Shown: in pieces, positions 1-64,000 of the stretch | Numbering within the stretch: position 1 is the stretch's first letter | Layout: each line of letters begins with the position of its first letter | NCBI RefSeq assembly: GCF_018350175.1 | Contig: NC_058375.1 | Span: forward strand, 45,508,001 to 45,572,000 | Length of the DNA: 64,000 nucleotides | Origin: Felis catus | Lineage: Eukaryota | Direction of reading: 5' to 3' | Translations under genes and position numbers: made by a program | Notes under the pieces: model-generated | Seen by the model: the letters and a program-made list of their open reading frames with translations, nothing else | Databases searched by the model: none | What the model was told of the DNA's origin: nothing

Positions 1-124
1 CCTTCTTTTTGAGTCCCTATCTATACTTGCCACATCATAGTTGCTCTTTTCATTGTTGTTATTAAAATGGATATGGATGGGTGATATTCTAAAAAAAACG
101 CTGTGACAAGAGTAAAGGTAGAGG

Positions 125-365
125 AGCGGTGAAATCATTGACTATGGAATCAGATTTGGTTTAAATCGTGGCTCTTCTGCTTGCTTAGACATTGGCTTTG
201 TGCAAGTCACTTCCCCTTTCTAGGACTCAGTTTCCTCATCTAGAAAATGGAACCAATAACCCTTTGCCCACTTCCTCACAAGGTCCATTGTGGGGTTAGA
301 ATAAGGACACAGATGTGAAACTGCTTTGTAAACCAAAAGGCACTAATCAAATGTAAGATACATTT
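125..365 (+). mobile_element. MIR SINE (ancient)
   Basis: MIR core-like GGCTTTGTGCAAGTCACTTCCCCTTTCTAGGACTCAGTTTCCTCATCTAGAAAATGG. Confidence 0.8.
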
Positions 366-919
366 CCTATTATTGGAACCATCTGGAAGTTGTTTGGACT
401 TACAAATTGATAGAATCAGTCAACACCTACTTGGCTTACACAAAAAGTGGTTGTTAGGCTTGGGTACTTTTAAAAGCCCTTAACCCTATGCATATGGCAG
501 GTCTTCTCCATATTCACCCCAATTTGAGAATTTTCAAGTTTCTTTCCCCAAAGACTAAGTAACGACAGGAATTAAAAATATAGCTAAGGCTAAAACTTCA
601 CTAAAGATTTTCAGTTTCTATTTCCCTTAAGGGAATTTCTAGAGCCCTGGCTAATAGCTAAGTTATTAAACACAGCTCAATTTACAGGGTTTCTGGAGGT
701 GTCAGGAAGCTCAACCTCAGAGGTTACTTTAGGATAATAGGGAGTTTAGATTAAGATAGCTAGTAAATTTGGCAAAGACAGAACCACAGAGATGGCAAGA
801 ACACTGGACTGAAAGTCAGAAATCCTAAATTCTAACCTAGTTCTATAGCCTTCTAATTGGGATATCTTCTCTACCGGGGCTTTAGCTTTCTCAGTAAAAT
901 GTGGATACCATACCCCCCA

Positions 920-1430
920 TTTCATTAGCCTTTCCCATACAACAAACCACCCTAAATGTAGTGACTTAAAACATCAAGACCTTGTTGATCACCATTATGT
1001 GCATTGGTTAGACAGATGCACTCAAGTAGTGTGAGCCCACTCATAGGGCAGCATTCAGCTGGTGGGTCAGTTGGGACCTGGGCCCAGGTAATGCAACTAA
1101 GTCTCTGAGTCCCTTTCTTTGTACAGGGTCTTTCAGACATAAGGAGCTAGACAGGGCAGGTGGTGGGGTGGGGGGAGCTTTTCTCCTGGCATGGCATTGT
1201 ACAACCACAAAAGTAGAAACCATATGGACTCTCAAGGCATAGCTTCCCAGAGCGTCACTTCCTCCATATTCTACTGGGCAAAGCAAGTTATACAGTCAGT
1301 CAAGAATCATGAGTTGAGCAAAGAGAATCCACTATTTGATTAGAGGAAGGCAAAGTCAAATTACAAAAAGGGACCTGGTCACAGTGAGGCACGATTCATT
1401 GGAAGCCATTTTTGTACAATCTAACACACA
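920..1430 (-). mobile_element. MaLR solo LTR (MLT1 family, old subfamily)
   Basis: Reverse complement begins TGTGTTAGATTGTACAAAAATGGC; other end ACAAACCACCCTAAATGTAGTGACTTAAA resembles MLT1. Confidence 0.65.
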
Positions 1431-1686
1431 TGTGTCCTGCCCCTGGGGTTATTTACAAGCAGGTAAGTTGATATAATTACAGGCTCTTCATAAAAAGTGA
1501 AGTGTTAGGTCATACAGATGGAAGAGAATTTATTTTTTGTCCTAATATTTGTATTTGCGTTACTTAACTGGTGTCAAGATGATCTGGGTTAAGTTTTCAA
1601 ATTTTGATTCTCTATTAGTTAAGAAAAGTGTATGAGAATATAAAGGAAAGAATCCCAGATGGATGATAGAATATCATCATTTTCCA

Positions 1687-1904
1687 GGGGTGCCTGGGTG
1701 ACTCAGTCAATTAAGTGTCCGACTCTTGATTTGGGCTCAGGTCATGATTTCATGGTTCAGGGGATGGAGCCCCACATCGAGCTCTCTGCTGACAGCATGG
1801 AGCCTTCTTAGGATTCTCTCTCTCCCTCTTTCTCTGCCCCTCCCCTGCTCTTGCTTGCTGTCTCTCACTCTCTCCCAAAATAAATAAATATTAAAAAAAA
1901 AAAA
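1687..1904 (+). mobile_element. CAN-SINE (SINEC)
   Basis: GGGGTGCCTGGGTGACTCAG head, CT-rich body, AATAAA, A tail; TSD AGAATATC(A/C)TCATTTTCCA on both sides. Confidence 0.97.
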
Positions 1905-1919
1905 AGAATATCCTCATTT

Positions 1920-2890
1920 TCCAACCTATAATGAATTAGTAGACGCAGGTTTTAAGTATAGTAGCTGCTAACATCACAAAACCCAAGACAACTAGGGATG
2001 CCTGCGTGGCTCAGTCAGTTAGGCATCTGACTTTGGCTCAGGTCATGATCTCACAGTCTGTGGGTTCAAGTCCCACATTGGGCTCTACGCTGACAGCTCA
2101 GAGGAGCCTGGAGCCTGCCTCGGATTCTGTATCTCCCTCTCTCTCTGCCCCTCCCCTGCTCATGCTCTGTCTCTGTCTCTCAAAAATAAATAAATGTTAA
2201 AAAAAAAAAGAAAGATAGAAAGAAAACAAGATAACTCGATATGATGTGACCCTGAGGAGGACTACTATATCAGCTGTGAAGTTCTCTTGCCAAAATAAAA
2301 AAAAAAATTGACCCTAAGTCTGATCAAGCTTCTAGGTACAACTTCTAATTTTCAGGAATGACAAAAGAAAAAGGAACATGTTAAACCATACTACAAAAGT
2401 GCAATCGGCAAAATCCAGACTGGGAAACACTATAGGAAAATAATCTCATTTTTCAATAAATACACTACAAGGGGATAAAAAAGAGGTTGAGAAGAAACAC
2501 ATACATCAAGAGAAACCAGTAACAATGTGTGGGACTTATCTGAGTTCAAATAAACTAAAAAAGTACGACATTATGAGACAACTGGAAATTTATAAACTGG
2601 GTAATTGATGACATGAAGGGATTAAAGCTAATTTTAGGTGTGAGCTGGTATTAGTATTACATCTTCTTAAAAGACTCCTTAGCTTTTAGAATACCTATGA
2701 AACCATTTACCTGGGAAATGATACTATAGCTGAGATTTGTCTTACAGAGTGGGAATAAGCGGATGAGGTTACAAATGAAGCAAGAATGCCCACAAGGTTA
2801 CAACTGTGAAAGTTACATAGTGAGTACACGGGCATTCATCACACACTTCTGGCTACTTTAGATCTTTGAAATTCTCCATAGTAAATACAT
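1920..2890 (+). mobile_element. Old L1 3' UTR fragment (L1MC-like), interrupted by a SINEC
   Basis: CTAAGTCTGATCAAGCTTCTAG...GCAATCGGCAAAATCCAGACT..., ending TTGAAATTCTCCATAGTAAA. Confidence 0.7.
1995..2227 (+). mobile_element. CAN-SINE (SINEC_Fc-like)
   Basis: tRNA-like head, CT body, A tail; TSD CAAGA(C/T)AACT. Confidence 0.97.
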
Positions 2891-3438
2891 TTTTTTTAAG
2901 AGTGGGACAAGTAGGTGGACAGCGCTGGGTTCAAATAGCAGCCCCAGGTCTCCTCTCCTTAACTGTATGTCCTTGAAAAAGTAATTTCACTTCTCTGAGC
3001 TTCCATGTCCTTACCAATAAATAGGGATACTCTCCCCTCGTTAGTCTCCCATGAGGCCATGAGCGCCAAGCCAAATGAGCTCACAAATGCAGAAGTATTT
3101 GATAAACCATGAAGGGCTACCCACATGTAAGGAACTGTTTTTGTCACCGTCACTACTGACCTTGAAACTAATTTGGATCCGTTGGCACCTGCTGCCCCCT
3201 TAGTAACAGTAGCTCTTCACAGTTGGTCTGCTCCCATGAGAAATTAAGTGCAATGGGCTCAAAGAGCTCTTTGAGCTCTATGACCTGGTTCAAGGGTCTG
3301 ATGATTATTTTTTAAAATCTCATCTCTTGTCTTTATCTCAAATCCAACTGGGGAGAATTTCTGCTTTGGGTCAACATGGAGTAAGAGACACTGGATTTAT
3401 TCTCATCCATATGTTTTCATATGTAGTATATGTTTCAT

Positions 3439-3609
3439 NNNNNNNNNNNNNNNNNNNNNNNNNNNNNNNNNNNNNNNNNNNNNNNNNNNNNNNNNNNNNN
3501 NNNNNNNNNNNNNNNNNNNNNNNNNNNNNNNNNNNNNNNNNNNNNNNNNNNNNNNNNNNNNNNNNNNNNNNNNNNNNNNNNNNNNNNNNNNNNNNNNNNN
3601 NNNNNNNNN
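3439..3609. other. Assembly gap
   Basis: Run of N. Confidence 1.
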
Positions 3610-3610
3610 T

Positions 3611-4640
3611 GAGAAATAAACAAATTGAGTCCCACGATTTCCCAGTTGACTGCCTTGAAAGAGTTTTCAGACAAAAAAGGAATAAAAGACATTAAGATTA
3701 GAGAGTAAAATTGACTTTATTCACAGATGACACCATCATCTATGTAGAAAATCCTATAGACTTTACCAAAGAAAAGCTACTAGAAATGAGTGACTTTAGC
3801 AAAGATGTAGGGTACGAGATCAATAATACAAAGATCAATAGTATTTCTATATACTCGCAATGAAATATCAGAAATTAAAATCATAAAAAGATAAACACTT
3901 CCAACAGCATCAAAAACATAAAATTTTTAGGGATGAGTCTGAAAAAGCTGTGAAATACCTGCATACTGAGAACCGCAAAACACTGCTGAGCGATGTTAAA
4001 GGAGACCCAAATAAAGAGATTACCACAATCGTTAAGGCAGATGGCTCAGTATGAAGACGTCAATTCTCCCCAGATTAATGGACAGACTCAGCACTATCCC
4101 AATCAGAATCCCAGCAAAATTTTTTAGGTAAATTGGCAAACTGATTCTAAAATTCATATGAAAATGCGAAGATTAACCAAAAACAAGTTTTAAAAGGCAG
4201 AACAAAGTTGGAGGACTTCCACTATCCGATTTCAAGACTTATAAATTTACATTAACCAAAACAGTGATGTTGGCACAAAGACAGACACATAGACCGACGG
4301 TACAGAATAGAGTCCAAAGGTATAAGGACACAAACAATTATATGATTTTCAATACAAGTGCAAAGGGTATTTGGTCAAGAGCCGTCTTTTCAACAAATGG
4401 TGCTAGAATTAGATATGCATGAGCAAACAAAACAGAACAAAACATTCTTGAGTCCCTACTTTGTGTCATAAACAAGGATCCGCTCTAAATGAACCACAGA
4501 CCTAAATGTGCCACCTGAAACTATAAAATTTCTAGAAGAAAAGAGGAGAAAACCTTTGTGAGCTTGAATCAGGGAAAGATTCCTTAGATCCAACACCACA
4601 CAGCACAAAGATAAAAGAACAAAACAGACTGCTGACTGTA
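3611..4640 (+). mobile_element. Degenerate L1 ORF2 fragment (RT and C-terminal region)
   Basis: 3705-3755 translates VKLTLFTDDTIIYVENP, matching L1 RT KLSLFADDMIVYLENP; many stops and frameshifts downstream. Confidence 0.93.
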
Positions 4641-5859
4641 GGGGTCGCTCTGCTGGCAAAATAATCACCAGGCGGTCTTGGAGAAAAAGCAAAGCTTTTC
4701 ATGACAATCCCTAGGTAAAATCTTTATAGCTCTCTAAAGAAAGCTAGATTCATGTGGGTTTTCTATTATTCCTCAGAAGCAGAAAGGCCATATCTGAAAA
4801 AAATAGCTCCTTTTAGTTCCTTTTTTTAGACCCAAATCCAGAACTTGTCTTTTTTGCGTTGGTTTTTGGCTTTTATCGCCACCAACCCTTCTCGTCCATC
4901 CTCTTTAGAATTCTTTCTCTGCCTTTTGAGAATTAAGAACTATTGTTCAGGCTTTGACAACTTCTTCTTACCTCCAGTATCCCTGCTCCAACCATTTTTA
5001 TGTAACCAGCTCTGCAAGTACCACAGACAAGGTACTGAGTGTGTTTCGGTCTCAGAAGAGAACAAAGCGATGGGGCACCTGATCTCTAACGCCTTTTTCA
5101 GCTCAGATCTGCTCTTATTCTCAGATTTCCAGGAACAATGAATTAGCAGTAAAAGAGCGTGAATTACAACAAGGGTTACAGTCAACAAAGTACCTCTAGA
5201 ATGCTGTTACACACACGCACGTACAAGATGTTTTTCCCCTCTACTCCCGGATTGTAACCACAAATAGGAGTGACCGCTTGCTATTACCCAGATCATTAAT
5301 TCACTTGAATACAAGGCACACTGGAATGAAGCCACATTGGACTTAGACAGGTCTGGGGCGTCTTGTCAAATAGCCAATCATACATGCACTTAGCTCATGC
5401 CTTCATTCGTTCATTAAACTAATATTTCCTAAGCACTTACTATGCCCAGGTGCTCTGCAGGGTAATAAAGATACAGTGCTCCCATTCTGGCAAAGGAGAC
5501 CCACAGAATGCTCCTCCCTGCAGTGCGTTTACACATGTCCCTTCTGTCTGGGATAGTCCTGTTCTTCTCCCTTCCCCTGGCCCACTCCTGGTTATTTCCT
5601 TGCATCCCTCTATTCCTTTCCTTCTTTGCCCTTGACATCATCGATGCCCACGTTATTCATCACTGTATTCTCAGCACACTTGGCACAGTCCCAGGAGAGA
5701 GCAGATGCTTAGTCAACACATACAAACTAATGGAATGAACAAAGAAACAGATCAAGGGGGCATAAATGGATGGGGAGAGGAGGGATTGAAATGTCCCCTG
5801 CAAGTGTTGGGTTTAGGTAAAGACTGCGGTAGGTGAAGGATGAAGACAGTAGGCAAGAA

Positions 5860-6720
5860 GGCGTCTCTTCTTCAGCCCATGATGTCGTATCCGGGAAATA
5901 GTCTCCTAACTGGTCTCAAAACTTCTGCTCTCTTCAACTTGACAGGCTGAGTTATTGTGCTATAAAGTCAGCTTACAACACGTCACTTAACGTCTCCAAA
6001 ATGCAATGGACTCCCTAAGGAAAAACAGCCAAATTCTCCAGCATGGCGCCACCCTCTCCCCACAAAAGACCCGGCTTTCTACCATCTGTCTGTATCTGTA
6101 TCCCCTCTAAATCACTTCACAAAGCAGTCACGATGACCTCCTCCCCACTGACCAAACACACCCTGCTCTTGCCGACTTCTACACTCATCCTGTCCTTCGT
6201 CTTCCCTCTGCCAAAGCTCTCATCTGATTCCAATGTAACTCCGATGCCCTCTTCTCTGTGGAAGCTTCCCTGGTGAGCCATCCTTCCTCCCCTGGATGCA
6301 TCTCTCCTCCCTTCTGCTTCCACTCCACATGCTTCCACTTACTTGATGTGCAGAAGTCATTCTTCTTTTTTTTTTAATCTTATTTATTTTGAGAGAGAAA
6401 GAGACAGAGACAGAGCATGAGTCAGGGAGGAGCAGAGATAGGAAGAGAGAGAATCCCTAGCAAACTCCATACTGTCAGTGAAGAGCCCAACATGGGGCTC
6501 AAACCCAAGAACCGTGAGATCATGACCTGCGCTGAAATCAAAAGTTGGATGCTTAACCGACTGAGCCACCCAGGCACTCCAGAAGTCATTCTTCTTAATG
6601 TCATAGTTTATATCTACATATCTTTCAGCAGCTTATGAGCTCTGCTAGGTTACAAGCAGCCCAGAAGCTGCTCCTGACATGGTTTAAGTGCTCAGTAAAT
6701 GTCTGCTGGATTACATGTCC
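5860..6720 (+). mobile_element. L2 LINE 3' fragment
   Basis: AATAGTCTCCTAACTGGTCTC...CAATGGACTCCC..., ending GTGCTCAGTAAATGTCTGCTG; split by a SINEC. Confidence 0.7.
6368..6580 (-). mobile_element. CAN-SINE
   Basis: Reverse SINEC; TSD AGAAGTCATTCTTCTT. Confidence 0.97.
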
Positions 6721-7244
6721 CAAAGCATCTGCACAGGACATCCATTTCTACTGTCCCTTGCTTCCAGTAGTGGGTCACTAGGAAAGCATTGATATCGTCC
6801 TCTCAAAAACCAGACAGCAGCCTTCTCTCCAACTCTGATAGCTTATTTATGCATTGAATATTTACTGAACACTCACCATATTTTAGCCACTTTTCTAGGC
6901 ACTGGGAATACAAAAAAAAAAAAAAAAAAAAAATCCTGGCCTTGACGGTGCTTATATTTAAGTGAATAGGAGACAAACAATAAATAAGTATAATACGAAG
7001 TACATCAAGTGGTGAAAATACTATGGAGAAACATAAAGCACAAAGGGGGACAGAGAATACATGGCATGCTGCAGGGCAGGGGTTCCAGCAAGGTCTCTAA
7101 TAAAAGGTGACTTTGGAACAAAGACTCGAAATAAAAGAGTGAGGAGGTGGATGCCGGAGTACGGGGCATCCCAGGCAGAGGGAACATTCACACCACCAGA
7201 TGCAACAGGAATGCCAACAATCCAGGTGAGAGAAAACCATCATT

Positions 7245-7466
7245 GGGGCACCTGGGTGGCTCAGTCGGCTGAGCATCTGACTTTGGCTCAGGTCATGATC
7301 TCACAGTTCATGGGTTCGAGCCCCACGTTGGGCTCTGTGCTGACAGCTCAGAGCCTGGAGCCTGCTTTGGATTCTGCGTCTCCCTTTCTCTCTGCCCTTC
7401 CCCTGCTCCCATTCTCTCTAAAGATCAGTTTAAAAAATAAATAAAAATAAACATTAAAAATTAAAC
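7245..7466 (+). mobile_element. CAN-SINE
   Basis: GGGGCACCTGGGTGGCTCAG head; TSD AAAC(C/G)ATCAT. Confidence 0.96.
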
Positions 7467-7938
7467 AAACGATCATCTGCCCCAGAGTGACATGTTTAAG
7501 GATCAAGGCCAAGGCCAGTGTGGCTACAACACTGTGTACTTTGGGGGACAGTGGGAGCAGACAAGGTATGATGGGTATGAGTGTGCAGAGGCTGCAAGGT
7601 GCCTTAAGGACCTTCCCTCTGTGTGAGATGGGAAGCCACTGGAAGGTTTTGAACAACAAAAAGAGATCAACTGGCATGTGCTTTAAAAATGTAATTTAGT
7701 TGCAGTGTTGGAGCAGGCAGGAGGGGAACAAAAACAGAATCAGACAGGGACCCATTGGTGCAATACTCTCGACAAGAAATAATGGAGTTTCAGGACGGAG
7801 TGCTGGCTATCGTGGGTAAGAGGTGGACAAATTCTGGAGGTGTTTCGAAAGCCCTTGCAGGCGAGCTAAATGTGGAAGTAGAGGACATACAGAGAAGGCA
7901 GTATGATTTTTGGCCTGATCAACTAGATAGAACGGAGT

Positions 7939-8746
7939 TTTTTTCCAGTTTTATTGAGATGTAATTGTCATATAACATCGTGTAAGTTTACGGTGTACAA
8001 CAGGATGATTTGGTACACATTACCTATCGAGAAGATTGCCATGATCGGATCACTTAACACCTCCATCACCTCCCACAATTACTTTTGTGTATCGGGAGAA
8101 CATCGGAGATCTACCCTCTCAGCGACTTTCACGTATCTGATACGGTACTGTTAACTACAGTTGCCGGGATGTACACTGGATCCCCAGAACTTTCTCATCC
8201 TGTACCTGAAACTTTGGACGCTTTCACCACCATCTCCCCATTTCCCCCATCCCCAGGCCCTGGCAGCCACTTAGCATAATGCCATCAAAGCCCATCCGTG
8301 TTGCCACAAACGGCAGAATTTCATTCTTTCTCGTGGCTGAATAATATTCCATGCTGTATAAACATGTATATTTAATAGATGTATCACATCTTTCTCCATT
8401 CATCTGTAGATGGACATGTAGGTGGTCTCTATGCCTTGGCTACTGTGAATAACGCTGCAATGAACGTGGAGGTGCAGATAACTCTTCAAGAACCTGATTT
8501 CGTTTCCCTTGTATCTGTACCCAGAAGAGGAATTGCTGGCTTATATGGTAATTCTACGTATGATTTTTTTGAGGAACTTCCACACTGTCTTCTGTAGAGG
8601 CTGTATCAATTTACATTCCTACCCATAACGTACAAGTGTTCCTTTTTTCCCACATCCTTGCCAACACTTGCTGTTTTCTGTTTTGGTTTTGGTTTTTTTG
8701 ATAGTACTAACCATTCTAATGAGTGTGCAGTGGTATCTTATTGTGT
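7939..8746 (-). mobile_element. L1 3' end (L1MA9-like) with internal deletion
   Basis: TTTATTGAGATGTAATTG...TACAAC...; GGCTACTGTGAATAACGCTGCAATGAAC; CCACATCCTTGCCAACACTTG. Confidence 0.9.
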
Positions 8747-9114
8747 AAGGCTACAGAAGAAATTGATCTTATGTGAGAATTGAGGGGGGGATTCGGGAGC
8801 TCAGCCATGGGAAACTAACGTCTGACATTTTTATCATCCAGCTGAGAGGTTAAATTGAGAGTTAAGAAAAACGCTCTGGATTTCACTGAAGAAGTCAGAG
8901 CCGGAAACATAAATTCAGGACAGGTCAACACCATGATAGCATTTCAATTGTTGGGCGAAATAACATGTGGACACACAACTGACCATCAGTTTCAACAATG
9001 TACAAACTGGTGATCTGGACAAGAAAAGTTTTTGTGAGTGATGGAGTGAAAGCGTGTTTGGGGGAACATTCTAGAGAGAAGTGGAGGAGTGGAGCTCATG
9101 ACAGAATGTAGACG

Positions 9115-9227
9115 GAGCTGCCATTTGTCTTTGTTTAGCGTCGCAATCCCAGTCTGCACTTGCAGACCAGTGTTATATCCAGTTAAACGTGTCCCAGTCT
9201 GGATGATAAATTATATAACAATTCTAA
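9115..9227 (-). mobile_element. hAT-Blackjack MITE (MER94-like)
   Basis: Reverse complement TATATAATTTATCATCCAGACTGGGACAC resembles the MER94 left end. Confidence 0.55.
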
Positions 9228-9384
9228 GTACAGACAACTCTGTCTAGCTATCTATCAACATACTCAACCTGTTTGTCCATATAACAGTGCACTTCTTCCT
9301 GTTTGACTTCCGAGAAGTCACATGGCTCCCAGTCCAAAGAGCCAAGGCCTGGAGGACTCTCCCTAGGATGATCATTTTTAGTGG

Positions 9385-9520
9385 TGGCAACACAGTAGAA
9401 TCATCTAGAAACTAGGGCCCTACCCTCAATAATTTTAATTCATTCCACCTGAAGTAAAGCCTGGGCCTGTTTTTCCTCTAGGAGATTCTAATGTGTGGCC
9501 AAGGAGCGGAGCCACTACCC
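9385..9520. mobile_element. MER5-type hAT-Charlie MITE
   Basis: AGAATCATCTAG...GGAGATTCTAATGTGTGGCCAAGG...GAGCCACT. Confidence 0.55.
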
Positions 9521-10166
9521 TGATTAATGAAGAAGCAAGCAGCGAGTGGCTCTGATAAGGTTATCATACACCAGTCTTTAGAAATCTGTCCAGAATCCTC
9601 CTTCCTGCTCATCCTCTGCTCAATGCTCTGGTTCATATAGTCATTTTCTCTACCTTGGGCTATGCTATTGGCATTGCTCTCCAGATAGTTTCTTTGCCCC
9701 TGAGCTAGCCATCTCCAGTCCATTTTCTCTCATATGAACAACTTATTCCTCTCAACAGACTCTGTCCTTCCTTTAGACATCTGATGTCGTTTGACGGACT
9801 TGAGGTTAACGTTCAAATTTCTTAAAATGTCATTCGAAGTCACATCAGTGCTCAAGAGTTGCACCGTGAATGAGGAAGGAATAAATGGGCTCAGACCACC
9901 AGGGTAAACAGAGGCGTGAACAGAGGATGAGTGACAGAACCGAGCAACATGGGCTTGAATGGGGGGCTTTCAAAGTCCCCCCAGAACTTGAGCAATCTAC
10001 GATAGTAAGGAATTTCTGATTCGACACAAAGTCTGAGGCACATTGTGCTCATGCAAACCTTACCTGGAGATGAGCTGGGGTACAGGGAGGAGGGGAAAGT
10101 AGGGAGTGAGATCCCTCATCTCTCACTCGTCCCCACCCCGCCATTACCTATATCCCAGTCGCGCTT

Positions 10167-10202
10167 GCATTGGTGGTTCAGTGGTAGAATTGTCGCCTGC
10201 CA
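10167..10202 (+). pseudogene. Tailless retropseudogene: 5' half of tRNA-Gly(GCC)
   Basis: GCATTGGTGGTTCAGTGGTAGAATTGTCGCCTGCCA is 35/36 identical to the recalled mammalian tRNA-Gly-GCC 5' half; anticodon at 10199-10201; no T-arm or B-box; direct repeat CCAGTCGC at 10155-10162 and 10200-10207. Confidence 0.92.
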
Positions 10203-12569
10203 GTCGCACAGAGAAATTACACTTGTTCCCCAAACAAGTCGCCCTCTCTCGCCTCCAGGCTTCAGCACATATTATATCCTCCTCCTGGATTGCTCTTTAT
10301 CTCCCTTCCGCAACGAATTAATTTACACTCATCCCTTAGACCCTGGCTGCATGATAAGTCCCGCTGGCAAGGTTTCCCTGACACCTGTCACCCCCTTCCC
10401 CACCGCCTCTACCAAGCCTGGATCGAGGGCCTTTTCCACACCTTCCCTCAGCACACCAATGGTCACTGTACATGTCTATCTTCCCAGCTAGGCTGCAGGG
10501 ACCACATCTATCAGTTCAAAGCTTAATAACTCCTGGTTGAATAAACACTACTATGAATTCCATCTAAAGGGTTAGGGGAAATACCTAACATAAGCCCCCC
10601 CAAAATCACAGGTGCACAACTCTCCTCTGACATGTGAAGCCCCAAGGATGGCACACCTAACCTGGGCCTTGTTTTGCCTGGCCCCCATGGGTGGACACGT
10701 GCTTCACTTTGGCCCTGGTGCCTGCGACGTATGATTCATGCTGAAAGCACATCTGAAACTCTCATCTTTATAGCTCTTTTCTGAGAAAATTACCCAATCT
10801 GGCCGTCCTTCTGGCCCCACTCGACAGATCACAATAAGCCAGGCCAGATGGGAGGGGGGGAATGAACTCCACCATCAAATTGTCCAACGCCTGAAAAATG
10901 TTGGCTTTGGAATGATGCAGGCCCTCTCTTGTGCACTGACTAGAAACGGAGAAGGTGTGCCCTGCCAGGCCAAGGCAGTGAGGTCTCTGTGTTCCTGGCA
11001 GAGGCCCCCAAGCCAGCTCTGTCTCCACAGCAGAGCTCCCTGCCAGGTGGGGCGTCACAGCTGCGGAATCAGAGACGTTGTGCAAGAAGAGAAAGAAGTG
11101 TCCAACTCAGCGAAAGGACTCTTGGAGAGCAAGCTTGGGGGAGAGTGGGAGTCCCGAGCGAGGCCAAGAATCATGAAATCAAGTCCACGTGGCAAGAGCT
11201 AAGGATCTTAGCCGCAGCAAGGTCTAGAGGGAAGCGAACGAGCAAACGTCAGGGGGGAGAATGAGCGTGGTCAGAACACACAAGGAATTCCAGTGTTTCC
11301 TTACAGCCTGCTGTTTGTTGCAGAACTTTCTACGGAGTCAGGTTGTGTATTAATTTATTCACCAGGCATTTATGGGGGCCTTTGGACTTAGCTCACTTGA
11401 TGTGCACAACTACCCTTGCTTCTATTATTATGGCCATTTTAGAAATGAGGAAATTAAATTTCAGTGAGGCTCACAAGTGATCAAAGTGGGCTTTATGCCC
11501 AGGGCTTGTCTGATCCAAAGCCCCTGTTCTGGCTTGGAGCCCATCCCGAACCCCCTCGTGGGCTGAACGACCCTGAGCAAAGGCATTCTCTCTTACCTCA
11601 TCTATAAAACGAGGGTGCTGTAACCACTGACACCATCTGTATAAAACAATTTGGTCACCCACAGGCATCATGCAAATCTGAGTTGCATGTATTTGTTTAT
11701 TTGCCTGCTTGTTTCTTTATATTTTTTTTTTCATTCTGCAACAAAGCCTACATAAGACCACACACAGTAAAATAACACCGTCCAGTAACGTGAAGACCAG
11801 TGCAGATGTACAAAAGAGATTAGTTTCTCCGCCTGATAAATCTTCACAGAGAAAGACTTCGCAGGCACAAATAAAACCCAAGGAATCCAATCTCACATTC
11901 ATAAAATCATTCATTCAACAAACCCTTCCTAAGCCGCCGCATTGGGCCAAACCCGAGTGCAGCATATAAATCATGAATAAAACACAGTCCCTGCCCTCAA
12001 GGATCTCAGAGCCTAGAAGAGAAAACAGAGTAATAAACAGGCCACTTTACAAGAGTGCCCAGCACTACAGGAAAGAAAAACACAGCAAACTGCAAGTTTG
12101 GGGAGTGACGGAAGGGCACCTAACCCGAGAAAGCCCTCCTGGAGGCAGGAACTTGTGATTTTCCGCCCCGCCCCCTCCCCGAACGAACTGGATTCTGGGG
12201 GTGAAAGAAGAGTGGGGAGGAGTGGGTGTGTGAGTTGGCAGGTCTCTCGAACTGCAAATAATTGGCCTGGCTGAGGCTTAAAGGTGTAGGGGAGAGTGGG
12301 CTACGTATGACGAAGTTCCTCAAGCTACGAGAACTCCCCTCACTGTGCTCACGAGTGTCCCCATATCCAGAGCCCAGTGAGACATCAGAGAGTCTTCCAG
12401 AGCCTCCGAGGGCCCTGTGCCTCACTCAGATCCATTAGCTTCTCTAGCCGCTCCTACAGGTAGGCCTTAACGACCTCGTAGCTACGCCACATCTCACTTC
12501 CCCTACAAGCAAAGACAGGCAGCCCAAAGCTGCCTAGATTATGCCCATTCCCCTTAGCTAAATGCTTCA

Positions 12570-13030
12570 AGCCCTAAGTTAGACCGGCCCACCTTCAAAG
12601 CCTGGCATAGCCACTTACTCGCTGTACAAACTGGGCAAGTAATTAACCTTCTTGTGCCTGTTTCCTCGTCTGTAAGGAGGGGTGACAGCATCTACCGCAT
12701 GAGGTTTGTGTGAAAATTCAATGAGATAATACAGGGGCGCCTGGGGGGCTCAGTCGGTTAAGCGTCCGACTTCGGCTCAGGGCATGATCTCACGGTTCGT
12801 GAGTTCGAGCCCCGTGTCGGGCTCTGCACCGACAGCTGGGAGCCCGGAGCCTGCTTCGGATCCTGTGCCTCCCTCTCTCTCTGCCCCTACCCCACTCGCT
12901 CACGTGCTCTCGCTGTCTCTCTCTCAAAAAATAAACGTTAAAAATGAAAAAAAATATAAAAGAGATAATACAAAGAACAGAGAGCCGCGCCTCACACACA
13001 GCAATGACGCAACGTTAACTATCATTGTGA
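12570..13030 (+). mobile_element. MIR split by a SINEC
   Basis: GCCACTTACTCGCTGTACAAACTGGGCAAGTAATTAACC...GTTTCCTCGTCTGTAA; continues after the SINE. Confidence 0.8.
12734..12961 (+). mobile_element. CAN-SINE (SINEC_Fc)
   Basis: Head GGGGCGCCTGG; TSD GAGATAATACA. Confidence 0.97.
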
Positions 13031-13383
13031 TAATGACCCAAAGCATCAACTTCTACAATTCCAGCCACTTTATTTTTAACTTCAATTATTTCCAGGGACG
13101 GGGGCGGGGGGGGGGGGGAGATATGGATGAAGAGTGAGAGTGAGAAGAAAACACAAGAATCACTGATTAACATAGGGAAAAAACACAAAAACCCACACCA
13201 TAAAGTCTCACACGGCCGCGATGGTCGAGTTTCAAGTTTGACGTCCAGTTTCCTGGCAGCCAAAGCAAAAAGGAGAACCAATTCATAATTACTTTCCCAG
13301 AACAGAACTTCTGAAAGAATTCCTCCCTCTGGCTTCACACAGGAGGCGCTACGTGAGGAAGCGCACAATATTCGCAGGGCTGT

Positions 13384-13791
13384 GTGGACCAGTCTGCTCG
13401 GGCCGCCATCACAAAGCACCAGAGACCGGGGGGCTTGAACGACGGACACTTAATTCTCTCACAGAATATTCTCGTCACGGCCTTATTCTGGAGGCTGGAA
13501 GTCAGAGATCAAGGTGTCGGCAGGATTGTTTTTTCTGAGCCCTCTCTCCTGGGCTTCTGTAGACAGCCTCCTGGCTGCGACTTCACACGGTCCTCCCTCT
13601 GTGTATATCTGGGTCCTAATCTCTTCTTATCAGGACAGCAGTCATAATGGATTATAGCCTACCTGTAGGACCTCATTTCACCTGGATTATCTCCTTCAAG
13701 GCCCTATCTCCAAAGACAGCTACGTTCTGAAGTTCTGGAGGTTAGGACTTCGACACAGGAACTGAAAGGGGACACAGTTCACCCCATAACA
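13384..13791 (-). mobile_element. MaLR solo LTR (MLT1A/B-like)
   Basis: AGTCTGCTCGGGCCGCCATCACAAAGCACC...CTGGAGGCTGGAAGTCAGAGATCAAGGTGTCGGCAGG...CACAGTTCACCCCATAACA. Confidence 0.88.
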
Positions 13792-15449
13792 GTGTCTCTG
13801 CCTCAAAGGCAATGAAGACATAACCCCGCCTGATTTTGCACAAGATACCCTGAGGATGCTTCCACTGCACTCCTGATGGCTCAGCTTGATTCCAGAAGAG
13901 AACCCAGAGCATCCAGGGAGGTGAAAAAGTCATTTACATTCCAAAGATCTTTTGGGAAGATCACATCCCTCAGGCAGTGCTGGGAGGTGAAGGTGGGGCA
14001 AGAGACATGGTGCCCCTGCTTCTCCTGGTGAGCCTGGAGTGCATTCAGTCTGAGGTATTGGCAGAGGCTCTCAAAGGTAGTGTTATTTTGAGGCAGGTTG
14101 CTCTAACAGTAATGTACGGCTAAGACAAAACAGGGAAAGCAGTTAAGAAAGGGCTGTAACTACCCAGGGTCAAAGACGCAGATCTAAAACTGGCTTCACA
14201 GAGGCCACGGTTAAGAACACGGTGTCTGCAGCCCAACTGTGGCAATTCAAAGTCCCGCTCTACCATTTACTGTTTGTGGGATCTTGAGCAAGTTATCAAG
14301 CTCCTTTGTTCCTTGGTGTTTCCCCCTTTGTAACGTGGGAATCAAAATAGTACCTAATCCCACAGAGTCGGCACATGGATCGAATGAGAGTAGTGTGATC
14401 AACCCTACATGATATACATGTGGGGTGGGCCGGTGGGGATTCAGGAAGGCTTTCCGGTAGAGGTTACCTCTGAGCCACCTCAAATAAAGGAGGAGTTGGT
14501 CAAATGTATCTGAACAGAGAGGAACTTCCCGCCTTAGGGAACAGCCTTACAAAGGCACCTGCATCCTGTTCAGAAAGCCATGCCGTCACTATGGATGGCC
14601 ACAAGTATGCCCTCCTCCTCTCCTTTCAAGCACAGGTTAGGACAGCATTGCCCCGCCTTTATCCTGAAGGAAAGTCAATGGATCTTATGACACGGTTCAG
14701 ATTTAACAAGCCATCCCGGAGGCAGGGATAGCAAATGGGGGGCTGGTGCAACACGCAGGCAACGAGGCCTGGTACAGGGGACCAGAAAGGCAGCCGTGCT
14801 GGTCTCCATTGACCTGCATACAGAGCAATTTGTCTGACTCCATGCAGAAGGGGAGTTTGTGGTCCAGCCAGTGAGGGAACCATCAGCCTGGCCTCGTGTG
14901 ATCTGCCGTGGCTTTAGTTTCATCTTGTAGCTACTGGCTGTGAGGAATTATTCCACAGATCCATCAGGGTAGAAGGCTTTGCCCCAATGAAGTATTTTGG
15001 ATCCATTTCAAGGTCATTTTCACATTTCAAGGAAATTTTCCTCTTGTTTTTCTTCCAGCCCAGGCCAGACTTCAAAACCTCCAGCTTTTCAAAGCACTCC
15101 AGCTGGGGTGGGGATTTTTCCCTCCTGTATTTTTTTTCCTCCACAAATGATAGGCCATAAAAGAAGAGACAAAGAGGAAAAGCCAGTGATTGTTGGGATA
15201 AGTCTGCACCATCCACACAGAAGAGATCTGGGGCTGGGGTGGATAGGGAAAGCCACGCAAAATAGATGGGTGATGATGTGAAGCCACCACATCAAACTCC
15301 GTTCCACGGATCTGAGCTATCGTATTTTGAGAATCCCAGTGTTCATCTTCTTAAGCGTAGGAGAAGATCACCACCATAAAAGAGCTCCGTAGGAACTGTG
15401 TTGGCAAAATGACAGTAATAGCCACGAGAGAGGTTTGTTCAAAACCCAC

Positions 15450-15665
15450 TCTGAAGATTAAGAGGTACAAACTTCCAGTTACATCGTAATAACATCCAGT
15501 CATATTACTTCCGGTAACGTTGCAATAACTTTGCACAGAGACAGACAGTAAGTACACACTCACTTAACCATGGTGAGCATCTTACAGCATATTTAATTGT
15601 GGAATCACTATGTTGCACACCTGAAATTAATATGCTCTTGTATGCCAACTACACTTCAACTAAAA
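15450..15665 (+). mobile_element. L1 3' terminal fragment (L1MA9/L1_Carn-like)
   Basis: AAGAGGTACAAACTTCCAGTTA...GAATCACTATGTTGCACACCTGAAATTAATAT...AACTACACTTCAA. Confidence 0.85.
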
Positions 15666-15725
15666 TAGAAAGAGTACAAGTTAAAAAAATAATTACCTCG
15701 AGGCTTTTAAGATGTTTGTACACCA

Positions 15726-15948
15726 GGGGCGCCTGGGTGGCGCAGTCGGCTAAGCGTCTGACTTCAGCCAGGTCACGATCTCGCGGTCCGTGAGTTCGAG
15801 CCCCGTGTCAGGCTCTGGGCTGATGGCTCAGAACCTGGAGCCTGTTTCCGATTCTGTGTCTCCCTCTCTCTCTGCCCCTCCCCCATTCATGCTCTGTCTC
15901 TCTCTGTCCCAAAAAAAAAAAAATAAATAAACGTTGAAAAAAAAAAAA
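15726..15948 (+). mobile_element. CAN-SINE, young felid subfamily
   Basis: Diagnostic GTGGCGCAGTCGG / CAGCCAGGTCACGATCTCGCGG; perfect 17-bp TSD AAGATGTTTGTACACCA. Confidence 0.98.
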
Positions 15949-16079
15949 AAGATGTTTGTACACCATAATTTCTTTCATGGTGATTTTCATATTATTTCAT
16001 CAGCTTTGGCCGAGAGCAAGTCACAGTGATATGGAGGCAGAGCTCGTACACAGGCGCGACGACATCAGGAATTATTTAA

Positions 16080-16297
16080 AAAAAAAATTTTTTTTTTAAC
16101 GTTTATTTATTTTTGAGACAGAGAGAGACAGAGCATGAACGGGGGAGGGGCAGAGAGAGGGAGACACAGAATCTGAAACAGGCTCCAGGCTCTGAGCTGT
16201 CAGCACAGAGCCCGACGGGGGCTCGAACTCACGGACCGTGAGATCATGACCTGAGCCGAAGTCGGCAGCTTAACCGACTGAGCCACCCAGGCGCCCC
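16080..16297 (-). mobile_element. CAN-SINE (SINEC_Fc)
   Basis: Reverse copy; TSD AGGAATTATTTAA. Confidence 0.98.
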
Positions 16298-16791
16298 AGG
16301 AATTATTTAATTTCTATGTAATGAAGTAGAACTCAGACCAAGTTGAAGTTCTACCACTTGCTATGTGATCTTGGGCAAATCCGACAACTTTCTGAGCCTT
16401 GGTTTCCTCCTCTGTACATTGAGGACAATGATCCCTACCACCCAGGATGGTTGTGACGATTCAGTGGGAAAACTGGCATATTAACCGATGTTCCATAAAT
16501 CTCAGTTATTTCCGCGAAGAAAGAAATACATGGATTTGGAGCCAATGAACATAGGATAAAGATCCAGTTCTGGCATCTCCCAATCACGTGGTGTTGGACA
16601 CATGTCATTTGTCTATATTCCATGGAATAGGGGGACAGTACTTTCCCAAATTAAACAGCATGACGTACTTGACGTTCAACATAGTCTTTATCCTCTAGAA
16701 AGCAGTCTGAAGTGTTGCCTTGCGTTGGAGTTGTAACCTAAGTGAGACCAAGGTGAAGAAGCAACGGCGAAGTGAGCGGAAAAAACATACA

Positions 16792-16955
16792 GGGGCTCCT
16801 GGGTGGCTCAGTCGGTAAAGCGTCCAACTTCAGCTCAGGTCACGATCGCACAGTTTGTGAGTTCAAGCACCGTGTCAGACTCTGTGCTGACAGCTCAGAG
16901 CCTGGGGCCTGCTTCAGATCCTGTGTCTCCCTCTCTCTGTGTTCCTCTCCTGCTT

Positions 16956-17004
<49 letters not shown>

Positions 17005-17036
17005 AATAAACATTAAAAACTTTTTAATTAAAAAGA
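16792..17036 (+). mobile_element. CAN-SINE with expanded (CT)n
   Basis: SINEC head; (CT) repeat of about 20 units at 16961-17001; A tail. Confidence 0.96.
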
Positions 17037-19174
17037 AGAAATACGAAAACTAATGTAATGTGTAGACTCCTCACTCTTTGTGAGGAGTGGCAAAGAGACG
17101 TTCATCCTGCAAAGGCATGTTCATTCCTTCAGTGGATAGGACTTTCTAGAAGGTTTTCAAGCAGACACTGCCATTCGGCACTCCTTAGGAGGAGAAGACA
17201 TAGTGTCTGCCTTGTTCCTCCTGGTCTCCCCGCCCCATTGATCAAGGTTGACCCCATGGGGAGCCAGTTTCCCACACCTGAGTGGAATCGCTTGGCCCCT
17301 GAAGAGCTGATCAGGAAGCCTTTCAACTATCTCAGTGGAAAGGTGGCTCTGTGTGGTCCAAGCAAGCCCAGGCCCTGTGAGCCCAGACAGCTCACAGAGC
17401 TCGGTCACCACAGTGGCCTCAGAACACCCCATGCAGTGCTCCACCCTTGGGCGGGGGGGGAAGTGGCATCCATAGCACAGACCACGAGTAAGATTCCAAT
17501 TTTTTAAAAGACGCTTTAAAAACTTCAATGTGACCTGTCCGTTTTAGAAACCAGCAATCGGAGACCCAGCAAAGGAAACGGACTTCCCCAAGTCACACAG
17601 CTGCCATTGGCCAAGTCCCTTAGACCTGCTCCTCAGATTCTAATACGTTGGTCAATCTACTTGCCAGTCTGGTTACGAAGGAGATTCTGATCCAGGATGT
17701 CTGAGCCGAGATGGGGGTTTGTGGACCACTTTTCGAATAGCAAGGCTTTCAACCTCCACGGTCTCCTTGGAAATCCGGACTAAGCACCATATAAAATGAG
17801 CCTTGGCATACTTCCTTCTTTCATCTACCACCTCAATTCAGATTGGTCTTCCTTAACCATCACTTGCACCTGATTCTATCCTGCTTCGGAACTTCTGGTG
17901 ACTTCACCTCTTATTTTCTCAGTGCTGTCCTTGCTGCCTTGGCCCCGCAAGATGACTTCATACTTCTCTCTTCTTTCTTGGCTAAGATTTTGGCTACCCC
18001 AGACAGGCCCACTTAAGCATATCACTATGCTGCCTCAAGTTGCGTTGAGTAAATGCTCTCCCTCTATAACTTGGATCCTCCAGCCCCAGTGCACTCCTCC
18101 GGGCCAACGCCTCCAACAGGCTCCACCAGCTTCTGTTGTGTGAAAACCACACTGCAGAGATCCCAAATCCTTCATGCAGTTTCTGCTATACCATCCAGCC
18201 TTAACTGAAGGGGACTGGTAGGGCATGAAAATATCTTTGTGCTGGAACGCGTGCTTGTTTCCAAACAAACAGAGCTTATGGCCAAACAGGAATACTCTGC
18301 TTTCCTAAAAATCACAACCAAAATAGACTCACTTTCCTGTTGACCCTACGTATGAATCGGATTATGCTCCAGAGTGACTGATTTGCTGAATGAGTAACCA
18401 TAAGCAGATCCAAAATATCTATTAGAGCCTACAATCTTCAACAGCATAGCATAGAGAACAAAATGGCCTAGAGTTAGTCAGCAAAGGAGAAACTGAGTCC
18501 TCATAGGGTTGGCCTAAGGGTTAAATTTTCCCACCACATAAGCACCAGCAAACGTTAGCCAGCATTGTATCAGCTGAAACTCTACCCCTTTTACTCACAC
18601 CCAACAAAGTATATTGGAATGCAAGCAAATGAGAGCGAAAAGAGAAAATAAGTCTTAATAAACTTAAGAAGAATGAAGTCATAAGAAGCATGGTTTCCTA
18701 CCACAACAGAATATGTTATGGATATAGCAGGTAAACATTTGGGCTAATTGTATCAGGAACCGAGAATTTGAGTATGTGCGAAAAAAAGATACGAGTATCA
18801 ATCCAATAAGGTTAAACTCTAAAACAGTACATTTGGATTGGAAATGATTAGCTTAATCTGTGATTTTTCTCAAGGTAAATATTGTCCAGTTATGTCCACT
18901 AAAAGGGGCTAGAAGCAAACACAACCTCACAGCAGTGAGCATCCCTGGCACCCAAATTGTGGCTTATAAACATCAGTCCCCTCCTAAACAAACAGGGATT
19001 CCTCCAAGAAATGGATGATGTTTAAGACCCAGAGCAAAAAATTTCCAGGGGCTTCTTGTACCAGAAGGTACGAAAGCTATCAAGGACCACTGATGGTTTG
19101 ATAAAAGGACTGGTGGCCAAAAAAAGTTGGCTGCAATGTACTGAAACACACTGCATTTAAAAACCCACGTGTTC

Positions 19175-19385
19175 GGGGCCCCTGGGTGGCTCAGTCGGAT
19201 AAGCGTCTGACTTCGGCTCGGGTCACGATCTCATGGTCCATGAGTTCGAGCCCCGTGTCGGGCTCTGTGCTGACAGCTAGGAGCCTGGAGCCTGCTTCGG
19301 ATTCTGTGTCTCCCTCTCTCTCTCTGCTCCTCCCCCGTTCATGCTCTGTCTCTCTCTGTCTCAAAAATAAACAAACATTAAAAAA
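19175..19385 (+). mobile_element. CAN-SINE (SINEC_Fc)
   Basis: TSD AAAAC(C/T)CACGTGTTC. Confidence 0.97.
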
Positions 19386-19495
19386 AAAACTCACGTGTTC
19401 ATTATGATATCAACAGGAAAATGAATAAATAACTTCAACATCCTCCACGTTCACCCTTAGTGGTCACTAGGCACCAGCTTGTAACTGAAATCCAG

Positions 19496-19654
19496 NNNNN
19501 NNNNNNNNNNNNNNNNNNNNNNNNNNNNNNNNNNNNNNNNNNNNNNNNNNNNNNNNNNNNNNNNNNNNNNNNNNNNNNNNNNNNNNNNNNNNNNNNNNNN
19601 NNNNNNNNNNNNNNNNNNNNNNNNNNNNNNNNNNNNNNNNNNNNNNNNNNNNNN
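19496..19654. other. Assembly gap
   Basis: Run of N. Confidence 1.
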
Positions 19655-20984
19655 TTTCAAAGAAAAATGTTTCAGGATAATCAGATATTCACAATTTGTG
19701 AGCATAATGGATCCTTACAGAGTAATTCCAGCCCATAAACGTGAAAGGATGATGGAATTTTAAGAATTGCCACTCTTCAACTCCTAATGAGATAATTCAT
19801 TCAGGCAAAGATTATCTGTAGATGAAACCATTAGACAAAAGGTCAAAGGGACATTTTAGAATGGAGGTAGCAGGGTATCACCATCTGAAACCCTAGACCA
19901 AATTAGCATCATTAACAGTGTTCAGACTTCACTCGACTTCTTATGTGAAGCACAAAGCAGGTGGCACCAACCATGAAATACTCTTGCAAGAAAACTTGGG
20001 CTTGAATTCCATCAAGGCGTTAGAACTAACTTCTAGTTTTACTGTAAACAGAAGGAGAAATCAACTAAATGACACCATGATGAAGCAAATATAGACACAT
20101 GCAGAATGTGGGACTTTCTGTAAGACCTGGTTCTTCAATAAGAAAATGGTATAAAAAGGGAGGGGTCAGAGAAACGGGGAGTGGAGAGGCTGTTCTAGAT
20201 TGAAGACAAGAGGTTCAAGAAACACAACCAATGGCAACAGGTGTCGATCTGATTTTGATCCTGATTTAAACAAAAATAGTAACATCCCATTCTTGAGATA
20301 AATGGAGAAATTGGAGTATGACACCAAGGCATCAGAGTGAATTCTTTTAGGTATGATGATAACCTTATGGTTAGCTAGAAAATGTCCATATTCCTAAAAG
20401 ATGTATCCTCAACTATTCATGAATGAAATGACATATGAGATCTGGGATTCAAAGAGACAACACTTGAGTAGGGTTTGGGTGGGAGGAGATGGTGAAGCAA
20501 GACAGGCAAAATCCTGAGATATAGATATATCTAGATAGATAGATAGATAAGATATTGGAGTTTATTAAACTATGTTACGTTAGAGTAGTAGTAGGTAGCA
20601 TAACCTCACCATGTTGGTGTTGTTTGAAAGCTTTTGTAATAAAAGTACTTTCAAATAACATAGGAAAATCTTAAATCAGACTTAATACACGTTGTTAAAA
20701 ATCATTTACAAACTTTGATTTTTTTTTTATGAACAGCAAAAACTACCCCGTTGTACCACCCACCACCACGCCAAGCGAGGCATCAACGCTTGTTAACCGC
20801 TAATGTGCGTGCTCCCTCCCTGCACAACCTGGTTTGAATCAAACGGGTGTACTCATTTGTCACCCGCCAGACTGTGGCTTGGAAGCAAGAGTTGTGTCTT
20901 ACTGAAGTATGAACCCCAGCACTGGCATATACACAGTGCTCAGAGTAGATGCACTTAATATGTGAATGTTCAGAAGAATCAACC

Positions 20985-21125
20985 AGAGACTGTTTAAAAT
21001 GCTGACACCTGGGCATTAACCCACAACTTCTGATGCAGAGTCGGTGTGGGTTCTGGGGAATCTTCATTTTTACGAAATTTTCCAGTGATTCTTATGCACA
21101 TTTTTCAAGCCCACACCTTGAGAGA
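20985..21125. mobile_element. MER5-type hAT MITE
   Basis: GAATCAACCAGAGACTGTTTAAAATGCTGAC...CCAGTGATTCTTATGCACA. Confidence 0.6.
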
Positions 21126-21614
21126 CATTCACTTGTCTGGACCTTATTATTAAGCAGCCATGTAGGACTCAGGGGAGCTGAGGAATAAGTAAAGCCAATA
21201 GACAAATGGATGGCAGACAGCTATACTCCTCAGTTTCAGAGGCTCTGATTTCTGAGGTTTAAATAATGAGAAGGACTGATTACTAAACGCAAAGGAATAC
21301 AGGGCAGCTTCCAATGCGGCATTTGATTTCAATTCTATTTTTACTTAAATGGAAACTTCTGCAGGAGTCGAAAGCAAAGCTTCTTGATTGCAGACAGCGC
21401 AGCCATGGATAAATGTAAATCCTAGCTTTCTAGACAGCTTTGTGAGAGGGATAAGGAGCACACGGCACTAACTAGCGTGATTGTACAAGGCATGTGCTTA
21501 TAATAAGACTTAAACGAACACGGGCTTCCTCTGAGTCCAATTATAAAATTTCTCATTCTCTCCCATCAGCCCCACAAGAGTCTGCTTGAATCAGCCAGCT
21601 CACTGGCTAGAGCA

Positions 21615-21693
21615 ATATTGTTTCCATACAATTCCTTATCCCATGCCGCCATACTGTTTCCATACAATTCCTTATCCCATGCCGCCATACTGT
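21615..21693. repeat. 36-bp tandem duplication (2.2 copies)
   Basis: ATA(T/C)TGTTTCCATACAATTCCTTATCCCATGCCGCC twice, then ATACTGT. Confidence 0.98.
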
Positions 21694-22329
21694 CAGTGGT
21701 GGGTAGTTCATTGCCTCATGAACCTAGAATTGCCCACCACTAGAGTTCAAGTAGAGAACAGACAAATGGTCACTGAATGATCCTTCTGCCAAAGAGATCC
21801 CACTCAGGGTCTTCAGGAGAAAGGCCCAAGATTCCTGGGAACTCTGTTTCCCAGTTGCCCCCTTGTTCCTCCCTGTGTCCATGATTAGCAAATGTTCTGC
21901 TTCTGCATTTTGGCTCTTCTCCCACGTCTCTGCCTGACCAGGTCCCGCTCATCTACTGAGCCACAGCCCAAGGATCAGCTGTGTGGGGAAGGTTCCTCTG
22001 ACTCCAGGGTGATATGGAAAGTCCCTCCTCTGTTCTCTTATAAGCAGCCTGACCTTACCTCCATCCTAATATAATCAACAATTACATTTTGTTTTCTCTG
22101 CCTCATCTGTGTGAACTGTATCTCACTCTGTTGTATTCCAGGTATCTTGCACAAACTTGACACGTTATAGACACTCAAACACACTCAATACAACTAACTG
22201 AATGAATTAATGAATAAGCTCTTTACCCGCAAGTCTGAGTTACTCCACTAGCCTATTCAAGTGAAGTATGTCCTCAAGTTGAAATACTAGAAACATTTTC
22301 AGGAATTTTTAAAATATCAGAGAGTTAGA

Positions 22330-22690
22330 GAAAAGCCATAAGACATGAAATGGATAGAAGTGTTTGTTTCTCAAAAAGCAATTGAAGGTGAATTTAAAAA
22401 ATCAGGGACAGGCTGATGTGCAACTGATCACTACCAAATTTAGGAGCATTTGAAAAGGGAAGAAGTGATCACTGGGATATAAATAGCGTTTCAAATCATA
22501 AATCCTGACAAATTCTCTGCCATTCGAGCATTTGGCAAATCTTATATAATGTCCACGTGAAAAGAGAAAAACATTAGCTGGAAGATAATGCCATTTAGAC
22601 AAATTTACACCTGATCAAATTCACGTATTAATGAATGTTTCAAGATTTGTCCGGAGGGAGAGTGCTGTCCTCATTTCTTTGCCTTTCCTG
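22330..22690 (+). mobile_element. L3/CR1 LINE RT fossil
   Basis: 22444-22476 EHLKREEVITG (CR1 EHLEKEAVITR); KS*Q (KSCQ); 22525-22539 RAFGK (KAFDK); REKH*LEDNAI then RQIYT*SN (MEKCGLDDNTVRWIHNWLN), with frameshifts. Confidence 0.75.
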
Positions 22691-24009
22691 TTTGACAAGT
22701 GTAGAAATTACTTGATAAAGATTCATAAGATAAGCTTATTAAATACATTCATCCATCCAATGGAAAATCGTTGAGCACTTACTTTGTTCTTCCCCTTGAG
22801 AAGGTCACTGCACAGTAAATAGCTCATTATACTATATGATGTGATAGATGCTATCGCAGATTCTGAAGCAGGAGGTCAAGAGGCTGACCTAGAAATCACT
22901 ACTGTTAAGAAGAGCTCCAGATAATCTTTGTTGTCACCAGACAAGATTTGGGAAACCACGGCAGACAACACAATCAAGTTTAAAAATATCTCGATCCAAA
23001 AGTGAATGCATGTAATTAAGGTAAAAAAAAAAAAATAACAACAACACTTTAGAATACCTCCACTGGCAGAAACAATGGATTGAAAACTAGGAGACATGTA
23101 ATGAGTAGTGATATTAAAATATGCAAAACTTGGGCCTAACCAATTAAACAACAATAATGTATGCGATCTGGTGTGACGGGTCTGTTAAAAGGCAGGCATA
23201 TCCCCACACTCTGTAACTTACTATCTTTACTACAGTAGGAGATAAAAATAGAGTATGACCACGGCAATACAATTTCTTTTTTGAGGTGCAGTGTCCTCAT
23301 CCATGCAGTGGACATAATAATAGGGCCCGCCACAAAGATCTCCGGGGATGGAGATCCTACATTTATCAGATATACGAATGACTGCCATATTCTCGTGATA
23401 GGCTCTGGATAGGCGTGGTTAAGCACTTTGCACTGTGCTTAGCACGTAGTAGATGTAGTAGATGCACCCGAAACCTGGCAGCTACTCTTATCATTACAAG
23501 CCCAATTATGCTGATCCTGGTTATCCAACCTGCATCTAGAAAGAGAATGGCACCTGCTTTTTAAGGCTCACCGATGGGAGGGTCTGTGCTGGATTACTGT
23601 AGTTAGCACATTGTAAATCTCTGCAGAGCTCTTCCCTTATCGAGTGTCATTGAGAGTTCCTGCCTCTCAGGATGATGTCCCTGCTCAACTCCTTAGGGGA
23701 ATCAAGTGTTTCGAAATCAAGTCACGATTAGTGCCTGCCTAGCTAGACCAGCTTTCACTGAAATGCCTCACGTCTGAACTTCTAAGCATTGTTAGCCCGT
23801 AACACACAATCTCGCACTGAATTTCATCCTCTTGGAGTAGAAAGAACGATCAAGATTATTTTAAAAGGCATGCGTTAAGAGCCTGGGCTTTTTGGAGTCA
23901 GTCCTGTACTCAAACTCTTACCTGTCTGACCTTGGGAAAGTTATTTTGATGCCTAAGTTCAATGCAGCCGTGAAGACTTAATGCGATTATGTACCCAGCA
24001 GGAACTCAT

Positions 24010-24910
24010 GAGCTGGTTGTTAGAAAGTCCTCCGGGTACGGAGCCAAAATTCTCCTTCCTCTCACTCTGTTCTTCCCAGTGTTCTAAAATCTGCCCTCTG
24101 AAGGTACGTAAAATCAGTGTACCTCCTATCTTTCCCTGGAAAATCTCTTTAGTTAGTTGAAGAAAGCAATGATGTCTCCCCAGGGTGACCGACTACCCTG
24201 GTTTGTCCAGGACTCAAGGGTTCCCTAGGATATAGGACTTTTAGTGCTAACATTGGTAAAGTTCCCGGCAAACCAAGATGAATGGTCCCCCTCCCCTCCT
24301 CCCTGTTCTTCCCCAGCCGGAATATCCCCATGGTCTCCAACCATTGCTTTTGTGACACATGTGTGGTCCCCGTATCATCCTATTATCCCTCCCCATAGGC
24401 ATTCATTGTTTTTTTTTTTTTTTTTTTGTAATATCCCTCCCTAGAATTTGCCACAAACCAAGAGTGGGACTCATGAGTCATGGTCACATATGATTTTAAT
24501 GTGCCCAAGTAGTGCCAAATTATCTCCAGAAGGACTACACAAATCTATGCCCTCACCAGCAGTGCATAAGGGTTTCTGATAACACTTGATATTACATAGC
24601 TAAAATAATTTTGCCAACCTAGTTATGATGCCAAAGTAAAAAGCACATTTTTTAGTGTCCCACTACCCTGTAGGAGCTGATTGAACTTGATTTCCTACAA
24701 TTTTTTCTGGTGTTTCTGACATGGGCTGCTGCCAAACTAATTCTCCTCAAACCAGTATTTCTATGTTATATATAAACTTAAGTTCTGGACTTGACATTTA
24801 TCACTGTAAAATTTTACTTTAACAGTATTAGCCCAGTGCTCTGGTCTATGAAGATTACTCTAAAATCTTTATTCTGTTGTCTAGTTTTTAATCACCCCTT
24901 TTAACTTTGG
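24010..24910 (-). mobile_element. L3/CR1 LINE 3' fragment with nested MITE and L1 piece
   Basis: MSQKQWLETMGIFRLGKNR...GDIIAFFN*LK (CR1 [32 protein letters not shown]); upstream LHRPEHWANTVKVKF (LDRLEHWAKTNKMKF). Confidence 0.8.
24181..24292. mobile_element. hAT-Blackjack MITE (MER81-like)
   Basis: TIRs AGGGTGACC...GGTCCCCCT; internal GGACTTTTAGTGCTAA. Confidence 0.85.
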
Positions 24911-24946
24911 GAGAATAAAAGGAAAGGAAAAGAATGTTAATTCTCT

Positions 24947-25178
24947 GGGATGCCTGGGTGGCTCAGTTGGTTAAGCACCTGACTCCTGATTTCAGCTCAG
25001 GTCATGATCTCACGGATCGCGAGTACGAGCCCTGCATCAGGCTCCAAGCTGACGGTGCAAAGCCTGCTTAGGATTCTCTCTCTCTCTTTCTCTCTCTGTC
25101 TCTCTCTCTCTCAATCTGCCCCTCACCCACTTGCATACATACTCTCTTTTTCTCTCTCAAAATAAATAAAACTTTAAA
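24947..25178 (+). mobile_element. CAN-SINE
   Basis: Head, CT body, tail; imperfect TSD AAAAGA(A/G)TGTT(A/G)ATT. Confidence 0.95.
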
Positions 25179-25392
25179 AAAGAGTGTTGATTTTTTGTTT
25201 TACACACGGGAAACTGAAGCTCAAAGAAGCTAAGTTAACTTGCTCAAAGCCTTCCAGGGATAAGTGGGAGAGGCATGCTTTGAACCAGGTATGTCTGCAG
25301 TCAAAGCTTTTCACACACAGGATTATATCATGCTTTGCACAATCACACACAGGCGATATCTGAGGACTAATCCAGTTTAAAACACTATTTTT

Positions 25393-25603
25393 GGAGCACC
25401 TGGGGAGCTCAGTTGGTTAAGCATCTGACTTTGACTCAGGTCATGATCTCATGGTTCATGAGTTCAAGCCCCACATCAGGCTCTGTGCTGTCTCTGCTTC
25501 AGCACAGAGCCTGCTTCGGATCCTCTGTCCCCATCTCTCTCTGTCCGTCCCCCACTCATGCTCTCAGTCTCTCAAAAAAACTTTTTTAAAAACTAAAAAA
25601 TAA
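25393..25603 (+). mobile_element. CAN-SINE (diverged)
   Basis: GGAGCACCTGGGGAGCTCAGTTGGTTAAGC...CTCTCAAAAAAA. Confidence 0.93.
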
Positions 25604-26094
25604 ACCTAGGCACTGTGGTTCCAGAACCCACTCTCTTGGCCCTTATACACATTAACTGGCATGAGAAGAAACAGGAACGCAAACATACAATACGGTGTGG
25701 TTTACCTTAGTTTAGACATTTGACAAAGGCACAAAAGGAACACGGAGGAAGAAGTACCTGACTCGGCTGGGAGAGTCACAGAAGGTTTTCAGGGGGCATG
25801 ATTGGCCGAACTGACTCTTGAAGAAGGAGCAGAGTTTTCCAGGTGTAAGAAGTGAGGAGAGAATTTCAAGCAGAGAGGAAAGTGACAGCTAACGCAGGGG
25901 AGGAAGGAAACGGCATCTTTCTCCTGAAAGCATGATGATACCCTCTTCCCCCAAATATCAATGGAAGGATGCCTTCTGTAAAAATAAGTCTGGATCTTAG
26001 ACATCATCTTTGCAGTAAATTTTTATTTTACTCTTAAAGAGAAAAAAAAAATCAGCTGGCTATCACCAATCAATCCGTGTTATAGCTAGGATTA

Positions 26095-26270
26095 ATGGTG
26101 TTTCCCAAAATTCTCTGATAAGAATTGTCTGGGGCTCATATTAAAAACACAGCTTCCCGGGCCTCCTGGAGGTTCTTATCCAATGGGTCTGAGATGAAGC
26201 CAGGAACCAGCAATGGTTAAGAAGTACCCCCACGAGATTCTCATTATCAGAGACGTCTGGCAAACACTGG
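26095..26270. mobile_element. MER5A1-like hAT MITE
   Basis: GGTGTTTCCCAAAA...GATTCTCATTATCAG...GGCAAACACTGG terminal inverted repeats. Confidence 0.75.
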
Positions 26271-27519
26271 GTGAGCCTGGGTGCTGAAGTTCAGGGCCCC
26301 TCCCACCAATCTGCAGAGGAGGCTGACTCCCGCATAGAGATCAGCCTTCTGGTCAGTTAACAATTAAATCATATGAACCACTGCCCTGGATAACTCCAAG
26401 ATAGAGTCCGTTAAAACATGTGACTTGTGGGGTCGACAACCTTGTAGCACATTTCTCTTTATGGACCCAGTAACTGACACTTTCCCTACACTCTCCCACC
26501 CAATCCCCTCCACCTTCCTGCAAGATAGATGCATTGCTACCTTGTACAGATTTGGAAACCAAAACTCAAGTCTGGAAACATGGAAAAGGTCGTGCAGTGT
26601 ATAGTGAGTAGCCAACTTGCAATCTCAAACCAAATGCATTCTGAGTCCATGCTCTTCCCAGTCTCCGGACTTCTGGAAGGGTCTATGGTAGAGCCTGTCC
26701 TCAGAGAGAGTCAGTCCATACAAATGGGAAGCCATAGTTGAAAGCAAGCCTGACTCAGGATCTTGCCATCTTAGGTTGACCCTCCACTGACCTCTACTTC
26801 CCCACCCCACCTGCTTCATATCAAAAAAGCTACCCTGTTTTCTCCTCAACACTCTGCTGCAATTTTCCACCCCTGAATTATTTGTGGCTATAACAAGCAA
26901 GGCCACGCCACGCCTGGCATTAAAAAAAAAAAAAAAGCACGAGCCTTCATTCCTGAGGTAATGAGACCTTTTTTTCCGAGTTCCTTCCTCCAAAGTTCAT
27001 GAACTTAATAAAAAATAAAATAAGACGGGCTCTATTACCGCCCAGACCTCTGCTGCAGGAAGCCAGGGCTGATGGGGTAAAGGCAGTGCCTGAATAAAAA
27101 AGAAAACGTATTCACAGATCAGCTCCATCTTCACTGACCAAATCCACAGAAAACCACAGTGAGAGGCACCGCAGCCCACATCTGAGCTTCCTGATACACT
27201 GCAGGTAATACCCAGGGCTCAAGGGCAAAGTGGATCTGGGTACAGAGATGTTTACAGCATTTTCTTCCCCTTGGATGTAGCGCTTTGGAGACCCAACCCT
27301 TCAAAGTGATCGGGGACTTGCATCTGTCCAATCCCTACGTGTCACAACCACCCAGAATAGTGTGAAATACCCAGGAAACGAGCAGGAATTGGCCCACACT
27401 CTGACCTCACTGGCCTCTTATTCGTCAATGCCAGTGGCCATTGACACATGCTTGTGGAGATACCCAGTCGTGGCCCACAGTGGCCCTGTCATCATTCCAA
27501 TGGCTCCCCCTCTGAGACT

Positions 27520-27724
27520 TTTTAAGTTTACGTTTTAGAGAGACAGAGACCGCCCAAGCAGGGGAGGGGCAGAGAGAGAGCAAGAGACAGAATCCCAAGC
27601 AGGCTCTGTACCTGCAGTGTGGAGCCAGACACGGGGCTCGAACTCAGGAACCTCAAGATCATGAATGAACTGGGCGAAACCGAGAGTCGGACGCTTAATG
27701 GACTGGGCGCCCCAGGCACTGCAG
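27520..27724 (-). mobile_element. CAN-SINE (diverged)
   Basis: Reverse copy; TSD CCCTCTGAGACT. Confidence 0.93.
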
Positions 27725-30180
27725 CCCTCTGAGACTCTTAAAGTCCACTACCCTTCCGGCAGCTTCTCAGCTCTGGCAGCTCGCTCACACAACCACTGCC
27801 CTATGGCCCCACTGGACCCTCCGGGAATTTGACGTGACTGTCCATCGGTCACCTGCTAGCATTCACACACCTATTCAACAGACACCTTCTGAGTGCCAGT
27901 CATGACCCTGGTATGAGAGCTTCACCATGAATAAGACCCATCCCTGCTTTCACAGACCAACCTCAGCCCCTTCCCGGCCAGCCTAGACCGTCCTCTCACC
28001 AGCCTAGAGACCCTTCATCTGCCCCACCCAGTGGCTCACCCTCGCGATTCTGACTGCCAAACTGCTGAGAAGTTTGCCTCACGACTGGAAAAGAATTAGC
28101 ACGCTCTGTCTTCACTGCACTTTCCGCCAGGCTGCAAGGAGGCAAGTGGAAGAAACAGAATGTAGAAGCCCTAATATGCTGTGTAACACCACTAGGTGTT
28201 CGACAGATGCGACCACCCCCCACCCAGCCTTTTGAAGTCTGACAGGCCTCTTAATTGAACTTGAATTCCAGCAGGGCATTGAACCACTGGGTGCTCTGAG
28301 CCACAGCCCCCTCCTCGGTAAGCTGCAGGCAGTAACGTAACAAACTCGGAAGGTTATAGAGGGGATTTAGAAACAAATATGTCAACAGCCCGTTGGTTCC
28401 ACTGGGCCCTCCCTAAATGAAAGTGGTCTGTTTGGGCTTAGATCCTGTCCTATTGCCTAAGTTCTTAGGAGGTTTTCTGGTCAGCAGCTTCACCCTGTTG
28501 GACCCGAGGAGCTCAGCTTGATGACAGGTTTAAGACCTGCAAGGCAGCTAGGACCCGTGTCCCCGCCTCCTCATTCCCAGCTAAGACCATTGGGAAGATT
28601 GTGGAGAGATGTGGAAAACTATCAGGAGCCCCTGATGCCCGGGGTGGGGAAGGGGGAGCAAGGGCTGTGCAAGGGAAATGTAACATTTCGGTGCCTGGAG
28701 CTCCACGCTCCCAGGCACCCGGGACCCCCATCCCAGATGTGGTGGGCAGTGAGGAGGAGGAGTGTGTTGCATTTCCTATGAATTAAGCCATCAGGCCCAC
28801 AGAACAATGTCGTCATTGATGGGGAAAGGTCGCTGCAATTCCAAGGACACTTCAGGCCTTTCACTGGGCTGAGACAGAGATGCTTAATATTAATCCTACG
28901 TAATATGAGTCTCTGAAAACCCACTTTCTAAGGGGCCTACTGGCAGCTTCAATTGACCATTCATTGTGATTCAGTGCATCCTCAAGGAAGTGGTGTGGAA
29001 GGGGGAGACTCATTTGTTTTAATCTATGATCCAAAGCTCCCCCCAAAATCTATTAGCACAGGCCATTCTGATTCTTGGGGGAGAAATGCTCTGCTCTCAT
29101 GGAGACTTACTTAATCTGGGGTGGGAGGGACCACCTCCGAGCACAGTGAAATCAATGTTCTTTCATTTATTAAACATACCATCGGTGGGGTGCCGAATGT
29201 TTAACGCCCAGACTACTTCTGCTGCCCTGCTGATGGTGACTTTGGATCCGGGGCCATCTCTTCACGCTCCCACTTTACACGGGTGCTTTAGGGGTCATTC
29301 GTGTATGTGACAAACACTTAATGAGCACATCCCCTAACCCAGGCACTGTGGTGAGGGATGAAATAGCAAATAAAACAGCGCCATTCTCTCCCTGCACGCA
29401 GTTTATTGACTAACTAGAAAGTCAGACCGTGACTTTTATTACAACGAAGCGGGATGAGTGAGGGTTGTGCCAGGGGACCTTCAGGACCCTGTGAGGACAC
29501 AACAGGCAGTCCAACCTGTAAGAGATATTTGAAGAGGGTCTTTGGAGAAACTGCCTTTTCAGCCGGGACTGAGCAGAAGGCTGAGTTAACCTAAGGAGGT
29601 GGCAGCAGGAAACAAGGGACCCACAAGGAGAGGACTGTAACTGGGCTGCGGGGAATGAGGCGTGAAAGAGGTAAGCCCGGGCCAGCTGATGGAGCCACAG
29701 CCAGCTGATGGAGGGGAAGGCTGCCCTCATCCCTCCCTTCCAGCTAGCTAGGGTGCACACAATTTCCAGACGTTCTTTGGCTCCATGCTTGGAAACCAAC
29801 AGTCCTCGGTGAGACCCCGGTTCCAACCCAGCTTTCAGAGTCCCAGGGGAGCCAACGCCTTCCAGGGTCCCACTTGTCAGGGAGGGGAACTGAGGCCACA
29901 CCCACTTGTGTCTCCAGGGTCTGAATCCTGGGAGCGAAGAATCATTGTGAATTAGGGAGATGAAGGTGGTCTCCTGAGTGACGCTGGTGACATAGTGTTT
30001 CAGAAATGGCAAGGGACGGCCTCATTCCTCTACTCCTCTTCTGTATCTTTTCTGGCAAGAGAAGTGACCTTCAGGAGAGTGAGGCGCACCGTAAGTGACC
30101 TCTGTTTGCCCCTAATTGAGTCCTCGTCTTCTGCTTTGGATTAAACTCTGTCCCAGTACTGAGAATTTCTGCAGATGAAG

Positions 30181-30397
30181 TTTTTTTTTTTTTTAACGTT
30201 TATTTATTTTTGAGACAGAGAGAGACAAAGCATGAACGGGGGAGGGGCAGAGAGAGAGGGAGACACAGAATCGGAAGCAGGCTCCAGGCTCTGGGCCATC
30301 AGCCCAGAGCCCGACGCGGGGCTCGAACTCACAGCCCGTGCGATCGTGACCTGAGCCGAAGTCGGACACCCAACCGACTGAGCCACCCAGGCGCCCC
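30181..30397 (-). mobile_element. CAN-SINE (SINEC_Fc)
   Basis: TSD TCTGCAG(A/G)TGAAGTTTT. Confidence 0.98.
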
Positions 30398-30864
30398 TCT
30401 GCAGGTGAAGTTTTGAGGAAACATAAAGAGCAAGAGAAGAGCTGAGGGATAGGAGTTTGACCAACATTATGTTTATTTTCAACAACAAGAGTAGACACAG
30501 GAAACTTCACTGATGACCTCGACACTGACACCAAGCCATGATGGAGATGAGGTGATCAAGAGGGAAACCTCAGGACATCTGAGAGGGAAGAGGTGGTGAC
30601 CAGGAGAACAAGGTCACTCACCTGGCTGCCTTTTTGTGGACAGTTTAGTGAAAGCCCACAGTTTCTCTGAGATTTGACCAAACACAGGCCAAACCCTTCT
30701 TTGGCAATTTCTTAATACACATTCAACAAACAGAGTCAAGGCCAGAGTGTAATGAGGGCACAGGAGAGAGTCACCTACCCCAGCCTGTGGCAAGTCTGGA
30801 AGGCTTCCTGGAGGAGGGATACCTGAGCAGATACCTGAGGATACCTGAGACAGAAGCATGTAGT

Positions 30865-31110
30865 ACAGCATGGTCTGAACTCTGGAGCCAGACTGCCTGG
30901 GGTCAAAGTAAGCCCTGCCAATTACTAGCTACGTGACCCAGCGCAAGTTCCCCTAACCTTACTGTGCCTCAGTTTCCTCACCCACAAAAGAAGAATAATA
31001 GTACTTAGTTCACAAGCTTGATGCGAGAATTCTCATAAAGAGTTAACATATGCAAAGTGCCCAGAACAGCACCTAGTATGTACTAAGTATTGCATACATG
31101 TGAGCTGTGA
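30865..31110 (+). mobile_element. MIR (near full length)
   Basis: CTCTGGAGCCAGACTGCCTGGG...TGTGCCTCAGTTTCCTCA...AAAGTGCCCAGAACAG. Confidence 0.88.
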
Positions 31111-31127
31111 TTAGGGAGATGCATGGT

Positions 31128-31602
31128 TAATTTTTTTTAATTAACAGACTTTCTAAGCAGTTTTAGGTTTCAAGAAAAACTGAGCAGGAAGTACAGAGAG
31201 TTCCCACACTCCCCTCCCCTCCACACACAATTTTCCCTATGATTAGCATCTTGCACTAGGGTGACCCATTTCGTACATACCGGCATATTGTTAACTGAAG
31301 TCCACAATTTACACGAACGCACCGTGTTGTACATTCTACAGGTTTTGACAAACGCATAATGTCATGTACCGGCCATTATTACATCATACAGAATAGTTCC
31401 ACTGCCCTAAAAATCCTCTGTGCTCTGCCTAGTTGTGCCTCCCCCGACTTCCTACCCTCTGGCAACCACTGATCTTTCTACCACCTCGGTAATCGTACCT
31501 TTTCCAGAATGTCATACAGTTGTCAAACTGCACGTAGACTTCTCAGACTGGCTTCTCTCACTTAGCAGCAGGCATTTGAGTTTCCCCCATGTCTTTTCCT
31601 TG
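31128..31602 (-). mobile_element. L1 3' end (L1MB-like)
   Basis: AGCAGTTTTAGGTTT...AAAACTGAGCAGGAAGTACAGAGAGTTCCC...TTTCCAGAATGTCATA. Confidence 0.88.
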
Positions 31603-31800
31603 GCCGTGTCTCAATCAAGGGTCGGTATGTTCACACCGAGTTGAGTGATGATAGTCAAAGGAAGCTGAATAAAGCCTCTTTACCTGGTCACTCCGTAGAA
31701 AATTCTGCAAATCTTTGCCTTCGGACCTCTGCTATTTCATCCTCCAGTGAAGTCCCACCACGACTCTAGTCAAGTGACCCCTTTAAAATACAAATGTTCC

Positions 31801-32015
31801 GGGGCGCCTGGGGGGCTCAGTTAAGCGGCTGACTTCGGCTCAGGTCATGATCTCGCGGCCCGTGAGTTTGAGTCCCGCGTCGGGCTCTGGGCTGATGGCT
31901 CAGAGCCTGGAGCCTGTTTCAGATTCTGTGTCTCCCTCTCTCTCTGACCCTCCCCCGTTCATGCTCTGTCTCTCTCTGTCTCAAAAATAAATAAACATTA
32001 AAAAAAAATTTTTTT
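31801..32015 (+). mobile_element. CAN-SINE (SINEC_Fc)
   Basis: TSD AAATACAAATGTTCC. Confidence 0.98.
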
Positions 32016-33445
32016 TTAAATACAAATGTTCCTAGGAGATCACATTTTAGATATGACCTAGACCCATAGCATTTTTTCAGCTGGAAGAAGCCTCAGCATC
32101 AGCTGTTACCAAACGCTTATTGTAGGGAGGAAATCAGAAAGGGAGAAGGCTTGCCGAAGAGTACACAGTCATAGCCAAGGGACACATCACTCATGCCATG
32201 TTACTTGTCACCCGAATGCAGGTGTGGATAGGTGCAGTAACCGCACACCCCGACCAAAAAACTAAAACTCCAAGTTCAAAAAAAGATCTTTTGAATTTCA
32301 TCCATGAACATATACATCATTTAATGATGTCATGTATAAAAACCCCTTATCACTAATAAGAACATTAAAGTAAATCAGAACTATTCCTTTACTAATCTAT
32401 GCAAAACAATTTGTCAGAGGTGCAGATATGCAGGTGAAAATAATGCAAACTTGCAGAAAGTAGGCATAAGCCCCTGAGGCAATCAAGGAAGACTTCCCGA
32501 AAGAAGTGACATTTGATCAGGCCCTGAAGGATAAGCAGATAGAGGTGAGAAAGAACCCACAATGAAGTGAACCTGCGATGAGGAAAGGGTATGATGTTTA
32601 TCTAGAAGAGTGGGCAGTTCCACCTGGCTAAGAAGAGGGCATCCTGGGGTGTGGCAGACATGAGGCTGGACACTCCCGGGTACAGTGTCAGGGTGACTCC
32701 AGGCTACAAACAGCCTGGGCTGGGAAGTGTCATCTCATCTTGAAACTGACTCCCCATTTCACCACTGTTCCCAGGGCCCCGGCTGCTCCTCTAGGTTAAG
32801 TGTTGAGAACCACTCCCTGAACACTTGCTAAAAGGCAATCTCCAGCAGAATCTGGAGAACTCAAGGACTCCCTGCTTCCTCCCTGTGGCCTTGGCTGCTG
32901 GGTGTCCTCATTGTGCCCCCAAGGAACAAGTTTCCTTGTTCCTGAAGGGCAGACAATAGAATTCTTCCCAGGGAGACTTCTCAGGAATGAGACGTCCAGG
33001 GCAGCCTTAATTAAGCCTTGGGGCGGGGGGTGGGCTTTCCTTCCAGGAAATCTAGTTTGCTGACAACTTGCCTCCCCCCCCCACCCCCACCTGCCCTACA
33101 CTTACAGCTCTGGCTTTCTCTGCAGTGCAGCACCCTCCCAGGCAGCCTTCACAACACGGATGGGCCTGAAGAGACTTTGCATGTTCAAGTCCAGACTCCC
33201 GGGAATCGGGGCCCTTGTTGAACCAGCCTCCCCAAGCCTGTCGCCGGGAGGAAGGCTCTGGGTCTGCAGAACCCTGTGCAAATAAACACGGAGTCAGCAC
33301 GCAAATGTCTTGTCAAAGGGGAGTCAGGAGTGTGGTTGACCGGGTGGGGCTCCTGGGAAAGGGAGGGCTGTTGGGGCTGATTTCCCACCAGTCCTTTCAG
33401 TAACTGTCTCCCTCCTGACCGACTGCCTCCCCATCTCTGTGGATG

Positions 33446-33592
33446 NNNNNNNNNNNNNNNNNNNNNNNNNNNNNNNNNNNNNNNNNNNNNNNNNNNNNNN
33501 NNNNNNNNNNNNNNNNNNNNNNNNNNNNNNNNNNNNNNNNNNNNNNNNNNNNNNNNNNNNNNNNNNNNNNNNNNNNNNNNNNNNNNNNNNNN
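33446..33592. other. Assembly gap
   Basis: Run of N adjoining the CA-rich tract. Confidence 1.
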
Positions 33593-34062
33593 ACAACACA
33601 TGACATACGCACAACACACAGGACACACAACCACACACACAACACACACAACATGCATCACACATACACACAGCCACACACAACACACACACAACACACA
33701 ACATACAACACGCATGACACACAACACACAACATATGACATATGCACGACACACATGACACACAACCACACACAACACACAACATGCATCACACATACAG
33801 CCACACACAGCATACACACAACACACACGACACACAACACACAACAATGACACACAACATACACACAACATGCACATGATACACAACCACATGCACAACA
33901 CACACGACACACACGACACATGCCACACAACACACACACAACACATATACACTATACACAATGCACAACACACATATATCACAACGTACACCATCCACAC
34001 ACCGCACAAACACACATACAACACACACTATACACAACACACAACACACACCATACACATAT

Positions 34063-34095
<33 letters not shown>
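33593..34095. repeat. Degenerate CA-rich simple repeat ending in pure (CA)n
   Basis: ACACACAAC / ACATGACAC motifs, very few G on the + strand. Confidence 0.97.
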
Positions 34096-34097
<2 letters not shown>

Positions 34098-34439
34098 CAC
34101 AGGTGGCCTTCTTGATCCCTGCTCTCACACCCTATGCCGCTCCCCACTGCCAATCGTCCCCGGTCCCCCGCTGCCCCGTTAATTCTTACACCATCACGCA
34201 CCTCAACACCATGGTGCCACAGTGGGCACGGAGTGCGGAGGACAAGGGCTCTCAAACCAGAAGGACCCGGGTCGTATGGCAGCCACATGACTTATCTATG
34301 TACCAGCCCCCCTTCCTCACCTGCAACCTGACAGAAAGAAAAAGAAAGGATTAAAGGATCGAAGATACATAAAGGACCGAGAAGAGTAGCTGGCACACAG
34401 TATAATCTCACGTTATTTCCCTTCCGCTGCCTCCCTTAA

Positions 34440-34800
34440 CCTGATGGATACTCCTAATACCTAGTCTCTCAGTCACAGAGCTCCCAGTCTCCAAGTGACA
34501 CACAGCCTATGCTCCTCTCTTCCACGCACATTCCAGAGACTACACTTCCCAGCCTGCCTTGCATCCGCGCGTGATCCTGCAGCAAACCGTAAGTGACGGA
34601 GAGGAGTACAATTCTCGGGTCACTTCCTTAAAAGAGAAACTAAGTTGCTCTCCGTAGCTTCTTTTGCTCTAGTCTGGCGGCCCTGGACCTCTCATCTCCG
34701 CGTTGTGATAGGAGACAGAAACGAGCTCCTATCTTATCTAAGTCCTCTTGCTGGAGAGTCTTTGTTGTAGCAACACACGTACCCTTTCACCTGCTAACAC
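34440..34800 (+). mobile_element. MaLR LTR fragment (MLT1J-like)
   Basis: GACTACACTTCCCAGCCTGCCTTGCA...CTATCTTATCTAAGTC...TTTGTTGTAGCA. Confidence 0.65.
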
Positions 34801-35485
34801 AATTCACTTCAGGTGTGGCTTGATCCAGCAGTTTCCAACCGTGTCACCACGGATCTGGTAGTTCCTTTCGTTGTCTCTGATCTGCTTCCAATGGTGTCTT
34901 ATTCTCAGACTCTACGTGCCCCCTCCCATAACTGGTCCCTACGCCCCCACCCCACCCTAACCCCAGCCCTAAAATAGCTTCAGGAGCTCCCCCGAGCCGA
35001 ACAAAAATTGCTTCAACAAATACACATTTCAAATTCTCACACAACACAGTCTAGAGAAGAGAGATGTTTTCTTCTGTCAGCATTGAAAAGGGCAAGAGGG
35101 ACACCACATGAAGACAGAAAGATAAGCTAGCAAACTTACGTGACCTGAGGGTATTCATTTTCTTCTTTGAACACCTTGCTTAATGTTTACCTAGAGCCAT
35201 TGCATGTGGATTCACACCCAGCACAACGGACGCTAATGGTCACAGGCTGTGCTTCCAGTCCTCTTAGGTTTCTATTGTGGGAGGCAAGCACCTACTTCCC
35301 ACAATGTCCAGTCAAGATACACACACAATGGAGGACACAAATTCCCCAAAATGAAATTAAGTACTGTTAGGAAGTAGAAATCAATACTGGGAAGCTAAAC
35401 AATAGTAAATGTCCACTCCATCACCTGTATGCTGAAACTATCCAAACTGCTAACTCCAGCAGGAACCCTCTCCTGTGGCTCAGAC

Positions 35486-35652
35486 AGGGCCAGCACTGGA
35501 GAGAGGCAGGCAAGGAACCTAGGGTGCACAGTTTAAGGACACACTCTCAAGTGCTGACCCTGCCTCTGCAGGGCACTGAGAGTGAGTGCCTCCTGAAATT
35601 TTGCTCTGTTTGGGCCACCTGTGCCTTCCTTTACGTCTTGACTCTTGACCCT
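35486..35652. mobile_element. hAT-Tip100 MITE (MER91-like)
   Basis: CAGGGCC start; GGGTGCACAGTTTAAGGACACACTCTCA...TGAGAGTGAGTGCCTCCTGAAATTTTGC internal palindrome. Confidence 0.7.
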
Positions 35653-35669
35653 CGGGCCTGTGGACTTGT

Positions 35670-36780
35670 CATCCATTCTCCAAAATATTCCACGGGCTTC
35701 TCAAGTTCAGCATGATTAAGATAGATCCCATCCCCTTCCATCATCTAACCTTGTCCCCCCCCCCCCCCCCCGTGCTCCCAATATCAGGGAATATAATACT
35801 ACCGCCTACCACTGTCTGGCTGTTCAATCCAGAATCCTGAAACTCATCTTTGATGTTACCCTCTCTTCACGTCCCTCCAGTCTACCAACAAGCCCTAACC
35901 ACTCAACCTCAGACATATCTCCAGAATCCATCTACTTCTCAACCCCACCACCGTATGGACCCTAGCTATGCTACCATTATGTTTCCACCAGACATTACCC
36001 AACAGCCCCCTACCCAGGCTTCCCATTTCCCAGCCTGCTTTGCCCTGATCCTTTTTTTTTTTTTTTTTTTTTTTTGCCATAATCAGAACGGTCTTTCCTA
36101 GGGGCATCTGGGTGGCTCCGTCGGTTAAGCATCCAACTCTTGACTTCCACTCAGGTCATGATCTCAAGGTTCGTGGATCCGAGCTCCACGTGGGGCTCCA
36201 AGCTGACAATGCAAGGCCTGCTTGGGATTCTCTGTCTCCCTCTCTCTCTGCCCCTCCCCTGCTCACGCTCTGTATCTCTGCCTCTCTCAAAATAAATAAA
36301 GAATGAAAAAAACATTTTAAAAAAAAGTCCTAAGGCTCGATCTTAAAAAAAAAAAGGAATCGTCTTTCCTAACTTGGCTTACAATGTAGTCCTCTATAAT
36401 CTGGTCCCATCAACTTCTCCAGTCTTAGTTATTATAACCAGTCATCCCTTGCACTCCCACCATCCAATAGCTATATTGTCTGCCCTTAGTTCCTCAACCT
36501 CCCCATGCTTCCAGCCCTTCTTAACATGCTCTTCTCCACTCCCCCACCTCCCCCACAACTTACTTATTCTTTGAGTACTAGGATAAATCTCATTTTCCCT
36601 AAACGGCCTTTCTGACCATTAAACTAGATGAGCCTCCTTCTCTGTTCCCATAACACACAGTTCTACTTTTGAAACACTCATCAGATTTTTTTTTTTTTTA
36701 TACTTGTTTACTATCTGCCTTCCCTTCTTGGCTATAAGCTCCTTGAGTTGCTTGTCGTAAATTGGATGAATGTTTGAAGA
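35670..36780 (+). mobile_element. L2 LINE 3' fragment
   Basis: CCAGAATCCTGAAACTCATCTTTGA...CCAGAATCCATCTACTTCTC...TATAAGCTCCTTGAG; split by a SINEC. Confidence 0.8.
36101..36356 (+). mobile_element. CAN-SINE with extra unique 3' segment between two A tracts
   Basis: TSD GAA(CG/TC)GTCTTTCCTA encloses SINE + A8 + GTCCTAAGGCTCGATCTT + A11. Confidence 0.95.
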
Positions 36781-37367
36781 AAGAATCAACCCTGCAAATC
36801 CCCAAATTACCACTGTGCCAATGCCTTTGCTTATTCAGCTCTCACCTTCTAAGTTCCCATAAGGTGCTGAGTCTTTGGTAGGTCTTAAAGCTGCAGCGAC
36901 TAAGGAAGCATGATCCCCGCCTTTAGGGCGCTCAGACTCTAGTTCTGCTAGTGAAGAGCCCAAGCTTTAAAGGCAGAAGCCTTGGTTCCCTCACCTGCAA
37001 AATGGGGCTATCTGCTAAAGCAGATATCTCTGGTGGATAAATGTTTCAGCTGCCCACTTTTCTAGGAGACAGAACTGAACCTTCATTGCCTACTGCAGAG
37101 ACCTCAAAAACACAAACTTATTTTGTTTTTTCCTCCTTCCCTGTCTCCCTCTCTCTGTTCCCTCACTCGTTCTTCTTGGGATCCCCTGTACTGGTACCCA
37201 AGTCTCATACCAGGCTTGGCTTTGCAAGAAACCCAAATTAGGGCACCAGACTCACAAGGTTATTCCAAAGATTAACCACAGCAACATGAGTGAAATTCTA
37301 AACACATTCCCTAGCACACTGTCTGTGCTTATTAAATTGTAGGTATTACATAAAAGGCAACTGGCAG

Positions 37368-38075
37368 AATTTGCAAATGGTATATCAGATAAAGGGTTAC
37401 TTTCCAATATATCTATAAAGAACTTATCAAACTCAACACCTGAAAAACAAATAATCCAGTGAAGAAATGGGAAAAAGACGTGAACACTTTCCAGAGACGA
37501 CATCCAGATGACTAATGGACAAATGAAAAGATGCCCAATATCACTCATCATCAGGGAAATACAAATCAAAACCACAATGAGATACCACATCACACCTATC
37601 AGAGTGGCTAAAATTAACAACTCAGGAAACAACAGATGTCGGTGAGGATGCAGCGAAAGAGCAACACTTATGCACTGTTGATGGGAATGCAAACTGGTGC
37701 AGCCACTCTGGAGAAGAGCGCGGAGGTTCCTCAAAAAATTAAAAATAGAGTTACCCTATGACCCAGCAACTGCACTACTAGGTATTTATCCAAAGGATAC
37801 AAAAATGCTGCTTTGAAGGGGCACATGCACCCCAATGTTTATAGCAGTGCTATCAACAGTAGCCAAAGCATAGGAAGAGCCCAAATGTGCATCAACCGGT
37901 GAATGGATAAGGAAGATGGGGTCGGGCTCAATATGTGATGGGTATTAAGGAGGCCACTTGTTGGGATAAGCACTGGGTGTCCTATGTAAGTGATGAATCA
38001 CTGAATTCTACTCCTGAAATCGTTGCCATACTGCACGTTAATTAATCTGGATGTAAATAAAACGAAAACAAAACT
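37368..38075 (+). mobile_element. Carnivore/felid L1 3' end (ORF2 C-terminus plus 3' UTR), internally deleted
   Basis: ATCAGGGAAATACAAATCAAAACCACAATGAGATACCAC...GGGAATGCAAACTGGTGCAGCCACTCTGG...GATGAATCACTGAATTCTACTCCTGAAA. Confidence 0.95.
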
Positions 38076-39079
38076 TTAATACATCGTAGGTATCAATATT
38101 ATAGTCTTGGTGGGGGAGATGGAAGAGCGTAATCCAGGAAGATAAATGCTACAATGAAAGTATAAAGTGGTTCAAGGTGCAGAATGAGAACAGGTGAAGC
38201 AGCTCTTAAGTTTGGAGGAATCAAGGACGCTTCACCGAAGTTGCTCTTCAACTGAGCTTTCTTAAAGGCCCACAGATCAGGAGAGAGAACGCCCAACAAA
38301 GGACAAAGCAAGAATGAAAAGCGGCACATGAAAGAACACGGCATGTTGTGGGGCGTATATGCAGTTCCGTATCACGGGAGAGTTAAGAGAGGGTTTTGAG
38401 GGGTAGAAATGTAGAAGCACAGAGAGTGGCCAGGTCTCAGGGAGCCCCCACCGAGGGGAGAGGTGAAGCCTGAGGGGGGCATCCCCAGAGATGGGCTGCC
38501 AGGACTCTCCTGCAGATAGCCGCACAGAAAGGGATACATAACGTTGGCTATCCATCTACACACATGCTCTCCACGCTTCTGTTTATTTACACTCTGCTTA
38601 GCTGGATGGAATCAAGGCATAATTCACGACCCACCCCTTCAGCACCCTGCAGAGAGGGGGAAGCAGGGAACATCCCTGTCAAGTGCCAGATGTTTGGCAG
38701 GGGCCCGAGGGCTGCTGATGGCTCTGGAGGTAAAACAGGAAACTCTTCTGGGGCAGGAAGCCTGGAAGTGCAGAAGTTTGCTGAATGAAAGACAAGTGGC
38801 TTCAGAAAAGTAGGGGATGACGAGATGGAGTGGAGTCGCATACATCTGGGCTCCAGGCCCAGCTTTGCTCCTGCCTGGCTGTGTGGTCCCCGGCAAGTCA
38901 CTTCCTCAACCTGAGCCTCAATTTCTCCAACTGCTGTCCCTTCCAGCCCTGAGGTTCCGGGATTCTGCGAGGCAGTACACCGAACTTGACTTGGGAGCCT
39001 GAGAAGGATTGTGTTATCCCAAAGTTCCTCTTCGCTCTGAATGAGTAGACGGAATGAGAGGTCTTTGAACCAAGAGGAG

Positions 39080-39284
39080 TTTTTTTATTTTATTTACTTA
39101 TTGTTTTTAATGTGTATTTTATTTTTGAGAGAAAAAGAGTGCAAGCGGGGGGTGGGGGGGAGCCAGACAGAGAAGGGGGACGCTGACAGCACAGAGCCTG
39201 ACGCAGGGCTCAAACTCACGAACCGCGAGATCATGACCTGAGCCGAGGCTGGACATTCAACTGACTGAGCCATCCAGGCACCCC
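39080..39284 (-). mobile_element. CAN-SINE with internal deletion
   Basis: Reverse SINEC; the central CACAGAATC...GCTCTGA segment is missing at about 39181. Confidence 0.93.
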
Positions 39285-41399
39285 CAAAAGAATTTTTGAA
39301 AAAAAGCTCTGGGGCCCAACCACCTGGCTTTGGAGTAAACAATGACTTTTAATCATGGGACGTTGGAAACAATAGATTAATTAGGTGGGGGGGAGGGGGT
39401 GGGGAAAGAGTCAAACTGGCTATTTAGGAATGCTGGTTGGCTAACTCACTTTCATCTGGTTACTTTAGTTCGAAATTGGTAGCTACCAGCGAACACATTT
39501 TGGCTCAAGGTTTTTCCAGTCTCTGGTTCCTCTCTGCATCCTACTCTAGCCGTGCTGAATGAACTACTGTGCATCCCCCTAAAATGCCCTTACCTCCCGC
39601 TTCTTTGTCTTTGTTCATGTTGGTCTGGGTTCCAAGTAGTGAGAAAAGAGAAGGACATGATCCCTGCTCTCAGAGGCCTATAATCTAACATTAACCAGAT
39701 TAACTAGACAAACGGGAACAAAAAAATGGTACAAAAAAACGGAAACATCGGAGGTTGTACATGCGACACAGGATCAGAATACTGTTTATGAGAGTAATCG
39801 TGGAAGAAATTGATTTGGTTATGGACGTCAGGAAGGCTTCTCGGAGTAGCATTGCCTCTATGTCCTTCCTCTTAGAGACAAAATCCTATTCGGCTACATG
39901 AAGCAGTTCAAATACCACGTCTGTGAAGCTGCCTAAGTCTCCATAAGCAAGACCATTATGCTTCCCTTTGAGATCTGTAGGGTTTTTGTTGTGGACACAA
40001 GCGTCGCTTCGGGGGCACTGTGTTATCGTCTTCAGCTGTGTCCTAGTCTGTCTCCCCACAAACTGTGAGCTCCTTGATAGCACAATACCTACTGTAGTCA
40101 TTTCTGCAGCTCCAACGGTACGAAATGGTGGTGAATTGAAATGTTGATCTGCTGCAAATTCGAGACTTTTTTTTTTTAAGTGAGTAACTTATTTCACAAT
40201 TAGAATCCAAATAATGTTCTGGTTCATGCTGTTTTTGCTCTTAATAAAACAAACACTTTTCTAACAAGTGTGCATAGGTGTTTTATACAATTAGTAAAAA
40301 TAAGCCATGTATGAAAATTCTAGACCCATTCAAGGAACGGGCCATAAAAGTCCTTCACTGGATTTTGAAGACATTCATCTGTAATTTCTCCATAAGCCCA
40401 AAGTCTGGCTGTCAAAATGAGGGAAGTAGTGAGGTTTCTTATTTCAAACATGAATTTTTATGATGTGGTCTACCTATGTGGGCAGGAACACTTAGGAAAA
40501 GGCAGGTGGGTTTCTCAGCATTAAAACAAATGAAAAGAATGTGAAGGTCTATCTCTCAGAAGTAAATACGCCAATTGCCTTTTCTACTCACAGCGTAGAG
40601 TTGTTACAAAACAGGGGAAGAATTATTTGGTTTCCTATCACTCTGGGTAGGAAAGTGCCTTGTACTTTGCCCATTCAGTTGTCTCCACCTGGACCATCTC
40701 TGCTGCTCATATCAAAATATCATGCATCCTTTAACCCCCACCTCAACCATATCCTTGTTACCAATGATTGGATGGCTGGAGTTGGCCCAAGGTCATAACG
40801 CACATCAGAGGCAAACTAAGAGAAAGAGAGGCCTCTAGCTACCCTGTCCCATATTCTTCCCTTCACATCAGGGTTGCCCAAAGGACACAGGGTCCTGAGT
40901 GCTTAGTAAATGTTATCTGTCTTCCTCTCCCTTTTTCTAGAGAAGCCTTAATCCCTGTTAACACCAAAGCCTATAGAAAATCCTGTCCGTTCAGCTGCAA
41001 TTTAGAAACCATTATTTTTTAAATTTAATACAGCATTCTCCAAGTCATTTGAGCCTTTCTCCTCCCCACAACATCCATTAACATCTCATAGGATTATTTT
41101 TCCAGAAAACACAATTTGGGAAACACTGTTCTCTATTATAAGTGCTCCCATGCACTTCCTCCTCACTTTTTAGATGGAGAGCCAGAAAGACAGTTGTTAC
41201 GGAAGTGAGATGCTAAGATAGTCGGATAATCACCTCTTTTTGAGGCTATGACACAACTCTATTATACATTTAAGTAAGAATCAAATCCAAAGAAAGTGTA
41301 TAAAGGAACGAAAAGGCAATTGAGGAGAGCAAAAAGAAATTTTCAGTTAACACATGTTCTACAATAAACATGTATTCGTCTTTAGTTTTAAAAATACCA

Positions 41400-41947
41400 G
41401 GGGCGCCTGGGTGGCGCAGTCGGTTGAGCGTCTGACTTCAGCCAGGTCACGATCTCGCGGTCCGTGAGTTCGAGCCCCGCGTCAGGCTCTGGGCTGATGG
41501 CTCAGAGCCTGGAGCCTGTTTCCGATTCTGTGTCTCCCTCTCTCTCTGCCCCTCCCCTGTTCATGCTCTGTCTCTCTCTGTCCCAAAAATAAATAAACGT
41601 TGAAAAAAAAAATTAAAAAAAAAAAAGATTCCTCTCTCTTTCTCTCTCTGCCCCTCCCCCAATGTGTGCACATGCTCCCTCTCTCAAAAATAAATTAAAA
41701 TAAATTAAAAATAAAATTCATATGAAGGGGCGCCTGGGTGGCTCAGTCAGTTGAGCGTCTGACTTCAGCCAGGTCACGATCTCGCGGTCCGTGAGTTCGA
41801 GCCCCGCGTCAGGCTCTGGGCTGATGGCTCAGAGCCTGGAGCCTGTTTCCGATTCTGTCTCCCTCTCTCTCTGCCCCTCCCCCGTTCATGCTCTGTCTCT
41901 CTCTGTCCCAAAAATAAATAAAAAACGTTGAAAAAAAAATTTTTTTT
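41400..41947 (+). mobile_element. Composite CAN-SINE insertion: SINE (41400-41626) + SINE 3' fragment (41627-41726) + SINE (41727-41947)
   Basis: Two near-identical young SINEC_Fc copies; single TSD AAAAATACCA at 41390-41399 and 41948-41957. Confidence 0.95.
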
Positions 41948-43501
41948 AAAAATACCATAAAATGATGAGAATTTTGTTATGAGGCTGAGCAGATCTTAAT
42001 AAAAATTTGCATGCGTAAAACTAGGAAAAAGTGACTTTTACGTTTTTAAGACTGGGAAACTATTACTACTCCCTCCCATTCAGGTCGATTCCCATCACTA
42101 CTTTAAATTAGTCGTTGGCTCACCCCCACAGAGGTGGTCTAGATTCCCTTGCCCTACTGAGAACCAGATGCAGAAGTCCACCCTGGTTGCTGAACTGGGT
42201 CTAAGCCCTGGAGATTCAGAAGCCCCACCACTGAAGTTGTTTTGTAACAACTCTACCCTGTGAGGCTCTCCCACAGAGGATCAACACAGAAGAAAAACAC
42301 CAAGACAGGTGAGACCGTGAGAAGTCCTGGGAAGTTCACGGGACTTGAAATCAACCTGGCTTTGAATCCTGGGTTTCTCTTATTGTCACAGACCCAAAAG
42401 TTCCATACTCTCTCTGAACTCTGTTTCTTTGTTTCGGAAAGAAAATGGCCAGAGTAAGAAATGATAGGATTGTTAGGAGGTTTAAACCTGCTGAAGTAGG
42501 TAACTCAGGTGTCCCCTGGTGCTTCTGTTCCTAGAGAGATCTTGAAAGGAATGGCTGGAGTCCCCTGTGAATGTCTGAAGCCCTCCTCCAGGGTCTGCAG
42601 TTCCAGGGGCAACCCTTGCTCATACGTATAGGATTCTAGGCTATTTTAAATCTGATTCCGTTTCACACAGCATTGAGCCCAATGTGAGATTCGGGCCCTT
42701 CCTCAATTTCTGCCGATAATAATAATCACCATCATCATAATAAAATCATACAGAGTTTGTGAACACAGTACTACTTATGGGCATCGTGGAGGGAGAGATT
42801 TACATCTAAAACATTAAGAACTTCGACATTAAGGTATATAGCCTGTTCTTAAACGTTCCTTGGCCTCCCTGCACAACACCAGGTGCCATTCCATGCCCCA
42901 TGCCAGCCAATTCTTCTCTCCTATGGCACTCTGCTCCTCCCCTCCCTTCTCTTTCTCTGGAGCAAAAACTAAATTCCTCTCACATTCTCAGGCAGAGGGG
43001 TTTGACTATTCTTGTGTTGCGGAGACTCCTGATAACGCCTTGCTTCCCAAATAGTGTATCAAGGTATTTTCATAAGAAAGACTGTTATCTCCCTGAGAGG
43101 AATTCTAGCCACTAAGGGCAGAAATAAATAAATCACTTCATTAGACGCATACCCAGAACCAGTAGTGGTAAGGAACACAGTGGACTGTATGTCTCGTCTT
43201 TGTTGCTCAGTATCTTGCCTAGCGGTGAGAACATAGGCAAGTTCCGTGAAGTCCGCGTCCTCACGTGTAAAATGAAGATCAGAGCCGCCCTAAACTCATA
43301 TGGTGTTTGAAATAATTAAATTAGTACATGTAAAAGACTTAAAACATTTTTTGGCACACGATAAGGTCTCAATAAAGAGGAGTTATTTACGTTCATTTAT
43401 GTATGTATTTATTTATTTATAGTTCTTTGCTTTTATTAAATAAGTGTCATAGGACTTTTTCTCACTGACATCATCTACTTTAAAGGCAGCCAATATCTCT
43501 C

Positions 43502-43702
43502 GGGGCCCTTGGGTGGCTCAGTTGGTTAAGCGTCCAATTTCGGATCAGGTCATAATCTCACAGTTCGTGAGTTTGAGCCCCACGTGGGGCTCTGTGCTGA
43601 TGGCATGGGGCATGCTTGGGATGATGTCACCCTCTCCATACGCCTCCCCGGCTTGTGCACACTCTCTCTCTCAAAACAAATACATAAACATAAATAAATA
43701 AA
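43502..43702 (+). mobile_element. CAN-SINE (diverged)
   Basis: Head and tail; imperfect TSD ...AGCCAA(T/C)A. Confidence 0.93.
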
Positions 43703-44051
43703 CGGAGCCAACACCAAGAAGATGTGCCATTTTCAGCACTTCATTATTGCGAAAAACGTCTACTCAATGATACGTAACTGGAGACAGTGATACGACCACA
43801 CAGAAGTGATGGACTAGCAGGATGGCACAACAGTTTGGAGTCCGATAACCCGGGTTCAAATTTCAATTTGGAAGTGTGCTTGCCGTGTGATCGTGGATAA
43901 GCTGGTTGATTTCTCTGAGCAGTTCCCTCGTTTGATAAATGTGAGTAAAAATAAAACCTGCCTTACAGAGGTGAGAGGATTACGAGATAAAATATGCAGA
44001 GAAATGTGTGTTATACGCTTGGTATATACATGCACATGATCAATGAATTAG

Positions 44052-44886
44052 ATGGTGGAGGTGGTGGAGGTGGAGGTGGTCATGGACATGGCGATAGTAG
44101 AGGTGGGGGTGGTGATGGAGGTCGTGGTAGTAGAGGCCGTGGAGGTGGAGGTGGTGGAGGTGTTGCTGGTAGAAGCGGTTCTCGTGGTGACAGTGGCGGT
44201 GCAGGCGGAGGTGATGGTGGAGATGGTGGAGGTGGAGGTGGTGGTGATAGAGATAGTAGAGGTAGAGGAGGTGGTGGTGATAGACATGGAGGAGGTGGAG
44301 GAGATGGAGGTGGAAGAGGTGGAAGTAGAGGAGGTGGAGGAGGTTGAGGTNNNNNNNNNNNNNNNNNNNNNNNNNNNNNNNNNNNNNNNNNNNNNNNNNN
44401 NNNNNNNNNNNNNNNNNNNNNNNNNNNNNNNNNNNNNNNNNNNNNNNNNNNNNNNNNNNNNNNNNNNNNNNNNNNNNNNNNNNNNNNNNCAGGTGGTGGA
44501 GGCGGAGGAGGTGGCAGAGGTGGGGGTGATGGAGGTGGTGGTGGAGGAGGTGGTAGAGGTGGAGGAGGTGGAGGAGGTTGAGGTGATAGAGGTGGTGGTG
44601 GAGGAGGTGGTGAAGGTGGAGGAGGTGGTGGAGGTGGTGGAGGTGGAGGAGGTGGTGGAGGTGGAGGAGGTGGCAGAGGTGGGGGTGATGGAGGTGGTGA
44701 TGGAGGTGCAGGAGGTGGAGGAGGTCGTGGAGGCGGAGGTAATGGAGGTGAAGATGGTGGAGGTGACAGTGGTAGAGGTGGAGGAGGTGGAGGTCACAGA
44801 GGTGGTGGTGATGGAGGTGAAGGAGGTAGAAGAGGTGGTGGTGATGGAGGTGAAGGAGGTGGAAGAGGTGGAGGAGGTGGAGATGG
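44052..44886. repeat. G-rich (GGA/GGT)n low-complexity tract spanning a gap (N at 44351-44489)
   Basis: GGAGGTGGTGGAGGTGGAGG... trinucleotide-periodic repeat. Confidence 0.98.
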
Positions 44887-46019
44887 TAAACAAACAGCAC
44901 AACCTGTATCTTGAGATGGGGCGGGCTCCTTCATTGTTTTTCACTCGAGAGGCTGTGTACTCATCTCCACAATATACCACCTCCCAGCTCCTATTTACCA
45001 ATGATCTTTGAAACATCCTGAGCATGTCCCTCCCCCACAAACTCATCAACAGCAATAACTATGAATAAGAGTTTCACAACTTTACTTTGTCCGTATATTT
45101 TTACGTCCCTGACATCATTCTGTACAGACATTCTGTATCCTACTCTTTACTTAACATATTAAAAGTATATTCCCATGCCTTTAAATTTTGTATACACTTT
45201 ATTTTAACAACCACATGATATTGTAAAGATCTGCCCTAATTTATTTAACAACTCTCTTTTTACCAGGCATTTAGGTTGTTTCCAATTCTTGACTATTATA
45301 AATAATGTAGCAGTGAACGTTTCTGTCTGCATTTTGGATTACTTCCTTCGGCTAAATTCCTAGACACAGAATTACTGGGCCAAAAAATATGAACTCACAA
45401 CACATATTGCCATATTGTTATCCAGATCCTTCACATATCTGAAGACAATGATCATGCTGCCTTTTCTATAAGCTAAACACTCCCAGACCCTTCCACCTTC
45501 CTCATATAATTCAATTCCCAGTGCTGCCACCACTCTCGCCCCTTTTCCGGGGACGACTCTTAAGCTGGCATTCCAGATTCTTCCCCTCTGACCTACTTTA
45601 TCTCTGCCCCTCGTCTACCGCATCGCACCTCACTTTCCAGGCACCCTCCCCTCCAGTCAACCACAGCACCCTGCAGACGCCCAGTTCCTGCATTCTGCTA
45701 TTCATCTGTGGATTCTACTCCTTCAGTCCAGAATGCCTTTCACACTTTTGATGCCTGGGACAGTCAATCTCATCGGTCAAGACAGGGCTCAAATGCCGCC
45801 CCTGCCCTGAAGGCTCTTGACTCCTTCTCCCTGCCCCAGGCAGAACCAAAGTGCTCTGCCCACTCCACCCCTGTGCCACCTGGAATAGTAGAGAGCCCCA
45901 GCACGAAACAGACGGCCTGCTCATATCTGCATGACTCAGAAGTATTGAATAAAGGGATTCTTTGGGAATCCGTGGGCAGGATGTAAGGAAACTCTAAGAA
46001 ATAGCCAGTGTCCATGGGT

Positions 46020-46330
46020 CAGCAAGGCTTTTGACACCCCTATGTGCGAAAGAGTGAGGACAGGGCGAGGTTACTGGAACTCAGCAGGAAAGGGTCGTGT
46101 GGAGAGGAGCTGTGACTTCTCTCAAGGCCAAGGGAACCCCTGAAGAATAATACCTTGACTTTATTCGTCTTTGTCTTTTCCATCTCCTACCCAGGCTTCC
46201 ATTAGCAGAACTCAGCTAAGTCCAGGGACTAGGAAACCCACGGACTCAGTTCATACAGGTCAGCATCCTATGGTGCAGGGGTGTGGTAGAGAAGGGTGGA
46301 GGGCAGACCTGAAAGGGCAAAGAGAGAGCC
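46020..46330 (-). mobile_element. ERVL LTR fragment (LTR33-like)
   Basis: CATACAGGTCAGCATCC...GAGAAGGGTGGAGGGCAGACCTGAAAGGGCAAA. Confidence 0.65.
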
Positions 46331-46499
46331 CCATCTCACCCTATTAAAGCTCATTACCCTTTATTATGGTTAATTCTCAGCAGGTATGTTTCACCTTCTA
46401 GACTAAATATGTATTGTCTCACTCACTTCCAAACCATCTTTTGCACTATGACATGGCCACTTTGCTTTCAATCAACATTCTTCATGGCCCCAGTGTGTC

Positions 46500-46995
46500 C
46501 CCCCCTCGTTGCCTACAGATAAATATAAATGCATTGGCATGAATAATGCCCCTGTGGCTGGGCTCTTGCCTTCCTCACTTCCTTAGGGCCACCTCTCCCT
46601 TTCCTCCTACTTCACAATCCAGCCACATGAACACATGTCACTCCAGGAATACAGCATTGTCCATAAAGGGTCTATTCTTTTGTCCTGAGAACACTTCCCC
46701 CATTGGAAACCTCCTACTCATTCTCTAAGGCTCCGCTCAAGAGTAACTTCCACTGTGAAACTCCCAGATCCCTCCCCCCAGAGAGACTCTGGGCCACCTT
46801 CTCCTAAGTTCCTTTTATAGCCCATGTTTTACAGTACTTTACATTATAGATTTTTAACTCTGTGTCCCCACATAAATTGCAAGCTCCTTTAAGGCAGAGA
46901 CTACATCTTACTTCATCTATTTCCCTAGTACCTAAAGCCTCTGGCACATTGTAAACACTCAACATTAGATTAGTGAATGAAACATTGAATTGAAT
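46500..46995 (+). mobile_element. L2 3' end
   Basis: TTGCAAGCTCCTTTAAGGCAGAGAC...CTGGCACATTGTAAACACTCAA...TGAATTGAAT. Confidence 0.8.
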
Positions 46996-47246
46996 AAAGA
47001 CATTTGCAATTAATGTAGATTTTTCATTTGGTGCGTGGGTTTGTTTTTCAACATATGGTTGTTCTTTATGCACTTGTAGGGGATGAACGTGTGACAGAGG
47101 ACAGAAGCTTACGTCCTGAACATCTTTCGGCCTCAGCTGGCACTGGCCTCCGTCTGTCCTCAGCAGAACCTAGGCACGAATGTAGGCGTCCTTGGGAGGA
47201 CAAGGAGGAGATCCATGTAGAGCTTACCCATTGGACATCCATTTGA

Positions 47247-47522
47247 NNNNNNNNNNNNNNNNNNNNNNNNNNNNNNNNNNNNNNNNNNNNNNNNNNNNNN
47301 NNNNNNNNNNNNNNNNNNNNNNNNNNNNNNNNNNNNNNNNNNNNNNNNNNNNNNNNNNNNNNNNNNNNNNNNNNNNNNNNNNNNNNNNNNNNNNNNNNNN
47401 NNNNNNNNNNNNNNNNNNNNNNNNNNNNNNNNNNNNNNNNNNNNNNNNNNNNNNNNNNNNNNNNNNNNNNNNNNNNNNNNNNNNNNNNNNNNNNNNNNNN
47501 NNNNNNNNNNNNNNNNNNNNNN
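47247..47522. other. Assembly gap
   Basis: Run of N. Confidence 1.
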
Positions 47523-48570
47523 TCTGGCGGCTGCACAAACAGTGACCCGTGGAATTCACATTTTCATACTTGACTATGGTAGGCCAGCGTCCAGAGGTTA
47601 TTCTTGCTGTGTTTATGAAAGAGTGAAGCCTGTCAGGATAAGAAGGCTTCTGATGAAGTGCTTATTGAGAAAACATGCAGAGATTTCTGTTTCCCCAAAT
47701 TAGAGAAGGAGCTTATGATAAGAATCCTTTTCATTGATTTCTCCTCCTCAACTGCTTTCCTGCTGTCCCTCAGCATAATGACAAGCCCCGAGGTCCGGAC
47801 TTGTGAAGCAAGTCTTAGAGAAAATGCCCCAAAGTGGAATAGCTCATGGGGTCCTAACTCTCAGAATTGCACAAAGCTTCCGGGAAAGCGCACTGTACCT
47901 ATGATAGGGCCACCAGGCGAGGTGAACTGAAAAGGGATATTTGTTGTTGCCATTGGGCGGTTCTGTTAGAAACCACCCGCATGCTGCTTGTCTGATCACC
48001 CACCCGGGGCAAGTGGGAACGGCCTCTCGGGAGAAGGGAAAAGCGCCTTCGGAGAAAACCAGGGTGGAGGCAGGTAAATCACACCATAAAAGGGGACTTG
48101 TCAAACTGAACAGGGCTCAGCAAGGAACTTATGAGGACAAATAAGACCAGGGCAGTGGTGAGACAGAAGGTTCAGGGTTCAAGTGGATGTGAGGAGGGAC
48201 GCATAGGGCAATTCCTGCACTCACTAGCAGGCAATCGCTTTTTCAGCTGCTTTGTCTGCAGGCACGGATCTGCTGAGAGCATTGAGGGGGCAATGGAAGG
48301 GGACGTTGATGAGAAGCTACATTCAGCAGTCATTTTTGCCCTGGTTAATGTAAAATTGGGCAAAATCAGTTTGCCGAGTCACTGGTCAGTTCATTCAACA
48401 AACACTGCATCAAACTCTTCCTCCGTAACAGCCATTGTCCTGGGCCCTGAATTTACAAACATTTCTCTGTGCACTTGAGAGGCTCCTGGACTAGAAGGGT
48501 GACTGGTCTTCCTGATCTCCAGACGTGCGCCTGCTATCTGCTCCTTACTACAGCAGGAAGTTTCTCTCTC

Positions 48571-48778
48571 TTTTTTTTTTTTATGTTTATTTATTTTGAC
48601 AGAGAGAGAGAGAGAGAGAGAACACCAGAATGGGGAGAGGGAGAGAGAGATTCCCGAGCAGACTCCAACACTGTCAGCACAGAGCCCCATGTGGGGCTCC
48701 ATCCCAGGAACCATGAGATCATGAACTGAGCTGAGATCAAGAGTAGAACGCTTAACTGACTAAGCCACTCAGGCGCCC
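48571..48778 (-). mobile_element. CAN-SINE
   Basis: Reverse copy with (GA)n body and T tail. Confidence 0.95.
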
Positions 48779-50039
48779 TGGGAGATTTTTAAACTGAGAA
48801 GCAGGCCAGGGCATTCCCAGACTAAACCCTAGAGCGGCAACCCCTTAAAGAAAGGAAGTAAGCCTCAGGCCCTTAGCCTGGCACACAGCCCCTCTCTACC
48901 TCTCCAGCCTGACTGTGGTACTCCCAGCCCACCCCACCCCAAGATCTCTGCCTCCAGGCCTTTGCTTCGGACTTCCCCAGTGCCCACAATGGTATTTCCC
49001 CTTCTGTGCCCACCCAACTCCTTCTGGGCCTTCATTTCCTCTCTCAGATGTTATGGTCTCAAAGAAGCTATCCCCAACACCAACACCAGATCGGGTCCTC
49101 CAGTCTTCTGCATATCCGGTCATTTAGCCGGCCTTCCCCTCTGTCCTTGTAAGCGTCCCCTGCTGCACCACTCTGGCTGCCTGCTCCATTTGCCTGGCTC
49201 TCGGGAGCTTGCAAACTTCACCCAGATATATGGCCAACCTCTTCACCTTTGTTTCCCCACATGCAGTAAAAGAAATAGCACTTATTAGTCAGCGCTCCGA
49301 ATAATTACTCATGGGCTGTCTACTACATTTCGCACTCTAGGTTAGGCACTTTCATAAATAGCTCCTCTAATCTATAAAAAGTGTAAGAGGATCACATTTT
49401 GATCTCCCCTTCCCGATGTGGGTGTTTTGAGACGTTGCAGAGCTGAGCAGCCTCTCAGAGTCGCTGAGCGATTTTGGTTTGACCTGAAGGCACAGGTGGG
49501 AGTAGATCACATTCATTCCATGAGTACCACAGTCAGGCTCAGAGAGGGTGAGGAATTTGCCCAAGGTCTCACAGCTCGGAAGTGGTGGGTGGGATCATCA
49601 GGCTAAAAGAGCACGCTCCTTCTCCACCCAACACTGGCCTGCGTGCTTCTGCAGGGTCTGGTCTGGGAAGATGGGTAACACTTCTCTCTCCAAAGAGAGA
49701 ATCAAGACTACTATAGTTTTATTTCTAAAGGTGTGGCTTTCCTTATCTAAAGCTTGTTTTCCTAAGGGTTTGGGTTCTATTCAAAGGAACTAATCTCTTT
49801 CTAATGGACCACTGAACATAATAATGGGAGAAAATAGGCAGAATGAAGGCTTTTGTGTGTGAGGTTCCCTGAGAACTGGTAACAAGTCCCCAGGAAGGAG
49901 ACTCCCCAGGCTCCAGGGACCCTGAAATGGGGCTCTGGGTCCTAGATTCTGGACCCCACTCCTGAGGGTAACAGATAGCGGGCGGGATAGGTGCTGGTCC
50001 CAAGAACAGAATCCAGTACCGGGGCCAGGAATGCCTTGC

Positions 50040-50690
50040 CAGGCATGCTCACTTTTTCCTCATGTACCCTTAAAACAGTTTTCAAAAAGCTCTGTACCCC
50101 CTCACACATTTTAAGTTGACATCTGAAAGTCTTCATGGAAACTTCCAACAACATGTTGTAAATATTGACATTTTAAAATAAAATTGTGACATTGCTCTTT
50201 TGCATGTACCCAATTTGATCTAAATACCAGTTACTTAAAACCCACCACAATCCATCTGAAAAATGTAGAAACAAGTTCTTCCTTAGCAGTTGGAAATTTT
50301 ACATTCTTCTTTTTTTATTTTCCAGAAACCCCTTGAGCTCCTGTGTCTAGGTCACTCCTCCCACAGGATTTTATCCTAATGTGTTAGATTTTTATGCTAG
50401 AACCTAGTCATTCATTGATCATCCAGTACTTCTGTGAAGTGTGTGTGCATGTGTGAGTGTGTGTAAATTTCAAAATTGATAAAGCAACAGTTACTTAAAA
50501 GAGGGAGAGGAAGGGAGACTGTGAAGGAGAGAATTTGCCAGCAGGAAAGCTGTTGGGGAGATCAATGGTAGGAAAGAACATACATGGAAGTTAAGGTGCT
50601 AGAAATCGATTCCGCTAAAACTATGCTGCACATTTCTTGAAAGTCTTTAGGCACCTCTAAGGGGGCATATACCTCAGAATGAAGACCATC
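50040..50690. mobile_element. hAT-Charlie DNA transposon remnant
   Basis: TGTACCCTTAAAACAG...TGTACCCCCTCACACATTTTAAG; end GGGGCATATACCTCAGAATGAAGACCA resembles a Charlie terminus. Confidence 0.6.
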
Positions 50691-52329
50691 AGCCTCACAT
50701 CTGAGTTAAGGTCATGTCCTCCTGCCCCCAGACCCCTCACGAGCAGCTTGCAAACTGCTAGACAGTCACGGAATGAATGTGATCTACGCCCACCTGTGCC
50801 GGAAGTGCAAACCAAAATCGCGCAGCGACCCTGAGAGGCTATTCAGATAACTCTGCAACGTCTCAGAACACCCATTAGCCCTATGGGAAGCAGTGGACAT
50901 CCAGTTGGGGAGAGCACCCATGCCTGGACACAGGAGCTTACTGTGATCTGGGAAGAAGAGGCCGCCGTGGTCACCACTAGAGTTCCCACGAGCCCTCACC
51001 TCCAGACCCTGCTCTCCATCTGCCAACGCCCAGCTGCCTGAAATACTTTCCCCACCACGTTATCCATGCTGCACCTCCAACTAGATGCATTCATTCCTTG
51101 GACTTTGATGATTTTACTTAAGTATCAGCCCCTCTGACACTGGCCTAGCAAAGCTGATTATCATATCCTCTGCATAGTAGATAGAGTCTATTATTAAACT
51201 CAGCACACTGTGCTGTATATATGTGTGGGAGTGACTATGTCTTGCCTCCTTTGGAGGCACGAACCATATCTAAGCATCCAGTGTCCCATGTAGTCAATGA
51301 CTGGGAGATGACTAACATCACAAAAGGACAGTCAAAGGAGGTGTTTTCTCGAAAGAAGTTTTATGGGCCAATTTAGGTACTTTTTAAACGTCAGTTTTTG
51401 AAAGCCACTTACTTTGGCCCCTAAAGTTTTGTATACGCCTAAGATATACAGTGCCCAGGAAGAACGGCTTGACCAGCACACTCTGGGGATGCCCCACAGG
51501 AGGTGAAGCACGTGGCAAAACCTATGTTCATTTGGTGTTTGCATTCTATTCATTTGTTGCTAACAGCACTGAAAAAGATCTTGATCATTTCAGACAATAC
51601 AGGTCATTGCAGGCAGCAAAGGGGAGATTCATCACCCAGCCAGGGCGGTCTTAGCTTCTAGGGAAATGTGTCATCAAACATGTCACACAAACATGTCACT
51701 GTGCCGGGCTAAGTGGAATTCATTTTGACCCTTTAGATACTGATTTTGTCGTTTTGATTCATCAGTTACTCTGACCCCATCTACTTCAAGGGTACAGACA
51801 CTTAAATCGTTATTGCACCACAGGTAGACAGTGTTTAATTTCTACATTTTCACTTTCACTGTACGTTCTTCAAAATGAAATTTTCATTTCAATCCTATAC
51901 AGATTCGATTTCCCGAATCAGTGTATTGTCTGTACCTCATTTAATTAATTATAGCTTCGGTCATTGTGAATTTTATTTTGTGGCTATAATTCCTACCAAA
52001 TCCAATTTCTCACATCATATAGTGCAGATCTAACTTTGACAAGAAACCATGATTTGGCGTTTGGTTCAATAACAAAGATTTCCATATGTAGGTTGAATTA
52101 CTGCCGGTTCCATTTTGGGTTGACTGCTTATCTAAGCTCAATGTGCCCTGGGAAAGATTTTGCAGTTGCAAATGGCACCAACACATTGTGATCGTTTGGT
52201 CAGGCTTAATCTAAACTAAAAATAAGATGGAAAATTTTCATCAGGATTTTGTTGGTCACAACAGGAAGGATTAGAAAGGAGGTGGTGGGGGGGGGGGGCA
52301 ATGTCAAGCCACTCGTTTCCTGCTGGAGC

Positions 52330-52500
52330 AGATTGGCGTACAGAGGACCCAGGATACAGAATATCCAGATGGGGCTGGAATACCAACAGCTTGGAGATGA
52401 GGTTGATGAGCGAGAACGCGGACAGTTTGTGAATGGCCTTGAACACAGCCAAGATGAAGTTCGATTACAACAGCTGTTGAGGAAAGACCACCTTTTCCCA
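52330..52500 (-). mobile_element. L2 ORF2 C-terminal fossil
   Basis: Minus strand TTCAAGGCCATTCACAAACTG...AACCTCATCTCC translates LAVFKAIHKL (L2 LAFKALHNL). Confidence 0.7.
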
Positions 52501-53116
52501 GGCTTCCGCCTCTCTGCCCACCAGTTTCCCGGCTCCTGAAAGGAATCATCAGGCTGGTCCGAGGCTATTCGTGGAGTGTGCTGCTCTTGGGTGGAGAGCT
52601 GTGCCTCAAAGGGCAGGCACATACCTGTGTGTTCTGCTTCCTTCTGTAACCACGTGCCTCAGGTGCGAGGCCGCCACTGACCACCGTTAGGAAGGGCCAG
52701 TGAACAGCAGCGCAGAACCCAGCCCATTCTGAGTCCCAGGTGGAGACATAATCCTAACATCCTCAAATTCTTACCCCTCTTCCTAACAAGTGCTTATTGT
52801 AGGACCTTGAACAAGTTGCTTAAACTTACTCAGGGTCCATTTTCTCATGTGTAAAAAGAGAGAGTCGGTGAGAACTCACAAAAATAACTTCTAACACTGA
52901 GTGTTCACTGTAGTTCCAGCACTCTCCTAAGTGCCTTTCAGAAATGGACTCAACACTAGGAACAACCCAATCATGTAGGCACTATTAGGACTCTCTTTAT
53001 CTGAGCATGAAATCAAAGCCCAGAGAGGTTAATAACTGGTTCGAGATTTCACAGTTCTGGGTAGACTTGAATCACAGGGACTCCACCTGTCAGTCAGGTA
53101 ACCCACTCCCTGCCAG

Positions 53117-53117
<1 letters not shown>

Positions 53118-53166
<49 letters not shown>
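53118..53166. repeat. (CA)n microsatellite
   Basis: About 22 CA units. Confidence 0.99.
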
Positions 53167-54814
53167 CACCTAATTAATTAGCATAAGCATCTGATATATT
53201 TAGAACAGGTGGGCACCTTAATTGGGAAACCTGCAAAAGTGCCAAACAAGAGGGCTAAGTATAGAAGTGACACGATTAAATGTAAAGTTTAAAAATAGTA
53301 GTCTGTCATGCACATCCTCTCCCAAAGTTAGAACCGAATCACCCTCCCTAGGATGTGGGAAGTCAGACTAAAAAAGAGTAAATTCAGACCCTAGACTATA
53401 GAACAGGAAGGGCTTCCCCATGTCAGCTGCCCCAGCCCACTCTTATTGGGTTGAGATCCAGAGGGGAGGACTTGGACAGAACACTAAAGCAAGGTGGACA
53501 AGCTCCCATCCCAGGGGTTCCCACCTACCTCCTAGCTCTGCCTCCCCCACCTTGGTGCTGCCTTCCTAGCATTTGGGAAAAGAGTAAAAAAAGTATAACC
53601 CAGCCAGAGCAATAAGCATGTTCACGTGTAAGAGAGTCCGAAGGCACACCTCTCAACACCTGACCTCCACTGGACCTCTCAGATTTCTCTGGAAATAACA
53701 GACTCTCCTCATCCTGTGCAGTTCCCAGCAGACGTATCATTTAGCCTTTCCCTGGGAACAGCGGTACTTCACGGACATCTACTTCTGACTGTCAAAATGA
53801 GAAAAACATTTGAATGTCATTGGAGGGGACAGGGGACAGGACTTCAGTTCTTTTGATGGTTTTAACCCACTTCAAACTCAGCGGATGCCTCCTCTCCCTC
53901 TGAATTTCCCCCCTCTTCCCTTACCTAGCCATCTCTCCCAGTGCCTGGGTTTTGCAGACAGTCAACTCTGATCTGGATCATAGCTTTTCCACAGAATAGT
54001 TGCATAGCCACTGCGCAAGTCACTAAGCTACCTAATTATTATTCTGTGCTTCAGCTTCCAAATCTACAAAATGAGATAATTATATCTTCCTCAAAGAGCT
54101 ATACTCAAGGTTAAATGAAATCGCACAAAGGGCAATGCTTGTAAAATCTCTTTAAAAGATGCCCTCCCTTTTTTTATGATAAGCTCGCGCAGCACGTCCC
54201 CTACATCAAAGTAGAGAAATAGAAAAACCCAAATGCTACCTTATATTTTCATGGCATACGTTAGTGTTTCTGGACATTGTTGCATTTGATTTGGTTTACT
54301 GATATGTGAGTGAAACTCCACTCCCCAAGTATTTACGAACATTTAAGAGTACCTACCTCATTGTGTTGCTCTTGGGATTAAGCGAATTAATACATTCAAA
54401 GGTTTAGAAGAGTTATTTATTATTATTTACCAGTTATTATATGATCATGATGATTGTACACCATGTGCTTTGTTAGCTGCTAAGAACATGGAGATGAACA
54501 GACACAGATGTTCTCCTCTAGAAGGGCCCAGGCATCTTACTGACATCCTTTAAAGACACACGAAAGGAAACTCAGAAAAGTCATTTACTCGCTAAGGTTG
54601 TGAGTGGATACATGACAGGGAAAGGACTCCAACCCAAACCCCAAACATTCTCTCCCTCGGATGTCCATGTTCTCGCACCACAGTATCAGATAATGTTATT
54701 TGATTTCAGCTCTCCCCCAATGTGATCTTGACCTTTACTACCAACCATTTCCATGACTCCTGCCTCCAGATGCTGCTTGGGTTTCAAGTATGGAGATAAA
54801 GAGAAAGAGGGTTT

Positions 54815-55037
54815 AAAAAATTATATATATGTATAAAATGTATAATTATATAACATTATGTATTTTTATACAAACATATATAATTATATATAATTATGTG
54901 TTATAAAATGCATAATTTATAAATACATACTATGTTTATATTATATTATTACTACAATATGTACCTTTTTATACATTATGTATTTATAAATATAAGTTAT
55001 ATATACATTATATATAATTATATAAATATAATTTTGT

Positions 55038-55088
<51 letters not shown>

Positions 55089-55090
55089 CA
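54815..55090. repeat. AT-rich (TA) low-complexity tract followed by (CA)n
   Basis: TATATAATTATA motifs; (CA) repeat of about 20 units at 55042-55082. Confidence 0.97.
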
Positions 55091-56017
55091 TGAAAGAGAA
55101 AGTCTGTTGTTTACAAGGCACCTGTTTACAAGGCACCGAACTAGAGATCCTTTTACTAGATACCTTCACAGGTCCCACTTATGATGAGTATTACTGCCCT
55201 AATTATGACGCTTAAAACCAATTCTTAGAAAAGACCCTATATTTCCCAGGTAGCTGGTCGGTCCGGGACCCAGGCCCCTCCTGAGTCACAGCCCCTACTC
55301 AAACCCCCACATCATCTATAAGGATTTCGGATTTGCTCTGTCCAGCTCTTCACTGCATTCTTATGGAGCAGCTTTGAGGTGCCAGTCCTGTGCTAGGGAT
55401 TCAGAGATGTGAACGACATTGTCCGGCCCTCAGAGAGAACAAAGACAAATAATGATAGAAGAGGAGAAAATAAAAGTGTGTTGTTCATCAGGAGTCCCGA
55501 AGGTGAGACCATTAGAATGGCGTCACACTCGCTTGTGACACGAGAAAAGACTATGTGGGGAAGGACATAAGAGGCACTCAGCAAGTGCCTGAGCAGATGG
55601 AACCTGGACAACCAAACAGAGAGGGCAGCTTGTGGGAAGAAGTCCCTGTTCTACCAGCCACTCAAGTAACTTTTCCTCTAGGCATCTCACTCCACACTAT
55701 GTGTTGAGGACCTACTCAGTGCTTAGTACTATTTTTATAAGCATAAGTCCTAGTGCATCAAAGAACTCACCATCTGGTAAGAAATCAAACAAGGCAATGT
55801 AAAGACTACACTCCAATGAATCAAATATGTAAATGTGACCAGCGCACATAGGGGACTCAAGAGCTGCATTTGAAAAAGGAACTTTGTATGTCTCTCCCCT
55901 GCTCGGTGGGGTAATCTTTCCTATATACTCCCGGATGAAAGCTGAGGCAGGCCCCCGACTCCCTTGTTCACTCTTAGATAATCGAATGTTCAGTAGCCCT
56001 TTAAAATCCTTAAGTAA

Positions 56018-56128
56018 GGGATGCCTGGCTGGCTCAGTCGGACGAGCATGTGACTCTTGATCTTGGTGAGCCCCATGTTGGGTATAAAGAATACTAAAAA
56101 AAAGAATAATAAATAAACTGGGTTTTAC
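56018..56128 (+). mobile_element. Short CAN-SINE (tRNA-like head only, no CT body)
   Basis: GGGATGCCTGGCTGGCTCAGTCGG...GAGCCCCATGTTGGGT plus A tail; TSD AAATCCTTAAGTAA. Confidence 0.92.
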
Positions 56129-56450
56129 AAATCCTTAAGTAAAATCTCATTTCAGTAAAGTCAACGTAATAGGCAAAGCTTCCAACTTTGTAGAACATGA
56201 ATACTTTCTCCTCCTCTGTCTCTGGTTTAGTGCAGTCCAGGGGACTGTACCCTTTCATATCCCAGCTCCTCCTCCCACAACTCTGCTACCTCTGGTCTGC
56301 GGACACATCCTGGGGTTGGACTGGTAGAGGGACAAAGAGAGAAGAGAACATGGTAAAGGGCAGCACCGGAGAACTTCCACTTCACAAGTATTGTCATAAA
56401 CCAGCGCTCACTCTCTGCTCCTGGTGCCTCATTAAAGACGATTAAAGCTG

Positions 56451-56670
56451 GGGGCCGCCTGGGTGGTTCAGTTGGCTAAGCATCTGACTCTTGATTTTGG
56501 CTCAGATCATGATCTCACAGTTCGTGGATTCGAGCCCCTTGTCGGGCTCTGTGTGGACAGCGTGGAGCCTGCTTGGGATTCTCCCTCTCCCTCCCTCTCT
56601 GCCCCTTCCCTGCTTGCTCTTTTTCTCTCCCTCAAAATAAATAAATTTTAAAAACAACTAAAAAAAAAAA
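56451..56670 (+). mobile_element. CAN-SINE
   Basis: TSD GATTAAAGCTG. Confidence 0.97.
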
Positions 56671-57333
56671 GATTAAAGCTGGGAGAAGAACTGGGATTTG
56701 CAACCTTTGTTTAGACCCTCAATGGGAGCACTAGATGATACTTGTGATAGGTTCCCCTCAGCTGGCTGTCCCCTTCCCACACCCCGTCCCCTTGTTCCAG
56801 CAATCCGGTTCATGCGGACTCCCTAGTTAGTTCTCCCTCCCTAGTAGGTGGTTTGCGTAGAACTTTGCGTGGCTCCAGGCCTGCATTCTCTCCCACATGG
56901 TCTGTATATATTCTTCCAGAAATACCCAGCAGCTCTGACCTAACAGAATCTGAGAGGCAGGCCAATCCAGGGCCACCAGCCCTCCTCTCCATGGCCATGG
57001 CCACGAGTGGCTAGCTATCCCAGGCAGGAGGCAGAGCCAGCCCCCTCTGTCACTGTCACTTCAGAGGACTCTTACCAATCACTCCAGATGGCCCCACAGA
57101 AGCCCTCACACTGGTTTTGAAGGAAGGGTGATGTGCCCTTCCCCGACCCTACCCCTGCAGGACTGGGATTCAGGGCACCCCTCACACCAAAGACGTTTTC
57201 CTCACAAATCTTCTTTTAGCCTGCAATCTTCATCTCCAATCTTCTATGTCCCCAGTGTGGCGCAGGATCCAAGAGCCAAAGAACTGATTGAGGGCTGTCT
57301 CCTTTGGAAACTCCACACTTGGTGAATGCAGCC

Positions 57334-57539
57334 TTTTTTTTTTTTTTTTTTTTTGGGACAGAGAGAGACAGAGCATGAACAGGGGAGGGGCAGAGAGAGA
57401 GGGAGACACAGAATCGGAAACAGGCTCCAGGCTCTGAGCCATCAGCCCAGAGCCTGACGCGGGGCTCGAACTCACGGACCGCGAGATCGTGACCTGGCTG
57501 AAGTCGGACGCTTAACCGACTGCGCCACCCAGGCGCCCC
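57334..57539 (-). mobile_element. Young CAN-SINE lacking the AATAAA/terminator tail
   Basis: Perfect TSD TGAATGCAGCCTTT; body runs straight into pure poly(A). Confidence 0.98.
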
Positions 57540-57780
57540 TGAATGCAGCCTTTAACGTGGCCCACTTCCACCTGAACACCCTCTCCTATAAACAAGTCAC
57601 GCGTGCCCCCACTTTTCACATTAGGCAGCACCCCGTGTGGCAATCATGTTCCAAGTCGGCGCTCACGTGGGCTCGTTCCTCTGAAAACAATTCTTTCTGG
57701 CTCCAGTCCCACCTCCTCAGGTTGTCTCTCCCAACGGTCTCAGCAGTCGGTGACATTCCGCCCCACTACTCTCCTGCACC

Positions 57781-57795
57781 CCGCGAGGTGGCACC
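57781..57795 (+). promoter_or_regulatory. Candidate CTCF site
   Basis: CCGCGAGGTGGCAC, 13/14 match to CCGCGNGGNGGCAG; motif only. Confidence 0.4.
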
Positions 57796-58464
57796 AAGTC
57801 TCCCTTGCGTGTAACAGGCCCCACGTGATTAATTTTTGATCCGTCGACTTGAAGACACTGTTGACTGTAGCCGTACGGCATTAGCTGCTCCCACTGTATC
57901 CACTGCCCATCTTCCTGGAAGATGCTCATTCAGCATCCATTCATGCATGGAGCAGTGGAGACCACGTACCTTGCACCAAAGCTATTTTGCCCTTAAGGGG
58001 TTCCTCTGCTGCAAATAGAGGGAATTAATCTTTCTTAAACCTCGATATGTCAGGTACCGATCATTTCACTTACTTCCCAAAATAACCCTCAGGAATATGT
58101 ATCACTTTACCACTCTTCCAGATAGGAAAACTCAGATTCAAGCAGGTTAAGTAACCCGCCTGAAGACACACAGCATCTAAACGGTGGAGTTAAGTTTAAG
58201 TACCTTTGACTCCAAAACCCATGGGCCATAATAAAAGGAGAAGTCAGTCACAAGACAGGAGACGTGGGGTTCATCCCAACCCTGTCATTAATTTGACTGT
58301 GGCCTTGGATCATTTCCATCTCCTGTCTGAGCCTGAGTCTCCTTATCTGTAGGTGAAGGAGCCAGATACAGTGACCACTCCTGCCCTTCCAACTTGCAGA
58401 GCTCTGAGCTACTGAGAGGTGCTTATGTTAGTCACATTGGCTGGCACAGATGTTTTAATTCAGA

Positions 58465-58610
58465 ATTTCCCTTGTGGTAATCAATCTCATCTTGTTATTT
58501 CCTGCCTGCACTACTAACCTCCTTCATTTGGGATCATTTGTATTGCTTTTTTGTGTTACTCATGTTTATAGAGGGCCTGATTTAGCATCATCTGCAAATT
58601 TCATCAAAGG
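58465..58610 (-). mobile_element. CR1/L3-type RT catalytic-site fossil
   Basis: 58607-58581 LMKFADDAK; downstream RRLVVQAGNNKMRL (CR1 DRLEKWAENNKMKF). Confidence 0.8.
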
Positions 58611-60129
58611 GCGTCTCTTCACCACCTAGGGAAACTTAATGGGCCAAGTGAAATGCCAATGGCAGGGCTTGCGTCCTCATCACTTTCTTCCTCCTTACGT
58701 GTTTCTCTAAATAACGGCCCTCCAAGTGGGTTAGTGCTATTCTGAAAACCTGTAGCTTTGGGTGGGCTGGACCTGGGCAGAAAGCTTGTGAATTACTTAA
58801 CCTTTACCTAACCTTTCTGGACTTCAGTTCCTTCATCTAGGAAACAGGAATCATTACACCCACCTCAAAGGGCTGTTTGAAGTATTAGAATTAAGGGTGG
58901 AATACGGAACGGTCCAATCCAGGGCACAGAACAAGTTACTCCCCTCCCATCTTCCCCATCACTAAGGCTTTGATGGCTAATGGCCATCCAGAAAACAGCT
59001 TTCGAAAGAGGTTCTCTCTTTATCTGAATAGCATTATGGGAAGTTTTCCTGCAATGCCATATAATATTGCCTATATGTCTCTTAACACCTCTTAGACCTA
59101 TAATGCGTACCGCTGGCCTACAAATAAAGAAGGAAAACAAAATCTCAGGTCTCCCTGATGGGGAGTGACCCTGGAAAGGTTTTTTAATCTTGCTAAGCCT
59201 CTTTTTATTAGTCTTCTCTAAGTTTCTACAGTTTTCCATGGCTGTGAGGATTAAATGGAGTACTGCAGGTATAACGCTGGGCCACAGCAGGTAGTTCATA
59301 CGGCACATCAGATGGCACTGTATTTGAATGCCCTCTGCTATTTACTAACTTGAAGGCCCCTTTGAGGTCTGATTTCAACATCTACCAAAAGGGGATTGTG
59401 ATTCTTATGTTTAACGTGGTTGCGCAGGTCCACGCAGTACCGCTGGTGGGTATGCCCAACACCCGGAAAGCGCTCGTATCTGGTAAGACTTCTTCCCCCA
59501 CTTTTCCCGAATGCTTCTGAATTGTGTTGTCATGGTTAAGAAGCGCTAAAGAGTATGTTAAAGAGAGAGAGAGAGAGAGAATGAGGTAGAGATGCACAAA
59601 GGCCAAACAAGTGACATGTATCCTTCTTTTGGAGGGTTCCTAAGAGTTAAACTTGGGGCGGGGTTCAAATATCAAGATGGTTCTGCATAGACAAAAACTT
59701 TACGAGGCGATCACATTTGGTTCATATCAAAATCACTCAGATCCAAAGATGCATTCCAAGCAGTTGACATCCATTTCAGTTGGATGCTAATTCCATTTTA
59801 AAAATTAATCCAAACTTGACAAGAAGCTGATCTCATGTAGCTCATCAGGACATCCCACTCCCATTCGGTTTCCTGGGAAGGAAACGGGGAGCCTGGCTGT
59901 CAAAGCCAGAGCTGAAGACACGCCTTTCCCTCATTTCAGCTGAAATACGCATTTCAGAAAGGACTGAAACAGCCTGGTTGAGTCTCATAAATCACTGCTG
60001 CCACGGCCTTGTTGCCTTTCAGTTGAGATTTACCAAAAAACAAAAGCACTCATGTCCTTTCCTGCAATCATTGGATCCGAGAGCCCCAGCGCCAGAAGTG
60101 CCTCCGAAAGCTTGCCTCTTCCCTCCCCA

Positions 60130-60810
60130 TCAACCCCTCGCATCTAAAAGTCACCAAAGCCCACCATCCTGTCCTCCTGCCGTTTGCCAAACCCATCTCT
60201 CCAACTTTACTCCAGCTTTTGCTCCCTTGGTCAACACTTCTCACTTAGACTACTGCAGTCAAGTCCCAAATCTTCTGGACTCTGCTCGTCCATCCTCTAG
60301 ACTGCAGTCAACATCTTTACGATACGCCAACGTGACCATACTACCCCTTGTTTACAAGCTCCCAGTGGCTCCCTTCAGGATCGAGTACAAAATGCCCACC
60401 TTCACCGCGGACAACGGGCATGTTCTGGCCCCCATCTATCTCTTCAGATCCCTCCTCTGCCACTGCCCCCCCCCTTACACTTTGTACCCCAGCCATAATT
60501 CACTTTGAACGACTGTTTTGCTCCTGGAATGCTTTAATAAACCTGGAACTACCTGAGAGCCCTATGTGCTCTTCACAACTACATAAATATAATCTCCTTC
60601 TGAAGGCCTTTCCTGACTTCTCTCCACCCCCAAGCACAGTTATCTGCTCTCCTGTCCGTGGCCCCACACACTGGGCATCCACTCTGTTTACACTGTTTTA
60701 GAATTATCAGTGCACATGTCTGTTGTCCCCACTATGCTTTGAATCCCTCGAACGCTAAAGCCATGCAGTAGTACCTTGGATTCCCATGTTCACAGAGTAG
60801 GTGTATATGC
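60130..60810 (+). mobile_element. L2 3' fragment
   Basis: TCTCACTTAGACTACTGCAG...CCAGTGGCTCCC...CTGGCCCCCATCTATCTCTTCAG. Confidence 0.78.
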
Positions 60811-61774
60811 ACTCACAGTCTATAAATATTCAGACTCCCTACCATGTGCGTAACTAGGAATCTAGAGATGAACAGATAGGCTGTACTCAAAGCCCCTACA
60901 GCCTGGAGGCACAGCCAATATACGGAGGCAAATAATAACACAATGTGACATGTGACTCTAAATAGAGTCCCAAGGAGAGGCCCTAAATACTCTCAGTTGG
61001 GAGAGAGGGGATTATATAAGTTATTTCCTTTATGAATTGCATTTGGACTTTTAGAATTTCAGGTCTACGGTTCAAGATGTCAGACTGGACATGGCTCCCA
61101 GACAAGACCCCATTGAACAGCTAACAAAGATGTACAAAATAGAATACATAAATCCTTGGAAGTACTGGTTAACAAACAAAACAAAACAAGCAGGTACAAT
61201 TCACACACAAATCTCTGAAGGGTAAAGAGCAAATGGAATTACTAAGGCATAAGCTAGAGCACAAGAGGTCAGTGACAGACACAGACAGAAGACTGGAGTG
61301 AGTGTGTGACCCAGTGCAACCTAGTAGAGCCCTAGAAAGGCTTTAGAACAGAAGTGAGCAGGCCTGGGGAACCAGAGAGGGCTATGGGATGGCCATGATG
61401 AAAGAATCAAGACTACCCTGGGAAGAGCCAACAGTCTGCATGAGGGCTGGGAATGAGGGCAGGGAAGAGTTCAGGGTAAATCCACAAGCCCATCTTGAGC
61501 TGAAGAAAGAGAAGAAAGATGTTCCACCCAGTCAGAAATGTGCTGCAGTGCTCAAACCCCACAGCGCACTCCCTTTCACCACGGAAATTGTGGGAGCTCA
61601 AGCGACCCGCTCTGCTCCCCGCCATGCCCAATAAGAACCAGCCTGCCATTCAAGGGGACCTGCTCATCTACACAGAGCTTTTTGGATAAATGGACCACGA
61701 TCACCAAGGGAAACCGTGCCATCCAGCTGCCTATGCTGTCAGGCAAGAGAGTCACAAATAAAAGTAAGCCAACT

Positions 61775-61991
61775 GAGGGTGCCAGGACGGCTCAGTTGGT
61801 TAAGCGTCCGATTCTTGATTTAGGCTTAGATCATGATCCCAGGGTCATGAGATTGAGCCCCACATCAGGCTCAGCACTGGGCACAGAGCCTGCTTGGGAT
61901 TCTCTCTCTCTCTCCCTTTGCCCCTCCCCGCCACCCCCCCCCCACACACACACTCTCTCCCCCCGCCTCTAAAAATAGTAATTAAAAAAAT
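61775..61991 (+). mobile_element. CAN-SINE
   Basis: TSD GTAAGCCAACT. Confidence 0.96.
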
Positions 61992-62857
61992 GTAAGCCAA
62001 CTAGGTCAACATTTGAGGAAAACTGATGAGAAAGAGAAATCCCAAGACTGAAAAAATGCACAGAGTGGATCCTGGAGGCAACAGACATAAGCAAGAAACG
62101 GAAGAGAATTTTCAAAGCACATTTCATCAGAAAGCTCACAGGAATTTGGAAAGTTAGTGCCGCCATGAGAAACAGGCAGTGAAGCGTCACTGGAAATGTG
62201 AACTATGTTCATCAACATGCCAAAAATTTAGCAGTGGGGCCAAATAAGAGGTTGGTAATGGCTAGAGACCAAATGAGTCCTCTGGGAGATGAAGTCAAGG
62301 CAATCCCATGACACAGGTACCAGAAGACAAGGAGGAGGGAAATACGAGAAAATTACAAGTTAAACTAAATGGAGAATGGGTCCAGAAGACTCAGAATTCC
62401 TCTAAGGGGATGTTAGTGAAAGCCACGGAGTGGTGCCGATATTGAAGAAAAAAAATAGGAAAAAAAAAAAAAAGAAAGAAAGAAAACATACTCCTTGTCC
62501 TTAAAAAGAGATTTGAGTCTTAGGTTGAAAGGATCATTTCAGGATCATATCAGCATGATAGACATAAGCAAAGCAAACAACAAAAATGAAAATGCACTCC
62601 CAGTCATGATCTGATGAAATTTCAAGCAAGACACTTCTAAAAGATGCCAGGGGATCTGGCAGTAAATGCACCTGAAAAGGACAAAGGATCAGACTGCGTA
62701 CAGATCTTGTGTCAATAGTTATTGGCCCCAGAGCACATGGAGGAGTGTCTATGAAGTTATGAGAGAACATGCTTTTGAATCTAGAACTTTACAACCAGTG
62801 TGAAACTAATTTGAGAATTTCCAAAATGTGGGCGGGGGGAGGGAATCCAAAAGATTA

Positions 62858-63314
62858 TATACCAGGCAAAGAATGACTCTCCCCACAATTAGGAGTCCAC
62901 ATCCTAATTCCAGAAACCTATGACTATGTCACCCCACACGGACTTGCAGATATAAACAAATTAAGGACCCTGACAGGGGTCACTGCAAGTGGGAAACCTT
63001 TTCCTTCATGGTCAGAGAGAGATATGACTGGAGAAGAATGGTCAGAGAGATGTCACAATGCTGGCTTTGAAGACGGAGGAATGCAGCCCAGGGCCAAAGG
63101 ATGCAAGAAACATCTAGAATCCAGAAAAGGCAAGGAAACAGATTTTCCCTGAGTGTCTCCAAAAATGAATCCAGCTCTGCCAATATTTTGATTTTAGCCT
63201 AGTGAGACCTATGTCAGACATCTAACCTACAGAAGTGTTAAGATAATAAATGTGTGTTGTTTTAAGTCACCAAGTTTGCAGTGATGTGTTACAGCAGCAA
63301 CAGGAAACTGTACA
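62858..63314 (+). mobile_element. MaLR solo LTR (MLT1D-like)
   Basis: GTCCACATCCTAATTCCAGAAACC...GCTGGCTTTGAAGACGGAGGA...AGGCAAGGAAACAGATT...TGTTACAGCAGCAACAGGAAAC. Confidence 0.9.
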
Positions 63315-64000
63315 GTTCCCTCCCACACTCCTCTTCTGAAAACCATTACTTGGGAATATACTATAGCAGACTGAAAAAGGAAGCTAAGAAATATAAATAA
63401 ATATGATGCAAGAAACAGTGGAACTAATCCAGAAGGAAAACGTACAAGGTGGATTTACAGCTGTGCAATAAATCCAGCAAGCATTTTATCAAAATTAGAC
63501 GAGAAAGCCAGAAGGCTCTCTGAAAAAAATATCTTAAGGAGAGAGTGAACTCCACAGCAAAAGCACAGACTAAGAGGCCCGATGACCTCAAATATGTGAT
63601 GACTACATTTGCATATTCTACAATTTTTTTTCAAAAGATGCACGAGGAACTTTGGGAAAAATCAAAAGTTGTACAGAAGTCATGATCCAAATACACACAA
63701 ATTAAATAACCGAGAGTAAGAAAAGATCATCTATTTACCCAATAGGACAGGAATATTTCTCTTCATGCGCCATAGCTTAGAATTACCATTTCTTCTTCAT
63801 GGGCTCAATAACACTTCTATATTCTATATCAACTACTATTTACCCAATTACAATATTTGAGATGCTTTTGGCGGGGGTGATTAGAATTAACCTACAGACA
63901 AAGCAGGTGAGATTTAGTTATAATTATAGTACCAAACACAATTGGTATCAACACTGACAGGAGGAAAATAATGTTGACCATCAGGAGTTAGGGCAGGGGG

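Follow-up and report, generated by a model that had tools for sequence, protein, structure and literature searches.

The window, as we call the whole 64,000-nt stretch analysed here (G000:C17:45508001-45572000, within a 2.43-Gb cat genome assembly), contains a 5' half of tRNA-Gly(GCC) that is almost certainly a tailless tRNA retropseudogene. The insert is real and its anatomy was confirmed (Table 1). We give a probability of roughly 0.7 to the reading in which the L1 reverse transcriptase would have been primed, from the end of a nicked chromosome, inside the anticodon loop of a precursor tRNA transcribed on contig C37. The copy is an ordinary member of its kind, one of dozens of inert copies in this genome.

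Table 1. Features of the inserted tRNA half, in positions of the window
Feature	Position	Strand	Remark
Left 8-nt direct repeat (putative target-site duplication)	10155..10162	+	identical to right copy
Four extra bases, equal to leader -4..-1 of the tRNA-Gly(GCC) gene G000:C37:2906917 (L015)	10163..10166	+	
tRNA-Gly(GCC) nt 1-36, ending at standard position 37	10167..10202	+	35/36 identical to 9 full genes
Single substitution (linear nt 26)	10192	+	differs from 23/23 full Gly genes examined
3-nt microhomology of anticodon loop and repeat (putative priming site)	10200..10202	+	tRNA linear nt 34-36
Right 8-nt direct repeat	10200..10207	+	first three bases are tRNA linear nt 34-36

The repeats enclose just 37 nt, which leader and tRNA explain in full, and the remaining 35 of the 71 nt of tRNA-Gly are missing. 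No oligo(A) or A-rich tail was found before or after the right repeat. The near-exact 36-nt half, its direct repeats, its four extra 5' bases and its missing tail are all as the original prediction had described them. That prediction also placed the end of the half in the anticodon loop, which holds, and cut it at the anticodon, which does not hold exactly, because the copy reaches one base 3' of the anticodon (10199-10201), to standard nt 37. Since three bases are common to tRNA and target, the true copy end may lie anywhere in linear nt 33-36. These three bases (CCA) do overlap the end of the tRNA copy as had been noted, but they are anticodon-loop sequence and not the 3' CCA tail. No tRNA was called at the insert by ARAGORN and Rfam gave no tRNA match there, with only chance-level matches in 9000-11500; the expectation that no intact tRNA would be called was thus correct, and the two programs found no gene with full cloverleaf, T-arm and B box. 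Because the T-arm and B box are missing, the insert is predicted to be inert.

An exact 8-nt repeat would arise between random flanks with P = 0.0095 in search windows of the type used by Noll et al., and with P = 0.00046 if forced to begin at nt 34; a reversed-pattern control over the whole genome gave 0 matches. Both flanks of the insert are single-copy (1/1 match each, in a search that skips very common words), and the insert therefore is not a genomic duplication; for the same reason no empty site could be found by way of an older repeat family. Of the 24 sequencing runs listed, 14 runs from 6 studies of the same organism contain 1.00 of 62 sampled window words, one of them possibly being the assembly's own sample and the figure being a sampling of words rather than read cover of the insert. 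An assembly error is unlikely, because 14 runs in 6 studies contain all sampled words. Of four runs with partial shares (X17-X20) that were compared with the flank upstream of the insert, three yielded no contig and the fourth yielded one of 209 nt that stops at 10092, no junction being reached, and their partial word shares are no evidence of polymorphism or expression.

Tailless tRNA retropseudogenes were reportedly set out by Schmitz et al. in 2004. The class was described again by Noll et al. 2015 (PMC5322556), with the screening rules that a copy be 5'-complete, at least 30 nt long, of more than 69% identity and 3'-truncated in a loop by at least 10 nt, that it lack oligo(A), be flanked by 8-35-nt repeats at least 70% identical, carry at most 20 nt of 5' extra sequence and not be a genomic duplication; 2-18 nt of complementarity between target and RNA were reported at the 3' end. 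The insert agrees with every one of these rules, with its 8-nt repeat at the lower limit and 3 nt of exact complementarity, and both the assignment to this class and the microhomology at the 3' junction that had been claimed for it (3 nt) are borne out. Like the published copies it is 5'-complete, loop-truncated and tailless, with direct repeats, 3' microhomology and precursor leader. In supplementary file 2 of Noll et al., taken as a human coordinate table, searched by term and read with inclusive coordinates, there are 96 Gly rows, 13 of them Gly-GCC, of which 10 span 34-37 nt and 6 span the same 36 nt as the window copy. The window copy differs in being a new locus in a carnivore, in its repeat at the 8-nt limit, in a site that seems unlike TT/WAAAAWW (a class average in Noll et al., not a screening rule) and in a repeat whose end resembles the source leader. 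Passages of Kojima 2010 cite 238 tRNA junctions from Schmitz 2004 and report that, of 25 non-coding RNA retrocopies of recent origin in human or chimpanzee, 22 had no poly(A).

Two further systems resemble the insert in part. The 'template choice' snRNA pseudogenes, as treated in sections of Doucet et al. 2015 (PMC4476161), are likewise attributed to internal priming on single-stranded RNA and have junction complementarity that blurs the nick, but their priming segments are purine-rich and their sites approximate TTTT/A, whereas the loop of the window copy has one A and its site is C-rich. The antisense tRNA-half/LINE-1 twin-priming chimeras, as presented in part of a bioRxiv preprint of 2025 (10.1101/2025.02.02.635956), share tRNA nt 1-37 as the inserted unit; they have L1 sequence, whereas the window half stands alone, with no L1 between its repeats. 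Among the papers that our searches listed there was no report of the insert locus and no relevant felid one, and the RetroSeeker paper (PMC11727581) does not mention tRNA. The locus is new, in a carnivore genome, and copies of the same kind have already been catalogued in human.

Sibling copies were sought with the 5' ends of three tRNAs. An exact 25-nt Gly 5'-end search of the genome gave 22 matches, comprising 14 full genes (10 GCC and 4 CCC) and 8 halves; the right repeat begins at linear nt 34 in five of the eight halves and covers those bases with one mismatch in a sixth, while two (L005 and L013) have no clear junction repeat. With at most 2 mismatches allowed, 11 of 28 tRNA-Asp matches and 40 of 62 tRNA-Glu matches were without the 3' half, and at least 2 of these truncated matches look like decayed longer copies. 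The repeat filter was passed by 7 Asp and 25 Glu halves (32 with the same anatomy), the other 19 rows being dropped for having no repeat (7) or a repeat shorter than 11 nt or starting outside nt 31-39 (12). Together with six Gly halves, L005 and L013 being excluded, these made up a set of 38 halves. Of the 38, 23 have a microhomology of 2-3 nt at the 3' junction (3 nt in the window copy), the median 5' extra is 4 nt (likewise 4 in the window copy) and the median repeat is 16 nt. The window copy is thus typical in end point, microhomology and 5' extra and atypical only in its 8-nt repeat, the shortest of the 38 in a ranking for which Asp and Glu rows had been filtered at 11 nt or more; the repeats of the other five Gly halves are 14-21 nt long. 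Across the 38 halves the target bases before the nt-37 register are pyrimidine-rich and follow the loop (C at -1 in 31/38, T at -4 in 25/38), and those after it are A/T-rich; the window target agrees with this run of pyrimidines ahead of nt 37 and equals loop nt 33-37 at 4 of 5 positions.

That the extra bases would be pre-tRNA leader and name the source gene had also been proposed, and this found good agreement. We recovered 23 full Gly genes with the tRNA 3' part, carrying 13 distinct leaders, and the four extra bases occur upstream of only one of them (L015, C37:2906917), where the match runs over 5 contiguous nt. By chance, any of the 10 GCC leaders would be matched over 4 nt with a probability of 0.027 and over 5 nt with one of 0.0064. 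L015 is a full-length gene that has a long T terminator, is flanked by CpG-rich sequence (o/e 0.79) and lies within a tRNA cluster among Lys-TTT, Gln-CTG, Leu-TAG, Ser-CGA and Thr-AGT genes, in an order that we take to resemble the human 17p13 cluster. On these sequence comparisons it is very probably the source gene, and the leader match makes it likely that the template was an unprocessed precursor tRNA. As a control, both delimitable halves with the CCC-type anticodon base, L012 (C18:139772846) and L005 (C13:72466227), fit the Gly-CCC leader best, at 6/7 and 6/8 positions respectively. Among the 28 of the 38 halves with at least 3 extra bases, the leader run averages 3.86 nt against own-type leaders and 1.73 nt against other-type leaders (Wilcoxon P = 3.7e-5, CpG decay allowed). 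A 4-nt leader match was reached by 14 of these 28 and not by the other 14, hence the extra bases are not always leader. The templates of the sibling halves were likely unprocessed precursors too, and Noll et al. (PMC5322556) also note precursor templates for this class.

Several observations on donor genes were made along the way. Four tailless Glu halves (L085 at C11:86525362, L094 at C27:14212216, L108 at C2:4549347 and L131 at C42:6370605) match over 5-7 nt the leader of a tandemly repeated Glu-CTC gene on C42, which suggests this array as a frequent donor of tailless halves. The array (G000:C42:63430000-63480000; L033-L038, L044, L045, L050) is built of units of ~5.9 kb, each with Leu-CAG, Gly-GCC, Glu-CTC, Gly-TCC and Asp-GTC genes, and presumably resembles the known mammalian tRNA tandem array. 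Four other Glu halves (L082, L090, L093 and L130) have identical last four extra bases, for which no match longer than 2 nt was found to any full Glu gene recovered here, and their source gene may be lost, diverged or absent from the assembly. On contig C57 (51 kb) an inverted Gly-CCC pair is repeated at 44630-47819, and the flanks compared are identical to those at C17:104351876-104355079; C57 is possibly an unplaced duplicate or haplotype of that stretch of C17.

In the reading we prefer, the 3' end of the bottom DNA strand would pair with loop bases 35-37 of the precursor, L1 ORF2p would copy by target-primed reverse transcription until it reached the 5' end of the precursor, around -4/-5, and the copy would then join the staggered top-strand end, whereby 8 nt would be duplicated; the event would have taken place in the germline or early embryo and then spread. 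The role of L1 ORF2p in the class was deduced by Noll et al. (PMC5322556) from phylogenetic co-distribution, there being no copies in species without full-length LINEs. The window site does not look like a canonical L1 endonuclease site: under a rough matrix of our own making, its priming end falls at the 31st percentile of random and its far end at the 48th. Under the same rough matrix the lowest of the six Gly halves is at the 23rd percentile and the highest at the 96th. The 38 halves show modest endonuclease-site enrichment at both ends (P = 0.033 and 0.008). Priming from a second nick, with the endonuclease site at the far end of the repeat, had been suspected from the six Gly halves and was not borne out, as the two ends of the 38 halves did not differ (paired P = 0.61).

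The best-surviving alternative, though an unlikely one, keeps the class and the enzyme but has the precursor already cleaved just after the anticodon, so that a leader-bearing 5' half was primed at its end. The end points do cluster tightly, both in the halves of this genome and in the human lengths, yet priming in a single-stranded loop should cluster them just as much, and the target bases upstream of nt 37 follow each tRNA's own loop in the 38 halves. The literature is divided in the same way. Part of the 2025 preprint (10.1101/2025.02.02.635956) favours prior cleavage and takes the 1-37-nt tRNA halves in L1 chimeras as pre-cleaved, whereas Noll et al. (PMC5322556) sought truncated 5S and U2 intermediates, found none and favour internal priming; furthermore, angiogenin halves are given in passages of PMC11740426 as 30-35 nt long and derived from mature tRNA. 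The 'cut at the anticodon' of the original prediction, understood as cleavage, thus loses support from Noll et al. and gains it from the preprint. Internal priming and prior cleavage are disputed in print, and the sequence is compatible with both.

It is improbable that a DNA break was patched here from a template, either by a repair polymerase, for which the polymerase-theta type is a candidate, or by endonuclease-independent reverse transcription, with the RNA or the tRNA gene being copied. The poor endonuclease site, the short repeat and the microhomology at both junctions would suit such a patch, and passages of Kojima 2010 describe tailless copies as having 3' microhomologies similar to those at L1 insertions that are endonuclease-independent, and call short duplications rare in trans-mobilised copies. 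The 38 copies, however, end time and again at the anticodon loop on one side and no more than ~11 nt from +1 on the other, which a DNA template would not bring about, the sibling repeats of 12-21 nt are L1-like, and the absence of such copies from species without full-length LINEs (PMC5322556) also speaks against a patch.

Capture of a mature, sperm-type 5' tRF-Gly-GCC, a link drawn in the original prediction, is less probable still. Here the four extra bases would be untemplated or a chance leader match, and two facts are in keeping with this: tRF-Gly-GCC is a well-known sperm RNA according to part of PMC11740426, and untemplated 5' bases are present in sibling copies. The leader-bearing template nevertheless argues against a mature sperm fragment, since tRFs are described in that part of the source as coming from mature tRNA. 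A copy of a mature 5' tRF or tiRNA would start at +1 without leader; the insert instead has the leader match, with P = 0.006-0.027 by chance. Moreover, a retained leader is the trend of the class, and Glu and Asp halves have the same form, so that Gly-GCC is not singled out.

Equally doubtful is the proposal that the 8-nt repeat is RNA-derived rather than a target duplication, a leader-bearing half having been ligated head to tail into a circle or dimer and copied into the germline over more than one unit. Its attraction is that the final base of the left repeat equals source leader -5 and its final five bases equal leader -7..-3, so that on both sides the repeat reads loop bases 35-37 followed by leader -7..-3. 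A 5-nt leader match has P = 0.0036 per random word, the other 37 halves reach at most 3 nt, and the window repeat is the shortest of the 38. Against this, an extra 2-nt stutter is required, the test was chosen after the match had been seen, with 38 copies expected to give ~0.14 such matches, the window contains the five-base word 20 times, one of them 35 nt downstream, and the target pattern of the class is kept by the two bases that precede the left repeat. Chance is an adequate explanation of the likeness between repeat and leader, and so would be a 5' join guided by microhomology that slipped by 2 nt. A search of the literature on ligated or circular tRNA halves in retrotransposition found nothing relevant. 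Finally, nothing was found in favour of a tRNA gene having been deleted down to this remnant, or of an artefact of the assembly, and either is hardly credible given the exact flanking repeats, a flank CpG o/e of about 0.3 against 0.79 at the source gene, and the 14 independent run assemblies noted above.

As to age, all four CpGs in 10155-10207 are intact, while the Asp and Glu halves retain 20 of 56 CpGs outside the search seed and four of the eight Gly halves keep theirs, a comparison biased by the fact that exact repeats made the copy noticeable. The copy does carry one transversion. CpG retention in the sequence thus only suggests that the insert is relatively young, and to that extent is consistent with the 'recent' capture claimed earlier.

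The surroundings of the insert have a local CpG o/e of about 0.3. Pfam searches of 20 of the 29 long frames and of 98 shorter frames in the first 30 kb gave no match above the cut-off (one was sub-threshold), and Rfam gave no gathering-level match in 10300-64000. The element at 15727-15950, which we take to be a carnivore tRNA-derived SINE, is young, ends in an A-tail, has a flanking repeat of 16-17 nt and a TT/AAGA site, and was miscalled tRNA-Ala by ARAGORN. Such a SINE resembles the insert in its tRNA-related head, flanking direct repeat and presumed L1 mobilisation; it differs in having a body, the A-tail, the longer repeat and the TT/AAGA site and in being able to propagate, the window half having none of these. 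SINE heads probably account for the other three ARAGORN calls (30307, 41405 and 57450) as well. The tandem arrays at 33593-34101 and 44108-44886 are long, degenerate and of the CA-rich and GGTGGA types, and explain the long open frames there, and a 36-nt unit is present in 2.2 copies at 21615-21693. Just upstream of the insertion, at 10075-10152, an inverted stretch rich in purines and in pyrimidines gave weak miRNA-like Rfam matches (E 0.24-9.4, far below gathering) and could fold into a hairpin close to the target.

On the reading preferred here, internal priming of L1 reverse transcriptase on the C37 precursor, the single insert matters little; only the ligated RNA would be a surprise and, if true, would testify in the genome to pre-tRNA halves that were circular or concatenated. 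The insert may nevertheless serve as a presence/absence marker for carnivore phylogeny, and it is a trap for small-RNA mapping, as tRF-Gly-GCC reads could mis-map to it. It would also record the likely transcription of the C37 tRNA gene, from a start near -4/-5, in germline or early embryo, and the set of leader-tagged halves may be readable as a fossil survey of which tRNA genes were active in the germline.

Follow-up and report, generated by a model that had tools for sequence, protein, structure and literature searches.

A single TSD around a composite of several SINEs is usually taken as proof that the whole moved as one RNA. The composite described here raises the question of whether this proof holds. 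It lies at 41386-41957 of the window, by which we mean the whole 64,000-nt stretch of Felis catus DNA (NC_058375.1) that was analysed. The parts named in the earlier note, SINE-1, the 3′ fragment of an older SINE and SINE-2, all inside one TSD preceded by TTTT, are indeed present in the sequence. TTTT followed by AAAAATACCA (41390-41399) occurs again with AAAAATACCA at 41948-41957, giving an exact repeat of 14 nt. Since the 10-mer AAAAATACCA is present in none of 52 unrelated young-SINE tails, this flanking repeat is not due to chance. The TTTT/AA formed by the TTTT at 41386 and the TSD is what we take to be an L1-endonuclease-type site.

SINE-1 and SINE-2 belong to the carnivore tRNA-derived Can SINEs, in a young felid subfamily that is presumably SINEC_Fc and that gave 67,076 head matches in the genome. 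The composite carries the marks of Can SINEs, namely a (TC)n tract, AATAAA, a T-run/A-tail and a tRNA-like head, the last detected by ARAGORN at 41405-41489 in SINE-1; this is the feature set given in those parts of PMC9599045 drawn on here. Among the 50 open frames of at least 110 aa in the window, 25 were compared with Pfam and gave 0 matches, and no function is implied for the composite locus. The parts are as follows, where R is a putative resident SINE and A and B are two SINEs of a donor locus.

41386..41389, plus strand: TTTT ahead of the TSD, read from the sequence
41390..41399, plus strand: 5′ TSD copy, 10 nt, read as R's own
41400-41626: SINE-1 overall, young carnivore type, A10-TT-A12 tail
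41400..41555, plus strand: SINE-1 bases 1-156, young-type head and body, putatively from R
41556..41614, plus strand: putative zone of the left switch, out of R into donor SINE A, within which the point cannot be placed more exactly; it closes with an A10-TT tail (A9-TT in donor A)
41615..41626, plus strand: A12 tail (A15 in donor A)
41625..41640, plus strand: the TSD proper to donor A (16 nt), 3′ copy
41627-41726: older-type SINE 3′ fragment and spacer
41641..41709, plus strand: 3′ half of the old SINE interrupted by donor A
41710..41726, plus strand: 5′ copy of donor B's TSD, with the partner copy at the donor only
41727-41947: SINE-2 overall, A9-T8 tail
41727..41755, plus strand: donor B head, bases 1-29 (T17, A23), 0 differences from the donor
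41750..41755, plus strand: right switch zone GTTGAG, SINE bases 24-29, common to donor B and SINE-1
41756..41947, plus strand: remainder of SINE-2, base 30 onwards, a body of young type bearing T34 and a deletion of 2 nt, with the A9-T8 tail; putatively R's body and original 3′ end
41948..41957, plus strand: 3′ TSD copy abutting T8, with no poly(A) past the TSD's own A5

As the earlier note stated, SINE-2 has no inner TSD at the composite locus. This was compared with a control pattern in which a young SINE stands straight after a SINE tail; among the first 30 of its 1,878 matches, an inner TSD, the sign of ordinary nesting, was seen by eye in 28 and 2 were ambiguous. It was also confirmed in the window sequence that no run of four or more T occurs within 41400-41939, before the run at 41940-41947. 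Runs of at least three T begin at 41386, 41519, 41639 and 41846, besides 41940-47.

SINE-1 does end in TT, and this had been read as a reduced terminator. When the tails of 63 young full-length copies from 1.2 Mb of unselected genome were surveyed, TT was found in 28, T>=4 in 8 and other lengths in 24, while 3 could not be parsed; in 30 pattern-picked copies, the numbers for TT and T>=4 were 10 and 7. Because TT is the commonest tail state of the family, it is an ordinary ending and no sign of a lost terminator, and we dropped terminator loss as a special feature of this locus.

Donor locus and limits of the copied tract

A search of the whole genome with the linker gave one second SINE-linker-SINE locus with other flanks (L002), 97% identical over the full linker length, and the next-best match among the 40 of 535 candidates that were scored was 88% over a partial length. 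A 24-mer of the linker, with one mismatch allowed, has exactly 2 copies in the genome. As one of the two is the donor, the suggestion of a new dimeric or composite SINE family was abandoned. L002 lies on the same 221.6-Mb contig as the composite, 9.10 Mb off, with the donor on the minus strand and the recipient on the plus strand; the chance of a donor at this distance or nearer is 0.0075 under uniform insertion.

At L002, an old SINE, whose 5′ half is present and whose remnant TSD measures 11 nt, is interrupted midway by the young SINE A (TSD of 16 nt) and carries the older-type SINE B as an insertion at its end (TSD of 15 nt). Of A's TSD the window has the 3′ copy alone, and of B's the 5′ copy alone, and therefore the direction was from donor to window. 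The 5′ half of the old SINE, present at the donor, is absent upstream in the window. Ordinary stepwise nested insertion at the window was rejected, as there is no inner TSD and the 5′ half of the old SINE is not adjacent. Homology between donor and window ends at the SINE edges, and the right flank of the composite is single-copy; A segmental duplication, which should share unique flanks over at least 1 kb, was ruled out by the SINE-only homology and this right flank. The window copy of A's TSD agrees with the donor 5′ copy over 16 nt, against 11 for the donor's own 3′ copy. Thus the window keeps the older state of this TSD, which argues against misassembly.

The stretch 41641-41755 (115 nt), which includes bases 1-29 of B, is identical in window and donor. 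Beyond this point the identity breaks off: SINE-2 shows 0/29 differences from donor B and then 27 in 156 columns with gaps counted (Fisher, p = 0.009). From base 30, SINE-2 differs from SINE-1 at 3/156 and from donor A at 7/156 positions, and SINE-1 differs from donor A at 7/185. These values contradict the claim that about 550 nt were copied as one unit, both past base 29 of SINE-2 and on the SINE-1 side. The linker and B head together have 0 substitutions in 128 nt, compared with the 7/185 between SINE-1 and A (p = 0.044; p = 0.15 when only non-CpG substitutions are counted).

The alleles point in the same direction. SINE-1 carries G27 and T34 and has none of the donor A alleles T30, C89, C99 and G156, which are private or nearly so (1, 0, 0 and 2 of the 63 family copies, respectively). 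The SINE-1 alleles G27, T34 and T159 were found in 4, 3 and 3 of these copies, and T34 is common to SINE-1 and SINE-2. The head with both G27 and T34 occurs in 187 of 67,076 copies (0.28%). A G27/T34 subfamily was considered as the source and rejected, since this count is near the product of the single frequencies; among 30 G27+T34 copies written out in full, no further shared diagnostic change was seen.

The right junction is of the type mediated by transposable elements, in register at bases 24-29 of elements in the same orientation and leaving a chimeric element. The switch zone GTTGAG presumably lies just 3′ of the A box, and the heads of donor B and SINE-1 are alike at 27 of 29 bases. The 33-mer joining the B head to the young body occurs 4 times in the genome, the other 3 being stand-alone SINEs. 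The left junction would fall between base 157 and the tail. The simplest parse of the sequence would be a resident head and body, a donor middle, and a resident body and tail, in which case the resident bases 30 to about 156-200 would be present twice. The repeated resident segment is the weaker part of this parse, as it depends on one shared CpG-type allele (T34) and four absent donor alleles. SINE-1 and SINE-2 differ further by T159, the 2-nt deletion and a 3-nt tail insertion, and at least two later changes are needed for these.

The earlier interpretation, read-through from a SINE-linker-SINE source, is therefore partly supported: the second locus with other flanks exists and the middle was copied from there. 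At the donor, the first run of four or more T from the start of SINE A is at offset 536, which is the T7 of B, so that Pol III read-through is physically possible. Ectopic SINE-SINE templated repair, which had been listed as an alternative, fits best of the readings.

Further composites in the genome

Among 30 loci with the G27+T34 head, one (L033/L053) has two SINEs inside one 9-nt repeat and no inner TSD. A whole-genome search with the inner junction of L053 found one other copy, L054, 2.27 Mb off on the same contig and strand, and the chance of this distance or less is 0.0019 under uniform insertion. At L054, a young SINE with its own TSD has inserted into the tail of an old SINE that carries an internal deletion. 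The second SINE of L053 matches that of the donor L054 at 197/200 positions, and the first head differs from the donor's at 12/66 and is without the 56-nt deletion. By sequence, L053 is again a foreign head joined to a donor middle, the same build as the main composite. The joint chance that both donors are so close is 0.0075 × 0.0019 = 1.4 × 10-5 under uniform insertion. L053 needs one switch only and, proximity aside, fits an RNA chimera too.

No donor was found for the candidate composite L063 or for L098, in which two young SINEs are separated by an 18-nt spacer; the 63 unselected copies contained no other cluster of this kind. The donor was thus traced for 2 of 4 candidates tested, and both are in cis. 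A further locus flagged as a composite (L034) was discarded, since its first SINE has its own TSD. The locus L073 is possibly a case of local conversion between tandem SINEs.

Proposed route and rival explanations

It is established that the donor exists and is intact, which tract was copied, that the right junction lies at bases 24-29 and that there are two copies only. To account for them, we propose that a resident SINE with its own TSD probably received about 130-200 nt of the donor through two DNA-level homology switches. In the first step, the L1 machinery would have inserted an ordinary young SINE (R), whose insertion created the TSD. If a strand then broke or stalled in the 3′ part of R, it would have paired with donor SINE A, a sequence of 96% likeness, and copied A's tail, then the old SINE's 3′ half and then SINE B as far as base 29. 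As the head of B agrees with that of R at 27 of 29 bases, the strand would have come back to R (on the sister, the homologue or behind the fork) at bases 24-29 and continued. The outcome would be that R bases 30 to about 156-200 are doubled and the old TSD stands around everything. Replication template switching, ectopic SDSA and a MIR2-like double invasion would all serve as routes, which the sequence cannot separate. The left switch may be nearer to base 30, with a tract of ~325 nt, if the four private alleles of A postdate the copy.

The T8 end without an A-tail, the junction near the A box and the cis donors were counted in favour of the DNA route. The argument from the cis donors presumes that SINE retrocopies land regardless of the position of their source. 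As for the tail, in dog Can SINEs the daughters of terminator-bearing parents typically have T2-3 and long A-tails, and long T-runs accompany short tails in older copies, according to the passages of PMC9599045 on these points. By this comparison, the end of SINE-2 has the look of a settled copy rather than of a fresh daughter, a soft argument, since the ordinary copies L029 and L039 also have a T8-type end and no A-tail. A-tails erode and T-runs lengthen with age, which is a caveat on missing poly(A) as a test.

Plain read-through retrocopy, or 3′ transduction, was rejected: a single TSD and a source are found, but colinearity and a shortened terminator with poly(A) are not. In a modified form of this idea, the entire A-linker-B RNA, made by Pol III read-through, would have been retrotransposed, and gene conversion by SINE-1 would afterwards have replaced B between base 30 and the tail. 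The one TSD at an L1-type site, a donor without a T>=4 run until the T7 of B and the nearness of the SINE-2 body to SINE-1 (3/156) agree with this idea, and L073 may be an instance of local conversion in a SINE tandem. However, a conversion of ~170 nt over 27 differences is required, as are 7 substitutions between SINE-1 and A against 0 in 128 linked bases. No confirmed Alu transduction is reported among 118,489 AluY in the portion of bioRxiv 2024.04.29.591526 that concerns them. The daughter of a T7-terminated RNA is expected to show T2-3 and a long A-tail, whereas T8 and no A-tail are seen, and the copy would have had to land by chance (0.0075) at 9.1 Mb from where it was made. We consider this course of events unlikely.

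Two RNA switches by the L1 reverse transcriptase, from a young SINE to the donor read-through RNA at base 29 and then to a young SINE, would yield the same chimera with one TSD. Template-switch chimeras made by LINEs are known, and 187 copies have the G27+T34 head. Nevertheless, the enzyme would have to switch twice and use two RNAs with a haplotype that is found in 0.28% of copies and gives no hint of a subfamily, the poly(A) tail is missing, and the location of both donors within 10 Mb on their own contig is left unexplained, so that we hold this reading to be improbable.

Both RNA routes keep some weight because the ancestral single-SINE allele was not seen. Part of the region is contained in 23 runs from 11 studies, and 4 of the runs were compared with the left flank and SINE head. 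In these 4 runs, with usable left-edge cover in 1, no joint, empty-site or single-SINE allele was found. The other 3 were without usable flank cover, the SINE pile-up having swamped the stretch, and are no evidence either way. Contig X21, from an independent study, covers 41212-41416 with one other letter and runs 17 nt into the SINE, an overlap below the 31-letter bar for bridging.

On their common contig, donor (minus) and recipient (plus) face opposite ways, which invites the view that a 9.1-Mb inversion arose by crossover between R and B at bases 24-29 and that a later crossover between A and R restored the order. When worked by hand, these crossovers give the R head, A tail, linker, B bases 1-29 and R body exactly and leave the donor intact, and human inversions mediated by inverted Alus are described in the relevant part of PMC9675761. 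Against it, no inverted allele was seen and the literature search turned up no report of the inversion, crossovers over 9 Mb that have 29 bp of homology to work with are presumably rare, and L053 and its donor are on the same strand, so that this is not a general route; we regard it as very unlikely. A misassembly joining reads from two SINE loci, for which the 115 nt identical to the donor and the failure to obtain a linker-spanning read might speak, is hardly credible given the ancestral 16-nt TSD of A that the window retains and the donor has partly lost, the two A-runs that differ in length from the donor's, the single-copy right flank and the second locus of the same build (L053).

The locus is a real chimera that can be traced, and an old TSD likely conceals a small SINE-to-SINE templated insertion in it; the genome has a second example. 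That a composite moved in one piece is not proved by one flanking TSD, and here the TSD was likely inherited from an earlier insertion. We tentatively suggest, with somewhat more doubt than confidence, that felids have a recurrent, overlooked class of TSD-enclosed SINE composites copied between SINEs megabases apart on one chromosome. If this is true, each composite is barcoded by its donor, and the set would map ectopic repair in the germline, including the distance, orientation and homology needed; to screens based on TSDs, it would look like SINE transduction. If such loci are common, they inflate the counts of SINE transduction and dimer birth, and they offer a countable record of germline repeat-to-repeat repair, with donor distance and junction readable from one assembly.

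Comparison with known systems

In the literature searched, with subscription journals and supplements mostly outside its scope, no TSD-enclosed SINE composites with cis donors were found. Alu-mediated duplicative transposition was reportedly proposed by Bailey et al. in 2003 as a model for segmental duplications. As in that model, SINE-bounded donor sequence would have been copied into an acceptor SINE via homology; in contrast, the tract here is 130-200 nt and not kilobases, the SINE is a carnivore one, and part of the acceptor is apparently repeated.

The Alu-Alu rearrangements of Balachandran et al. (2022, PMC9675761), in the portion considered here, resemble the composite in that same-family SINEs are joined at homologous positions, leaving a chimeric element each time, and in the short perfect overlap with a junction at the 3′ end of the A box, near which human Alu-Alu junctions peak. 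The classes given there are deletions, duplications, inversions, multi-copy CNVs and insertions that are ancestral deletions, whereas the composite is a small non-reciprocal insertion, all-SINE, inside an old TSD and with its donor megabases off.

MIR2, as far as it is set out in the sections used of Reitz et al. (2023, bioRxiv 2023.03.15.532751), likewise inserts sequence between two invading homologies with no further breaks. The yeast work detected it when the donors shared 500-1000 bp of 3′ homology, and in 0/46 events when they shared 70 bp. The composite has a terminal homology of 29 nt, although long flanks would be available from sister copies of R.

With 3′ transduction or read-through, known for L1 and SVA, the composite shares the one TSD and a downstream sequence traceable to its source; unlike these, its ends are not those of the source, there is no poly(A), and the source is in cis. 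The transductions treated in the pertinent passages of PMC13141329, PMC13756887 and PMC12350158 are those of L1 and SVA only. The screen of 118,489 AluY, by the part of Halabian et al. (bioRxiv 2024.04.29.591526) that describes it, left out candidates whose extra segment held another Alu, and therefore loci like the composite fall outside it.

Finally, the templated sequence insertion polymorphisms of PMC5110952, in the sections that define them, are also short patches from a distant intact donor. Those of class 1 come with a TSD and poly(A) of their own, and those of class 2 have end-joining junctions, whereas the junctions of the composite are in register within homologous SINEs and its TSD is likely inherited.

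The second composite and the nested donor locus

Besides the composite in the window, a second composite enclosed by a single TSD was found in the cat genome (G000), with its donor at a distance of 2.27 Mb on the same contig and strand.
L053:1292-1775 (G000:C2:57.716 Mb), same strand as L054: single-TSD composite
L054:1374-1780 (C2:59.990 Mb), same strand as L053: donor of this composite
The L053 composite is built of a young head, followed by the old 3′ half and then the young SINE, both from L054.

The donor of the window composite holds three nested SINE generations at one spot, and its old SINE carries a short internal duplication in the head. The sequence after the nested SINEs is L1-like.
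L002:1250-1990, minus strand: nested SINEs

Further candidates and a tandem control

L063, around 1310-1780: old and young SINE candidate
L098:9290-9770 (G000:C1:2.119 Mb), minus strand: two-SINE junction candidate
L073, around the match, minus strand: SINE tandem
At L063, one TSD encloses the old and young SINEs and no clear inner TSD is seen; a search for a donor found none, and the young SINE may simply have inserted into a poly(A) tail in the ordinary way. The two young SINEs of L098 are separated by an 18-nt spacer, the second lacks a TSD of its own, and the pair belongs to a cluster of at least five SINEs; searches for another copy of their junction found none. Both SINEs of the control tandem L073 have an unusual TC-tract variant in common, which may reflect local gene conversion between them.

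SINE heads and tails

ARAGORN called four tRNAs in the 64-kb window.
15731-15815: tRNA call on a young SINE head
30307-30392: the same
41405-41489: the same
57450-57534: the same
All four coincide with young SINE heads, and none of them is a tRNA gene.

A genome-wide pattern search of G000 found 1,878 cases in which a young SINE lies right inside an older SINE's AATAAA tail. This result indicates that SINE tails are frequent insertion targets, and many potential two-SINE donors are thereby supplied.
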